DNA from: Paragordius varius
Lineage: Eukaryota > Animalia > Nematomorpha
Length of the DNA: 64,000 nucleotides
Assembly: GCA_964247055.1 (NCBI GenBank)
Contig: OZ176051.1
Span: 1,178,001 to 1,242,000, forward strand
Direction: 5' to 3'
Part shown: one piece after another, positions 1 through 64,000 of the stretch
Layout of the letters: each line of letters starts with the position of its first letter
How positions within the stretch are numbered: position 1 is the first letter of the stretch
Position numbers and translations under genes: made by a program
The notes under the pieces: generated by a model
What the model was told of the DNA's origin: nothing
Database searches by the model: none
What the model saw: the letters and a program-made list of their open reading frames with translations, nothing else

Positions 1-1716
1 TACAGTTTATAACCCTAAGGGAATTAATAAAAGCGATGAAAATTTTTAAAAACCACACTGATGTTTATAGTTAAACAAAATAGAGAAAAATGTTTTAATA
101 GTAATTTACATTCTTAATAAATCACCTAAATATTGAGGAATATGTTTAAGATGTAAAACCGCTTGTCCTTTAATCAATCCACTTTTGCCTTTTGAGGATT
201 TATGTTTCAAAAGGGATTTATTGATTTCTTTTCCTGGAAAAAATTCCTTCTTCAGTCGTTCATTATTCAATATTTCTGCTTTAATTTCGTTTATTCGGGT
301 TTCTTTGATCAGAATACGTGTTATTGATTTATAAACGTCATCACAACGATAACTAAAATATTATTTATTATGAAAATACCTAAATAGATGCATCTGTTCT
401 TTGGGCCAAAGAAATTCTTTTATAACGTGAAAATTATTGACAGATTTGCGCCCAGGATTAAAATGCATTTCACATTTATCTAAACAAACAGTTTCTTCGG
501 GTTTAACAAATGATATGGCGTTTCCGTGATTGAATGCACGGGCAGTCCTACCCACTCGATGGATATAAGAACGTTTTGTGACAGGGAAATCAAAATTAAC
601 AACATTGCAAATCTTTTGAAAATCTAAACCTCGACTGGCATGAAACTCGTCTGACTTCGCACTTTTCATGAAACTATCGTCTGCTGCTATCACGTAATCA
701 AACAGGCCCTGATTAAATTGGGTTAAAACATTAACTCTCGATAAAAGGGGCATTTCCCAATTTAGCAAGCAGCAATTGATGCCAAACAATTCCAAAAAAA
801 GTTTTAATCTATATTGATAATATTATTTTACTTGTAGCACTTTTCAATGTTGTTAACGTAAAATAGCGTTTTGCCTTTCAACAAACCAAGTTTTAACAAT
901 ATATAAGCTATTGTAAATTTTTCCTGATCGTTTTCCACTCTATAAACTTGTACATAATATAACATACTTGATAAGATATTGATTCAATTGAGGAATTGAG
1001 GTATCTAATTTATTTTGTATTAACAACTAAAGTAAAAAAATAACTTACGGGGTTATTAATCGTGTTTTGGAGAATTTTGATATTTTTATTTATCGTTGCC
1101 GATAATAAAATTAATTGAGAATTGACGAAGCGTCTAAAATTAACCAATGAATAAACTTTAAAATCAAGAATATATCTTTTTTATATCCGAACGAAAACAA
1201 TAAATCAGCCTCATCAAAAACCACGATATCAAAATGGACATCAAATGGCTTTTTAGCAATATGAGGGGGAGTGGAGATTATTATATTGGCCATTACATTA
1301 TTATTATTGTGGTCAAAAATTTCGCAAGTAATATCATTACAATAATTAAGTAATTTCTCTGTTTAAAATAATTATTAATACCTTTATAATTTGATATATT
1401 TGAATTGATAAGTCCGAAGATGGTACGATAATTAAGGCTTTATACTATTAATATATAATATAGATTTACATTTTTATTTTCAATAATGTTTTGGATTATA
1501 GGTAATATAAAGGCTCCAGTTTTCCCAGAACCGGTTGCTGCTTTAATAATCAAATTCTTCCCTACACTAATTTTATTTATGGCATTTTTCTGAATTTCTG
1601 TGGGTTTTCTCCAACCAAGTTTCGATATACCCTATCACATATACACATATAGATATAACTTTTAATAAGGAATCGTTAAATCCGAATTCACAAAAATTAC
1701 TGGGGTTACAATTCAT
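1..1716 (-). CDS. DDX56: DEAD-box RNA helicase DDX56/DBP9 (60S biogenesis). Exons 1716-1660, 1631-1470, 1444-1382, 1356-1157, 1133-1049, 1026-968, 939-832, 808-380, 352-126; 3' end uncertain or outside the window
   Basis: Spliced translation gives LLKGISKLGWRKPTEIQ, AATGSGKT, VVFDEADLLFSFG, LLSAT, KFTIAYILLKLGLLKGKTLFYVN, YIHRVGRTARA and SYRCDDVYKSIT, matching DDX56 subfamily motifs. Frame is preserved across GT-AG introns of 28, 25, 25, 23, 22, 28, 23 and 27 nt. Confidence 0.93.
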
Positions 1717-1978
1717 AGCGTGAGCCGGGCGATAATTTATTCATACATATGCGTAAAAACATTTATTACTACATATCCTAAAATCCCAATTGCGCACATT
1801 CTGCTCCAAATAAACTTTTATAAACCTTCTGTAACACAATTCCCTCAATTTTATCATTAATTAAAATAAGAGGTGTGAGCTTTGAATAACGTTTAGGGAA
1901 AACGGATAAGCCAATTCTGATTCCCAAGTCAAATTTAATCATTTATAAATACGCCCAAAGTGATTTAGCCTTTTTTAA

Positions 1979-3097
1979 CACTTGGATACAACACACTCAT
2001 TTCATTTCTTCGATGCAAATTTAGGTAGTTGGATACCTCAGGCTTGTTTTAAATCAAATTCAAAAAGTATGGAAGGAATAAAAACCATGGCAAAATGTTG
2101 CGCTTATATATCATTACAAAACCGATATATATAAAAAATATTATCCAAAAATACTTGATATTACTTATTTTAAGCTAAAACCGTAAAATAAAAATTTCGT
2201 CAACGTGTGAAATGGTAAAATTAAAAAATAATACAAAATAAACCGCTTTTTCTATTTCAATGTTAGATGTAATTTAAATAAATAATCAGCTTTAATTTTA
2301 CCCTTAAAATTAAATGAATACGATATATTGCAAAAATTTTGTAAAATAAAAACGGCGTCTAAGTAGTTTCACATGAAACTTTTTTTTAACATTTCGATTC
2401 AAATTGGGGTATCTAAATACCCCGGATTTTTATAAAACTACTGAAGGAAACGGTCCCAATTTAAATTTATGCTTCTATCCTGATAAATATAATATAAATA
2501 TGCCAAAATATCTTGATAAAATTTTGTTTTGAAAAAAAAAGTTCCATCTCAAACTACTTCGACGCCATTTTTATTTTACAAAATTTTTGCAAATATCGTC
2601 TTCATTTAAGTTTAAGGGTAAAACTAAAGCTAGTTTTTTATATAAATTACATCTAACATTGATAGAAATAGAAAAAGCGGTTTATTTTGTATTATATTTT
2701 AATTTTAAAATTTGACACATGTCACGTTGACGAAATTTTTACCTTTCGGTTTTAGCTCAAAATAAGTAATATCAAGTATTTTTGAATAAAAATTTTTATA
2801 TTATTCGGTTTATTAATGTTATATAATTGCAAAATTTTGCCATGGTTTAGATTCCTTCCATACTTTTATAAGTATTTGATTTTAAACAGGCCTGGGGTAT
2901 CCAACTACCCCAATTTGAATCGAAGGGCTAAAATGAGTGTATTGTATCCAAGTGTTAAACATTTTATTTAGATATTTTGGCATATTTATATAATTTTTAT
3001 TAAGATAGAAGCATAAATTTAAATTAAGACAGTTTCCTTCTTAATAATCAATTTATATTTACTGGGGTATTTAAATACCCCATTTTGAATTAAAATG
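1979..3097 (-). mobile_element. TTAA-flanked piggyBac-like MITE (outer copy, interrupted by a second copy)
   Basis: Ends TTAA|CACTTGGATAC (1975-) and ...AAAATG|TTAA (-3101). Removing 2390-2958 restores a continuous reverse-complement homolog of the inner copy and of 22579-23079. Confidence 0.8.
2390..2954 (+). mobile_element. TTAA-flanked piggyBac-like MITE (inner copy, 565 bp)
   Basis: TTAA duplicated at 2386-2389 and 2955-2958. Termini CATTTCGAT... and ...GTATCCAAGTG. Subterminal palindromes GGGGTAT-N4-ATACCCC and GGGGTA-N6-TACCCC. Confidence 0.82.
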
Positions 3098-3109
3098 TTA
3101 AATTAGTCA

Positions 3110-3300
3110 GTTAAGCCCCACCCCGTGTAAAATTTTTTTGAAAAAATGGAAGTCTTCAAAAATTTAAGTTTGAAAGTTTCCAGAAAACCTGTGGGCTCAT
3201 TCAGTTTCAATAGTGTGCTTTTTATAATGTTTTACGAATGAGCCTAGGGTAACCAATGCCTTTTTAGAATTAGCCCCTTGTCAAGCCCCACTTAAAAAAA
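3110..3300 (+). repeat. Diverged fragment related to the 5' module of the Helitron family
   Basis: CCCCACCCCGTGTAAAA...TTTTGAAAAAA...AAGTC...CATTCAGTTTCAATA aligns by eye with the CCCACCCCGTGTAAAAAACG...CATTCAATTTCAAATA segment of the Helitron copies. Confidence 0.5.
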
Positions 3301-3869
3301 ATGAGTTTTATTACGTCCAAAATCATGGGCATCAAAAATAACCTGATGAATTAAATATATTCTGATAGAAAAAAGCATCAGAATTATCATAGTGGTTTGG
3401 GTTGGCCTCAACGAGTGTTATAAAAAGTTATTTACACCAAGTGCGTAATATAAAATGGTTTGAGCACATTTCTTTAAATATTTTTTTGGTGAAAGTTAAA
3501 TGCTTCATTCCAAAAATTACCACTAATCTGTATCATAAACTACCTATAAGCAAAACAATTTTTTTAAATAATCTTAATTTATGGATGTGCTGAAATTCCC
3601 AAATTTTTTTGCTTTTAAATGGGCTAGTTCTTTTAAAAATAAACGCAAAAATGACGTCTTATGAAACTATATTAAAATAATTTTTTGTAATTTGCCAGCT
3701 AAATTTACTCTTACAATCTTAACATTCATATTCAGGAAGAAAACTTTTATATAAAAATAAAAAATTATTGTTTTTTTATATTGTTGTCATGGTTAAAGTG
3801 TGTATATGAATACTGTTTTCTTCAGACTTAAATGCGCTGGAATGAAATCAAACAAAATAAGATATAAAA

Positions 3870-3975
3870 GTAGTGGAATTTTAACCAAAAATCCGTACAA
3901 ATCCCTTTAACTGGGTTGTTTTAACATAAATTATTTTCTGGGATCTGTACGGATTTTTGGTTGGTATTTCACTAC
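3870..3975. repeat. 106-bp inverted repeat/hairpin (mini-MITE or hairpin RNA)
   Basis: GTAGTGGAATTTTAACCAAAAATCCGTACAAATCCC pairs with GGGATCTGTACGGATTTTTGGTTGGTATTTCACTAC. Confidence 0.6.
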
Positions 3976-4080
3976 ATGTATTTGTATTAATTTACATACT
4001 TAATAATTCTGCTCATGTAAGAATTCAAACCAGATGACAAAAAAATGATAAATTAAAAAATAAATTTTAGTGATATATAA

Positions 4081-6806
4081 CAGGGGTGGCCAACGAGGTG
4101 ACCGCGGTCACTTTCGTGACCGCGACAACTCAAAAAGTGACCGCCTGAAAATATTTTTTTTAAAAAAATTTTATTGATTTTTTTCGGATAGTTGGCTACT
4201 TCTGAGCGAATTTAAATTTAAAATACAAAAAAATACGGTTTAAATTAAAAAAAACGTCTAAGAAAAGGGTGTAAAAAAATTATTTTATTAATTATAATTC
4301 ATATGTTTTGGAGCATTTGCATTAAAACTTAAAATCAGTCATTTCCCTTGAATATATCAAAACTTTGAGCAAAGCTTATTCATAAATCAGAAGCATAATC
4401 GTGAAGTTAGATTTGATTTGATACACCAAAAGTAGGTTTTTAAAACTTATATTTTAGAATGAGCCAAAAAAAGTTGTACAGATACAAGAAAGATTGGGAG
4501 CATGAATACTTTTTTATTATGATAAATGAAACATGCACCTGTCTAATATGCAATAGTACTGTTGCTTTGCCCAAAAAGTCAAATATTGAAAGACATTATA
4601 GATCTCTGCATCCACATTACTCCAAAAACTACCTCTTACAAACTCAAGAACGCAACATTAAAGTAAAATTAAAAGAACAATTATCCGCCTCACAAAATAG
4701 CATACTTAAATACAACAAAGACTATAAAAATGCTACGATTGCTTCATTCAAGGTAGCGGAAATACTCATTCGGAACAATAAGCCATTCCAAGATGGTGAA
4801 ATATTTAAAGAAGCCTTTATTAGCGCTTGTGATATTTTATTTGAAAATTTTGATAACAAAAATAATATTATGACAGCTATTAAAAGCATAAGCTTATCGA
4901 GAAATACCGTTATGCGCAGGGCTGAAAATATTAGTAATAATCTTGATGAAATTTTACATGAAAATATTAATAACTGTATTTTTTTTCCTTGCAACTCGAT
5001 GAGTCTACCGATTATGTTGGAATCGCCCAATTATGCATTTTTATTCGTATGATATTTAGTGATTTATCTGCAAAGGAGGAATTATTAACTATAATACCTC
5101 TCCACGAACGAACCAGAGGGCAGGATATTTTTGATTCTTTTTATAAATTTATCACAGATACGAAACTTCCCATCGTAAAACTCGCATCTATAACTACTGA
5201 TGGAGCTCCAGCTATGATTGGCGTTAACAACGGCTTTATCGCTTTATGTAAAAATCACAGTGCATTTCCCAAGTTCATTGATTACCATTGTATAATCCAT
5301 AATCAAGTTTTATGTTCAAAAGTTTAAAAATACCATCATGCAATGAACCCCTGTTTTAAAATTGTTAACGCCATTCGAACAAAAAGCTTGTCCCGCCGCC
5401 AATTTCGAATTTTGTTAAATGAGTGCGGCGTGGAATATGGAGAACTTTTATTACATACTGATGTAAGGTGGTTGAGTCGTGCCGCATTTTTAATTAGATT
5501 TAGGCAACTTTTACCACAAATAGAAATTTTTTTAGAGAAATTCTAAATTTTCATACCCTGAATTGAAAGATCAAGATTGGCTGCTTGATCTTGCATTTTT
5601 ATGCGATATCACGAAAAAATTGCATAAATTAAACATCCGATTACAAGGAAAAGATAAAACAATAATGGATATGATGGGTGCTTTAAAATCTTTTAAGGAA
5701 ACACTAACAGTAGTAGAAACACAATTAAAAAACCGAGATTTAAAACATTTTTTTAATCTGGCAGCGGTGTCTGAAAAAATAGAGAATCTCTCTTTTGAAA
5801 AATATGCAGATGATATTGGTCTGCTTATTAATGATTTTGAAAAACGATTTTCATCTATAAATAAACTTGAAGACATCGCTATTTTTTTATCATGCCCATT
5901 TAATAATAATAATAATGTTGAATATATTGCTCAAAAACTCAGCCACTTTCTTGGTGTACCAAATTTAGCAGAGTTGGAAGAGGAAATGTTAAATGCGAAA
6001 TCCATCTAAAATCATTAGGATCAGATATTATATATAAATTTATAAATAAAGATAAATACCCCATTTGGAAAACCGCTGCATTATTCAATTCTTTTTTTGG
6101 ATCCACATATTTATGTGAATCGGCTTTTTCAATTATGAATGCTATCAAAACTAAACAGAGGTCACAATTAACTAATAAACATTTAGAATCATGTTTGAGA
6201 ATTGCTTTGACTTCATTTGAACCTAATTTAGATAAACTTTCTGATTTTTTTCGCAGTCGGGCGTTTTAAATATTTTTTTCTTTATTAAATATGGATGTTT
6301 ATCGAGTTGTATTTTCGCTTAGGAAAAAGCCGATTTACTAAAAAATATGTGGATAGAATTAAAACTGATACAATTTTAATGTACTCTTATTTATGTTCAA
6401 ATTATGGTTCTAAATTGGAATGCTATTTTTTATTTCTTTTATTTTTTGTATCATAATGTATTCTCCCCTGTAATTTCAAATGCATTGTTTAAATTTTTAT
6501 ATTGTAAAATTTCATATAATAGAAATTTAATAAATAAATATTTTGAAGTGTTTTATGTTGGTTAAAAAATTAAGGTAGTTAATAACCCGTTGTCTTTTAA
6601 TTAAAATTATTTTTGTATTTGGTTGATAGATAAAAAAATTACAATTTTAAAATGGTTTAAACAAGTCACTCTAATAAGCAGGTATATACATCATTTAAAG
6701 TGTTGATTGAGTTTTTTTGATAAATATTTCTGGGTGACCGCGAACTCTTTTTTTAACAAAAAAGCCAAAAAAAAAGCTCGCGACAAAAAAAGTGTGGCCA
6801 CCCCTG
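4081..6806 (+). mobile_element. Full-length hAT DNA transposon (Buster/SPIN/GTF2IRD2-like), 2726 bp
   Basis: TIR CAGGGGTGGCCA / TGGCCACCCCTG. Perfect 8-bp TSD ATATATAA (4073-4080, 6807-6814). Subterminal GTGACCGC repeats. Internal transposase. Confidence 0.95.
4459..6269 (+). pseudogene. hAT transposase, frameshifted as assembled
   Basis: Zn-finger start (WEHEYFF..CLICNSTVALPKKSNIERHY), QLDESTD, SITTDGAPAMIG, YHCIIHNQVLC, LHTDVRWLSR, DLAFLCDIT..LNIRLQG and dimerisation motif FFGSTYLCESAFS. Frame breaks near 4985, 5325, 5545 and 6000-6045. Confidence 0.92.
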
Positions 6807-7423
6807 ATATATAAATTAATAACAAAAAATATGAATTTTAAAATTTTAATAGTAAGTTTGTAAATTAAAAAAATTATTTTAATATAGTTTCATAAAAAAA
6901 TTTTGTCTTTAAGTAAGTTAAAGGAAAAACCCGACTTTTATTCTGAGTTTTTATAAACCCTAACTGTATGATTTTAAACTATTTATAAATTATAAATATC
7001 TGTTAAAATAACAAACCATAATATCTCAAGTTTTATCATTATTTTTTAATTATCTTCCATTTTCACTTTTGGCCCAATTTTGATTTTTTCTTAATATCCA
7101 AAAACTAGGTCGTCTACAAATAAAATTTTTTGCGGCAAATGAATTCGCTGGTCAAAAGCTCTCTCATGAAAAAAAAATTTGTAGGATTTTTTTGTACACA
7201 GTGAAACATTCCAATCATATCAAACTTGATAAAAGGGTTATTGTTTAAATATTGGTTACTTTTTGTAAAATGACATTTATATTTAATTTAAACTTAAAGA
7301 CAAACAATTTGACAATTTTGAGGTGAGATAAATGCTCAGCATCATCCAATTATATAAAAGCGTTTTTATACCGTTATCACCAGGCTGCGCCCCAACAATT
7401 TTGTTTAAATTAAAATTTTTAAG

Positions 7424-7713
7424 CAGGAGTTTCCAACGTACCGCGAAAAATATGGAAAATTATTAAATGAATACAAATAATTATCAGGCTCAACTTAGAA
7501 AACTTGATATTACTTTTTCAAATTTTCTAAATAAGTTTTGTGAATTGGCAACAGACTAGCAAAATTGGTGACATAAATAGAATATATTTTTTGCCATTTA
7601 TACACAATGTTCAAAATCTACTATATTTATTAATGCATTTTTATCAATTCGGCCCGTCGAATTTTTTGAGTCAGATATACGGCTCGTTAAGCCATTTGAG
7701 TTGGAGACCCCTG
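7424..7713. mobile_element. hAT-type MITE (~290 bp)
   Basis: Ends CAGGAGTTTCCAAC / GTTGGAGACCCCTG. Flanks TTTTTAAG / TTTTAAAC are a 6/8 match, consistent with a decayed 8-bp TSD. Confidence 0.55.
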
Positions 7714-7739
7714 TTTTAAACCAAAATACGCTTTAAATT

Positions 7740-8212
7740 TTCTTTTTAGATGTCATAATCTAGCATATATTAAATTGTTTTTTTTCGCGCACTCTCGGCA
7801 TTTTTGCGTGTTTTTTGGTAAACTAGCCCATTTTAGAGGGTCCAAAAATTTGGTTTTGATGCTATGTTTAAAATTTTAAATTTAATATAAATTTTTTGAT
7901 TTATATAGTTTTGGATATCTTAATTTTATTTTTTGAAACAAAATATCTAGCTCTTATTAAAATAATTATATTTAGCAGGGTATGCAATTTTCAGATTTTT
8001 CGAGATGGAGCAAATACCAGAAAAGTATATTACTTTCTTGAACTCGTAAGCCCCAAACTTAAAAGCACTATGAATACTTATACATTTTTTAAGATAAATT
8101 TAATCAGGATATTATTTTGAGTGCACTGTGTATTCCACTATAAATAAAAATTCTTATCCGAAATCTAGGAGTTTTTTTTGAATTTATTTTTTAAAAACCA
8201 GCCATTTTAGAG
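7740..8212. repeat. Old dispersed repeat family R1 (other pieces at ~3560-3700, 10290-10470, 30250-30420, 30800-30960, 31380-31690)
   Basis: Shared motif GCGC(A/C)CTCTCGGCATTTTTGC...TAGCCCATTTTAGAG and TTTTTAGATGTG recurs in both orientations. Boundaries are approximate. Confidence 0.5.
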
Positions 8213-10289
8213 TAAAGTGACCAGATAGGCTGTTTTTCGCAGTACAGTACTGTGTTTTCGAAAAAAAACCGCGCCACTGCCCTGACTTTTGTACTGCTTT
8301 TTGAAATAATTTTTTTTATAAATTAATTACCATTTATTTATACAAGTTTTGTTTGTAGAATTCGATAGAGTACCCTTAGTTAAAATAAATAAATGGTTTT
8401 TTTTAACTGTAAAATACTATGGCCTTTAATTTTAATATTTCATTATCTGCTCTAATTATACTTGGGTTTTGGACCGGTCAAATCGCTTATGAATGCAGCC
8501 ATTCGCGAAGTGGCGGAACTATCAATATCAGACTCCAGATTTAGGCCAACCTTTTACTCAGGGCTTCCGCAAAAGCGACCTCAAAAATAAACAAAAAATA
8601 AATTAATATTTCAGTAATTTTATCTTTTGAAAATTCATCTTGTTTCATATAAGTTTCAGCTAAATTAAATTTATTTGAGTTTCTTTAATTATAATTATCA
8701 AACGGAGAATTTTTTTATTTCCGCAACATATTATTTTTATAATTCATTATATTTGGTTTCGATTTTTTTTTTCTAAGAATTAAACAACTTTTTTATGTTT
8801 TGGGTGGGAGGGTTCCTTAATTTTTTGCTTCCTTAAACTTTAATTTTAGCCAGTTTTCTTTTTATTCTTTTGTGCATAAACATATTTATAGACCTATTTA
8901 AATTTTGGCACACACACACATAATAATTTTTTTATTAATTCCATTTTAATTTTCTTTTCCGTGCCTTTTCCTATTAACAAAATATGGACTACGGAAAAAA
9001 CAACTCACAATATATACTTTGAAAGCAAAATAGTCAAAAATACAGAAGAAATCGTGAAGCTTTTTTAGATAAAATTTCGCAAAACCATAAATTATTGGTG
9101 GGACAAATACATAAATCTGAAAAATATATATAATTTATTATTTTTAAATATTATTACTATTATAAAAAAATAATTATTTATTAATAATTATGTCACGTCA
9201 TATACCATTTATTGGGTAGGCTCAGAACTATTTGAATTATTTTTGACCTTAACACTGTAGCAAAGTCGGCATTTGAATAATTTTCTATCTAATCACCTAT
9301 CTTTTTTTCATCAACGCACAGTTTTACCTGCTGTCAAATAGTAATTTTTTCTAAAAAGCTATGGAACAGAACTTTTATAAGATCGTGTGTGAATTATTTT
9401 ATCTGCACGGCAACATCTTATAAAAAACAGATATATTGTTTCCCTCTATTTTTATTATCATATATTGGTAATTATATTGTTTTTGACAATTAGCATTTTT
9501 TAAAACAAACATACCATTATAATCTATATATTTATAAAAATGGAAAGTAGTGGCTTTGATCTATTTCCTGGAACCGGTAGATCCATTCAAATCCAATTGT
9601 CGAAAAAATATAATCATTAATGAATGCCCCGACAATAGCTTCGACCTTTTTTTGAATTAGGCCCCCAGTTCGGGCCTACCCCGTGTAAAAAACGTTTTTT
9701 TTAAAAAACAGAAGTCCACAAAAATCGTGTCTTTGAGAGAATTTTCTGGAAAACGTGTTGGACTATTCAATTCCAAATATGATTTTTGTTTACTTATTTT
9801 CTATTGCGCCGAACATAATCCGCTCGCTTTTTTAATTAAGGCCCTCTTTTTACCCGCTCCTCCCGTAAAATGCCATTTTTCCAAAAAAATTCAAAAGTAA
9901 TTGTTTGAATCTATTTTTCGCCCAAGTAAACAATATATTAGTATGAATGCACCGTTTTGAAATTCCTATGAGATCATAGCTAATAAATAATGTTTCGAAA
10001 TAATCCACATATGTGGATCATTTAATTGTCCCTTTTTTCAAATAGTTCCAGCAGTCCGAAGGTTCTCGGGCTGCGGAGCAGCACGAGATTTACGCTAGTA
10101 TTATTATATATCCATATATATAACATATGATATAATTATATGTAAATACATTTATATTAAATTTTTAATAAATTTATTGTTGTTGTTTTTTATTGTTACT
10201 AATGAGCTTATAAATAGTAACGGACAAAACCATTTAATATAAAACGCCAAAAATTCTGTTAAAAAATAGGCAAATATCTGGTCACATTA
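8213..10289. mobile_element. Non-autonomous hAT (Tip100/Zaphod-like TIR) containing a Helitron
   Basis: TIR TAAAGTGACCAGAT / ATCTGGTCACATTA. Perfect 8-bp TSD TTTTAGAG (8205-8212, 10290-10297). No transposase ORF recognised. Confidence 0.85.
9523..10098 (+). mobile_element. Non-autonomous Helitron copy H1 (576 bp, minimal form)
   Basis: A|TCTATATATTTATAAAAATGGAAA start. GCTGC-GGA-GCAGC hairpin followed by ACGAGATTTACGCTAG|T end. No TSD. Confidence 0.9.
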
Positions 10290-10542
10290 TTTTAGAGGGG
10301 TACAAAAACTTAAGATATTAGAGCCCATATATAACAATAAAATTTATAAAGTTTTGTACTTTTTAAATAGAGTGTGAGATGTGTTTTGATGATGCATTTA
10401 GCTTTCACCAAAATATATTATTTATCATAATATGAGTAAGTTATACGATTTTTAGATGTGGAACCACCGTGGTATTAACTTTCTCAATAGATAGGCGTAA
10501 ATCCAAAAGCTCCTTGAGAATCCTGATACATTTATCTATCAG

Positions 10543-10544
<2 letters not shown>

Positions 10545-10605
<61 letters not shown>
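10545..10605. repeat. (TA)n microsatellite abutting the Helitron H2 3' end
   Basis: About 60 bp of near-perfect TA repeat directly before CTAG. Confidence 0.95.
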
Positions 10606-10606
<1 letters not shown>

Positions 10607-12370
10607 TAGCGTAAATCTCGTTCTGCCACGTGGCCCGAGGAATGTGGATTATTTCGAAACATTATTTAATAGCTATGACTCATAGGATTTTCAAAACGGT
10701 GAATTCATACTAATATATTGTTTACTAGTGTAAAGGTCCCAAATGGACGGCTAACGAAACCGCTATACTATAATTTTCACCTTTTATGGGTAATTTAAAG
10801 GCTTTATTGAACTCGTATGGCTTCTTATGTTTTTTAAAAATTAGATCCAAAGGCACTTCATTTTTGTATGGGGTCTCAGTTTTAAATCGGTAGACCCCTA
10901 CCCATAGGTCTATATGGAAAAAGCGCTATGTTAAATTTTTTGCCTTTATAGGGAAAATATTTGGAATCATCTTTGAGACCAGTGTCTCATGGGTTATTCG
11001 AAAAAATACCTCAACACTAAATAATCGTTATATGGCGTATTTTTACGGCATAAAGGCCCCAAATTAACGGCCAATAAAAAAAGGCCTGACCTTAATTTTT
11101 ACCTAGTTACGGGTAGTATTTCAAACTTTAATTGAGCTCGTATGGCATAAGTTTTAAATTAGTTCCAAAACAACGCAATTTCTATATGGTGGCTCATTTT
11201 TGGCTGGTAGCTCCTTACCCATAAGCAGGTATAAAAAGCGTCGGGCAAATTTCTCTTTATATGGGGAGTATCTGGTATTATAATGGCCATCTGTTCCTAT
11301 AATTTCTTGGAAATATTGCTTTAAAACAAAAAATTGGTCTATGGCGGCGAATTTTTCAGGGCGTAAAACCTTTTTTAGCGACAAATTGAAATAACCCCCT
11401 ATACTAAAATAATTGTTTTTTAAGGGGTAATAAATATTTAAGGCCCTTATTAAACTGATATCGCCTTATAAGTTCTCTGAAAATTAACTCCTAAACAAAT
11501 CAATTTCGATATGATGGCGCAGTTGTAGGCGGGTAGCTCCCTACCCAGTGGCTGATACAAAAAGGCGCTTAATTAAAACTTTTGCCTGTTTACGAAAAAT
11601 ACCTGGAATCATGATTGATTCCATATGCTCTCATTAGTCGTCGAAAAAATGGCTCAAAATTAAAAAATTATTCTATGGTGGCGCATTTTTCAGGGCTTAA
11701 AGGGCCTATTTAACCGCTAATATAAAATATCCTCTCTACTTAAATTTTAAATTTTTACGGGTAATATTTTAAGCACGGATTGAACTCATATGGCCTGAAG
11801 GATTTTCTGCGATTTAGCCCCAAAGGCACGCTATTTCGCTGTGACGGGTCAATTTTTAGCGGGTTCCTTACCCAGCAGCTATCATCAAAGAAACGCTTGA
11901 CTAAAATTTTTGCCTTTTAACAAGTACCTGGAACCATTACTGAATTTATGGTCTCATACTTTGGGTGAAAAATAGATTCAAAAAATTATTTTTGTGGACA
12001 ATTTTTTTGAAAAAAATGGCATTTTACGGGAAGAGCGGGTAAAAAGAGGGTCTAAATTAAAAAAGCGAGCCGACTATGTTCGGCCAATCGAAAATTAGCA
12101 AACAAAAATCATATTTGAAATTGAATGGTCCAACACGTTTTCTGGAAAATTGTCTCAAAGACACGATTTTTGTGGACTTCTATTTTCAAAAAAAACCGGT
12201 TTTTTACGCGGGGTAAACCCGAACTGGGGCCTAATTCAAAAAAGGGCGAAGCTATTGTAGGGGCATTCATTAATGATTATATTTTTTCGATATTTGGATT
12301 TATATAGTTCTACCGGTTTTCCGGAAACAAATCATGAAGCCACCACTTTCCATTTTTATAAATATATAGA
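10606..12370 (-). mobile_element. Non-autonomous Helitron copy H2 (1765 bp) with about four diverged ~325-bp internal units
   Basis: CTAG end at 10606-10609 and TC start at 12370. Unit anchors AA(G)CGC...AAATTTTTGCC at ~10921, 11237, 11562 and 11891. Confidence 0.9.
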
Positions 12371-12975
12371 TTATCGAATTTTACACCCCTCCCCCCGTTT
12401 TGTGCCCTTTGCAATAAAATTTTTGGTAGTTGCCAAATCTTTACAAATTATTTGTTAATATATTTTTCGCATACAGTCAAGTCTTTTTTGCGTGGATTCT
12501 GTAGAGATTTTCTTTTCAACCTATTTTATGTTATATTTGGAACTTTATGTAAAAAATCACCTTATCGTTTAGGCAATTTTAATTAGCGCTCTATTTTTGT
12601 GCGTCTTTATTCGTCCGCCAAATTTATTATAACTTCTAGATTTTATTTTTGAAAATTTATTTTTCCTAAAGTATTTTTTCAGGCACTAATAATTTAATGT
12701 TCATCTATTAAAATTCGATCATTATAAATAATGATATTTTTGAAAACATAAGTCAATTATCATTGGTATAAAAATTGCAATAAAAATATAAATGTGATTG
12801 CAAGAGTAGATAATTGCGCCAGAAGTTATTTAAATATTTTATAGAGTTCATACTATCAAATAAAAGAAGCAATAACCATCATTTTAAAACAAAAATTAGA
12901 ATTTATTTTAATTTTACTTTAACACATCATAATTTTGTATGATAAATCTTTGAATATTTATAATGGCTTAAGATG

Positions 12976-13126
12976 TGTTACGTTATTTAGCTACGTTGGT
13001 AGAGTGGTTTCGTTGTACAGTTTATAAAGGACAATATTTAAGCACACTGAAATATACGATAATAATTTATTCGGTTTAAGAAAATTACAGAGGAAAAATA
13101 ATATGTGTATTTGCGTTTCAATTACA
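12976..13126 (-). mobile_element. Candidate 3' LTR of the Ty3/gypsy relic
   Basis: TGT...ACA ends, a short purine run (AGGAAAAA) just upstream on the minus strand, and position directly after integrase remnants. No second LTR found. Confidence 0.35.
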
Positions 13127-13133
13127 ATTTTTC

Positions 13134-13551
13134 CTATGTAGAGCTAAGGTGAAAAGTTTTGATAATCAACCCTTTAATACCTTCTTCCTTAAGCTTGATA
13201 TCCGTCGGGAGGTTTTCGGGACCCGATTGGGTACGGATGAGTTGTAGAAGCTTCACTTGTTTGCCTGAGAATATTGTCACTTGGATCTGATTAATTGATT
13301 TAAAAGCTCGTCCATGTTTTCGGGGGTTATTACTTCGTGTTCCGCGGAGTTCTTCTGGGTTGCGGGTGATGTATGAGTTATTGTGGTGAATATTGCTGGG
13401 GAAGATTCTTATTATTTTACTCCTTTTTTCCGTCATCTTTGGCAGACCGTCTATGCTATTTTTTGCTCTTGTCGTTTACGTTTACGATAACCATCCCGTT
13501 TGTCGAATCGACAAATGTTCCTCACTCTAACCAGTACACAATTCGTTCTTA

Positions 13552-13586
<35 letters not shown>

Positions 13587-15400
13587 CTTTTAGCCCTTTT
13601 AAAACTCTTCGATCGGGAATATCCATGAGCTCATTGGGTATGGTTTTGTCCCATATTCAAGGATTTTAAAAACTTTGCTTTAAAAAGAGATTTGCCGGAT
13701 TTCCTTTGTAGAACTGTGATGGGTGTTGCGGTAGGTCCATCTGATTCAATCATCGTTGGGTCGGATGGGAATTGGCTCATTAAATGGTGATTTTTCAATG
13801 TGTAAATTACTCTCTCTCTCTCTACCAACCCATCTGTTGGGGGGTGGTAGAGAGCGGAGTTTACATGTTTCAAATTAGAGGACGATAAAAAATTTCACAT
13901 ACCTTGATTTAAAAAATGAGGCTGTTAGAGGGAACGTAAACTTGAAATAAATTTTATTCGGTTTTTTTGTGCCTTATATATGCTATTTTTCGGTGTACAT
14001 AATTTGTATTATAACGATAAAATACAAAATAATATAAAAATAGGACAATTCAAATCTCACAGAAAATTATAATATACAACCAAAATATATATATGAAATT
14101 TGCATGTAACAGAGGCATTATCGGTAATCACCATTTTCGTGTACCCGTAAAGACAAAAACATGTTTCTAAAAACTTTAAGATATAACTTGTATCCGTTTT
14201 GATTATTTCTACGTCCACCCAGCTGGTGAAACGATTAATTAATACCACGCAGTAGGAGTTGTCAATGGGGCCGACGATATCCAGGTAGAGCCGTTTCCCA
14301 GACGGTGGTATTGACATTCCATTGGTAGGTTAAATTTTCGGGTACATTTTGGCGTAGCCTTGGACAGTTTTGGCAGTTGCGCATATCTTGGCTTAACCAG
14401 GGCAATTTCACGGCCCGATATAGCCGTATGCCCGGATGGCTACGACGCAGGTACTTAATATGGGTCTTCGCTTTATCCGGAATTATTAGCCTATATTCCA
14501 CAAATAATAAACCATATATATCCGCTTGATTTTTCATCTCGCTGCTAACCAGGGCGTCCGTCTATTTATTAGACCTCAGCGCTACTTTCGATTTCGCTAT
14601 TGTAGGGTCTGGATTCTAATATAAAATTTCGCTATTTTATTTAACCCACTGGACCATAAGTGAACATCGCAAACTACGTCTTTCTCCAATGTCATCGCCT
14701 CTTGATCATGGGCAGCCTAGAAAGGCAATGAGCTATCTTTTCCCTTTTTAGGACTATATTTGATATTAAAATAATAGACGTTCTTGTTAATCAACGCAAC
14801 AGTTTACTATGTGTTACTTAAATCTCTTTGAGGCCCAGATAGTTTTACTAAAGGCTCATGGTCCGTTTTTATTATAAATTTTCTGCCATACAAAAAAGTA
14901 TTACACTTGTAAAGCGATTATTAGAATTGCCTTCGTTTCTCGCTTAAATTTTGAGTAGTTTTGTTCAACTAGCGAGCATGACGTGTCGGCGATCGGTTGT
15001 AAGCCAGCTTTATTGATAATAAAACACCATAATCTAAAATGGACGTGTCGGTTTATAAGATTAGGTGTAAATGGGTTACAGAAATATGCTTGCTCTCGTC
15101 AGCATGGACTTGGAAGTAAAATACCATGGGATCCTGATTAGTTGATTGAATCATTGTCGTCTACTATATACTTGAGCACCATAGCTCTATTCTGCAACAA
15201 GGTGATTTAGAAGGTCAGAGCCCAAACAATTACAATATAAAAACTAAAATGATCGTTGAAATATGGGATTACCTTTTTGATTTACGATCCGAGATTTATA
15301 CCAGCAAGGCTTTATCAGAGTCCGCTCTTGAACTTATAAAACATTAATTTTTATACTGGTTTCCTCTGGACTTCCGTGTAAGTGGGAGGGATTTGGTTCC
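13134..15400 (-). pseudogene. Degenerate Ty3/gypsy pol (RT tail, RNase H, integrase)
   Basis: Pieces TDTSILDYGVLLS / EQNYS / YGRKFIIKTDHEPL (RNase H), RRSHPGI...CQNC (integrase zinc finger), RLYLDIVGPI...VITDNA (integrase core) and ALYHPPTDGLVER. Many stops and frameshifts. Confidence 0.85.
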
Positions 15401-15499
15401 TAACCTTTAACTTATTGCTTGTACAACCATGCAGCATGAGCTAATGATAGATTATGGTTATTGATTACGCACGTTATGAGGGGCGAAAGGTATAGGAAG

Positions 15500-16100
15500 A
15501 TAAATAAATTTAACAAGAGCTTATAAGGACTAGCTAACATTTATATGGAACCGTAAGGACTGTCATTTCAAGGTCTGGAGATAAATGTGTTATTGCATTT
15601 TGTGATCAATGGTCTTTAGATTACGACGATCCTACTTGGAAGGGTATAGCATCAATACGTAGAAAATAATATTGATACGTTGAAAGTTCGGAAATTAGAA
15701 AAAACTTTTTTGCCACCTTAAATTAGCAGCATGAGTCGATATTAAAAAAGACTAGAGACCTGATCTGCCAGAGTAGGTCCTTCCATCGTATAAACCCAAA
15801 TTACCCCTAATTTTAGAAACCGACGCGTCCCTTTTAGGTTAAGGTGCTATTTTATCACATAGAACAAGAGATAGCATACAACCGATAGTCTAAACATCCA
15901 ATACTTGCAAGCTGAACAAAACTACTCAATAATGGAACACAAGTAAAGGCGAATCTAAAGCTTTGGTGAATTTAAAACTTTTTTGTATGGCAGAAAATTT
16001 ATAATAAAAACGGACCGAATGCCTTTTTTGGAGATTATATACATAATTGTAAATTTGCGTTGAATAACAAGAACATCTGTGTTTGTTTCTCGATACCCCT
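15500..16100 (+). pseudogene. Second, oppositely oriented Ty3/gypsy RT-RNase H fragment
   Basis: LPLILETDASLLG*GAILSH...QPI...AEQNYS on the + strand. TTTGTATGGCAGAAAATTT(T)ATAATAAAAACGGACC is shared with the reverse complement of ~14860-14900. Confidence 0.8.
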
Positions 16101-16249
16101 GGGAGAGAAAACATACGATATTGGAAAAATACGAAGGAAGATATATTAAGCGAAATTGGGAGGTATAAAACGTCGCACCACCGATTCCATTTCCAGAGGC
16201 CGGTATAAAAATATTCCCCTCCTCAAAAAATATTTTTTCCTCGCGTGTA

Positions 16250-16640
16250 TTAATTTAAATGAAGAGGGTTGGAACGGAATCATTCACACAGTGTGTGTTG
16301 AGAATGAAATGGCCATCTACTGCCGTTTTTCATCTAACATTGACACACGAGAAGGCACGAAATGGAATGAGGTATGTAAATAATGGTAACAATGATAATC
16401 AAAATCACAACAATAATATTAGCCATATGAATAATAGTAAGGTAACTTATATAGCCACAATCCACAAATCATAAATAACAATAATAATTATAACACCATC
16501 AGAGATATTCCGACATCCTCCAACTAGTACGGACGAAACTGCACAAAATGCCGTAGGACACACGCTTTTGGACACTGTCCGGCCTATGGACAAAATAGAT
16601 GCCATAGTCTTAACTATTATGCACGATGGTGTGAGGTAAC
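16250..16640 (+). pseudogene. Ty3/gypsy gag remnant with zinc knuckle
   Basis: CTKCRRTHAFGHCPAYGQNRCHSLNYYARWC resembles the gypsy Gag CxxC..H....CPAYG knuckle. Confidence 0.7.
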
Positions 16641-17473
16641 CCTCAAATCATATTTTTAATAAGGCAAAAAAATCAAAATCTTCCCAAAAATAAATTATTT
16701 ATTAATCAAAATAATTTTTGATATGGGTCTGATATTTGAATTATAAATTATAATAGCTACAAAAAGTTTTTTTGTATTTATGCTAACTAAAAATAGTGAA
16801 TATTGAATTTAAAATATGTCGAAAGAGATTTAACTATATATTAAAAATGAAAAATTATGTTTTAAATATACCGTTTACTTTAGGTCCGATTATATTGTCC
16901 GTTAAAATGGGCAGGTGTTCTAAAAAACAAATAGGCCAACATTGTGGGATGAAATTAATATATGCCAGGATTAACACATCTAATAAATTATTTTAATAAT
17001 ATTATTTGCATTTAAAAATAAACAAAATTGCTAAAACATAAAAGTATTTTGCAGCCTACAAATGTAAACAGAATTCCACTTAAAATTTTTTAAATTTTCT
17101 GCAACTTGATCAGCGAATGGTACGCAATCATCTGTCCCTCTCGTCATACTGTGGACATGGCTGTGAGCATTTATTTTTGGAAAATAAATTGGAATTCCCC
17201 TAAATCAAGTACAAGCCAATTTGGCAAAAAAAGTGATTAGGGATGCAGATATTTAATTTTCAAATAAAAATTTTTAAAAAGGCAAATTTTAAATTTTATA
17301 AAAGATTTTTAGGTCTATAAATATACTATCCTTCTTCCAAATATCGGTCATATAAATATGTTTTTACCACAAAAGGTCATGCAAGAATGTTTTATCTATG
17401 CTATATATGCCTTTTAGAAAGGAATTAAAAAATGTATATAAACAATAAATATTCCAAAAAATCGATTTGGTGG

Positions 17474-19035
17474 ATGTATTTGAGAATTCAATTGTTTTCT
17501 TTGACTATTTTACCAACATTCAGCCATGAAAGGCCTCCATTTTCATTTGACTGTTTACTTGATAATTTTTCTTTACGCTTTAATAAATCTGCGAACAGGT
17601 ATTTGGTTAGTACAAAAGGTCACTCATCGGAATGCTATTTCCCATTGAATGAGGAAATGAAAGATGAATTCTACACAATAACAATACCTTTTAAAAATTG
17701 TGGAACTCCAAACCAAGCAAATTCTACAGCCATTATAATTTATCTAATAGATGAAGATCTGGGCATTACCAAAAATTATTCCATTTCGTGCGATAAAACA
17801 CATAATATATCAGTTCCCGATATTCTCGATAAGGGGATACAAGTTAAACAAATATTCTGTAATGTAGATTAGATTGTATCCAAGAATAGTGCGAAATGTA
17901 AGTATATATGTATAAAATATATTATCAAAGTTGGAGCAATTTGCGGATATTATATCCATTTATCATGCTTATTTTTTTGTTTTGATAATATAAAAGCGTC
18001 TTTCCCATTTTTCTGAAAACTTCTTTATTTTTAGACCTTAATAATTATCGTATTAATATTTCAATCGTTAGTCGGAAAAAGGTTTAGATTGATTGAATAA
18101 TGTTTTTACGCTTTGTTACTCCATATTACAATTAAAGTTTTATTCCAAATATGCGATAACATCGATAGGTAGCGAGAGGCCTAATTAATTAAAAAATTGT
18201 ATTTCTCTATTTAAAATGTTGAATAAGCCACAGTTTTGACTAAAAAATATATTATTTTAATTTTTTGGTCAGTGAAACAAGTGGTATGCACGAAAGATGG
18301 TATGAACGTTAAATTCGATTTTGCGAAAATGTTTGAAGGGAAGTTATTTACAATCGGTCATTTACCGGGTAAATGGACAAGGAAATGTTTTTATTATGGA
18401 GATTTGAGTCGCACACTTAATATAACAATTCCATTGAATGATTGTGGGACCCAAAGATTGGTAATACCCTGATAACTTATCTATTCCTATTTTCATTCAG
18501 AATTAGCATTTTTACAGCCAAACTCAACTTTTCTACTAACTGCTTAATTAACAGATGTTTTTAAACATTTAAGTTTAACAATGTATTTCCTCTATTTTTA
18601 ATATGCTATATAATTTTAAAACCAATGTCTTACGAAAATATTTTCCCATCCATTTTAAATTAACAACCGGATTTAGTAATCATATCAAAAAGAATTTTTT
18701 AATAAAGCCGTTTTTGGAATTGAGTGTTGAGTTTGATTGGGAAAGTGTTGAATTTGGTTGAAAATAGTTGAGTTAAAATAATCGTTTTCAATACATAGAA
18801 TGACACATTTTATACTAATCGGGTGATAATTGAATTTCCAAACGAATATAAAGGACAACCCGGATTTGAAATTCATAATTTTAGGTGTACTTTGGCCAAC
18901 AATCCTGAAAGGATTATATATGTACCGAATTTCACCTATAAAACAACACAAACTACAACCAACGTCAAAAGCACAACTGATATGGAGAGATTTAGGTTCT
19001 TTAAAAAATTTCATAAATTTATCTTAAGGTGGTAA
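17474..19035 (+). CDS. Secreted protein with two tandem ZP-N domains (cuticlin/dusky/NompA-like N halves). Exons ~17474-17842, 17873-17897, 18273-18460, 18799-~19035; 3' end uncertain
   Basis: Hydrophobic leader MYLRIQLFSLTILPTFS, then two 4-Cys units: DC..STKGHSSEC..ITIPFKNCGT..YSISC and VCTKDGMNVKF..FEGKLFTIG..KC..ITIPLNDCGT|NDTFYTNRVIIEF..NFRC. Confidence 0.75.
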
Positions 19036-21029
19036 AGTATATTTTATCATCTTCTAAATTGATATATAGATTACGAGTTTTAAACATTTAATTATATATT
19101 ATTTATAGGAAACAAAAGAAAAAATTGAGGAAGAGTAACTATAACAGTATAATTTGGCTAATGTTTAGTTATTTTTGACCTATTAAATTTTTAATTCCAG
19201 GTTATAATAAATGCTTGTAAATATTTCATTATCAATCAAATAGTTCGTAAGATATGTTCAGATATCCAAATTATTAATATGAATCCAGTCGCGAAATTCT
19301 TTTAACAAAATGTATATTTTGACCAAAAATTGTAATTGTGATTTTGTTAACTTGTAAAGATGAGGAGATAATATAAGAAATGTGAAATGAACTGAATTAT
19401 TTATTTGGTTTTTTTAGGGTTTATATAGTAATTTTAGTTGTACATAAATTGCATTATATCAATAAAATTTCAAGTAACAAAGGTTATAATATTTACATAT
19501 TACACAAAAAATATAAAAAATAATACAATTCAAATAACGGTGAAAGTTATGATATATAACCAAGGTATGTATTTCACATTTGCATATAACACAGAAAATT
19601 ATGATATAAAAATAAAGTATATCTTTCAGATTTGCATAACAGATTTGTTGATCAATCTCTCTGGAACGGAAATTTAAACTTTATGATTTTGAGTCAAAAG
19701 ACCATTTTATGCTCAATAATATTATTTTATTATCAAGGGCATGTTAAAGCTTTAATTCTATTTGCCGTAAATATAATTGATATATTTTAAACTTATCAAT
19801 TTAATTCATTGTTACATATAAAAAAAGATTGAAAAAAATTTTTTCAATAGAATGAAAAAATTAAACACCTCCATATAACAAGGCAACACTTAATATATTA
19901 TATTTCGCCAAAGCCATAAACCCAGAAATACATTTATAAAATTTTAATCATAAATAATAACAAATTTTCTAATATATTATGCAATATTTAAACAAATTGA
20001 GGTGACACGCTATTCTGGCGACATCAAAACGGGAAGATAAAATTCTAAGAATTGGCACATGCTAAATTTTATTAGTTTTTTAGAATATATTATATTAAAA
20101 TTTAGCGATTTATTACTCCCGCGTTTGCATTAATTTTGCAGACCTGATCGCATTTCTACCGATTTTGTTATGATTTATAAATATTTAAATTTTCCTTTTA
20201 TTCCAAAACACAAGGGGTATTCTGCATGCGGCCTTCCAAATATTTCTGCCGCCGCGTGAAATTATAAAAATACCAAATACATAATTTTATAATAATTTAT
20301 ATTCACAAAATTCAAATATAATTAATAATTCTTAGAAATTTTCTGTACTAATATTGTTTAAACAAATATAGTCATGTCTTCGTAAATTTTTACATTCTTA
20401 TGTAAAATGTAACAAAATATTTATTGATGCCCATGTATTTTTCGAATGCGAAACATATGTCGGCTTGCCTGGTTTAGATTTTAAAATTATATATTCATAA
20501 CTAAATTAAAAAAATTTTAAACAAGAATTTTGTTAAATTATTCGTAAGATTCAAAATACATTAAAATTGCCTTTAACTATTTGCCTTAAAATTTAAATTT
20601 TGGCAATTTTTTTAAGCGTATTTCGTCGTGTTTAGAATCTTGGTGGAAGCGGTATAAGCACTAAAATATAAATAGATTAATATAATTTAATGACGCTAAA
20701 CATTTCTATTACCTCAAAATTCTGATTATAATATCAGTTCGTCTTCAAATTTTGTAATATATTTCAGAAAGACATTTAGGATATTTTTCAAAACCCCCGA
20801 TTTGGTGCATTATGTTATAATAGTATATTATTTAATTGCGCATTTTTTAATATATCGGGTCCAAAATTATCTTTATGTATATATTTTCTGGTAGAATACA
20901 TCAAGACTCTTTAGTTCTTTATGCTTTGTGCGCTACGGACCATTTTGGAAAATAAATTTTTGTGGTTGCTTCATGTCAGAAATTTTTGATTTTATAAGCA
21001 ATTTCGTTATGCGGCTCGAAGATTTAAAA

Positions 21030-22410
21030 TGATTCACATAGTCTCATATTCTGAAATTTGACTCCAAAGGCCTGTATCGATATGATGGTGCAGTTGTAGG
21101 CGGGTAGCCCCCTACCCAGAGGCCAATATAAAATGAAAATTTTGCCTTTACCTGAAATCATCATTCATTCCTAATAGTTTATGGAAGAATGGCTTCAAAA
21201 CTAAATAATAGTTCAATGATAGCGCATTTTTTAGGGAGTAAAGGGCCTATTTAACGGCGAATTCAAAAAATACTAAAATTTTTGACTTTTTACGGGTAAT
21301 ACTTTAAGCAGCTATTAAATTCATATGGCCTGATAGGTTTTCTGAAATTTGGCCCCAAAAGCAGTGGCGTACCGCGAATTTGCGGCGCCCGGGGCATAAA
21401 ACTTTTCTGGCGTCCCTCCCCCCCTTTTTTAAAGCCAATAAAACAATTTAGTAAAAAAAATACAAACGTTGTAATCTAAACACCATAGATAAGACAGCAC
21501 AGTTATATATATATATATATATATATTTATATGATACTAAATTTATTCAATGGTACTGATTAGGTGAATAATATAGTATATATTATAGGGATTATTACCT
21601 AAATTGCTGAAAAATCTCATTTGAAAGTTTTTATTATTTTTCATAATTAAAATTTAATTTTAAAAAATCATTTAGGGGCCTCTAAATAACGGCGCCGGGG
21701 CATGATGCACTCCCTTGCCCCCCCCCCCTCGGTACGCCCCTGCCCAAAAGCACGCCATTTCGATATGAGTGGTCAGTTTTTCACGGGTAGCTCCTTACTC
21801 AGCAGCTATCATCAAGGAAACGCTTGACTAAAATTTTAGCCTTTTAACAGGGAATACCAGAATCCTTATTGAATTTTTGCGGTCTCATACCTTGGGCGAA
21901 AAATAGATTAAAAAATTATTTTTGTGGACTTAGTTTTTTTGAAAAAAATGGGATTTTACGGGGGGAGCGGATAAAATGAGGGCCTAAAATAAAAAAATAA
22001 GTAGACGATGTTAGGCCAATCTAAAATTAGCAAACAAAAATCATATTTGAAATTGAATGGTCCAACACGCACTCCGGAAAATTGCCTCAAAGACACGATT
22101 TTTGTGGACTTGTGTTTTCAAAAAAACCCGTTTATTACACGGGGTGCCGAACTGGGGGTCTATTTCTAAAAAAGGCGAAGCTATTGTCGGGGCATTCATT
22201 AATGATTATTTTTTCGGTTGGATTTGAATGGGTCTACCGTTTTTCCGGAAACAGATCACAAAGTCACATGACGGATTAGTTTTTAGCGGGTAGCTCCTTA
22301 CTAAACAGCTATCATCAAAGAAACGCTTGACTAAAATTTTTGCCTTTTAACGGGGAATATGTGGAATCTTTATTGAATTTTTACGGTCTCATACCTTGGG
22401 CGAAAAATAG
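21030..22410 (-). mobile_element. Truncated Helitron copy H3 (both termini missing)
   Basis: Same internal units and 5' module as H2/H4 (AAACGCTTGACTAAAATTTTTGCC; AATTGAATGGTCCAACACG). Boundaries are approximate. Confidence 0.8.
21362..21742. mobile_element. hAT-type MITE (381 bp) inserted in Helitron H3
   Basis: TIR CAGTGGCGTACCG / CGGTACGCCCCTG. Perfect 8-bp TSD CCCAAAAG. The equivalent empty site (GCCCCAAAGGCACGC) is visible in H2 at ~11817. Confidence 0.92.
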
Positions 22411-22578
22411 AATAAAACTACCAAGGTAAACTAAAGAGTGAAAAGGTAATGAAGTGTTTGCTGATATAATCAAAATATATTAAATTTTTGCTGGTAAGAT
22501 GTAGCCTGATAGCTTTTTAATAATTATTTACATTTTCTTACCATATTATACATTTATTTGCCTATTAAAGCCATTAAA

Positions 22579-23079
22579 CACTTCGATTTAAATTGGGGTA
22601 TTTAAATACCTAGACAATATTTAAATTAATTAATCTTCTATCCTGATAAAAATTATATAAATAAGCCAAATATCTAAATAAAATTTAGCTTTGGAACAAA
22701 AGTTCCTTACTGAACTACCTAGGGGCAATTTTTATTTTGCACATTTTTCCAAATATCGTGTTTATTTGATCCTAATTTTCGTTTGTTAAAATCGGATTAA
22801 CATTAAAAGAAAAAGTGGTATTTGCATTGCATTTTTATTATATTTAGCTTGAGCACATATTGTTTAAATTTTTACCTTTAGGTTTTACTTCTGAATAAGT
22901 AACAACAAGTATTTTTGAATGAATTTTTTTTTATATTTCGATTCATTTGTGTTAAATAAGCGCAAACTTTTGCCATGCTCAGTTTATTTCACATTTTTAA
23001 AACATTTTATTGTAAAAACATTGGGGTACCTAACTACCCCAATTTTGCAGAACTGAAATGAACATGTTGTATCCAAGTG
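22579..23079 (+). mobile_element. Third copy of the TTAA piggyBac-like MITE
   Basis: Starts (TTAA)ACACTTCGATTTAAATTGGGGTATTTAAATACC and ends GTATCCAAGTG|TTAA. Colinear with 2390-2954. Confidence 0.8.
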
Positions 23080-23513
23080 TTAAAATATTTTGGAAAATGG
23101 CGGCAAATAAGTTTGAGGAGTATTTTTTTACAATTTCTAAATTTTTGAATAATACTAAAAAAAGCATATTTTTAAATTCGGCTTAATTGAAATACTCTTT
23201 TTAAGATATTCGTATTTCACGCCGCTCTGGAATATAAAACTTTACCAAAAGATAATGGAGTTAAATAGCTCATGAAAGTACAAAAACGCTCTGCTAATAA
23301 ATGACGCCAAAGTTTGATGTTTTCATTCTAAAATTAAAGGTAAATTTTGAAACAGCCTTCTTATAATTTATATTTTTATGAAGTCCTTGGTTGTGTCAAC
23401 ATCTTTAGTGAGCGGTATATTATTTATTTTATATGAGAACATATTTTAATCCTTTTATATCGAATAATGGTATACCAAGTTGAATATTTAGTTGTGCATA
23501 CAAAAGTGTTACC

Positions 23514-26500
23514 ATGCTGAATTGCAAGTGGTACGATGGTTTAAATTTTGAAAACTTAAAATTTACTAAAAGTGATTTAGCAGTTTCTAAGGTTAATGTC
23601 CAAAATTTATTTGAATATGCTCAAAAGTGTTATGATCACGGATCTCAAAAAGTTATGAAAGGTAGTTTTATATAAAAATGTTTTAGATGATAAAGATAAC
23701 CGCTTTAAAAAATTTCTAAGCCATGGAACATATTCTGATAAACTTTCAACTTACATGATCTTGATACAGGATTATGGGTTGTATAGCTTATTGTATTTGT
23801 TGGAGTTATCAGGTATTTGATTAAATTTTACAGTAAGAATCTATTCAAGTGGGTAACCGTCGATTACTAACTAATCACCTTCAATCAATATGTGAGTTAT
23901 TTATTTCCAATGTAATGCCAAAATACAGAAAACTTAAACACTTTATTACACAACCATTTTTGCCTTTTCTTTGCGAATACTTTACTGCAAATCACAAAAA
24001 TCTTAAAAACAATTATGACTTTGATTTAATGGTAAAAGTTACATCGTTAACCTCATTAAACACCGACCGATTTAAATATATATTGGCAAACATCTATTTT
24101 GAGCATGTATTAAAAGTAGATGTTTATTTGCCATTTATCCAAAAAATAATCGCGTTAACAGAGGATCCCGTTAAAAACATTCAGTTTATTGCAATAAAAA
24201 CACTGTCCACATTGTTAATAAATATCCCAGAAAATGAAATATTAATTATGGAGGCGTTGGTAAATAAACTTACATATCCTGACACCCAAGTGTTTGGTTT
24301 AACATCATCGTGTCTTTCCAACATATTAGCATTTCATCCAAACATAATTTATTACCTGTTTGAGCAACTAAAAACGTTAATAAATACTAAAATATTGCGA
24401 TTAGTTTGCAGAAAATCGTCCATCTTAACAGCACCTTCTAAAACTAAAGATATGAAATCGGACCCAAAAATGATTCGCAGACGAAAAATAAGTAAGAAAG
24501 AAACAAGCAATCAAAATAAATTGGAAAGAAAATTCAATAAATACGATCAAATTTTTGTGAGCCTTATAACATTTCTCCGTAAATGTTTGACGAATTATTT
24601 TTTCAGAGTTAAAAAATCTAGCATTTCAACATTGAACAAGGAATTGGAAAATAAATTTACTTCGGAAGTTCTTGAATTTTACTTTTCGCTATTTCAAGTA
24701 TTATTAAGATTATTGTTAAAATTTTACAATTTTTATTTATTCGAATTCTCTATTAAACATTTCAATTTCACCTTTTATATATCTGTGCTAAAAACACTTA
24801 ATATAAGTTTTTATAAAACATTTTTTTGTTTTTACTTCTAGATAATTAGTTAAATTTGATCTAATACTTAACATTTGAATTAAGCTATTTAAAATTTTTT
24901 AAAACTACTTCCAGAACAAATATTAAAATATATTAGACACTCAAACTATTAAGTGAATTTGAAGTGTTTATGGGTGAATTGAATTGTTCCAAGGTTATCT
25001 AATGTAAATGGTATTTAATTATCATGGGCATATACTTATATATTTTATCATATTCGGTTTTTATTTTTTATAATTGGTTAATATAGCCTCTTGATTTATA
25101 AATAAATCCTCATCCTAATATTTTTTAATATTAGGCTTTATTTTTACGCATGTTAGCAATTTGTTTTAGCATTCAATAATATTAAAAAAAAAACAAGCCC
25201 TTTAATGGTATTATAACATTTTATTTAAAAATTTTAAACAATAATTTAGCAATTAGCGCCTCATCACGAATACCTTTCTCCAAAAATACTAAATTCAATT
25301 TTTTTGGGAATCAATAAACTCGCCCCAAATCTTAAAGTTGAAGGCGTGAGCAGTTCTTTGTCACAAGAAATCGATACATTGTTTGCTTTGGCCGACAAAA
25401 GCAATTTAAAAACAAGTAAATTGGGGGTTTTTCACCATATTATGCTAAATAAAACTTTTTTGGTGAGAGTTATAAATATAATTAATATATATCATAAACT
25501 ATAGTAAAAAGCAAAACAATATTTTTATTATATTTCAATATTTTTATTTGTGCTTGAGAGTTCCAAATTTTCGTCTCCTCTAAAATGGACGATCTTAAAC
25601 GCAATGCCGATTTTGCAATGAGAATTTATAATATATTTTATACTATGTAATAAAATATTTTTTAGATATTTCATACTTTGTTTTGGATTAAATTTTTCAC
25701 TTGAAGCCTATTTTAGGGTCTTTTGGAGCCAAGTGAATACGGTAAAAAACCGATGAAGGTGAACATTATCGCCTCAGAATTTTGAGTGAAATATTTTTTC
25801 CTTTTTAAATTTATAAATATTTAAAACGTATTTTTTACGAAAATTTTACTTATATTAGTAAATGAACCAAAATTTTAATCAATATTCGCAGGTTATAGAA
25901 ATGGCTGTAAGTGTTTATATGCCGTTTTCTTTCTCTCTCTCTCATACCATAAAAACGCTTCGACAAAATTTTACAAAAGATTTTTTTTATATAAAGTAGC
26001 ATTTTTTAAAATTTTCTTGATGCCATAATTTATCACAAATATTTTATCGCTAGATCTCCTTGTTTAAGAGAACTTGTCCATTTTAGAAGGGGCTTAAAAT
26101 CTAAGACTTTCGATTTAAATAATTAAACTTTATAAAGTGTTGTTTTCTTTTTAATATTGTTTATGGATATTTTTTGAATAACCGTTTTGCTTCCATCAAA
26201 ATATTTAAGCGTAATGTGCGCAAATACTATTTTTTATATGAACCAACTCTTCTTAAATGACATCCCATAGACAAAAGCACCATGAGGATACTGATGCATT
26301 TTTCTTTCTATTTCTTATGCACTTTTAAATATTAAGTACTAGTTTAAAGATATTTGAAAGTGAATATATTCATTTTTGCAGTTTTGATTTATCGTGGCTT
26401 AAAAATACCAAAAACAAAGTAGTTTGTGGGATTTGAGCATCTTTAAACGAATATTTTAGATAAGCGCTCTAGGAAAGGGGTAAATTAAAAATAATTAATT

Positions 26501-28026
26501 TTAGTGTCTTACTTTATCGGCAACGTTCATTTAAAAAACTCATTATAAGAGAAACTAATTTATTACATACAACAAAATAATTTATTATTTATATTTTCCC
26601 ATTAGAATTCCAAATTCTTCATTTTATCCACCAAATATTTGTGGGACCCCAAATGATTTCTCTTAAATCTGATATTTTGATTGAGGGTGAACAATCAATT
26701 TCCACCAAATTTTTTGAAAAACTGTACGCCGTACTTAATAATGAACCAACTTTCTTTCACTCACAAAGTTGTAGCAAATTCATTAAACTTATTCACACTT
26801 GTCTCACACATGATGAGAACATTGACAGGATACGGGTAACGTTTTTTTTGCGCAGGGTATTTTAAATTTGTTTTTTGTCAAAATTTCTTTTATCGGCCAT
26901 TTTAATATATGTTATTGTAAATGATCAATATTTTCGCTTTTTTCATCAGTTGACAATAAACACTTAAATCATTTAAATAATTATATTGTGGCATTGAAAA
27001 AACTTTAATACGATAGTTTTAATTTACACGAGTCTATTAAAACAAAATTAAACGTTAAAAAGTTTTGCCCACACAACAAATTATCTAGTAAACTTAAACA
27101 TTTTATTTTTATTAACACACCATGTTACAGAAATTCGTTTACACCCTACTTGACAAGAGTTTAAATCTCACATCAGTCGAATATACAATCGAATGTATTC
27201 AATGCGCATTCCATATAATGTACACTCTACAGCATGATAAAGGTATTTCTTTGCTACTACCAACATCAGATATCCCCGTTGAATTGCATGGCGAGGAGCA
27301 AAATAAAACAGGTCAGAGAAGAAAATTTAGTAAAATCATTGACCCTTTTAACATTGGGGCACAAATTAAGAGTTCTGTCCCGCGAGAAAAAAAGCGAATA
27401 AAGCCAAACGAAATGAAAGCTAATGATTATCAAGATACAGCTTACATGTCTGAATCGGGACAGTTTTATCAAATTTATGCGGTGAGTTATTATGTCAAAA
27501 ACGATATTTCAATTAAAATTATTTAAATAAACAATATGTTTAACTAATGTCAAAAACTTTTACCAATCCATTTGAAAAGGCAGTTAATTCATATTTTTTA
27601 ATAAACAAAAAGCAATAATTTTTTATACAGTTTGTAAATCAATATTTGACACAAGCAATTAATTAATTCGAAATTTAAGATTTTTACACCATATACATGT
27701 GATACATAAAAATTAATCTTTTTTTTCTTTTTCAAAATATTTGATAATAGTTAATGGACCATTATCACCCGACAGTTTCTTTAATTGCACGCAATTTTGT
27801 GGAAGGACGTCCTCCCATTTTACTTGTTTCAACAAGGACAGCAGCTGATGGCAAGAAAAATTATAATAATAATAACAAAAGTATAAAAGCAGAAACTATA
27901 CTTAATTCAGAAAACAATCCAGATTTGCGGGCTAAAAATCCATATTCTTTAGCGCACTTTTTGGAAGGTTTTATTAGAAAAAAACCAAAAATTGATTGTG
28001 ATATATTACGCTTTCCTGTACAATAA
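23514..28026 (+). CDS. CEBPZ: CEBPZ/NOC1/MAK21 (CBF domain, 60S biogenesis). Exons ~23514-23661, 23687-23812, 23838-24697, 25250-25415, 26606-26835, 27131-27481, 27751-28026; true start uncertain
   Basis: KWYD, HGTYSDKL..MILIQD, VMPKYRKLKHF, LVNKLTYPDTQV..LSNILAFHPN, ILNSIFLGINK..QEIDTLF, KFVYTLLD, DHYHPTVSLIARN and LAHFLEGFIRKKPK match NOC1-family motifs in order. Frame is consistent across splices. Confidence 0.9.
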
Positions 28027-28266
28027 ATAATATATTTCCAATTATTTTAACTTTGTTTTGGGTAAAAATAAAAATATATTCGTGTACAATGGATGTTTTA
28101 TTAAAATAACAGATATATAAAAATGTGTAGGTATAATTTAATTTTAGAGTGATTGATTGGTGTTTAAACAGCTCACAAAATATCATAGATTGAGATTTTA
28201 AAAAAATGGTAAAGCATTCACTGGGTGTATAGTGTTTGGTTTTTAAAATAAACTCTCACAAAGGGT

Positions 28267-29711
28267 TTAATGTGGATGATCTCTGCTAAATAAAAGATCC
28301 AAGGGGTCACCAAAAAAAGCTTGGCTAGAAAAATCGGTTTCATTCGAGGAAAAATTTGGGCCCTGAATATTGTTATCATGATGATTTAAACCAATTGTAT
28401 TGGTAGTGTCAGAGTCTGTTGAGAAAAATGCGTTGGAATTAATACTAATATCATAATAATTTCCTGTTTCAAACATTTTATCATCTGGTAGGGCAAAATT
28501 GGTATGTTGTGTTTGTTGAGCAACTTTTGTCGTTTCATAAAGGGATGCAGGGACAGATGTGTTGTTGGAAAAGAAATCTAAAAGAGGATTTATATTTGGT
28601 GTCATATCGTTATTTTCGGTTTTGGCAGTGCTAATTTCACCATTAATTTGTGTTTCAGGAATATTATGTATATGGATAGACGATGTGATAATTGGTTGAG
28701 TATTTTTATGTTGTTGAGAGGTATTATTTGTGTGAGGAACACATCTTTCCAAAACAACCCTGACATCATTCGACTTCGCAGCCTTTTTCAATATTTCTTC
28801 TTCGTCTGCTTTAATGTTTTTGGGGTCAATGTAATTATCGTCGTGAGTGAATCGCTCATAAGGTACAAGGAGTGGACAAACACATTCTAAAGCCAACCTG
28901 ATATTGTTAATACTGGGTGCTGGATAAAATGATTGAAAATGATATTAATAATGCTCGTTTATCCAAATTAACGCTTTAAGAATATACAACCCAATAACTT
29001 TTTATGGTTAAATTTTTAAAATGGGTTTTATAGAATGCAAATATGTAAAAAAGATTACATGATATTAAGGTTAACCCATTTACCTGTTATGGTTAAGCTG
29101 CCCGTAGAAAATATTTTTAGGGTTGCTTTGGGATCTTTGAGTGGATATGTGACTCCCGGATGCAATTCGGGTTCATAACTAAAATATTATGTATAAGATT
29201 TATAATATATATATGTTTTAAAAATATATGTAAAAACCTAGCCTGAGGTTTATGATCGTTTGCAAATTGAGTTATTTTGAGAGGAAATGGGAGTTGGGTT
29301 GTGGCCAAAACATTGACAACTCGAAAATTACAAAACCTGATGGCGAAACCCAAATTTTGTAAAATTCTGGCGACTCGTCGGCAAGCAATTTTAGCGTTTT
29401 CCTCACTTAAAAAAGTTTTATTTTATATAAACCTCGTTGCTCCAGTTACAACCACCTTTCCTGACGACCATATAGTTGCAGTACAATAAGGCTTACGGAG
29501 TTTCATATAAACTAACTTAAAATATAAAAATCGTTACTCCGTATTCCTTTCTAAGCTCTACATTTTTTCCTTCTAAAGCTATTTTCCGAATGTTTAAATG
29601 ACATTTAGTTGTAAATGCAGAAACAACATTACTGACATAAACGGGTAAAGAAAAATTAAGTAGAGTAACCGTGAATGTGGCTTGAGAGTCGGTTAAACAA
29701 TTTATGCTCAT
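28267..29711 (-). CDS. TBPL1: TBP-related factor 2 (TRF2/TLF). Exons 29711-29538, 29515-29433, 29405-29238, 29178-29084, 28919-28267
   Basis: SNVVSAFTTKCHLNIRKIALEG, MKLRKPYCTATIWSSGK, NFRVVNVLA, SYEPELHPGVTY and ATLKIFSTGSLTITAP are TRF2-type rather than TBP-type. Introns are 22, 27, 59 and 164 nt. Confidence 0.93.
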
Positions 29712-30249
29712 CGACACAAGATCATATGTAAAATTATATTTAAATTTTAAGGATTCCTGTTTTCATGCGTAAATAAATAAAAATTAAAGTAATCAGTATA
29801 AAATACCTTATTTGTATGACAAGTATGTAAAACATATAATTTTGATACGTATTTTTTGTATCCATAAGAAATGGATCTACTTTGCTTAGGTCGAAATAAG
29901 AAATACAACTTAAAGAATAGATTTTATAAGTAAAAGCAGAAAGTGCTCTTACAAATATTCATGTAAATTCCAATGCTGCAAGCTTTTAAAATTATAAAAC
30001 TATTTTTTTGAATTACAAATATTAAACAGATCGAAGATCTTAAGTTATATATTATTTAAGCAACAGTTAATGGTAGTTTCCGTAAATGCATAGTTTATAT
30101 AATTAGATGTTGATCTATAACCCGTATTAAATTCGGCTTAAAGATATCTTAATGTCCCTCTGGGACAAAAACTAATTATAATGGAGCGTTAAATCAAAAT
30201 TTTTTGGCATTAGAGATTGTATAAAAAATATCACTAAAATATATCATAT

Positions 30250-30960
30250 ACATATAAAAAGCAAAACGATATTTTTAAGAAATCATAATTTTTAGATGTA
30301 GGCTCCGAAATGTTCCAATCTTTATTTCTTTGCTAAAATAGCTAGTCCTCATAAAATAAACGCAAAAATGCCGGTGTGGCGCGATAAAAATTCTAATATA
30401 TGCTAAATTATATCAACCAAAAGTATTGATATGCATGATTTTATCAAAAACTTATAGCAATATTCTGTTGAAGCATCATTTATACTATTTAAGACTAGCC
30501 TTTTTTAATATAAAGATGAACATTCCTGTAAGTCAGAATTTCAGCTTAAACGTTCGTTTACTTTGAAATATATAAATTAAATTACTTTTTAGATAAACTC
30601 AGCAAAATTTTAAAATAAAACGTTTAAACTAAAATTTCGAAGCGATATAAGTTCACTATCATCAAAATAAATAGAAAAAGTGTTTTAAAATATCAAAAAC
30701 CGTATTCATACCGTTTCCATCCTGCCTCAAAATAGTATGGAATATGCTTCAATAAAATTAATTAATTTTTTTGAAAAAAATATGCGATAAAAAAATATTT
30801 TTTATGACAAAATTTAGTATATATTTAAAAATTTTATCGCGCCCTCTCGGCATTTTTGCATTCCTTTAAAGATAACGAGCCCATTTTTGGAGAGCCTAAA
30901 AGGATTTTCCTCACATCTAAAAATTAAAATTTTTAAATAATGCTTTACTTTTCATTGATG
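30250..30960. repeat. Inverted pair of R1 arms (~30250-30420 and ~30800-30960), a decayed long-TIR element
   Basis: TTTTTAGATGT...CGCAAAAATGCCGGTGTGGCGCGATAAAA versus the reverse complement of TTTTATCGCGCCCTCTCGGCATTTTTGC...ACATCTAAAAA. Confidence 0.6.
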
Positions 30961-31987
30961 GTTTTTAAGATTTACTTTGGTAATACTTTTTGGAAGGAAG
31001 CATTATAATTTTTCACAAAATTTTATGCAAAAAATGTGCGCCAATTTTCCCATTTCATGATATGCATATATACAAAGTGTAAATAACTTTTAAAATCACT
31101 CGTAAAGATTTTCCAACATAATATGTATATATATATATATATATATATATCAGTTATTTTATGCCCCCTGATTTTGCTCAGTGTTATAATAAAAAAATGT
31201 ATCAGGATTATCAGAATGCTTTTGGTTTTATCTCTTAGATTCGAAAAACATAATGAAACTTTCGTGGTACTGCTCTATTATTTCAGATATATTTATAAAC
31301 TGGTGAAAGCTGTTTCATTCCAAAAAATATTACCAAATAATATAATAAACATAAAAAAAGCAAAGCACTATATTTTAAATTTTAATTTTTAGATGTGGTC
31401 ATTAAAAGTCTTAGGTTTTTACCCATCCGAAATGAGCAAATTACTTAATAAACACAATCCGCGCGATTCGACAAAACTCTAAAAAATAAAGTTTTTTATC
31501 TAATAAAACGTTCGATAATTAAATTTTAATTAAAATAACTTTTAACAGTAGTTTTTTTACAAATTTGTTCGGGATATAAAATTTCCCTAGATGGTAAACT
31601 AGTCGTACGGACCAAAACCAAGAGCGCCAATTTCTGATATATTTTTCTATCAGAAGATATATATTTCAGGCTATTTTTTGTGGACACTGTGTTATGTTGT
31701 TCAATGATTAATTTTTGTATTAAAATATATTATACGATATTTAAGATTTTTAATTCCATAGCAACCGTCTTGGAAAACGAAAAAGTAAAATTAATTAGCA
31801 TTATTTATTAAAAATGGTCGCTTTTTGTTATTGAAATGGATAATGGTTAAATTTAATCAGATATTTTTTTATCCCTTTTTATAAATTATATAATATATTA
31901 TAAATTGCGTACATTTAAGATCATCGCATACATAAATTATTAGCAGAAAGTCAGTTTTTGTATTAAAACATTTGTTTATTGTTACTC

Positions 31988-32986
31988 ATGCGTCCACAAC
32001 TGTTACGTTTATGGTACTAAAATATTTTTTAACTTTCTAGTTTTTATCGCACAATGACTAAAGGAGATTGGGGAAGTGGAACTGCTAGCGTATTTTTATT
32101 TTTAAATAATAGGGTGGTGGTGGTGGAGGATCTATTAGGTATTTTTTGCCTTTATAATTTTAAAATAAGGATAAAAATAATTGACATTTTTTTTTTATTA
32201 AATAGAGATGCGGGTGGGAAATTTGGTGAAATGGGTGCGGCACGCGAAGAAGAGTACTTTAGAAAATTGGTATATTTTTGATGAATAGTTAATTATATTA
32301 GTAAATAACATTTTCCCTTTAACGCTATATAAAAGCAACAAAATTTATTGATACTTATTATTAACAGTTATACGGTGTAATTTGGTGAACTGTTAATATT
32401 AAATGAACCTATACTTTAATTTAATACTTTCTTTTAGAATTGTTTAAATTTTTTCAGAAAAATTTGTTAACTAATCAACGGATTTGTAAATTATTTTTTA
32501 GCCAATTTTTTTAACTTTTTCATTCAAATCCTGTCTTTGATTTTTATGAACTCTGTTCGGTCAATATTTGAAACACCAATGTTTGTGTTAGAATTATTCC
32601 ATTGCAATGAAGCCAGTCATTGTTTATTAATATGAATTGATAATACCATATTTTCACTTGGAATTATTTCTTATTTATAGAAATTGACATACGTATATTG
32701 ACATCGCTAGTATTTAATCCATCAGTAAACATAAAGGGCATTCCTTTTATATACAACATTTTTTATTTTTATTGCAATTTTTACAATACTATGTCCAAAG
32801 AATATTTTTTTGTCTTTACAGTCAAAACAGCAATTAGACTATTTGCACAATCAACATACGGATGAAATCAAAGTACATGAGGAAGCCATGCAAAAACACA
32901 ATGAGGAAATCACAAGACACAAGAAAAAAATTGCGGAGTTGGAAAAGAAGAAAAAAGAAATGGAAGATCAAAAAAGTCGATTATAA
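31988..32986 (+). CDS. ATP5IF1: Mitochondrial ATP synthase inhibitory factor IF1, 109 aa. Exons 31988-32013, 32041-32089, 32113-32138, 32206-32269, 32822-32986
   Basis: Spliced product MRPQLLRLCFYRTMTKGDWGSGTASGGGGGGSIRDAGGKFGEMGAAREEEYFRKLSKQQLDYLHNQHTDEIKVHEEAMQKHNEEITRHKKKI.. carries the IF1 GSIR.AGG.FG...A.EE.YF signature and His-rich coiled coil. Exon lengths sum to 330 nt. Confidence 0.92.
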
Positions 32987-33296
32987 GTTTTGCATGCAAT
33001 GATTTAATTTTAACTCTCCCAATGGCAAATATTAGTTTTAGAATCCATAAATAAATTTTTGCATTCATAATCGTATTTGGCATATAACCCAATGGTACTC
33101 AAACTGCGACCCTAAAGTTATTTCTTGGTCATGTGAAATTTTTAACTAAATCGAGATAAATATCAGCATATATGTCAAACAGCTATGCAATATTTATCGG
33201 TATTTTATGTTACACGGCCTTTAACACAAGAAATATATATTATGCGGCCTTATAACTTTTTTGTTGATTGTCACTGATATAATCTTTCTATATATA

Positions 33297-35333
33297 CTAC
33301 TAGCGTAAATCTAGTTCTGCTAGTCAGCCCGAGGAAGTTCGGACTTCTGGAAGGGGGGGGGGCTATTTAAAAAAGGGACAATAAAATGATCCACATATGT
33401 GGATTATTTCGAAACATTATTTAATAGCTATGATCTCATAGGAATTTTAAAACGGTACATTCATACTAATATATTGTTTACTTGGGGGAAAATAAATTCA
33501 AAAAATTATTTTTGTGGATTTTGTTTTTTTTTAAAAAGGCATTTTACGGGAAGAGCGGGTAAAAAGAGGGCCTAAATTAAAAAAGCGAGCCGACTATTTT
33601 CGGCGCAATCGAAAATAAGTAAACAAAAATCATATTTGAAATTGAATGGTCCAACACGTTCTCCGGAAAATTGTCTCAAAGACACAATTTACTTGTGTTT
33701 TCAAAAAAAACCCGTTTATCACACGGAATGGGCCCGAGTTGGGGGCCTAATTCAAAAAAGGGCGAAGCTATTGTCGGGACATTCATTAATGATTATATTT
33801 TTTCGACATTTAGATTTAAATGGATCTACCGGTTTTCCGGTACCAGATCACAAAGCCACATGACGAATCAGTTTTTAGCAGGTAGCTCCTTGACCAGCCG
33901 CTATCATCAAAGAAACACTTGACTAAAATTTTGCCTTTTAACAGGGAATACGTAGAATCCTTTTTGAGTTTACGGTCTCACACCTTGGGCAAAAAATAGA
34001 TTCAAAAAATTATTTTTGTGGATTTTTTGAAAAATATGGTATTTTACGGGGGGAGCGGGTAAAAAGAGGGCCTAAATTAAAAGGGCGAGCCGGCTATATT
34101 CGGCGCAATAAATAAGTAAATAAATTCATATTTGAAATTGAATGGTCCAACAGGTTCTCCGGAAAATTGTTTCAAAGACACGATTTTTGTGGACTTGTGT
34201 TTTCAAAAAACCCGTTTTTTACACCGGGTGGGCCCGAACTGGAGGCCTAATTAAAAAAGGGCGAAGCTATTATCGGGGCATTTAATGAATATATTTTTTC
34301 GACATTTGGATTTGAATGCGTCTACCGGTTTTCCGGAAACAGATTACAAAGCCAGAATTTTCCATTTTTATAAATATATAGATTTCCCAGTCAAAAAACT
34401 GTTCCCACTCATTTAAAACGTTTTCTTAGTCTATCGAAACATTTTCCCAGTCAATAAAAACGGTTATATTTTTGATGATAAATATCGAAATAAGATATAA
34501 AAATAACTCTTAATCATTAAGACCACACTAATTAGGATATTACTTTTTAGCAAAATACAATTATTAAATGCAATTTTTTTATTGTATCCAATACATAATC
34601 ATTAATGACTTCTATAAAAGTTATATTTAGATTAAGTAGATATCATTTTATGGTTTATGAGATATTTTAAAGAAAATATTTAATAATCATTTTATTTTAT
34701 CAATTGTTCGCATTTATAATCAGCTATAGTTTCGGCTGAAATAATAAATTAAAAAATATACCATTTTCATCTCAAATCGGTCATTTAACACTTCAAATCG
34801 GATTTTAAACATGTAAAGTTTGTCGATAAAAAAACTGACGAAAAAGAATATTTGAACAAAAAGTAATTTTCAGATGAAAATGAGGATGTTGGACTAAGAT
34901 ATACGATATAAATTAGGGCAGAGTTGCAAATGTTAAAAATCAGATTTGAGGTGTTAAATGGCAGATTTGAGATGAAAATGGTATATTTTTTAAGTTTTCC
35001 CCCCGAAACTATGAATTCTATAGGTTAGCCCCGATTATAACTGCGAGCCATCGATAAAATAAAATTATAAAATAAAAATATCTCAAAAACCATAAAATGC
35101 TCATCCAGTTAATAAAATATAACTTTTATAGAAGTCATTAATGATTATGTTTTGGCATATAATAAAAAATTGCATTCAATAATTGTGTTTTTCTAAAAAA
35201 TAATATCCTAATTAGTGTAGTCTTGATGATTAAAATTTATTTTGACATTTATAATCAAAAATGAAACCGTTTTTATTAATTGGGAAAATGTTACGATTGA
35301 CTGGGAAAACGTTTCGAGTGACTGGGAAAATGG
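33297..35333. mobile_element. Foldback-type non-autonomous DNA transposon with ~420-bp imperfect TIRs, apparent TA TSD
   Basis: 34383-34800 is the reverse complement of ~34940-35333. Subterminal TTTTCCCAGTCA repeats. The left end TA|CTA is separated from TTTCCCAGTCA by Helitron H4. Confidence 0.7.
33300..34382 (-). mobile_element. Non-autonomous Helitron copy H4 (1083 bp, duplicated 5' module)
   Basis: CTAG end at 33300-33303, TC start at 34382, A|T insertion. The module occurs twice (~33500-33860 and ~34000-34382). Confidence 0.9.
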
Positions 35334-35976
35334 TACCCGGAGGCTTACTCTTGTAATAAAATTTAATAACAAAAGATATTACTGCCAAAATATAATTATC
35401 TAATTTTACATTTACACATATTAACAAAATCACTTTAATTCTCAACCGTTTAAATTCAACAGCCTAAATTAGGCATATTTTACCGAAAGAAACAGCCAAT
35501 ATCTTAAAGCAATATGGATACATCTAGAAGATTAAATTGACGATTAGTTCGAAAAGCATATAAAATTGACTACGAGTTTAGTTTCATTCATTTTAGCGAT
35601 TTAATAAGATATAAATTTGAAGGCAAAGGGTTTGATGAGTTTTTTTTAGAATTTCATTGAAAACCTTTTATGAATAATGCGCCTAATAAAATGCTATAGA
35701 AGGATATTAGGCCCAATACCATAGATATTTTCGGAGATTTTTGGTTTTATATCGCTTTGGGATAAAAAGAACTGTTATAGATTTTATAACTATAATAGTA
35801 TATTCATTAATTTTATTAAATAAATATAAAATGTCTGTATGAATCACAAAAACATATATGTAGATGGATAAATGCTTTAATATAAAGAGACGTTTAACAA
35901 TTTAGAAATAGCACATTTATGATGAGTATATTTATATAAAGATATTATTATGCTTTTGTTTGTTCCATCTATTAAA

Positions 35977-38900
35977 TCACAATCTCTCCACCATTATCTC
36001 AGGTTCGGGGCTCAGCATAGCTAGAGGTCGTGTATTTTGAGGGCTAAAAAATTCAATTGCATATATTTACCAAAATGTCAAAATTATATAAGGAGCAATT
36101 AAAGTAAGGTTAAAAAAACCACAAACAGTTTATATTGATAATATCTTGATACCATAATTTTAAAGATATGTACCCCAAATGGTCATTGGCGACGTCAGGT
36201 AACATGTTAATTTCAGGCGCTTCAAAATGGAAATATTTTGAGGATATAAGATTGTCCATATTGCTATTGGGAGTATTATTATGCGATTGGGATGGGTAAA
36301 TCGGTAAGTTAGCGCATAAAGGATTTATAGTCGTATTTTCCATTTTATGTGAAGGACTTAATATATTTTCTTCATTACAATGAATTTTTTCCAACTCCAT
36401 TTGAAGTTTGGAAGCGTTGAATGAGAATTGCGGAATTTTTAAGTTGTTTGTTGTTCCTGATTTTGCGGGTTTAGTAAATCGTTTAAGTGAAAAGTAGGAA
36501 TTTTCAGAACCACGTTTAGTATTCAACGTGTGATAACTATAGCAAAACAGCAAAATATTTAAAAATATTCACTTTATTATATTGTACTTTATTAATAAGT
36601 TTAAAAATATATTTAGCAAGAATTGAAATACCCTGAAGACGTCATTCCAATGGAAGTTTGGCTCTTTTTTTCTTCATTTTCTTCGGTGTCGAGGAGACAA
36701 TTATCTTGTGTTTGAAGCGATAAATTTGATACAGCTTGTCCATCAACTGCAAAAATATAACAAATTTCATTTATTATCTTATCTAGTTAAATTACATGGA
36801 AGTTTTTGCATTAAAAATTGAAATACAGACATTAAGTGAAAACAAAAAGATAAGACTTAAAAAGTCTACTGTGTTAATTATGTTTTATCCATATAATTTA
36901 ATTTTTACTGTAACGATATAATTGGGAGGTTATGACTAAATTTAAACAAAAACCCAAATTTAATTACAATTTTTCAAGGAATTGACTACATCTTAAAAGC
37001 GTAATTTATCCTTTCGAATAAGTGGACAAAACGCTTTTGAGTTAAGTAAATTCTTAACTGTTTCTCGATTAGGTAGAAAAAGTGTTTTTATAGTAGTATT
37101 CATCTTTTAGAGATATGCAAAAACTAAATATATTTATACCTATTGAATCAGTAGGTGATGAAGTTTGGTAATTTAAATGATTGGAAATAGTAGATGTAGT
37201 TACTGGGCCATTATCGATATCGCCATCAGGTGAAAGACTAGCGCTCCCTGTGCTGACCGAACAAGAATTCGTGCTTGTATTGCTTTTAATACTGGGGACT
37301 CTCATACAGTTTAAACCGGTATTCGTATTAGTATTTAGGGTGGTGCCAAGAATATTTCCGTAATTTAAATTATTTCTTTCATAATCAATAAAGTTTTTGT
37401 TCCAAACACGATCGTCAAATTCTTTTGACAATCTTTCTTGTGGGATAGTTGAATAATTATTGTGTATTGGCTATTAAAATATATAAATTTGCATTATAAT
37501 TTACGATATACAAAGATTAGTCTTATTAGATATTTATTTGGATTAAGTGTATTAATTTAATAGATTTTTTAAAAGTTTTTCCAACAAGTCAATATATAGA
37601 TATACCTGTTTATATTTATTTGAAGCCTTATTTCCATAAATTTTAATCCTATCCGAAAAATTAAAAATGATTTCTGTGATAATTAGATTTATAAATTCCT
37701 TAAATGTGAAACATCAATTATTTATTAAGGATTTTAATTTGGAAACATATTAAAACTGATCGCTTTACATAAAATTAGCATTTTAATTTCTATACCCATT
37801 ATCAACATGTTACAAGATTTAGTATATTAACCTCGGGCGTTTTTCCACAGCGAGTAATATAGAAATTATTTAGATTGTTGCAATGAAATAGGGAATCATC
37901 CGTTTGGCAAATTTTGTCAGCAGTGGATTTGATTGCATTCTTTTGTGTTCCATTTCCAGGGTATTTATAATTTAGTGGCGAATGGTTATGCGTATTGTGA
38001 TAAGAAGATAATTCAGAGTATTCGTCCAAGTCCTCAATAACATCGTGAAAATATACCAGAGGGGCAACATTCAAATGCTGTTTTTCGTTATTTCTTACTA
38101 TTTCTGTTTTACTGATATTTTCATTTCTAACAACAGTACAGTTGAATGGACTTTTTTCATTACCAGTTTTGTGGTCAGTAAGCGGCGATATATTCCAAAG
38201 ATCAAGGGAGTGACGTTTAGAAAACAAAGCATTACGTCGAGACAGTTTTGCCGTACTATTTTTGACATACGAAGAGGCCTTTTTATTAAGTGTTGAATGA
38301 TCGAACAAACAACATTCCATCTCTTCGCATGGTAATGAACACTGTTTCGTTAATTTTGGTCTGATCCTATAGAAATATATAATTTATGATAGGGTTTTTG
38401 AGAAATTCACACTTTTTTCTTGCTTGTAAAAATTGAAAAATGAGCTACACGTAATAATTTTTATAAAATTAAAAAATTACTTTTTTGGTGGGATTCGATG
38501 GGCATTATTCAAGTCTAAATTGACAAAAGAGGAATATGATTGATAAATATTGCGTTCTCGAACATTCGTTGGTTTTGATTTGATTGGAAAATTAAAATCG
38601 GATCTCCAATCGTTCGAAGATTGGTTTGTATTGAAAGGGTTAGCAAAAATATTTGTATTCGGCTTAACATGGCTTTGTAAATTTGTCGAAGCAATGGCCT
38701 TAAAAATGGCTGGTTCATATGAATTAGCATCGAAATAGAATGGCAAATCAGTATTTTGAACGCTTTGTCCAATTTTTTTGAAACAAGCATTTAATTTTGA
38801 TTCAATATGAGCGAAATCATTAGGACATTTTGGAGAAGACAAATTTTCATTAACACTAGTCCTGTTTTTATCAATATGGTGAGTATTGTTTTGGATTGCG

Positions 38901-41900
38901 GTTTTATACGACGTCATAGTAGGTTCCTTTATTATGAAAAATAAATTAAAATTGGCCATTTAAGTGATAGTTTTTATTTCACAGTCGAAAACAAAATTAT
39001 CAAAACGTACCGTTTCCAATGTTTCTATTAATCGTTGAAGAGTGAATGAAAGTTCCTTACCAATATCAATCTTTGGGTTTTTAGCATGTAATAAACCAAA
39101 ATCACCGGATGTCTAGAGTTGGTTAAAATTAAATAAAAAATAAAAAACTATTGCTAACAATAAAATATATTTTATGAGAAAGGAGATATACTTTAAAGAA
39201 TGGCGGTTGCAAAACATGGGATAATTCTGACGAAGCTGTTTCCTGGGAAGATATTTTATGCAAAAATAATTTCATGGTTGAACTTTCTCGTTCAACGAAA
39301 TAATTCATGAAAGTCATATAATGTTCCTTTCCACCGAATCTATGAAATCAAGAATTAATTGAGTTTTAATGCATAAATTTGTTAAAAAAATATTTTTATT
39401 TTACTTGTTAGAATTTGCCAGAGTTTGAATAGTTTTAGCAATGAGAGTGAGATTTCGGGCAGGAACATCCCCAGGATATTGTTGGCACAAACCAAAGAGA
39501 CTGGGCGATAGGATGGCAGGACAGAGAAAACGCAAAAAGATGGAAGCACTGATAACATTAGCACTCATTTCTGGTTTATAACCAAGCGAGGTGAGTCTTT
39601 CCCGTATAGAATGGAATACGCGCTTCAGTGATCTGCAATAATTTTGGATTTTAAAGAAAAAATTGATTAAAGATCGAAAAAATTATAATAAAATGATGAT
39701 CAATCATACTTTGGGAAATAGGCGTAAGAATTGACAATACTTCGCCAACACATTTCACAGTAAAGCATTAAGTTTTGTTGATTACGAAATAGTAAATGTT
39801 GGGCATTAGTTGAATTGTAATCTGCGGAGCCTATACAACAATCCACAAAAATATTTGATTTTCATCCACGAAAATAAAATTACTAAAAAGAAAAAAATAT
39901 TATATAAAGTGATATATTTATGCCTAATTTATGAGTTTGATTTTTGTCCAAAATATTTAAACGTTGAGAAAACGATGCCTACAAGAGAATATTTTCCAAG
40001 AAATATATACCAAATTTTAGTCGAGCTGGATCAACTTCACAATTATCGCCGGCATCAAGGACAACCCTAATGAAATGGGCGAGGGTTTGGCCCAAATAAT
40101 CCTTCCCACAAAATTTCATGTAAGCCTCAACCGCTTTGGTAGCAAGTGAATTGCCGCGAAATGTCAGATTCTCATTTTCTAATTATTATTATTATTAAAT
40201 AAAGTTTATCATAATATCAAATACCATTATACGCATTTAAAAATATATATTTCAATGCAAAAGAAATTCACCAATTTTTTCAATCTCCATTTCTACCAGC
40301 TTGGTTAGAAATGTTTCAGCCATATCGAAATTCTCAAAGATATTAACAAGTGAAGCTGATAAATCTTCTTTGGCTTTTATGGAAATGCATGATTCCAAGT
40401 ATTGGCAAATTGAGGGGTAGTCGTCCAATAATAGCTAAAAAAGCAATTAGAATGTTTATTATACGGTAAAAAATATTATTATATAGACAAAATGAAATAT
40501 AAAGAACAACTTTTTTTTGAAAACATTTAACTTGTTTTTTATAAATATAAGTTGCTGTTTTATGGTGGTGGTCTACTCCGTATAATTTAAATTTTTAGTG
40601 TTTGTTAAAGATTAAATATTATTGAACATTTAGAAAAAGTCAAAAACATTGTGTAATATTTTTAATGTCTATTCAAATATTGGGACAAATTTTTACTTGT
40701 AAGAAATCACTGTACATGGCAAGTGGGAGAATATTGAAGGTTTGATAACGTGCTTTTATACGAATACTGCAAGTATTTTGTTGTTGATGGTTCCCTGTAT
40801 TTTTGTATTTGGGGAAAGATGGAAAGAAAAGCAATTTCTTGGGTGAAATTTCTTCAAGAGGTGGAGTCAGACTCAAACCATAAGCCGAAGTGCTCATAAG
40901 ATTAGGATTATTGCTTTTAGAAACGCCTAAAGACTGCTCATCACAACTTTTGATAGAATACCACGTTTCGTGGAATTGAGAACCAGTTATGGATTGTATA
41001 GGGATTCGTACACTGCCTACATTTTAAATGGGGATTAAAAAAACTTAACAAGAGAAAAATTAAAAATAATTATATTAGCATTACCAATAAAACGATGTTT
41101 GTTTGATGGCTTAGTTCCCAGATAGTTGGATAAGGAAGGTGTTGTAGTACATTCTCGTGTGTTCCCAAGCGAAAGAGAATGATTTATGTTAGCTTTATTT
41201 TTTGCCATTTTCCTATTTTTACTGGATCCCCATTTCAAGAAGGAATTGGTGGTGTTTGATTTATTTGAGTTTTCATTTTGTAAAAATCCGCGGAAAATTT
41301 TGACTGTCAACCAATTTACGGGCGGGAGATTCGTGAAATCAAACGTTTCCCCCCAAAAACATAAATCGCTTTTTGGTTTGGCTGATGTGCGTCCATAGAA
41401 ATGGTCATCGAGATAGATTTCACAGAAATAACTTTTTTTAGCTGGGATGCCTTTGGCCTCCAAAATCCAAATTTGTAAATTATTTTCTCGCCTAGCCATC
41501 ACATTTTTCCAGGGATCGAATGCATTTCTAAGGCTAAAAATAGTTTTTTATAAAATTATAATCGTAAGTATCAAAAGAAAACTTTCAATATGAATTATGG
41601 AAACATAACATATCTATAAAACGTAAATTTATATACCTGCCCAACCAGGTCAAATATTCCCCGTAAGAGTTGAAAGAATAAATAATGTCTTTATTGAGAG
41701 CAGGAATTTTATTTGGCAAAGCATGACAAGTTTGCATTTTAATGGAATATGGCGAAATAATTCGTTGGTCATCATTTGGTGTGGAAGAAAGGAGGAGTGA
41801 TTGGTGAATGGCATTGATATTATTGATTTTGACTTTATGATCATCACCATCTGTATGAATACTTTTTTGTTGCAAATAATGATATAAATCGCCAGTAGGA

Positions 41901-44900
41901 AAGTTTATACTGTGGTGCATTTGCAAAGGGAGTCGTTGGTTTAATCGCTTTTTGATAAATTTATTATTCTCATTTTCGGAATAGTGAATGTTTTGGTGGT
42001 TATTTAACTCAGAAGCAGGATTTTCAATGTTAAAATTATGGTGAAAGGATGGCGTTTCCAAGCCCTCACAATAGTTATTGGTAGTAAATGCTAAAAGACT
42101 GTTTCGTCTCATTTTGTGTTTGTCATCCGTATTCTCAGATAAACAATGATTGCTATTTTTCATGTAGGAAGGTAATAGATTCAACATTTTAAAACTGCTG
42201 TTATTGCTGTTGTTTTTTAATTTCTTGGAAGAATTATAAATTGTTGGATTCGGGGTAGGATTAGTTGTGTTATTCAATGTTTCGCTGTTAATAATGAAAG
42301 GAGTGGACAATTTAACACGATCCTCTGCCTTGATTATTGCTGGTGGGATAAATGTTTCCTTTTCTTGAATATTTGCACAATTTTTATGCGATTGTAAAGT
42401 ATTAAACTTTAGTGAATGGCTACTGTAATGATAATTAACAATTCCATTTCCATGTTGTTTCTTGCTGGCGTTTTGGCGAAAATGTTTGGTTTTTTTGAAA
42501 GGTTTCAACCAAGAATCTTGAGATGATTGGGTCCCAATCGGTCTGTGTGTTAAATATATAAAATAAGGACTTGTTTAAAATACAATATTGTTTATAGTTT
42601 TAATTACGAAAGGAATTAATACTAAGAGAGTCTTAAAAGACAATCGTGTTTTGAAAATATATTATTATTATAGTATATTGTTGTGCAATATTGAGTAATA
42701 AAGTGTTGTATTGAAGAGAAAAGATTAATAATATATCATAATATTTATTGAAAAGTTTAAAGAGTTGAGGAAATATAGATTATATGTGGAAAGAATCCGA
42801 TGGATTTAGAATTAAATTTTTTTAAAGTTATATTATAATGATAATATTTATTATACGATATATGATAAAATAAAGTATAAAATAAACAATGAGAACTCTC
42901 CTGCATGCTTAATACAATATTTACTTATAGATATATTTATAATTTTAAAATTACCTGTATATTTATTTTTCTATGTAATGATAAAAAATTAAAGCAAAAA
43001 ACAAGGTTGTGTGAGTTTTGATGTGACATTATATCGTATATATACATATATTTGAAAACTGATCCTTTCTTGATTAATTTCTTTTTTTGATAATTGACTT
43101 TGCATAAATTAATTGGCTATTTTTTGGGATAATAGCAAGCATATATAATCTTAGAGGAAATATATAATTAAAGTATAATCTATTTTCCCATCAAAATAAA
43201 TGGAGGAAATTGAGTTTAAAAGATCAAAAGTTTCAGATATGAATTACTTTAATCTTTTATACTTTTTAACCAAAAAAAATTTATCGTATGTTAAAGTTTG
43301 ACAACAAAATATTCAGTATTTTCTAAACAACTATCACAAAACAATAAATATAGGAAGTATCATATTATTAATATTATATATCTGTTGTATAGCGAAATTT
43401 TCAAAAGACAATGGGAATGATTAAATCTTGTAATACAATTATTTGTAATATAAAATAAATACAGTTGAAATGATAATATTTGTTGCCTCTATTGAAATTT
43501 TTCCTTAGTATATATATATAGAGGAAGGAAGTTGAATTACAAATTTTAAAATATAAACAAATTAATTTAATTGCTTTTGGCAGATGATTAAACATTGTTA
43601 AACATTTGGGGTTTTCAAACATTTGGGGTTTTCAAGTCATCTAAGAACGTTTTATTATTTATAAATTCCTTAGATATGAACGAATAAAAGTATAATCATC
43701 CTTAACCTCAAAAAATAAATTATTTTGATAAAAAATCGAAAATTAAATTATCTCTATTAACTCTTTTAAAGAGTTGACTTAATTTTCTTTGAACCTAAAT
43801 GTATATCTTTAATATAAATTAGCACCTAGTTGATAAGAAAAGGTTCAGATATACTTTATTTATCAAAATTTCAAAATTTTTACTTAATAACTATAAATTT
43901 TAATAAAGTAAGCAATTTTCAATTAGGAAATCATTTTTTTGAATTGAACATTGGTGCTATTTTTGTAACACTTTTTTTTGTAAAATGATAAATCATACTA
44001 TATAAGAGTGTCAATGACTCTCAAAAGAGATTATAAGAATATTCTAGAATGTGTTGAGCGCATATGTGTGATGTGATCTGATGTCAGGATGTGTAGATTA
44101 ATTAATTATTTAAATAGTTTGTATATAATCACTATTTTTGTGATTATATAGAAAAATTTTATAAATTCAATTTAATTTATTCTTCCTTTCTTCCTTCCTT
44201 CCTATGGAACAAAAAATTAAAGGTGCAAACACATTATTATTTATATTATCTAATATAATTTAATTAATTTAATTTTTTTTCTTTAAATAAACGGATTAAT
44301 AAGTCATGACTCTTGCATACTCCAATCATAAAATATATAATTATATTTTTATGCTTACTAAAAATTTTAATTTTGATAAAAATTTATTTTTGTTTTTTAT
44401 ACATTTAAAATAGCCAATATGTCTAACAAACAATAATTAAAGGCTTAAATAAAGTAAAAGGTCGCTTTAAAAAAGAAATAGGATAATATGTATATTAGGC
44501 AATAATTTATTTTCTGCAAAGTAAAAAAATGATTATCGATATTTTGTCAAGAAAATAAGATCAAAAGAATCAGTTTAAAGACAAATTTGCCGACACAAAA
44601 TGATAATGAGATAGATGCTTGAGAAAAAAGAGAGATTATAAACTCAACAAATAAAATAAATTAGTTTCAGGTTCAATTCAATGAAGTTAATTGTCGTATT
44701 TTTATATTAACTATAATCTTATCAAAGTATATCACCATTCATAATAAACTAAAGACATACTATTATGATGTTATAATTAAAAATCGATATAAGTACTTGT
44801 TAATAGTATTATCTTGTTGATGTCCTTGAAGAGAAGACAATATTTGAGAGTTAAAAAATGCCGTTTTTTCCATAGAATTTTCAATTTTGAAATTGAAATT

Positions 44901-47900
44901 TTGAGTTAAGTTTTCTTTACCATTGATTTTAAGGGCACTTTTAGTTCGTTTAATTCCGTTGGTTTTATTTTTCATACTTTTTGCGTGAGTCAACGTGTTC
45001 CACACCTAAATATATATTTAACCGATAATATTATTTTATTTAAGAAGCAATAGAGTAACTGAATTACTTGTTGAAAATTACCATTTGTATAGGACAATTT
45101 TATAATTTAATTAGTAAAGCTAGATTATCTTAATATTAAAAATATTTAATTTGATGGTTTAAATTAAAAATGCGTGATTACACGAAGAAATACAAAACAG
45201 GAGAATTGGGTTAAGCAATCATTAATGTAGGTATAATATATACTATATAACCAAATCGATTATTAATTTTTTAGTAAATATTTTGATTTTTATTGAATAC
45301 ATACAAAAATGCATGTTGTAAAATATATATTTAAAAACACACACTTTTTCTTATTTTAAAATGACTTAAAATATTTTTAAAAGTTAAAAAAAAGAAAATT
45401 ACAGATATTAGAGACAGACTGGAACGATGATGGTGATTTTGCTGGGAAGTTTTCATCATAATGTTGTATTTTGCTGTTCGGAAAATGCAATTTGCTTTAT
45501 TTTCATGCAGTGTTGATGGCCCCAAATCTATAAAATTTTATTAAATATATAGTGAAACTCAAATGTTTATTAAAGAACTTGAATTATTTTACGTAAAAAA
45601 GTACACTGAGTTACATATGCAGTTAATTATTTATGTTGTGTGTATATTGCATAAAAATTTAGGGAAATAGGATTAACCGCTCATATATATATTGGTTGTT
45701 ATTGATTATATCATTTTTTTCAATATTTTTTTTACTATAACCAAACCTTAAATTTCTTTTAACTAATTACAAACAGATTACAAATATTGTATAGCTAGCT
45801 AACAAGCAGATCGTGAATGCAAAATATTTATAAAAAACGGGGAAAAAAACGGAAAAAAATCAGTTTAAGAGCGTAAGATTAATTAGAAAAAAAACTGTAA
45901 GAAATGTGGTTTTATTTTCATTATATTATGTAACTTCTTAGAGACCGAACGAGTTCAAAGATCCGATTTCATTATTCAATATTATTTTATGCTATTACAA
46001 ATATATATATAAATAGCAAGCTTAAACTTTTAATCAAAAACATTTTTTTACCAATAATATTTAAAATTATATTATCTTATTTTATTATAAATGTATAAAC
46101 TAAAATTTTATTGATTAACACAATAGTTATGTTGTGTCCTTTATTAGAAAAATTAAAAATTAACAATAAAATTCGGTCATTCACACGCCACATAAAGTAA
46201 GTGGACACAAATTAAAAACAAAATGGTTTATGCCTATATATGAATTTTATTTTTATCCATAAGTTTAGAAAGAAAGAATAAAACTTGTTTAAATCATAAT
46301 CAATATGGTAGAAACATGTTTTAATGGTAAAACCTGTTAGATTAATAATTATTGTTTTTTGTTATTCAATAATATAAAGTCTATTAAAGTGATTGCTTTC
46401 TGGTCTCACTTAACTTTGCAAATAATAGTAATAGAATATTTTTATAGCTTTTAAAACTGTTAGAAACATTGTTTCAAATACTTTTAGATTTGTCATTAAT
46501 AATTTTGAAATGAAAATAATATATATATAGAACCTGAAAGGTGTCAAGTGAATATTTTGATTACAAGAATATAAATTTGGATATTTTCATATTGGCAGAA
46601 ATATTGGTAAAAAACAGTAAAATAATATAATTTATGAAAATATTTCCAGCAAAATAATTATCCGATGATAGGATAAACTAAAATCAATGTGGTGACCTCT
46701 TTCTTTCTTTATGCTACAATCACAAACACGATAAAAAGAACAAAAAAACATCATTATTGATAAGTAAAAACCGGATTTTATTCAATAAAGTTTTTTAGGT
46801 TTAGATAATTTTATCAATCCAATCACACAGTATAATATCAAACATTTTCCCAGATAAAGGTAAAAAACCAATTTGAATAGATATGGATTAACAAAAATTC
46901 AACAAAAATTAATATCATAAAAATGCAAAATAGCTTGTAAAAAAATTAACAACAATTTAACAACTCTTCCTTTTTCTCTCCATATGTGCAATCATTAAAA
47001 TTGTTAAATGATAAATATAAAAAGATATAATGACGCGACAAAAAACATAATTTATATAAATTTTTATTGTGTTTTACGAGTGGGGGGAAGAACAGAAAAA
47101 ACCGGAAAAGGAAAAAAAAGCATGATTCATAAATTATGAAAAAAATGTTATATATATTTATAAATCACTTTTTTAATACATAAAACGAAACTTTTATAAA
47201 TTTTTATAAGCTCTTTATTATAGAATCCAAAATGGTCTCCCCTGATTTGTAATCAAAATCAAATTACATTTTTTCCATATTATATAAAAAAAATCTTTCT
47301 GAAATCAGTCCAACTTAAGAAGTCAAGTGACTCAACAATATTTATACACGCATTTTGCATTAATTTTGTGTGAAATATTAACTTTTTTTTTCATTGCACA
47401 ACAGTATTTTTATAAGTAAAAATGTGTAAAGTGTGAAAACTAATAGAGCGGAAAATTATCTATCTAATATCCATAATTACTTTTTTTTATGAATGCCATA
47501 AAATCTCTAATCTATAGATTGCAACATTTTTTCCATTTGTATTCTCTTGCTTGCTTAAATTGTAAAGACTCTCTCTATTAGCGGAGTGGATAGAGGGACA
47601 ATGCAAAAACACATAAACTAATCGATAATTTTTGATGGAAAAAATAAAATAAAATAACTTTTTACTTAACCTATTTTAATTTCTTTAATCACAAAAAAAT
47701 GTTGACAAAGTCATAATTTTATATGAAAAAAAATGGTGGCTTAATGTAACAGACCATATCCTTACATTATCCTCATCACTTCTCAGGGGAAATAAAAGAG
47801 TCATTTCAAAAGTAATCAAAAAACACATTGGAAAACGTTTTCAATTAAAATGTTATTAAGGAAAAATTGCGGCATTATATCTGTTAATTTAGAATTAAAA

Positions 47901-50524
47901 TTTGACAGATTAAACTTAATAATTTACCGTAACCTATGTTATATGCGACTCAATGAAAGGTATTATTGAAATAAAAATATTGACACTATACATATTGAAA
48001 TTCTTAATTTGGACATTTTTAAAAACTTTCATTTTCTAAAAAAAGGTAAAGTTATTTTGGTTGATAGACCGCGGTGTATTCTTGTTTTTTATCAGTGCAT
48101 TTAAAAAACAGTCCATTCGATAACTGGTTATCAAAATAATCATTTTTTTCAAATATGAAATTTAAGTATAAAATAACATACATGAGGATCTAATATATAT
48201 ATGGACTGCTGTATTTCCAAAACACATAATTGAAAACTTAAAATCAGTCAAATTAACAAGTTTTTTTTATAAAACTCCTAAAAAAATGTTGTATTGGTTA
48301 AAATACCACAACTAATATCAATCATTTTTGCTAAAAAAGCATTAGACATTTCCTTTTTTTGTTTGTGGTAAAAACAAACACCTGTCTAAATAAAGGGCAT
48401 TAACCATTTTTTGCCCAATAATTATTAATGAAAACTATAAACTTATATGAATTTGCAGCCTGAATTTTATCTTGAGGAAGGCTTTAAATTAACTGTAAAA
48501 ATTATTTGAATGAACCCCAAAATATCTATAAAACAAAACGAATAAACATTAAAATTTGGTTTTGATATCCCAACTGAGCTTAAAAATACAATCGAGGAAG
48601 AGGGTTTGGACTTCATAAAAAATTTAAAAACATATTATTTTGTCCCAATAATATATTCATAAGGGGTTTCAAAAAAGAATTCCTTTCAACTTTATTTTTA
48701 ATTTATCTGTATTATTCAATTATTATTAACGACTTCTGATATATTTTAAATATAAATAGTAAAAGTTTTCCAATTCTTCAGAAGTTTGCAGAAAAATAAA
48801 AAAAATAAATTGATTTAACAGTCACTTTTAATATGATAAATTAAAACCAATTCTAGCGTTTATGGGGGCAAAATATTACTTTACAAATTAACCCCTTAAA
48901 TTCTAACATTAAAATGATATATCTACAAAACCAAACACTAAATTTAAAATAAGTTTTTTCCAAAATTGTGACTTTTTAAATAAAAAATCAGCATTTTAAT
49001 ATAATAAAACAAACAAGGACGGATAAAGTTTTAGTTTGTGAAAATTAGTTCATTTAAAAATAAAAAAACTACCATTGGATGTGTATGAGGTGGTCATATC
49101 AGACCCCACAAAAGATTCTTCCATATCCAAAGTAGAAAGGGAACTGTTTCGGTTTGCGCCATTTAAATGGTTTAGTTTTTTGACAAAATTGAAACGTTCA
49201 TAAAAGGGTATGCGTGAATCCTTTTTTCTTTCAACTTGAGGTGTATAGTAACCATTGAAATAATTTTCTGGTGAATTTAACTGGTCGTATTTTTTTTCTT
49301 CAGAGATCCTTGGAAAAATGTTTGAAGAACTTATCGCTTGATCTTCAGGTACTGTAGTTAAGAATTTTCTATGCTTTCGAGAACTTTTAAAACTAATGGG
49401 GTCGTCTGATAATTCTAACTTTTTACCAGCGGGACACATAGATATGGTTGAATTTGTGTTTGAGGTTTCTACTACTTGACAGGATGGCTGATTAATAATA
49501 TCTTGCCACCATTCGTGAAAACTTAAATCTAGGAAAGAATTGCCTGTGTCAGTTGAAGATTTTGTTGAAGGGAAAAACATATTTTGACTTTTAAACCAAT
49601 TTTTATTCGTAAGTTTTTGAACTAAACTCCTATCAGATGATAAATTTGGTGTACAAGGAGCGCTATGATGGATTTGTTCGGAATAAGTACTTTCTTGCGA
49701 CACATGAGATACAAAAGATTTTCGAAACCAAATTTTTCTTTTGACAGCCGAAGTGAAATGTGGAGCGTGCAATTTTAAACTTTCCTTTTGAGAATTAATG
49801 GGAATACAGCCGTCTGAATCATTTAATATATCCTACAACAATAAGAAATATTTATTTAACCAAAAAAAACTGTTTGGAATTTCGTGAAAAATAATTTTCA
49901 ACACACAATTGTTTCAATTTAAAATAAATATGAAAGGAAAGGATAGGACAGGTGTGCAAAAAACATATTGCTTTCATTATTGTTATTGTTATTGCAGTTC
50001 GATCTGGTTGGCATATTTATTAACCCAATTTATTATTTTCGAAAAAATATGTTTTATGCGAAGCTAAATAATTAATTATTTAATTTAATTGGCAAAAAGT
50101 AGAATATGAATATTCAAATTTGCATTTTAATCAATCAAGGTCGTTGCCCTCTGCCAAATTAATTTTCGAAATTTAATCACGTAACCACTTTTATGTGAAC
50201 CGGAATAAGGTTAAAAATGCTAATTTTTTTTGGTAAAAAATCTTCAAATGTGATAATTTTCTACAGCTTTTTACTTAAATCAAAAATAATTTATTAGCAA
50301 ATATAAATAAATGGTTAAATATTTGATTTAAATTTTAATACGATTAATTTTTATAAACTAAATTGTTATGAACAAACTTTTTATGGGAGTTAATTTGATA
50401 TTCTTCGAAAACTATACCTTAAAAGTTTGACAGACCAGTCGAAATTTTTTTGATTGAAAATTTCCATCTTGATACAAACTGATCCATGCCGGACACCATT
50501 CACTTTCAGTTGGATTGATAGGGT
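35977..50524 (-). CDS. SynGAP/DAB2IP/RASAL2-family RasGAP (split PH, C2, RasGAP, long low-complexity tail), 5' incomplete. Exons 50524-50418, 49832-49073, 45527-45403, 45005-44797, 42542-41637, 41533-41085, 41016-40697, 40434-40272, 40178-40011, 39830-39710, 39632-39405, 39339-39192, 39112-39011, 38926-38481, 38366-37832, 37470-37140, 36746-36632, 36536-36174, 36043-35977
   Basis: IKRTKS, C2 [103 protein letters not shown] and IDIGKELS. All splice phases are mutually consistent. Core exons are high confidence; the first and last few exons rest on phase and splice signals. Confidence 0.88.
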
Positions 50525-51079
50525 CTATTACTATTTAGAAGACAAAATATAAATATTCAGTGCTTTTCAATATTATATTGACAAAAAAATTTATTTTTTC
50601 AGATAAATTATGATTTTTCAAAAGTTTATGAATAATATAAAGCACAATTATCAAAAAATAATTTTAAAAGACTTTGTATTTAATCGATATAATTGGATTT
50701 AATTGCTAGGCTGTAACCAGGGCGGTCAAAAGACCGATATACTATATATTCGCAAGAATTTAAATACTAGAAAAAAGTTATTGCATTTTTTCTGCTATTA
50801 ACCGAAATCAAGAACATTATGTCAAATAAAATTTCATACCATATAGAGTAAAACACAAGAGCTATCTGTTAGGTGTGCAAAAGGTACCGTTTATTATTAT
50901 ACCTGTTTAATACTAAAACACAGACAAGAAAATATAGTTGAAATTTGATATCTATGCCCCGTCAAAAGTCGCTATTGTAATTAATTAAAAAAATAATTTT
51001 TAACCCGGGTGGATCAAATATTTTTTCTGTATATCAATAAAAATTGGTGTGCGCATTAATAATCAGAATGAACTTAACT

Positions 51080-51560
51080 ATCGCTACATGTGGTTTTTCC
51101 TTGTCCAACTTGTAATCTTATTACGCAACTTTAATATCGGAAAATTATTCGTGAAAATGTATGAGATATACTTTAGTATACTAACTATACACGATTTTGG
51201 GACAAAAGTTCTCAAAAAACCGATATTTAAGGACTTTCGGATTAAACTGAGGCTCTTTTGAAAAGGCCACTCGATTATTTGCAACTCTATAAATGAATAA
51301 ATTTCAAGTATTTAACTGGGCTCACACCATCATCTAGAAAATTTAATTAAAGCTTTTACATTATACAAAAGATAAGTAATATAGTGTATTTTGAACAATT
51401 TGTTTCCTTGAAAATAATGTAATTTTGGAATTTTTAAAACTTTTACCCATTTTCGATTGAAAGAATTACATTTTTATTGATTCATAATCGAACAAAAATA
51501 CTCTCATAAAATAATGGAAGGACCCCGGGAAACTTGCTCTGAAGCCAAAAAATACATTTG
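51080..51560 (+). pseudogene. Possible ancient LINE RT C-terminal relic
   Basis: Stop-ridden frame YTILGQKF...KATRLFATL...NWAHT...LKLLHYT loosely resembles the post-RT region of non-LTR elements. Confidence 0.25.
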
Positions 51561-51733
51561 ATACAATAATTAAAGCATTTTAGTGTCTTCTTAGCGGAAA
51601 AATAATACTTAATAATAATTTAAAATCAATTTTTGTCGTTAAATTTGGTTAGTTTAAGAAATATTATAAAATATATTTTAACAAATAATATCGATTTTTT
51701 TAGGTATAGCAGCATTTAATTTATTCGGCTTAA

Positions 51734-53751
51734 TCTATATATTTATAAAAATGGAAAGTGGTGGCTTTGTGATCTGTTTCCGGAAAACCGTTAGAGCCAT
51801 TCAAATCCAAATGCCAAAAAAATATAATCATTAATGAATGCCCCGACAATAGCTTCGCTCTTTTTTTGAATTAGGCCCCTGTTCGGGTCCACCCCGTGTA
51901 AAAAACGGGTTTTTTTGAAAACATATGTACTTAAAAATCGTCTATTTGAGACAATTTTCCGGAGAACGAGTTGGACCATTCGATTTTAAATATGCGTTTT
52001 TTTATTTTCGATTGCGCTGAACATAGTCGGCTCTCTTTAATTTTGACCTTAGACCCGCTCCCCCCGTAAGCCATTTTTTCAAACCATCACAAAAATAATT
52101 TATTGTTCAATGAGGATTCCAGGTATTCCCTGTTAAAAGGCTAAAATTTTTGATCGTGCGTTTTCTTATATTGGCTGCTGAGTAAGGAGATTCGCTAAAA
52201 ACTGATCAGTCATATCGAAATAGTGTGCCTTGGAGCTAAATTTCAGAAAACCGATCAAGCCATATGAGTTTAATAGATGCTTAAAATACCCGTAACAAGG
52301 CAAAAATTTAGGTCGTGCGGTTTTTTTAAAATTAGCCGTTAATTAGGCCCTTCACGCCCTGAAAAATGTGCCATTATTAAATGATTTTTCAGTTTTGAGG
52401 CAATTTTTCCAAAATCTAATAAGAGCATATGGAATCAATCGTGATTCCAGGTATTCTCCGTAAAAGGCAAAAATTTTAATCAAGCGCTTTTTTTGTATCA
52501 GCCTCTGGGTAGGGAGCTACCTGCCTACAACTGCGCCACCATATCAAAATTTTTAGGAGTTAATTTTCAGAAAACTTATCAGGCCATATAAGTTTTATAA
52601 GGGCCTGAGATATTACCCGTAAAAAGGCAAAAATTTAAGTAGAGCTGTTTTATTAAATATCCCTCAATTAGGCCCTTGCCCTGAAAAATGCGTCACCATA
52701 GACTAACTTTTTGTTTTTGAGGCAATTTTTGGAAAATCCCACGAGAGCATATGGAACAGTCATGAATCCAGGTGTTACCCGAATTAAGTCAATAATTTTA
52801 ATCGAGCGATCTTTTGTTTCGCCCCTGGATAGGGGGCTACCCGCGTAAAACTGCGTCACCATATCGATACAGCATGCTTTTGGAGCCAAATTTCAGAAAA
52901 CTATGAGAATCTGTAAGTTCAATAAGAGCCTAAAATTTTATTACCCCTTAAAAACAAATATTTTAAATATAGGGGGCTTTATAAATAAGTCCGCTAAGTA
53001 ATTACGCCCTGAAAAATGCACCGCCATAGAACAATTTTTTATTTTTGAAACAATATTTCCAAGAAATTATAGGAACATATGGAATCCATGATAATTTCAG
53101 ATATTGTCCATATAAAGCCAAAAATTTTGCCCAACGCTTTTTTATGCCTGCCCCTGGGTAAGGAGCTACCCGCCTAAACTGCGCCACTATTTGCATTGTT
53201 TTGGAGAAAAATTATGAAGCCATATGAGCTCATTAAAAGCTTGAAATATTACCTGTAACAAAGTAAAAAAGGTCAGACATTTTTTATTAGCCGTTAATTT
53301 GGGGCCTTTATGCCCAAAAATACGACATCATACAACGATTATTTAGTGTTGAGATATTTTTTCGAATAACTCATGAGACGAAGGTATCAAAGATGATTTT
53401 AAATATTTGCCATATAAAGGCAAAGAATTTAGCACAGCGCTTTTTCCATAGAGGTGGGTAGAGGTCTACTGGTTTAAAACTGAGATACAAAAATGGCGTG
53501 GCTTTGGAGCTATTCAAAAAACTTAAAAGCCATACGAGTTCAATAAAGGCTTTAAATATTACCCATAAAAAGTTAATAACGGTTTTTTCCGTTAGCCGTC
53601 AATTTGGGGCCTTCACACAAGTAAACAATATATTATGAATGCACCGAAAATCATAATATTGTTGATGCCTTTTTTGAATACCCCCCCCCCCCCCCCCCAA
53701 GAAGTTCGAATGACTTCCTCGAGCTGCGTAGCAGCCTGAGATTTACGCTAG
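51734..53751 (+). mobile_element. Non-autonomous Helitron copy H5 (2018 bp) with about five ~325-bp internal units
   Basis: A|TCTATATATTTATAAAAATGG start. GCTGC-GTA-GCAGC hairpin and ATTTACGCTAG|T end. Unit anchors at ~52139, 52467, 52790, 53118 and 53419. Confidence 0.9.
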
Positions 53752-55809
53752 TTGGAAATAAAATGCGAATATTTGCTTTTGCTAATAGGAATTTTATTTT
53801 TTATTTAAACTCTATTTACCATTTCATATTTATTATACGGGGCCTCCATCTATCCGCCTAATAATTTATCACAAACACTCAAATTTTTGGTTACACCGTG
53901 TGATAAGAAGATCGCCACCTGAAAAACGTTTATTTCTAATTTTCAAAAGAAATTCGGTAAGTCATTTTTTCCGAAGATTTAAGCAGATCAATTGTTCGTT
54001 TTGAAAATGAGTAATTAAGCTTATAGTTATAGAAAATGAATCCCTGGAAATAATACGCCGCAGCTATGACTCCATATGTTTTAAAAAGGAATTTAATGAT
54101 GTCGGCATTGTGCGAATAAAAAATTCAAAAAATTAAGTTTCACAATTTTTTATTTTAAAAGGACTTTATAATACATAAAATATCCTTTATAAGATAACGC
54201 TCGAAAGAATTAGTTAATTTTTATGCCGGGGTTGTATTAGTTACGCCATCAGATTTTTTATTGAGTAAAAATTAGGATTTAATTGCAAATTTTGTCAAAT
54301 TTTATGATTTAATTTAAAATTTACAGCATTAGTAAAAGATATTTGAGAAAGTAAAGCAGAAAAACGGTTTTGAGCAAACTGTACAAATTATTCTGAAATA
54401 GATTAAAATTAAGAAAAAATAGGAGCTAAAAAATTACCCTTAAATCTAAAAAATAACCGATAAACATTAACTTTGGCATATAAATATAGTAAAACATATT
54501 TATAAAGTACGCCTGAATTAAAATATCTAATATTATAAAGTTTTCCAGTAAGAGGTCGGATAAGTTGTGAGTTTAATGAATTTAAAAGAATAAAAATTGT
54601 TTAATATGGTTTTTTAGATTTATTGCAATATAACAGTCAGTTATTCTGGATTTAATTAATTTCAGCATTAGAATTAATAATATTAATGGATCTGTGCGCA
54701 CATGTTCTTTAATTAAATATATGTTTATCATATCAAGTTTTAATATTATTAAAAAAACGATTAATTTTTATTAAATTAAACTGTGTTAATTATAAAAATA
54801 TGGCTTATTCTGAAATTCTTACATGGAATGCCTATATTTTGATTCAATTTTAAATTATCTGAATGGACAATTAAAAACGTTATATCAATTTTTAATTTAA
54901 TTAACAATTTTTAAATAAAAATATAAAATCCTTACCTTTAAAATAAATTTCAGTCAAGGGTAGAATTAATTTTGAGCCATTATCACAGAAAGAGGAAAAT
55001 ATATCTGTATCCATAATAATTATATACGTAAAAATAGTGTTGTAATAATTTTCCGAGTCTCCAAAATTTGTAGTATTGAATCATATATAAAATATAAAAT
55101 TTTATTTAAAATATGATAATTTTGGGTTAAATAAATTTACTTTAAAATAAAGAAAAAAAAAGTCTATAAAATGCTAAAATAGTGTTTAATGCATAAGCCT
55201 GGAATCATGAATGGCAAACGATGTAATGTTTGCAGAATAAAAATATATTTTTTTAGAAAATGATTGATTTGGAACAATGGGTTCGTTTATATTTTTGCAT
55301 TATTTATTTATTGAGGAAATGTGCTTTTAGGATGGGAAGGTTTTATAAAGGCTGCAGACTTCATATTAATAAACGCTAGAATAATGCAGAATTTTGTTCT
55401 AAAACTATAAGCTAAAAATTTCAGAATAAAAAAGATTTAATATATTTAATTTTGCAAATTCGAGAATATTTAAACGAGAACGATAATATAGCTAGCTATT
55501 GCTTTATGTAAAGGAATATTAAAAATAATCGCATTTTAATTGTTTGTTTTTACACCTTTTCAATTTGATCGTTTCGATTTACATTTAATATTTTTTTCTA
55601 TTATTTTTAGAAAGTAATAATTTCATTATCCTTCATTGTGAAATTGGAAAAAAAATGTTTGTTTTTGCAAAAACAAACAACATTTAATTAACAAATACCA
55701 ATTTTTACCTGAACTTGATGTTTAAAAATGTATGTTTTTCAAAAAAATCACAAATTTTTCAAATTAAAATGTTACAAAGAAGGGGATTTTTACCTATAAA
55801 AAATATATA

Positions 55810-55973
55810 CAATAGCGTATGGTATAAAACGATGTTGGTCCATAAAAGAATAAAAAATATGTTTTTTTAAAAAATAACCCTAGTTGTATATACACATACC
55901 CATAATATGCCCTTGTTTTTTTAAAAAAATTATTCTTTTATGGACTAACATTGTTTTATGCCATACGTTACTG
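55810..55973. mobile_element. Small palindromic MITE (Tc1/pogo-like ends), 164 bp
   Basis: TA|CAATAGCGTATGGTATAAAACGATGTTGGTCCATAAAAGAATAA pairs with TTATTCTTTTATGGACTAACATTGTTTTATGCCATACGTTACTG. The right TA is not intact. Confidence 0.55.
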
Positions 55974-56471
55974 TTTGATAACCACTTTTATATTTTAGTT
56001 GTCTTTTAATCCTCTCTTAAACATGTAAATGTTATCTTTCTGTTATTTATTAAAAATTGTAAATTTGTATCGTTTTTTTTCTATTTTTTATAGAGCACAA
56101 GCAGTTAAATTGCATTTCATTTCAAATGTAACGCGCAAAATATTTATTATTATGAGAAAAAACATTTTAAGCGAAATCTACCTTTTTGAAAAATGATTTT
56201 TAAAATATAACGCTTTCACAACCTTTCTTCCTTTATTCTGTTAAAAAAGATTTAAAAATTTTTTTCATTGAAATTAGATTAATGATATAAATCCTAATAA
56301 AATAGATTACTATTATTGTTAAAAAAGCAATTTTAGGTTACAAAAATAATTTTCCATTTTAACCTAATTTTCACTCTTCGTGTGTATGTTATTAAAATTC
56401 AGATTATTGAAAAAGGTGTAATTCATTGTTATTTAAAATCAACTTGTAAGAGATTTTAAACTAGAGATGCA

Positions 56472-57920
56472 ATGGAAAATGCCAAAATTCATGCAATCAG
56501 ATTAGAAACTGCGAAAAAATTTAATGATATTATACTCGAGATGTTTTGTCAATTCAAGCATCAGGTAGAAGGAAATTTAATTGATATCACAACTCAAATC
56601 TCAGGGTTAACGGTAAACTGTTTGTTTTTCCTTGATTTTATTATTAGTTTATATATATAATATCAAACTTTTCTTTAAATATTTTTGAAAAAAACTCTTG
56701 TGCCTCTATTTAGGAGGATGTTTTAAATTTGGTAAAACTCTTTGAATATCATCAAAAAGATCGGGATGATATGAAACGACGGATAGAAAAATGCGAAGAA
56801 TCAATTAAAAAATGCCAAAACAACAGTAATGAACGATACCTGAATGAAAGTAAGTACAAAATATATATATTAAAACCTAATATATAGAAGATCAAGCAAG
56901 TGATTTGAAAATGCGCATACAAGTTAAAAGTTCCATAAAACATTTTTTAGAAACTAATGGAAGTGTGCAAAGAAAGTGACGAGAAAGTCAAAAAAGATGG
57001 AAACGGATTGGTATTTTATAGAATTTTTGTTTTATATGGCTTGGACTAGGTCACTGGTGAATGCTTTCAGACGGGCTATAACCGTTTTTAAAAATAACTA
57101 ATCTAAATTTTTTGTACATACGGTAGACCTTATGAAAATGATTTTTCTTTAAATAAACAGACCTAAACTAATTAAATTGTGATCTCATGCACTTTCTGAT
57201 TTTCGGAGGACTAATTTTTGAGTTCTAATATATATTTTTTCCCACGATCGTGCCTTTAATCTAATAAAAAGGCTAAACCTACTAAGTTGGAATACCTTTA
57301 GAGTCCCAAAATAAACAACCAAGTCCGATTATGGAAGACAGATTATTATAAATATTGAGAGTTTGACCAAGTTTAAGTAATAAGGGGATTGTAATATCTG
57401 GTCAAAATAAAATTTTGCAACATTTAAAACGTAAAATCAAATTAATTGGTTTAAGCTAAAATATTGGTTGTATCATAGTAAAACTTGTAATTATATTTAT
57501 TTTTATATCAATTAGAAAGCTAGTTTGACAGTCAACATTCCGCTGATGATATTGCATAAATCAGAACCCGTTTTTATCAATTTAAACAGTGAAAATAAGT
57601 ATAATATATATGAATAAAATAGACTAGACAAAAATTATACGACAAAGTCCAAAGAAAATTACGGTACCCAAAATCAGAGCACTTTTAATAATACTGGGCA
57701 AAATGGATCAAATACGTCAAATAATAAAAATCAATTATATAAATTGGCTCCTTTAGCGACGCCGGAATTATCAACCACATGTCTCTTCAATAATGGCGCC
57801 ATCGATGGCAAAACATCAACAGATTCCTCTTATCAATCATACTATTTGAATAACAATGATCTATATGAAAACCCCAATACTAGTCCAAAAATTAAAAGTA
57901 ATTCTTTTATAAAATACTGA
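56472..57920 (+). CDS. Unidentified protein with a coiled-coil region and Asn/Ser-rich tail. Exons 56472-56612, 56714-56849, 56888-56922, 56951-57010, ..., 57532-57598, 57623-57920; 5' and middle exons unresolved
   Basis: Phase-consistent GT-AG introns of 101, 38, 28 and 24 nt. Heptad-like EDVLNLVKLFEYHQKDRDDMKRRIEKCEESIKKCQN. No family recognised. Confidence 0.55.
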
Positions 57921-58420
57921 TAAGTTAGCCCACATTGAAAACAGCATTTGGGGCCAAAAATTTATTTGGTTTTCCATTATGGTTCGAAATTCTTAGGGAA
58001 TAAAATTGAATTATGAAAAATGTAAATGACATAGAAATTTGGTAATTGCTAATACAGGGCTTTAACCGAAATCAGAAACATTTTGAGATTAAATAGGAAC
58101 TAATTTCTGGTTCCACTTTCTTAAATATCATACTGGTCCCGGTTACAAAATGCAATTTACTTCGGCTGCATTTACAATTTTTCGAACACATCTCGGTTAA
58201 GGTTACATAACCAAAATAAATAAAAATAGTTAATCATGCTTAATAAACAACAATTTAAGCCAAATATTAAAAACAATCTGAAACTTTTAAGGCTTTAAAA
58301 TAGATTTATATTTACTTATGTATTCTTTTAATAATAATAAAAATATATTAATATAATATGTAATTATAACATATTTTGATAAGAAATTTAAAATTTGGAA
58401 CCAAAGTGTTTTATCAACAA

Positions 58421-59504
58421 TCTATATATTTATAAAAATGGAAAATGCTGGCTTTGTGATCTGTTTCCGGAAAACCGGTAGACGCATTCAAATCCAAATG
58501 TTGAAAAAATACAATCATTAATGAATGCCCCGACAATAGCTTCGCCCTTTTTTTTGAATTAGGCCCCCAATTCGGGCACACCCCGTGTAAAAAACGTTTT
58601 TTTTTGAAAACACAAGTCCACAAAAATCGTGTCTTTAAGACAATTTTCTGGAGAACGTGTTGGATCATTCAATTTCAAATATGATTTTTGTTTACTTATT
58701 TTCGATTGCGCCGAACATAGTGGTCTCGCTTTTTTAATTTAGGCTCTATTTTTACCCGCTCCCCCGGTAAAATGCAATTTTTTTCAAAAAACAAAGTCCA
58801 CAAAAATAATTTTTTAAATCTATTTTTCGCCCAAAAGACCGTAAATATTCAATAAAAATTCCACATATTCCCTGTTAAAAGGCAAAAATTTTAGTCAAGT
58901 GTTTCTTTGATGATAGCTGCTGGGTAAGGAGCTACCCGCTAAAAACTGATTCGTCATATGGCTTTGTGATCTGGTACCGGAAAACCGGTAAACCCATTCA
59001 AATAAAAATGTCGAAAAAATATAATCATTAATGAATGCCCCGACAATAGCTTTGCCCTTTTTTTTGAATTAGGCCCCCAGTTCAGGCCCACCCCGTGTAA
59101 AAAACGGTTTTTTTTTGAAAACACAAGTCCACAAAAATCGTGTCTTTGAGACAATTTTCTGGAGAACGTGTTGGATCATTCAATTTCAAATATGATTTTT
59201 GTTTACTTATTTTCGATTCCGCCGAACATAGTGGTGTAATTTAGGCCCTCTTTTTACCCGCACCCCCCTTAAAATGCCATTTTTTTCAAAAAAACAAAGT
59301 CCACAAAAATAATTTTTTAAATCTATTTTTCGCCCAAGTAAACAATATATTAGTATTAATGCCCTGTTTTGAAACTCCTATGAGATCATAGGTATTAAAT
59401 TATGTTTGGAAATAATCCACATTGTCCCTTTTTTCAAAAAGCTCCTCCCCCCAGAAGTCCGAAGGACTTCCTTGGGCTGCGTAGCAGCACGAGATTTACG
59501 CTAG
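58421..59504 (+). mobile_element. Non-autonomous Helitron copy H6 (1084 bp, duplicated 5' module)
   Basis: A|TC start, hairpin plus CTAG|T end. Same architecture as H4. Confidence 0.9.
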
Positions 59505-60839
59505 TAATATATAATTTAAAAATATATATGAAAAATTGATACTGATGTTAAAAAGCGATAAATTTTCAGGAATTATCGCGGTATTACTTATGATTTGAGG
59601 CACCAACCGGGTTCGGGTATAATTTAAAATTCACCCTGGTTATGGCTTAAATAATCTAAGAATTAAATCCGTTTAAATATTTGAAAAAACCTATTTTAGG
59701 CGCCACTTTTTTCGCCTTGATACAAACTTATTAAATGTTGCTTAGTTTATTTATGTGATAAAAAATTAATCATTAATATTATTAAAGAATTGGAATCAAG
59801 TATGTTAATCGCGTTAACCTCCAATGCACATAATAACTACTCTATTTAAGTATTAGATGTCAATGGATTATATCAAAACCACAAAATGGATAGAAAAGAA
59901 AAATTGGCAAGTAGTAATAAAGGTTCACGATTTAGTATCAAAAGCAATCGTATGTGGAATTATATCAATAATATAAGGAAACAATAAATTTATTTGAATA
60001 CTATTGTTGTAATAAATACCAAATTATTTTCGATTTTCACAATCATGATATATATATTTAATTTTCCGCATATTTATTATCGCATTTATATATATGGGTG
60101 TGTATTGAGAGTCGAGGATTAATGATGGTTTCTTCATAAAATTGGTTGGTCGAAATGAAAAAAAGCAATTGGGTAAATGTTTGAACTCCAATATACTTTT
60201 TTCTTATTACTTTTATACAATCATGCGTAGCAAACCTTTGTATAAAATTATTCAAATAAATTAATTTACTAAGTTTCAATTTTATATATTTTTGTAACAT
60301 AATAATGTTTCCAAAAAAGACGATCAATATTTTTTGATATTATTATTATATAAACAAGAGCGCTTATTTTCTCAGAATATTTAGGATTTGATAGAAAAAT
60401 TTTCACATTTCAACGAACTTAAAATTTTTATTATATGCATGATCAGATGTTATATTATAAAACCGTAAAGCGCATAAAATTTGGGAAGGGGATGAAAAAC
60501 TTCATTAGACATATATTCTTAAAGCTTTAATACTTTTGGTTTCGGGTATTAGCGTCATTTAAAAAAGATAATTCAACTTTTATACATAGCTCCAAATCAA
60601 AAAATTAATAGTTTATTTCAATATTTTTGATTAAATAACATAAACAATATATAAAAATAAATTTATCGTGAACTCTGAAATGGACTATAAGTCTTTTGTT
60701 TCGCAAAAGTGCCGAGGTTGCACGATAAAAATTTTCAATATATGCCAATTTTATTGTTGTGAACTGAAATTAAAGACTAATATTAAAACTAAATAACACT
60801 TTCTCTCTAAATTATACCCATTTTTTCGTTCACTTAATT

Positions 60840-61900
60840 ATGTAGCAAGAGTTATTTTACCGCCAAGATTATGCTTTAATACACCAGGATATACGCTCAA
60901 GCATAGTATACACTATAATAAAGCGTTTCTTAATTTTTATCGCACTATCTAGTTTCTTTGATGTTAAATTTTTTGAATCAAGACTGATACAAATGGTTTT
61001 GCTTTTTATAAAAGTTAGTACATTATTATATTCTAAATTGAAGTATTGAGCCAAAAAATACATTTTTAATTAACATGTGAGCTAAATTTTTCCCTATATG
61101 AATTTCCATACAAGTGAAATATCCTTTTTGATGGCTGGCCGTTTAGGTAAAATTATGCCAATTATATTGGTTAGAAGTAATAGATGATCGATATGCGAAG
61201 AATGTGTCTTGGGATTAAACGTCGCTAAACGTATCGTTATAGGATAATAATTTTGGCATCTGGTGTGCCTGATATAGGAAAACTTAATAAATACTGTCCA
61301 ATTATGGTGAAATCGGGTTTTATTTTTTCCAAATTGTTCATTTAAATGGGCAAATCTTAACGCCAAATTTACTTAATAGCAAAGCTGATTTGCTCATTAT
61401 CCTTCTTTACGGTCAAACTTATATTTTTAAAGTTTACATTTATATTCGGCTCAATATATAAAATACCGGTGAGGTTTTAAATGCATTTTTAGAAAATCAT
61501 TAAAATTCATTTTTTTATGAGTAGTTAACTCCTCTCTCGCCAAAATTTCCTTAAATAATTAGTAATATCTCTCAAACACCATTTAGCTACACTTCACAAA
61601 CTTTCGTTTTATGGCCAATGAATATTTCATTTATATACAACTTGTATTTGATAAAACATTTTAATCTTTCTTGCTGAGCTACTGTATCCCAACGCTTAAA
61701 ATAATTGGATGATATATTTGTTTGAATGCAAAAAGATCGACCATATCAATGTTTAAAATAACCAATAGATTTTTAAATGCATTAAACTATGCTAAAAAAC
61801 GATGTAAGTATAGAAGTTATTTTGCCGAGAATAATCAGTATGAAAAGATCACTGAAAACAGCTGTACTCATATATGAAATGCTAAATGAAAACCCTTAAT
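60840..61900 (+). pseudogene. Possible degenerate LINE reverse transcriptase relic
   Basis: Fragments ICEECVLGLNVAKRIVIG and FLLSYCIPTL..NRFLNAL resemble late-RT and post-RT motifs of L2/CR1-like elements. No YADD motif was recovered. Confidence 0.28.
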
Positions 61901-62690
61901 GCAATAATTCTGAAAGCGCCGCAAGAATCGACTTGACAGTAAAATAGTTGGAGAAATTCATGTATCCATTACATAGTGGCTGATGTTCTGAATCCTTTGA
62001 TGTCATGTATCTAAACAAACAAAATTATATACGCATCTTCAAACAATAAAATATTTCCCATATCATTAAATAAAATTTAAATATAATTAACTTAGCCATA
62101 CATCCTATATATTTCTTATTTATACAAAGATAAATTTGTTATAACATACACATGATATATGATAAAAAAAACTAAAAAATCATGTCACAAAAAATTGAAT
62201 AATATAGATATGTAATCAATATGTGTATTAAAGTTGCCTTGATGCTTTTTAAAACTACTTTTTTTCACTAATATTATTTTGCCTGTGTGGATTTAAGTGA
62301 GATCTATGAGACACTTAAATGTATATGGGATGTTTAAGCTAAGCTTATTTCTTAGGTGTGTTGCTAACATTCTTGTAAGTAAGTCTATTGAATTTCGTTT
62401 CTCCTTACAACAATACAATATTAATTTTCTTAGGCGAGGGAGTAGGTAACTTAAATTCTTATAGATCCTATTCACACACGCAGTGAAGTAAGTTGATATT
62501 TGATGGGTAAATTGAATGTATATTTATGAAACCTAGATAATAGTAAGAATAATGGATCTTAATTAGGTTCGAAGTGAATATTCTTTAATAAATTCTATAT
62601 GATTTAAACTGAAAATCAATAAAAAAACTTACATCTAATGAAATACACAGTAATAAATAAATGGCAAGAGGAGATATCACACCAAATTGA

Positions 62691-64000
62691 TTATCGTCCA
62701 CGATTTCCACCACCTAAAAAACATATGAGATTACTGTAAAGCTAAGAAAAAAACAATGTTAAAGATTAGGGGGAAACATATTTTTTGATTTATCTATGCG
62801 TCGACATTTTTTTAGTAACCTATTGGCATCTCTATTTTTTACTTTCGACCCAAAACAATAGGAAATATGAAAAAATCAAGAAAACAAGGTTTTTCTAAAT
62901 AATCCCATATTAATTATGTTAACCTTTTAATAATATGTCCGTAAAATTTCAATTAGATCCAAATAAGAAAAAAAATAAAAATAACCTCTGCGATTGCCTC
63001 CGAAATTGTGATAAGGAGTTCCGCCCCCTCGTCCGCCAGACTTTCCGCCCCCTCGATTCCGGATGGGACCTCCTCCGCCGCCGGAACCCCAATTATTGCC
63101 TCCACCAAAATCGCCACCTGAATGCGCAAAAAAATATAAAAAGATTGTTTATCTTTGTAAAATAACTTGATGAATCTTCCTAAAAACTAATATGTTTCAT
63201 GGACTGAATTACCCAATTTATAATAAATGTGTATTTAGTATTGTTTTCACAAACATAAATAATTAATTTTAAATAAAACAGTTTCGATTTGCCATATAAA
63301 TTGAATAATCAAGTACAAACTATCGCATATTTAATAAAATTCTTAACAAAAAAAATTTAAGTTAAATTTATATAAGTATTGACTCACTCATATTAAAGGA
63401 GGTATCAGACCCAGCACCACCAAAAAAGCCAGGAGATCCTCCGAAATCAGAACCTCCCCCTCCTCCCCCATTAAATCCGCCCCCATTTAAAGAAAAGGCA
63501 GGATTTCCGAAATTGCCAACGCCGCCAGCAGAACCGTTTCCCATCATACCACCCCCGGGTGGGCCGCCAAATCCTTGCATCATGGCTAAAATTTTATTTA
63601 TAAAATCTTTTTTTATAATCGAAAAAACCAAACCATATTGTTTGAAAAAAACCGTAAAAATGAAATTTAAAGGCATACAATTTTTTTTTCAAATAGAAAT
63701 TATATTTTTAATGAATATATTGTTTAAAATTGCGAACTTAATTCTATAATCCCAATTATCATGAAAAATAGAAGATTTTCTTAATCTTAAAATATCCTTC
63801 ATTTTTAGAAATTATCAATTTTTAAAAAAAAGCTAAAAATTATTTAAAGTGTAGAAAAACCCTCACCATTTGGATTACAAGCCGCGGCAGCTGCAGCAAT
63901 CTGTTGCATGAAACCGTTTGAACCAAACATCATTGACTGCAAACTATTAAAGTCAAAACCGCCCCCAGGTCCTCCCCCATTCGGACCGTCAAAGAAATTG
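62691..64000 (-). CDS. 3' part of a Gly-rich low-complexity protein, probably an hnRNP A/B- or Musashi-like RNA-binding protein (RRMs would lie beyond the window). Exons >64000-63867, 63585-63388, 63117-62986, 62713-62691
   Basis: Phase-consistent splices give ..GGGPGGGFDF..MMQGFGGPPGGGMMG..GDFGGGNNWGSGGGGGPIRNRGGGKSGGRGGGTPYHNFGGNRRGGGNRGR*. The RGG/FGG tail is typical of hnRNP prion-like domains; the family call is an inference. Confidence 0.7.

Follow-up and report, generated by a model that had tools for sequence, protein, structure and literature searches.

Nematodes, the nearest well-studied relatives of hairworms, favor short introns in which the 3′ site is of a strong TTTCAG type and a branch-point consensus at a distance is lacking. 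The short introns of Caenorhabditis elegans have a mode of about 47 nt and a minimum of about 40 nt. According to a survey of September 2026, introns below 30 nt occur in just two animal lineages, the myxobolids and a dicyemid (PMC13644364). The median intron length is 27 nt in the myxobolid Henneguya salminicola and 22 nt in Thelohanellus kitauei and Myxobolus rasmusseni (Hadjez et al., 2026, PMC13644364), and sub-30-nt introns have been described in dicyemids (Lu et al., 2019, PMC6736024; Zverkov et al., 2019, PMC6543705). The initial annotation of the DNA analyzed here had stated that such introns are reported in very few animals, for example dicyemids; the rarity was borne out, but the list was incomplete, as the myxobolid myxozoans belong to it too (PMC13644364). 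Tiny introns are also found in ciliates, with about 25 nt in Paramecium and 15–16 nt in Stentor, as cited in the survey (PMC13644364).

The window, a stretch of 64,000 nt with a composition of about 28% GC, contained on its minus strand at 106–1716 a gene for a DDX56/Dbp9-type DEAD-box RNA helicase with nine exons and eight micro-introns. DDX56 is a ribosome-assembly helicase. Frame reconstruction gave a single spliced reading that starts with the ATG at 1716, comprises 469 codons, and ends with the TAA at 106–108. This frame was open only after the removal of eight GT-AG segments of 28, 25, 25, 23, 22, 28, 23, and 27 nt. The lengths and the span of 353–1659 previously assigned to these introns were thereby reproduced exactly. 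In the table-11 ORF listing, the locus was represented by fragments only. Judged from the sequence, the eight segments are, with a probability of roughly 0.88, genuine U2-type spliceosomal introns of nearly the minimum size, carried by the only DDX56 gene of a bilaterian that is most likely a horsehair worm (Nematomorpha).

The micro-introns of this presumed hairworm have about half the minimum length of nematode introns and, unlike those of C. elegans, have 3′ ends of the form (T/A)AG, before which a T tract is short or missing. Ciliate introns of comparable or even shorter length are handled by a canonical spliceosome, whereas the genome studied here differs from those of ciliates in its multi-Mb chromosomes, its animal mtDNA, its genes of animal type, and its use of TAA as a stop. 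Dicyema japonicum and other dicyemids share the sub-30-nt GT-AG introns, the reduced splice-site motifs, and the status of a parasitic bilaterian. However, the phylum differs (Spiralia for Dicyema as against the Ecdysozoa inferred here), and the mtDNA of the putative hairworm is one molecule of normal size that carries palindromes in coding genes. The resemblance to the myxobolids covers the length range, GT-AG borders, a 5′ site shortened to GTa, the lack of a real polypyrimidine tract, a canonical U2 snRNA, the probable presence of U2AF, and the clustering of short introns in the same genes (PMC13644364). Both lineages are also parasitic and AT-rich. In contrast, the myxobolids are cnidarians and the animal studied here is a bilaterian, and the median myxobolid intron is shorter than 30 nt, whereas many genes here have introns of hundreds of nt.

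All eight introns of the DDX56 gene were located on the minus strand. Intron 1 (1632–1659, 28 nt, phase 0, GTT...TAG) interrupted the conserved Q-motif region, and was followed by intron 2 (1445–1469, 25 nt, phase 0, GTA...TAG) and intron 3 (1357–1381, 25 nt, phase 0, GTA...GAG). Between the DEAD and SAT motifs lay intron 4 (1134–1156, 23 nt, phase 2, GTT...TAG), and the shortest of the series was intron 5 (1027–1048, 22 nt, phase 0, GTAAGT...TTTAG). Intron 6 (940–967, 28 nt, phase 2, GTA...TAG) had a 16-nt GT-AG alternative that was also frame-restoring, and intron 7 (809–831, 23 nt, phase 2) split the peptide CYK|LKLFLE. Intron 8 (353–379, 27 nt, phase 2) had a length that is a multiple of three and carried an in-frame stop 16 nt past its donor. 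If any one of the eight introns were retained, a stop codon would follow within 84 nt. The GC content was 17.4% in the introns and 31.1% in the exons.

The homology searches were run with each exon separately, and the joined translation was computed solely for the frame check. The exons carried the Q motif, AATGSGKT, DEAD, SAT, and HRVGRTAR in the expected order. In Pfam, exon 2 matched positions 1–40 of the DEAD profile, exon 4 matched positions 94–141 of the same profile, and exon 8 matched Helicase_C. The exons thus tiled the DEAD and Helicase_C profiles, in agreement with the earlier claim that the introns are needed to restore the frame against conserved motifs. Exon 8 also aligned to solved DEAD-box helicase structures over motifs V and VI, and its named relatives were DDX56/DBP9 proteins with an identity of at most 47%. 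The C-terminal exon 9 aligned with the corresponding C-terminal part in other DDX56 genes. Collinearity was assessed against two contigs of other animals in Logan (L005 and L007), in which the whole DDX56 DEAD domain lies in a single unbroken frame. Exons 2, 3, 4, 5, and 7–9 aligned to them in order; the short exon 6 had no clear match in the two contigs and fitted the gap between exons 5 and 7.

The exon 8 sequence occurred once in the 110.6-Mb assembly, which indicated a single-copy gene. Since there is only one copy, the interrupted DDX56 gene must encode the protein. This bears directly on the possibility that the locus is a decaying pseudogene, or that the interruptions are insertion errors of the assembly, so that the segments would never be removed at all. 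A decaying or misassembled locus fits poorly with catalytic motifs that are all intact, with stop-free exons, and with interruptions that are bounded by GT...AG in eight of eight cases and have lengths within a 7-nt range. The same pattern was moreover present in a second gene, TBPL1. To our knowledge, the errors of long-read assemblies are not AT-rich inserts of 22–28 nt with splice signals. We consider this explanation extremely unlikely.

The borders of the segments were examined in a junction test, in which all frame-restoring excisions of 15–60 nt with at most two codons trimmed per side were enumerated, amounting to 36–106 per junction. GT-AG was the only one of the 256 donor/acceptor dinucleotide pairs that solved all eight DDX56 junctions at this trimming, and the chance product for GT-AG at eight of eight junctions, calculated from per-junction probabilities with local dinucleotide frequencies, was about 6e-8. 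At a trimming of five codons, six further AT-rich dinucleotide pairs also reached eight of eight. The test therefore relies on the homology constraint, because looser trimming lets these six additional pairs pass.

The same enumeration is relevant to the question of whether some of the introns are real but have other boundaries or form part of longer introns, in which case the lengths of 22–28 nt would be partly wrong. A minimum-intron path search did yield another open reading with GT-AG segments of 58 nt and 32 nt, and individual alternatives of 16 nt and 32 nt existed at junctions 6 and 7, respectively. However, the alternatives remove residues that are aligned with other DDX56 proteins: FSFGYKKD following DEAD, the segment of exon 6, and the CYK that precedes LKLFLE. 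When trimming was restricted to at most two codons, an alternative was retained at junction 6 alone. The open path through the 58-nt and 32-nt segments was rejected because it deletes residues that are aligned with other DDX56 proteins. Misplaced boundaries are accordingly an unlikely explanation.

Support for the assigned position of one intron came from other animals. The codon and phase of intron 7, which follows the second base of the lysine codon in CYK|LKLFLE, coincided with those of introns of 200, 222, and 250 nt in the DDX56 genes of three other animals, and a fourth contig had a GT donor directly after the same CYK codon. A spliceosomal intron at the orthologous position is difficult to reconcile with the idea that the segments are removed from somatic DNA, rather than from RNA, in the manner of the internal eliminated sequences of ciliates. 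Ciliate eliminated sequences are TA-bounded, and TA...TA and TT...TA pairs did restore the frame at seven of the eight junctions. Yet TA is simply frequent at 17% GC, whereas the much rarer GT-AG solved all eight. The genome also contained a full canonical set of spliceosomal snRNAs, and we know of no precise small-scale DNA elimination in this animal group. DNA elimination therefore has a next to negligible probability. Compared with the corresponding intron in other animals (L005:1581–1623), intron 8 (353–379) was shifted downstream by about 12 codons, an offset that could reflect intron sliding or an independent gain.

The second gene with introns of this class was a TBP-like factor (TBPL1-type) gene, whose 5′ part at 29085–29711 on the minus strand was identified in a genome search with the Pfam TBP profile. 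The gene contained introns of 22 nt (29516–29537), 27 nt (29406–29432), and 59 nt (29179–29237), all on the minus strand and all three with GT-AG borders. The 27-nt intron, a multiple of three in length, carried two in-frame TAA codons. Paramecium introns whose length is a multiple of three likewise carry stops, a feature shared by the multiple-of-three micro-introns of the presumed hairworm. The four exons matched positions 3–36, 41–66, 1–28, and 33–63 of the TBP profile, and exon 3 aligned with TBP structures of the PDB. The canonical TBP of the genome was encoded on a different contig. The 22-nt and 27-nt introns proposed earlier for TBPL1 were thus confirmed by reconstruction and by exons tiling the TBP profile. 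Together with those of DDX56, ten micro-introns in two genes (eight in DDX56 and two in TBPL1) were confirmed.

The two introns of 25 nt suggested for a CEBPZ/Mak21-type gene are plausible. This gene was partly contained in the window at 23484–26862 on the plus strand, with the Pfam CBF domain in the exon 26581–26862. GT-AG candidates of 25 nt each were indeed present on the plus strand at 23662–23686 and 23813–23837, where they join the upstream ORFs. Their backing is ORF continuity, and for 23662–23686 a 22-nt alternative exists. An eIF-1a-type gene on another chromosome, at C1:9296948–9297159, had 17 nt between the segments matching profile positions 1–39 and 37–63, which probably indicates a further micro-intron of about 17–26 nt. 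In the CCT genes, the contiguous profile segments were separated by gaps of 240–1100 nt and a few of 46–64 nt. The CCT gaps of 240–1100 nt and the 59-nt intron of TBPL1, occurring beside the micro-introns, suggest a mixed regime of intron sizes.

Censuses independent of homology gave no usable histogram of intron lengths. In counts of ORF-joining GT..AG segments, GT-AG was not separable from decoy dinucleotide pairs, and the spectrum of GTA...TAG spacings over 264 kb showed no distinction from decoys. A dynamic-programming gene finder based on codon usage achieved no separation with either a long or a short maximum intron and missed DDX56 itself, and a dynamic programme based on ORF length did not separate GT-AG from decoys either. 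These censuses failed because the exons are short, the codon bias is weak, and an ORF is restored by nearly every excision whose length fits.

The ten confirmed micro-introns had reduced splice signals. Their 5′ ends were GTA in seven cases and GTT in three, with little further match to U1, and their 3′ ends were TAG (seven), AAG (two), and GAG (one). The run of T residues before the 3′ site comprised 0–7 T. A YTNAY motif was missing or located at a variable distance in the ten introns, in which A residues were plentiful. These splice signals correspond to those described for the myxobolids and Dicyema (PMC13644364). The argument that no room is left for a long polypyrimidine tract holds by simple arithmetic at 22–28 nt, with no more than 3–7 T before the AG. 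Five of the ten verified donors were preceded by A.

The initial annotation had also proposed a strongly modified spliceosome, and here the findings pointed the other way. The U2 snRNA retained the branch-point-binding GUAGUA, the U6 snRNA retained ACAGAGA and AGC, and a U1 snRNA of one type had the canonical 5′ end ACUUACCUG. The recognition cores of the snRNAs thus showed nothing unusual, a gene for SF1 was present in the genome, and a model of the U2AF large subunit was represented by four collinear exon matches on contig C8, from which U2AF65 is probably present. Because the same genome has CCT introns of 240–1100 nt, the 59-nt TBPL1 intron, and the micro-introns, one machinery must handle both sizes. 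These observations argue for a conventional spliceosome acting on minimal substrates rather than for a strongly modified one.

We infer that the DDX56 segments are excised from RNA, and the choice of the branch point and the intron-definition mode are conceived on the same basis. Each micro-intron would be recognized as a unit by an otherwise conventional spliceosome. U1 would pair with the reduced 5′ site (GTA or GTT), U2 would pair at one of the numerous A residues located a few bases before the (T/A)AG 3′ site, and the run of 0–7 T would substitute for the polypyrimidine tract. If any of the introns were retained, a premature stop would result.

Several further features of the snRNA genes were observed. 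At C6:604678–606419 (L021, L022), two full-length U1 types adjoined each other, with the 5′ ends ACUUACCUG and ACUUACUUG; the variant with ACUUACUUG would pair with A, not G, at the last exon base. The U2 snRNA gave 46 matches, in contrast to the one to seven copies reported for the myxobolids, and most of them lay in one degenerate cluster at C3:257000–530000 with scores between 178 and 38 bits. The cluster resembles an array in which U2 genes are mixed with decayed copies of them. A whole-genome search for the U12 snRNA returned no match, a result that does not by itself prove its absence, and the minor spliceosome may be absent from this animal, as it is from nematodes.

The lineage was assigned from the rest of the assembly, which comprised 110.6 Mb in 44 contigs with chromosomes of more than 10 Mb and 28% GC. 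The mtDNA was contained in contig C44 as a single molecule of 15,693 bp with 70% AT. It used a code with TGA for Trp and AGR for Ser and encoded a full set of about 22 tRNAs. Because of this mitochondrial code and tRNA set, the animal is a bilaterian and not a cnidarian. The mtDNA also contained palindromes with arms of 208, 140, 138, 131, 92, and 80 nt and a complementarity of 95–100%, for example at C44 5104–5519, 1431–1702, 1741–2021, and 6032–6293 (L012, L013), with a total extent of up to 416 nt. These palindromes overlapped the nad1 ORF (5421–6449, minus strand) and two other long ORFs. Long perfect inverted repeats within mitochondrial protein-coding genes are a peculiarity of Nematomorpha (PMC6649704). 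On this sequence hallmark mainly, the lineage is most likely Nematomorpha, with which the mtDNA size of about 15 kb and the AT-rich nuclear genome also agree. A derived, probably parasitic lineage had been predicted from the introns, and the mitochondrial hallmark agreed with this prediction by pointing to Nematomorpha, which are parasitoids (PMC6649704). An arthropod reading, suggested by the tRNA order K-D...G...A-N-S, was dropped after the palindrome test favored a hairworm. The COX1 fragment of the mtDNA had protein matches of at most 79% identity. At C44 6745–7451, a tandem array of units of about 72 nt was miscalled by tRNA finders.

It could be argued that the genome comes from the dicyemids or the myxobolid myxozoans, the two animal groups in which such introns have been documented before. 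In intron length, in a 5′ site reduced to GTA, and in low GC content, it does resemble Henneguya (29% GC) and Dicyema (PMC13644364, PMC6736024). However, the bilaterian mitochondrial code and the approximately 22 tRNAs exclude Cnidaria, and the single 15.7-kb mtDNA with coding palindromes corresponds to that of Nematomorpha (PMC6649704). The 18S rRNA had a length of just 1809 nt, and the myxozoan-specific primer sites (PMC4709930) were absent from it, with 3–8 mismatches. These primer sites, together with the mitochondrial code, led to the rejection of a myxozoan origin. As for the dicyemids, Dicyema has 36.7% GC and 67.5 Mb, compared with 28% GC and 110 Mb here. An origin from either group is very unlikely, and the assignment to Nematomorpha is preferred. 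The nuclear GC content of 28% is close to the 26.9% of Gordionus. The published hairworm genomes of four species have sizes of 200–300 Mb (10.1101/2024.06.11.598342), as against 110 Mb here, a difference that counts against the assignment, although size is not a defining character. At C2:1811658–1995730, at least 12 copies of the 18S gene were present at an irregular spacing of 9–46 kb.

Hairworms are not mentioned in the text of the survey of short introns (PMC13644364), and the word “intron” is absent from two hairworm genome preprints. Our literature search, which extended to sources other than the Current Biology hairworm genome paper, found no report joining Nematomorpha with short introns. 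On balance, we lean toward a third independent animal origin of sub-30-nt introns, located in Nematomorpha (Ecdysozoa) and not derived from genome compaction, in which the micro-introns would coexist gene by gene with introns of 55–70 nt and of kilobase size and the RNA core of the spliceosome would be unchanged. If this is true, a third lineage in another superphylum would mean that the animal spliceosome can reach the size limit repeatedly. A cell that splices both 22-nt and kilobase introns would also make the minimal geometry of 5′ splice site, branch point, and 3′ splice site directly testable. In practical terms, aligners and gene predictors with a minimum intron above about 20–30 nt will mis-annotate such genes, and completeness tests that bar introns below about 30 nt may break them. 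In that case, an annotation artefact could, as a speculation, account for some of the “rampant loss” of universal genes reported for hairworms.

Rfam and tRNA scans of the window returned nothing. A RasGAP gene occupied 39404–42574 on the minus strand, with a C2 domain at 41038–41502 and the RasGAP domain at 39404–39682, and its exons were much longer than those of DDX56. On the plus strand, the region 4459–6009 contained long ORFs, the first of which had a Spin-doc/ZBED-type zinc finger (Pfam zf-C2H2_12); these ORFs probably represent a transposase of the hAT type or a gene that descends from such a transposase.
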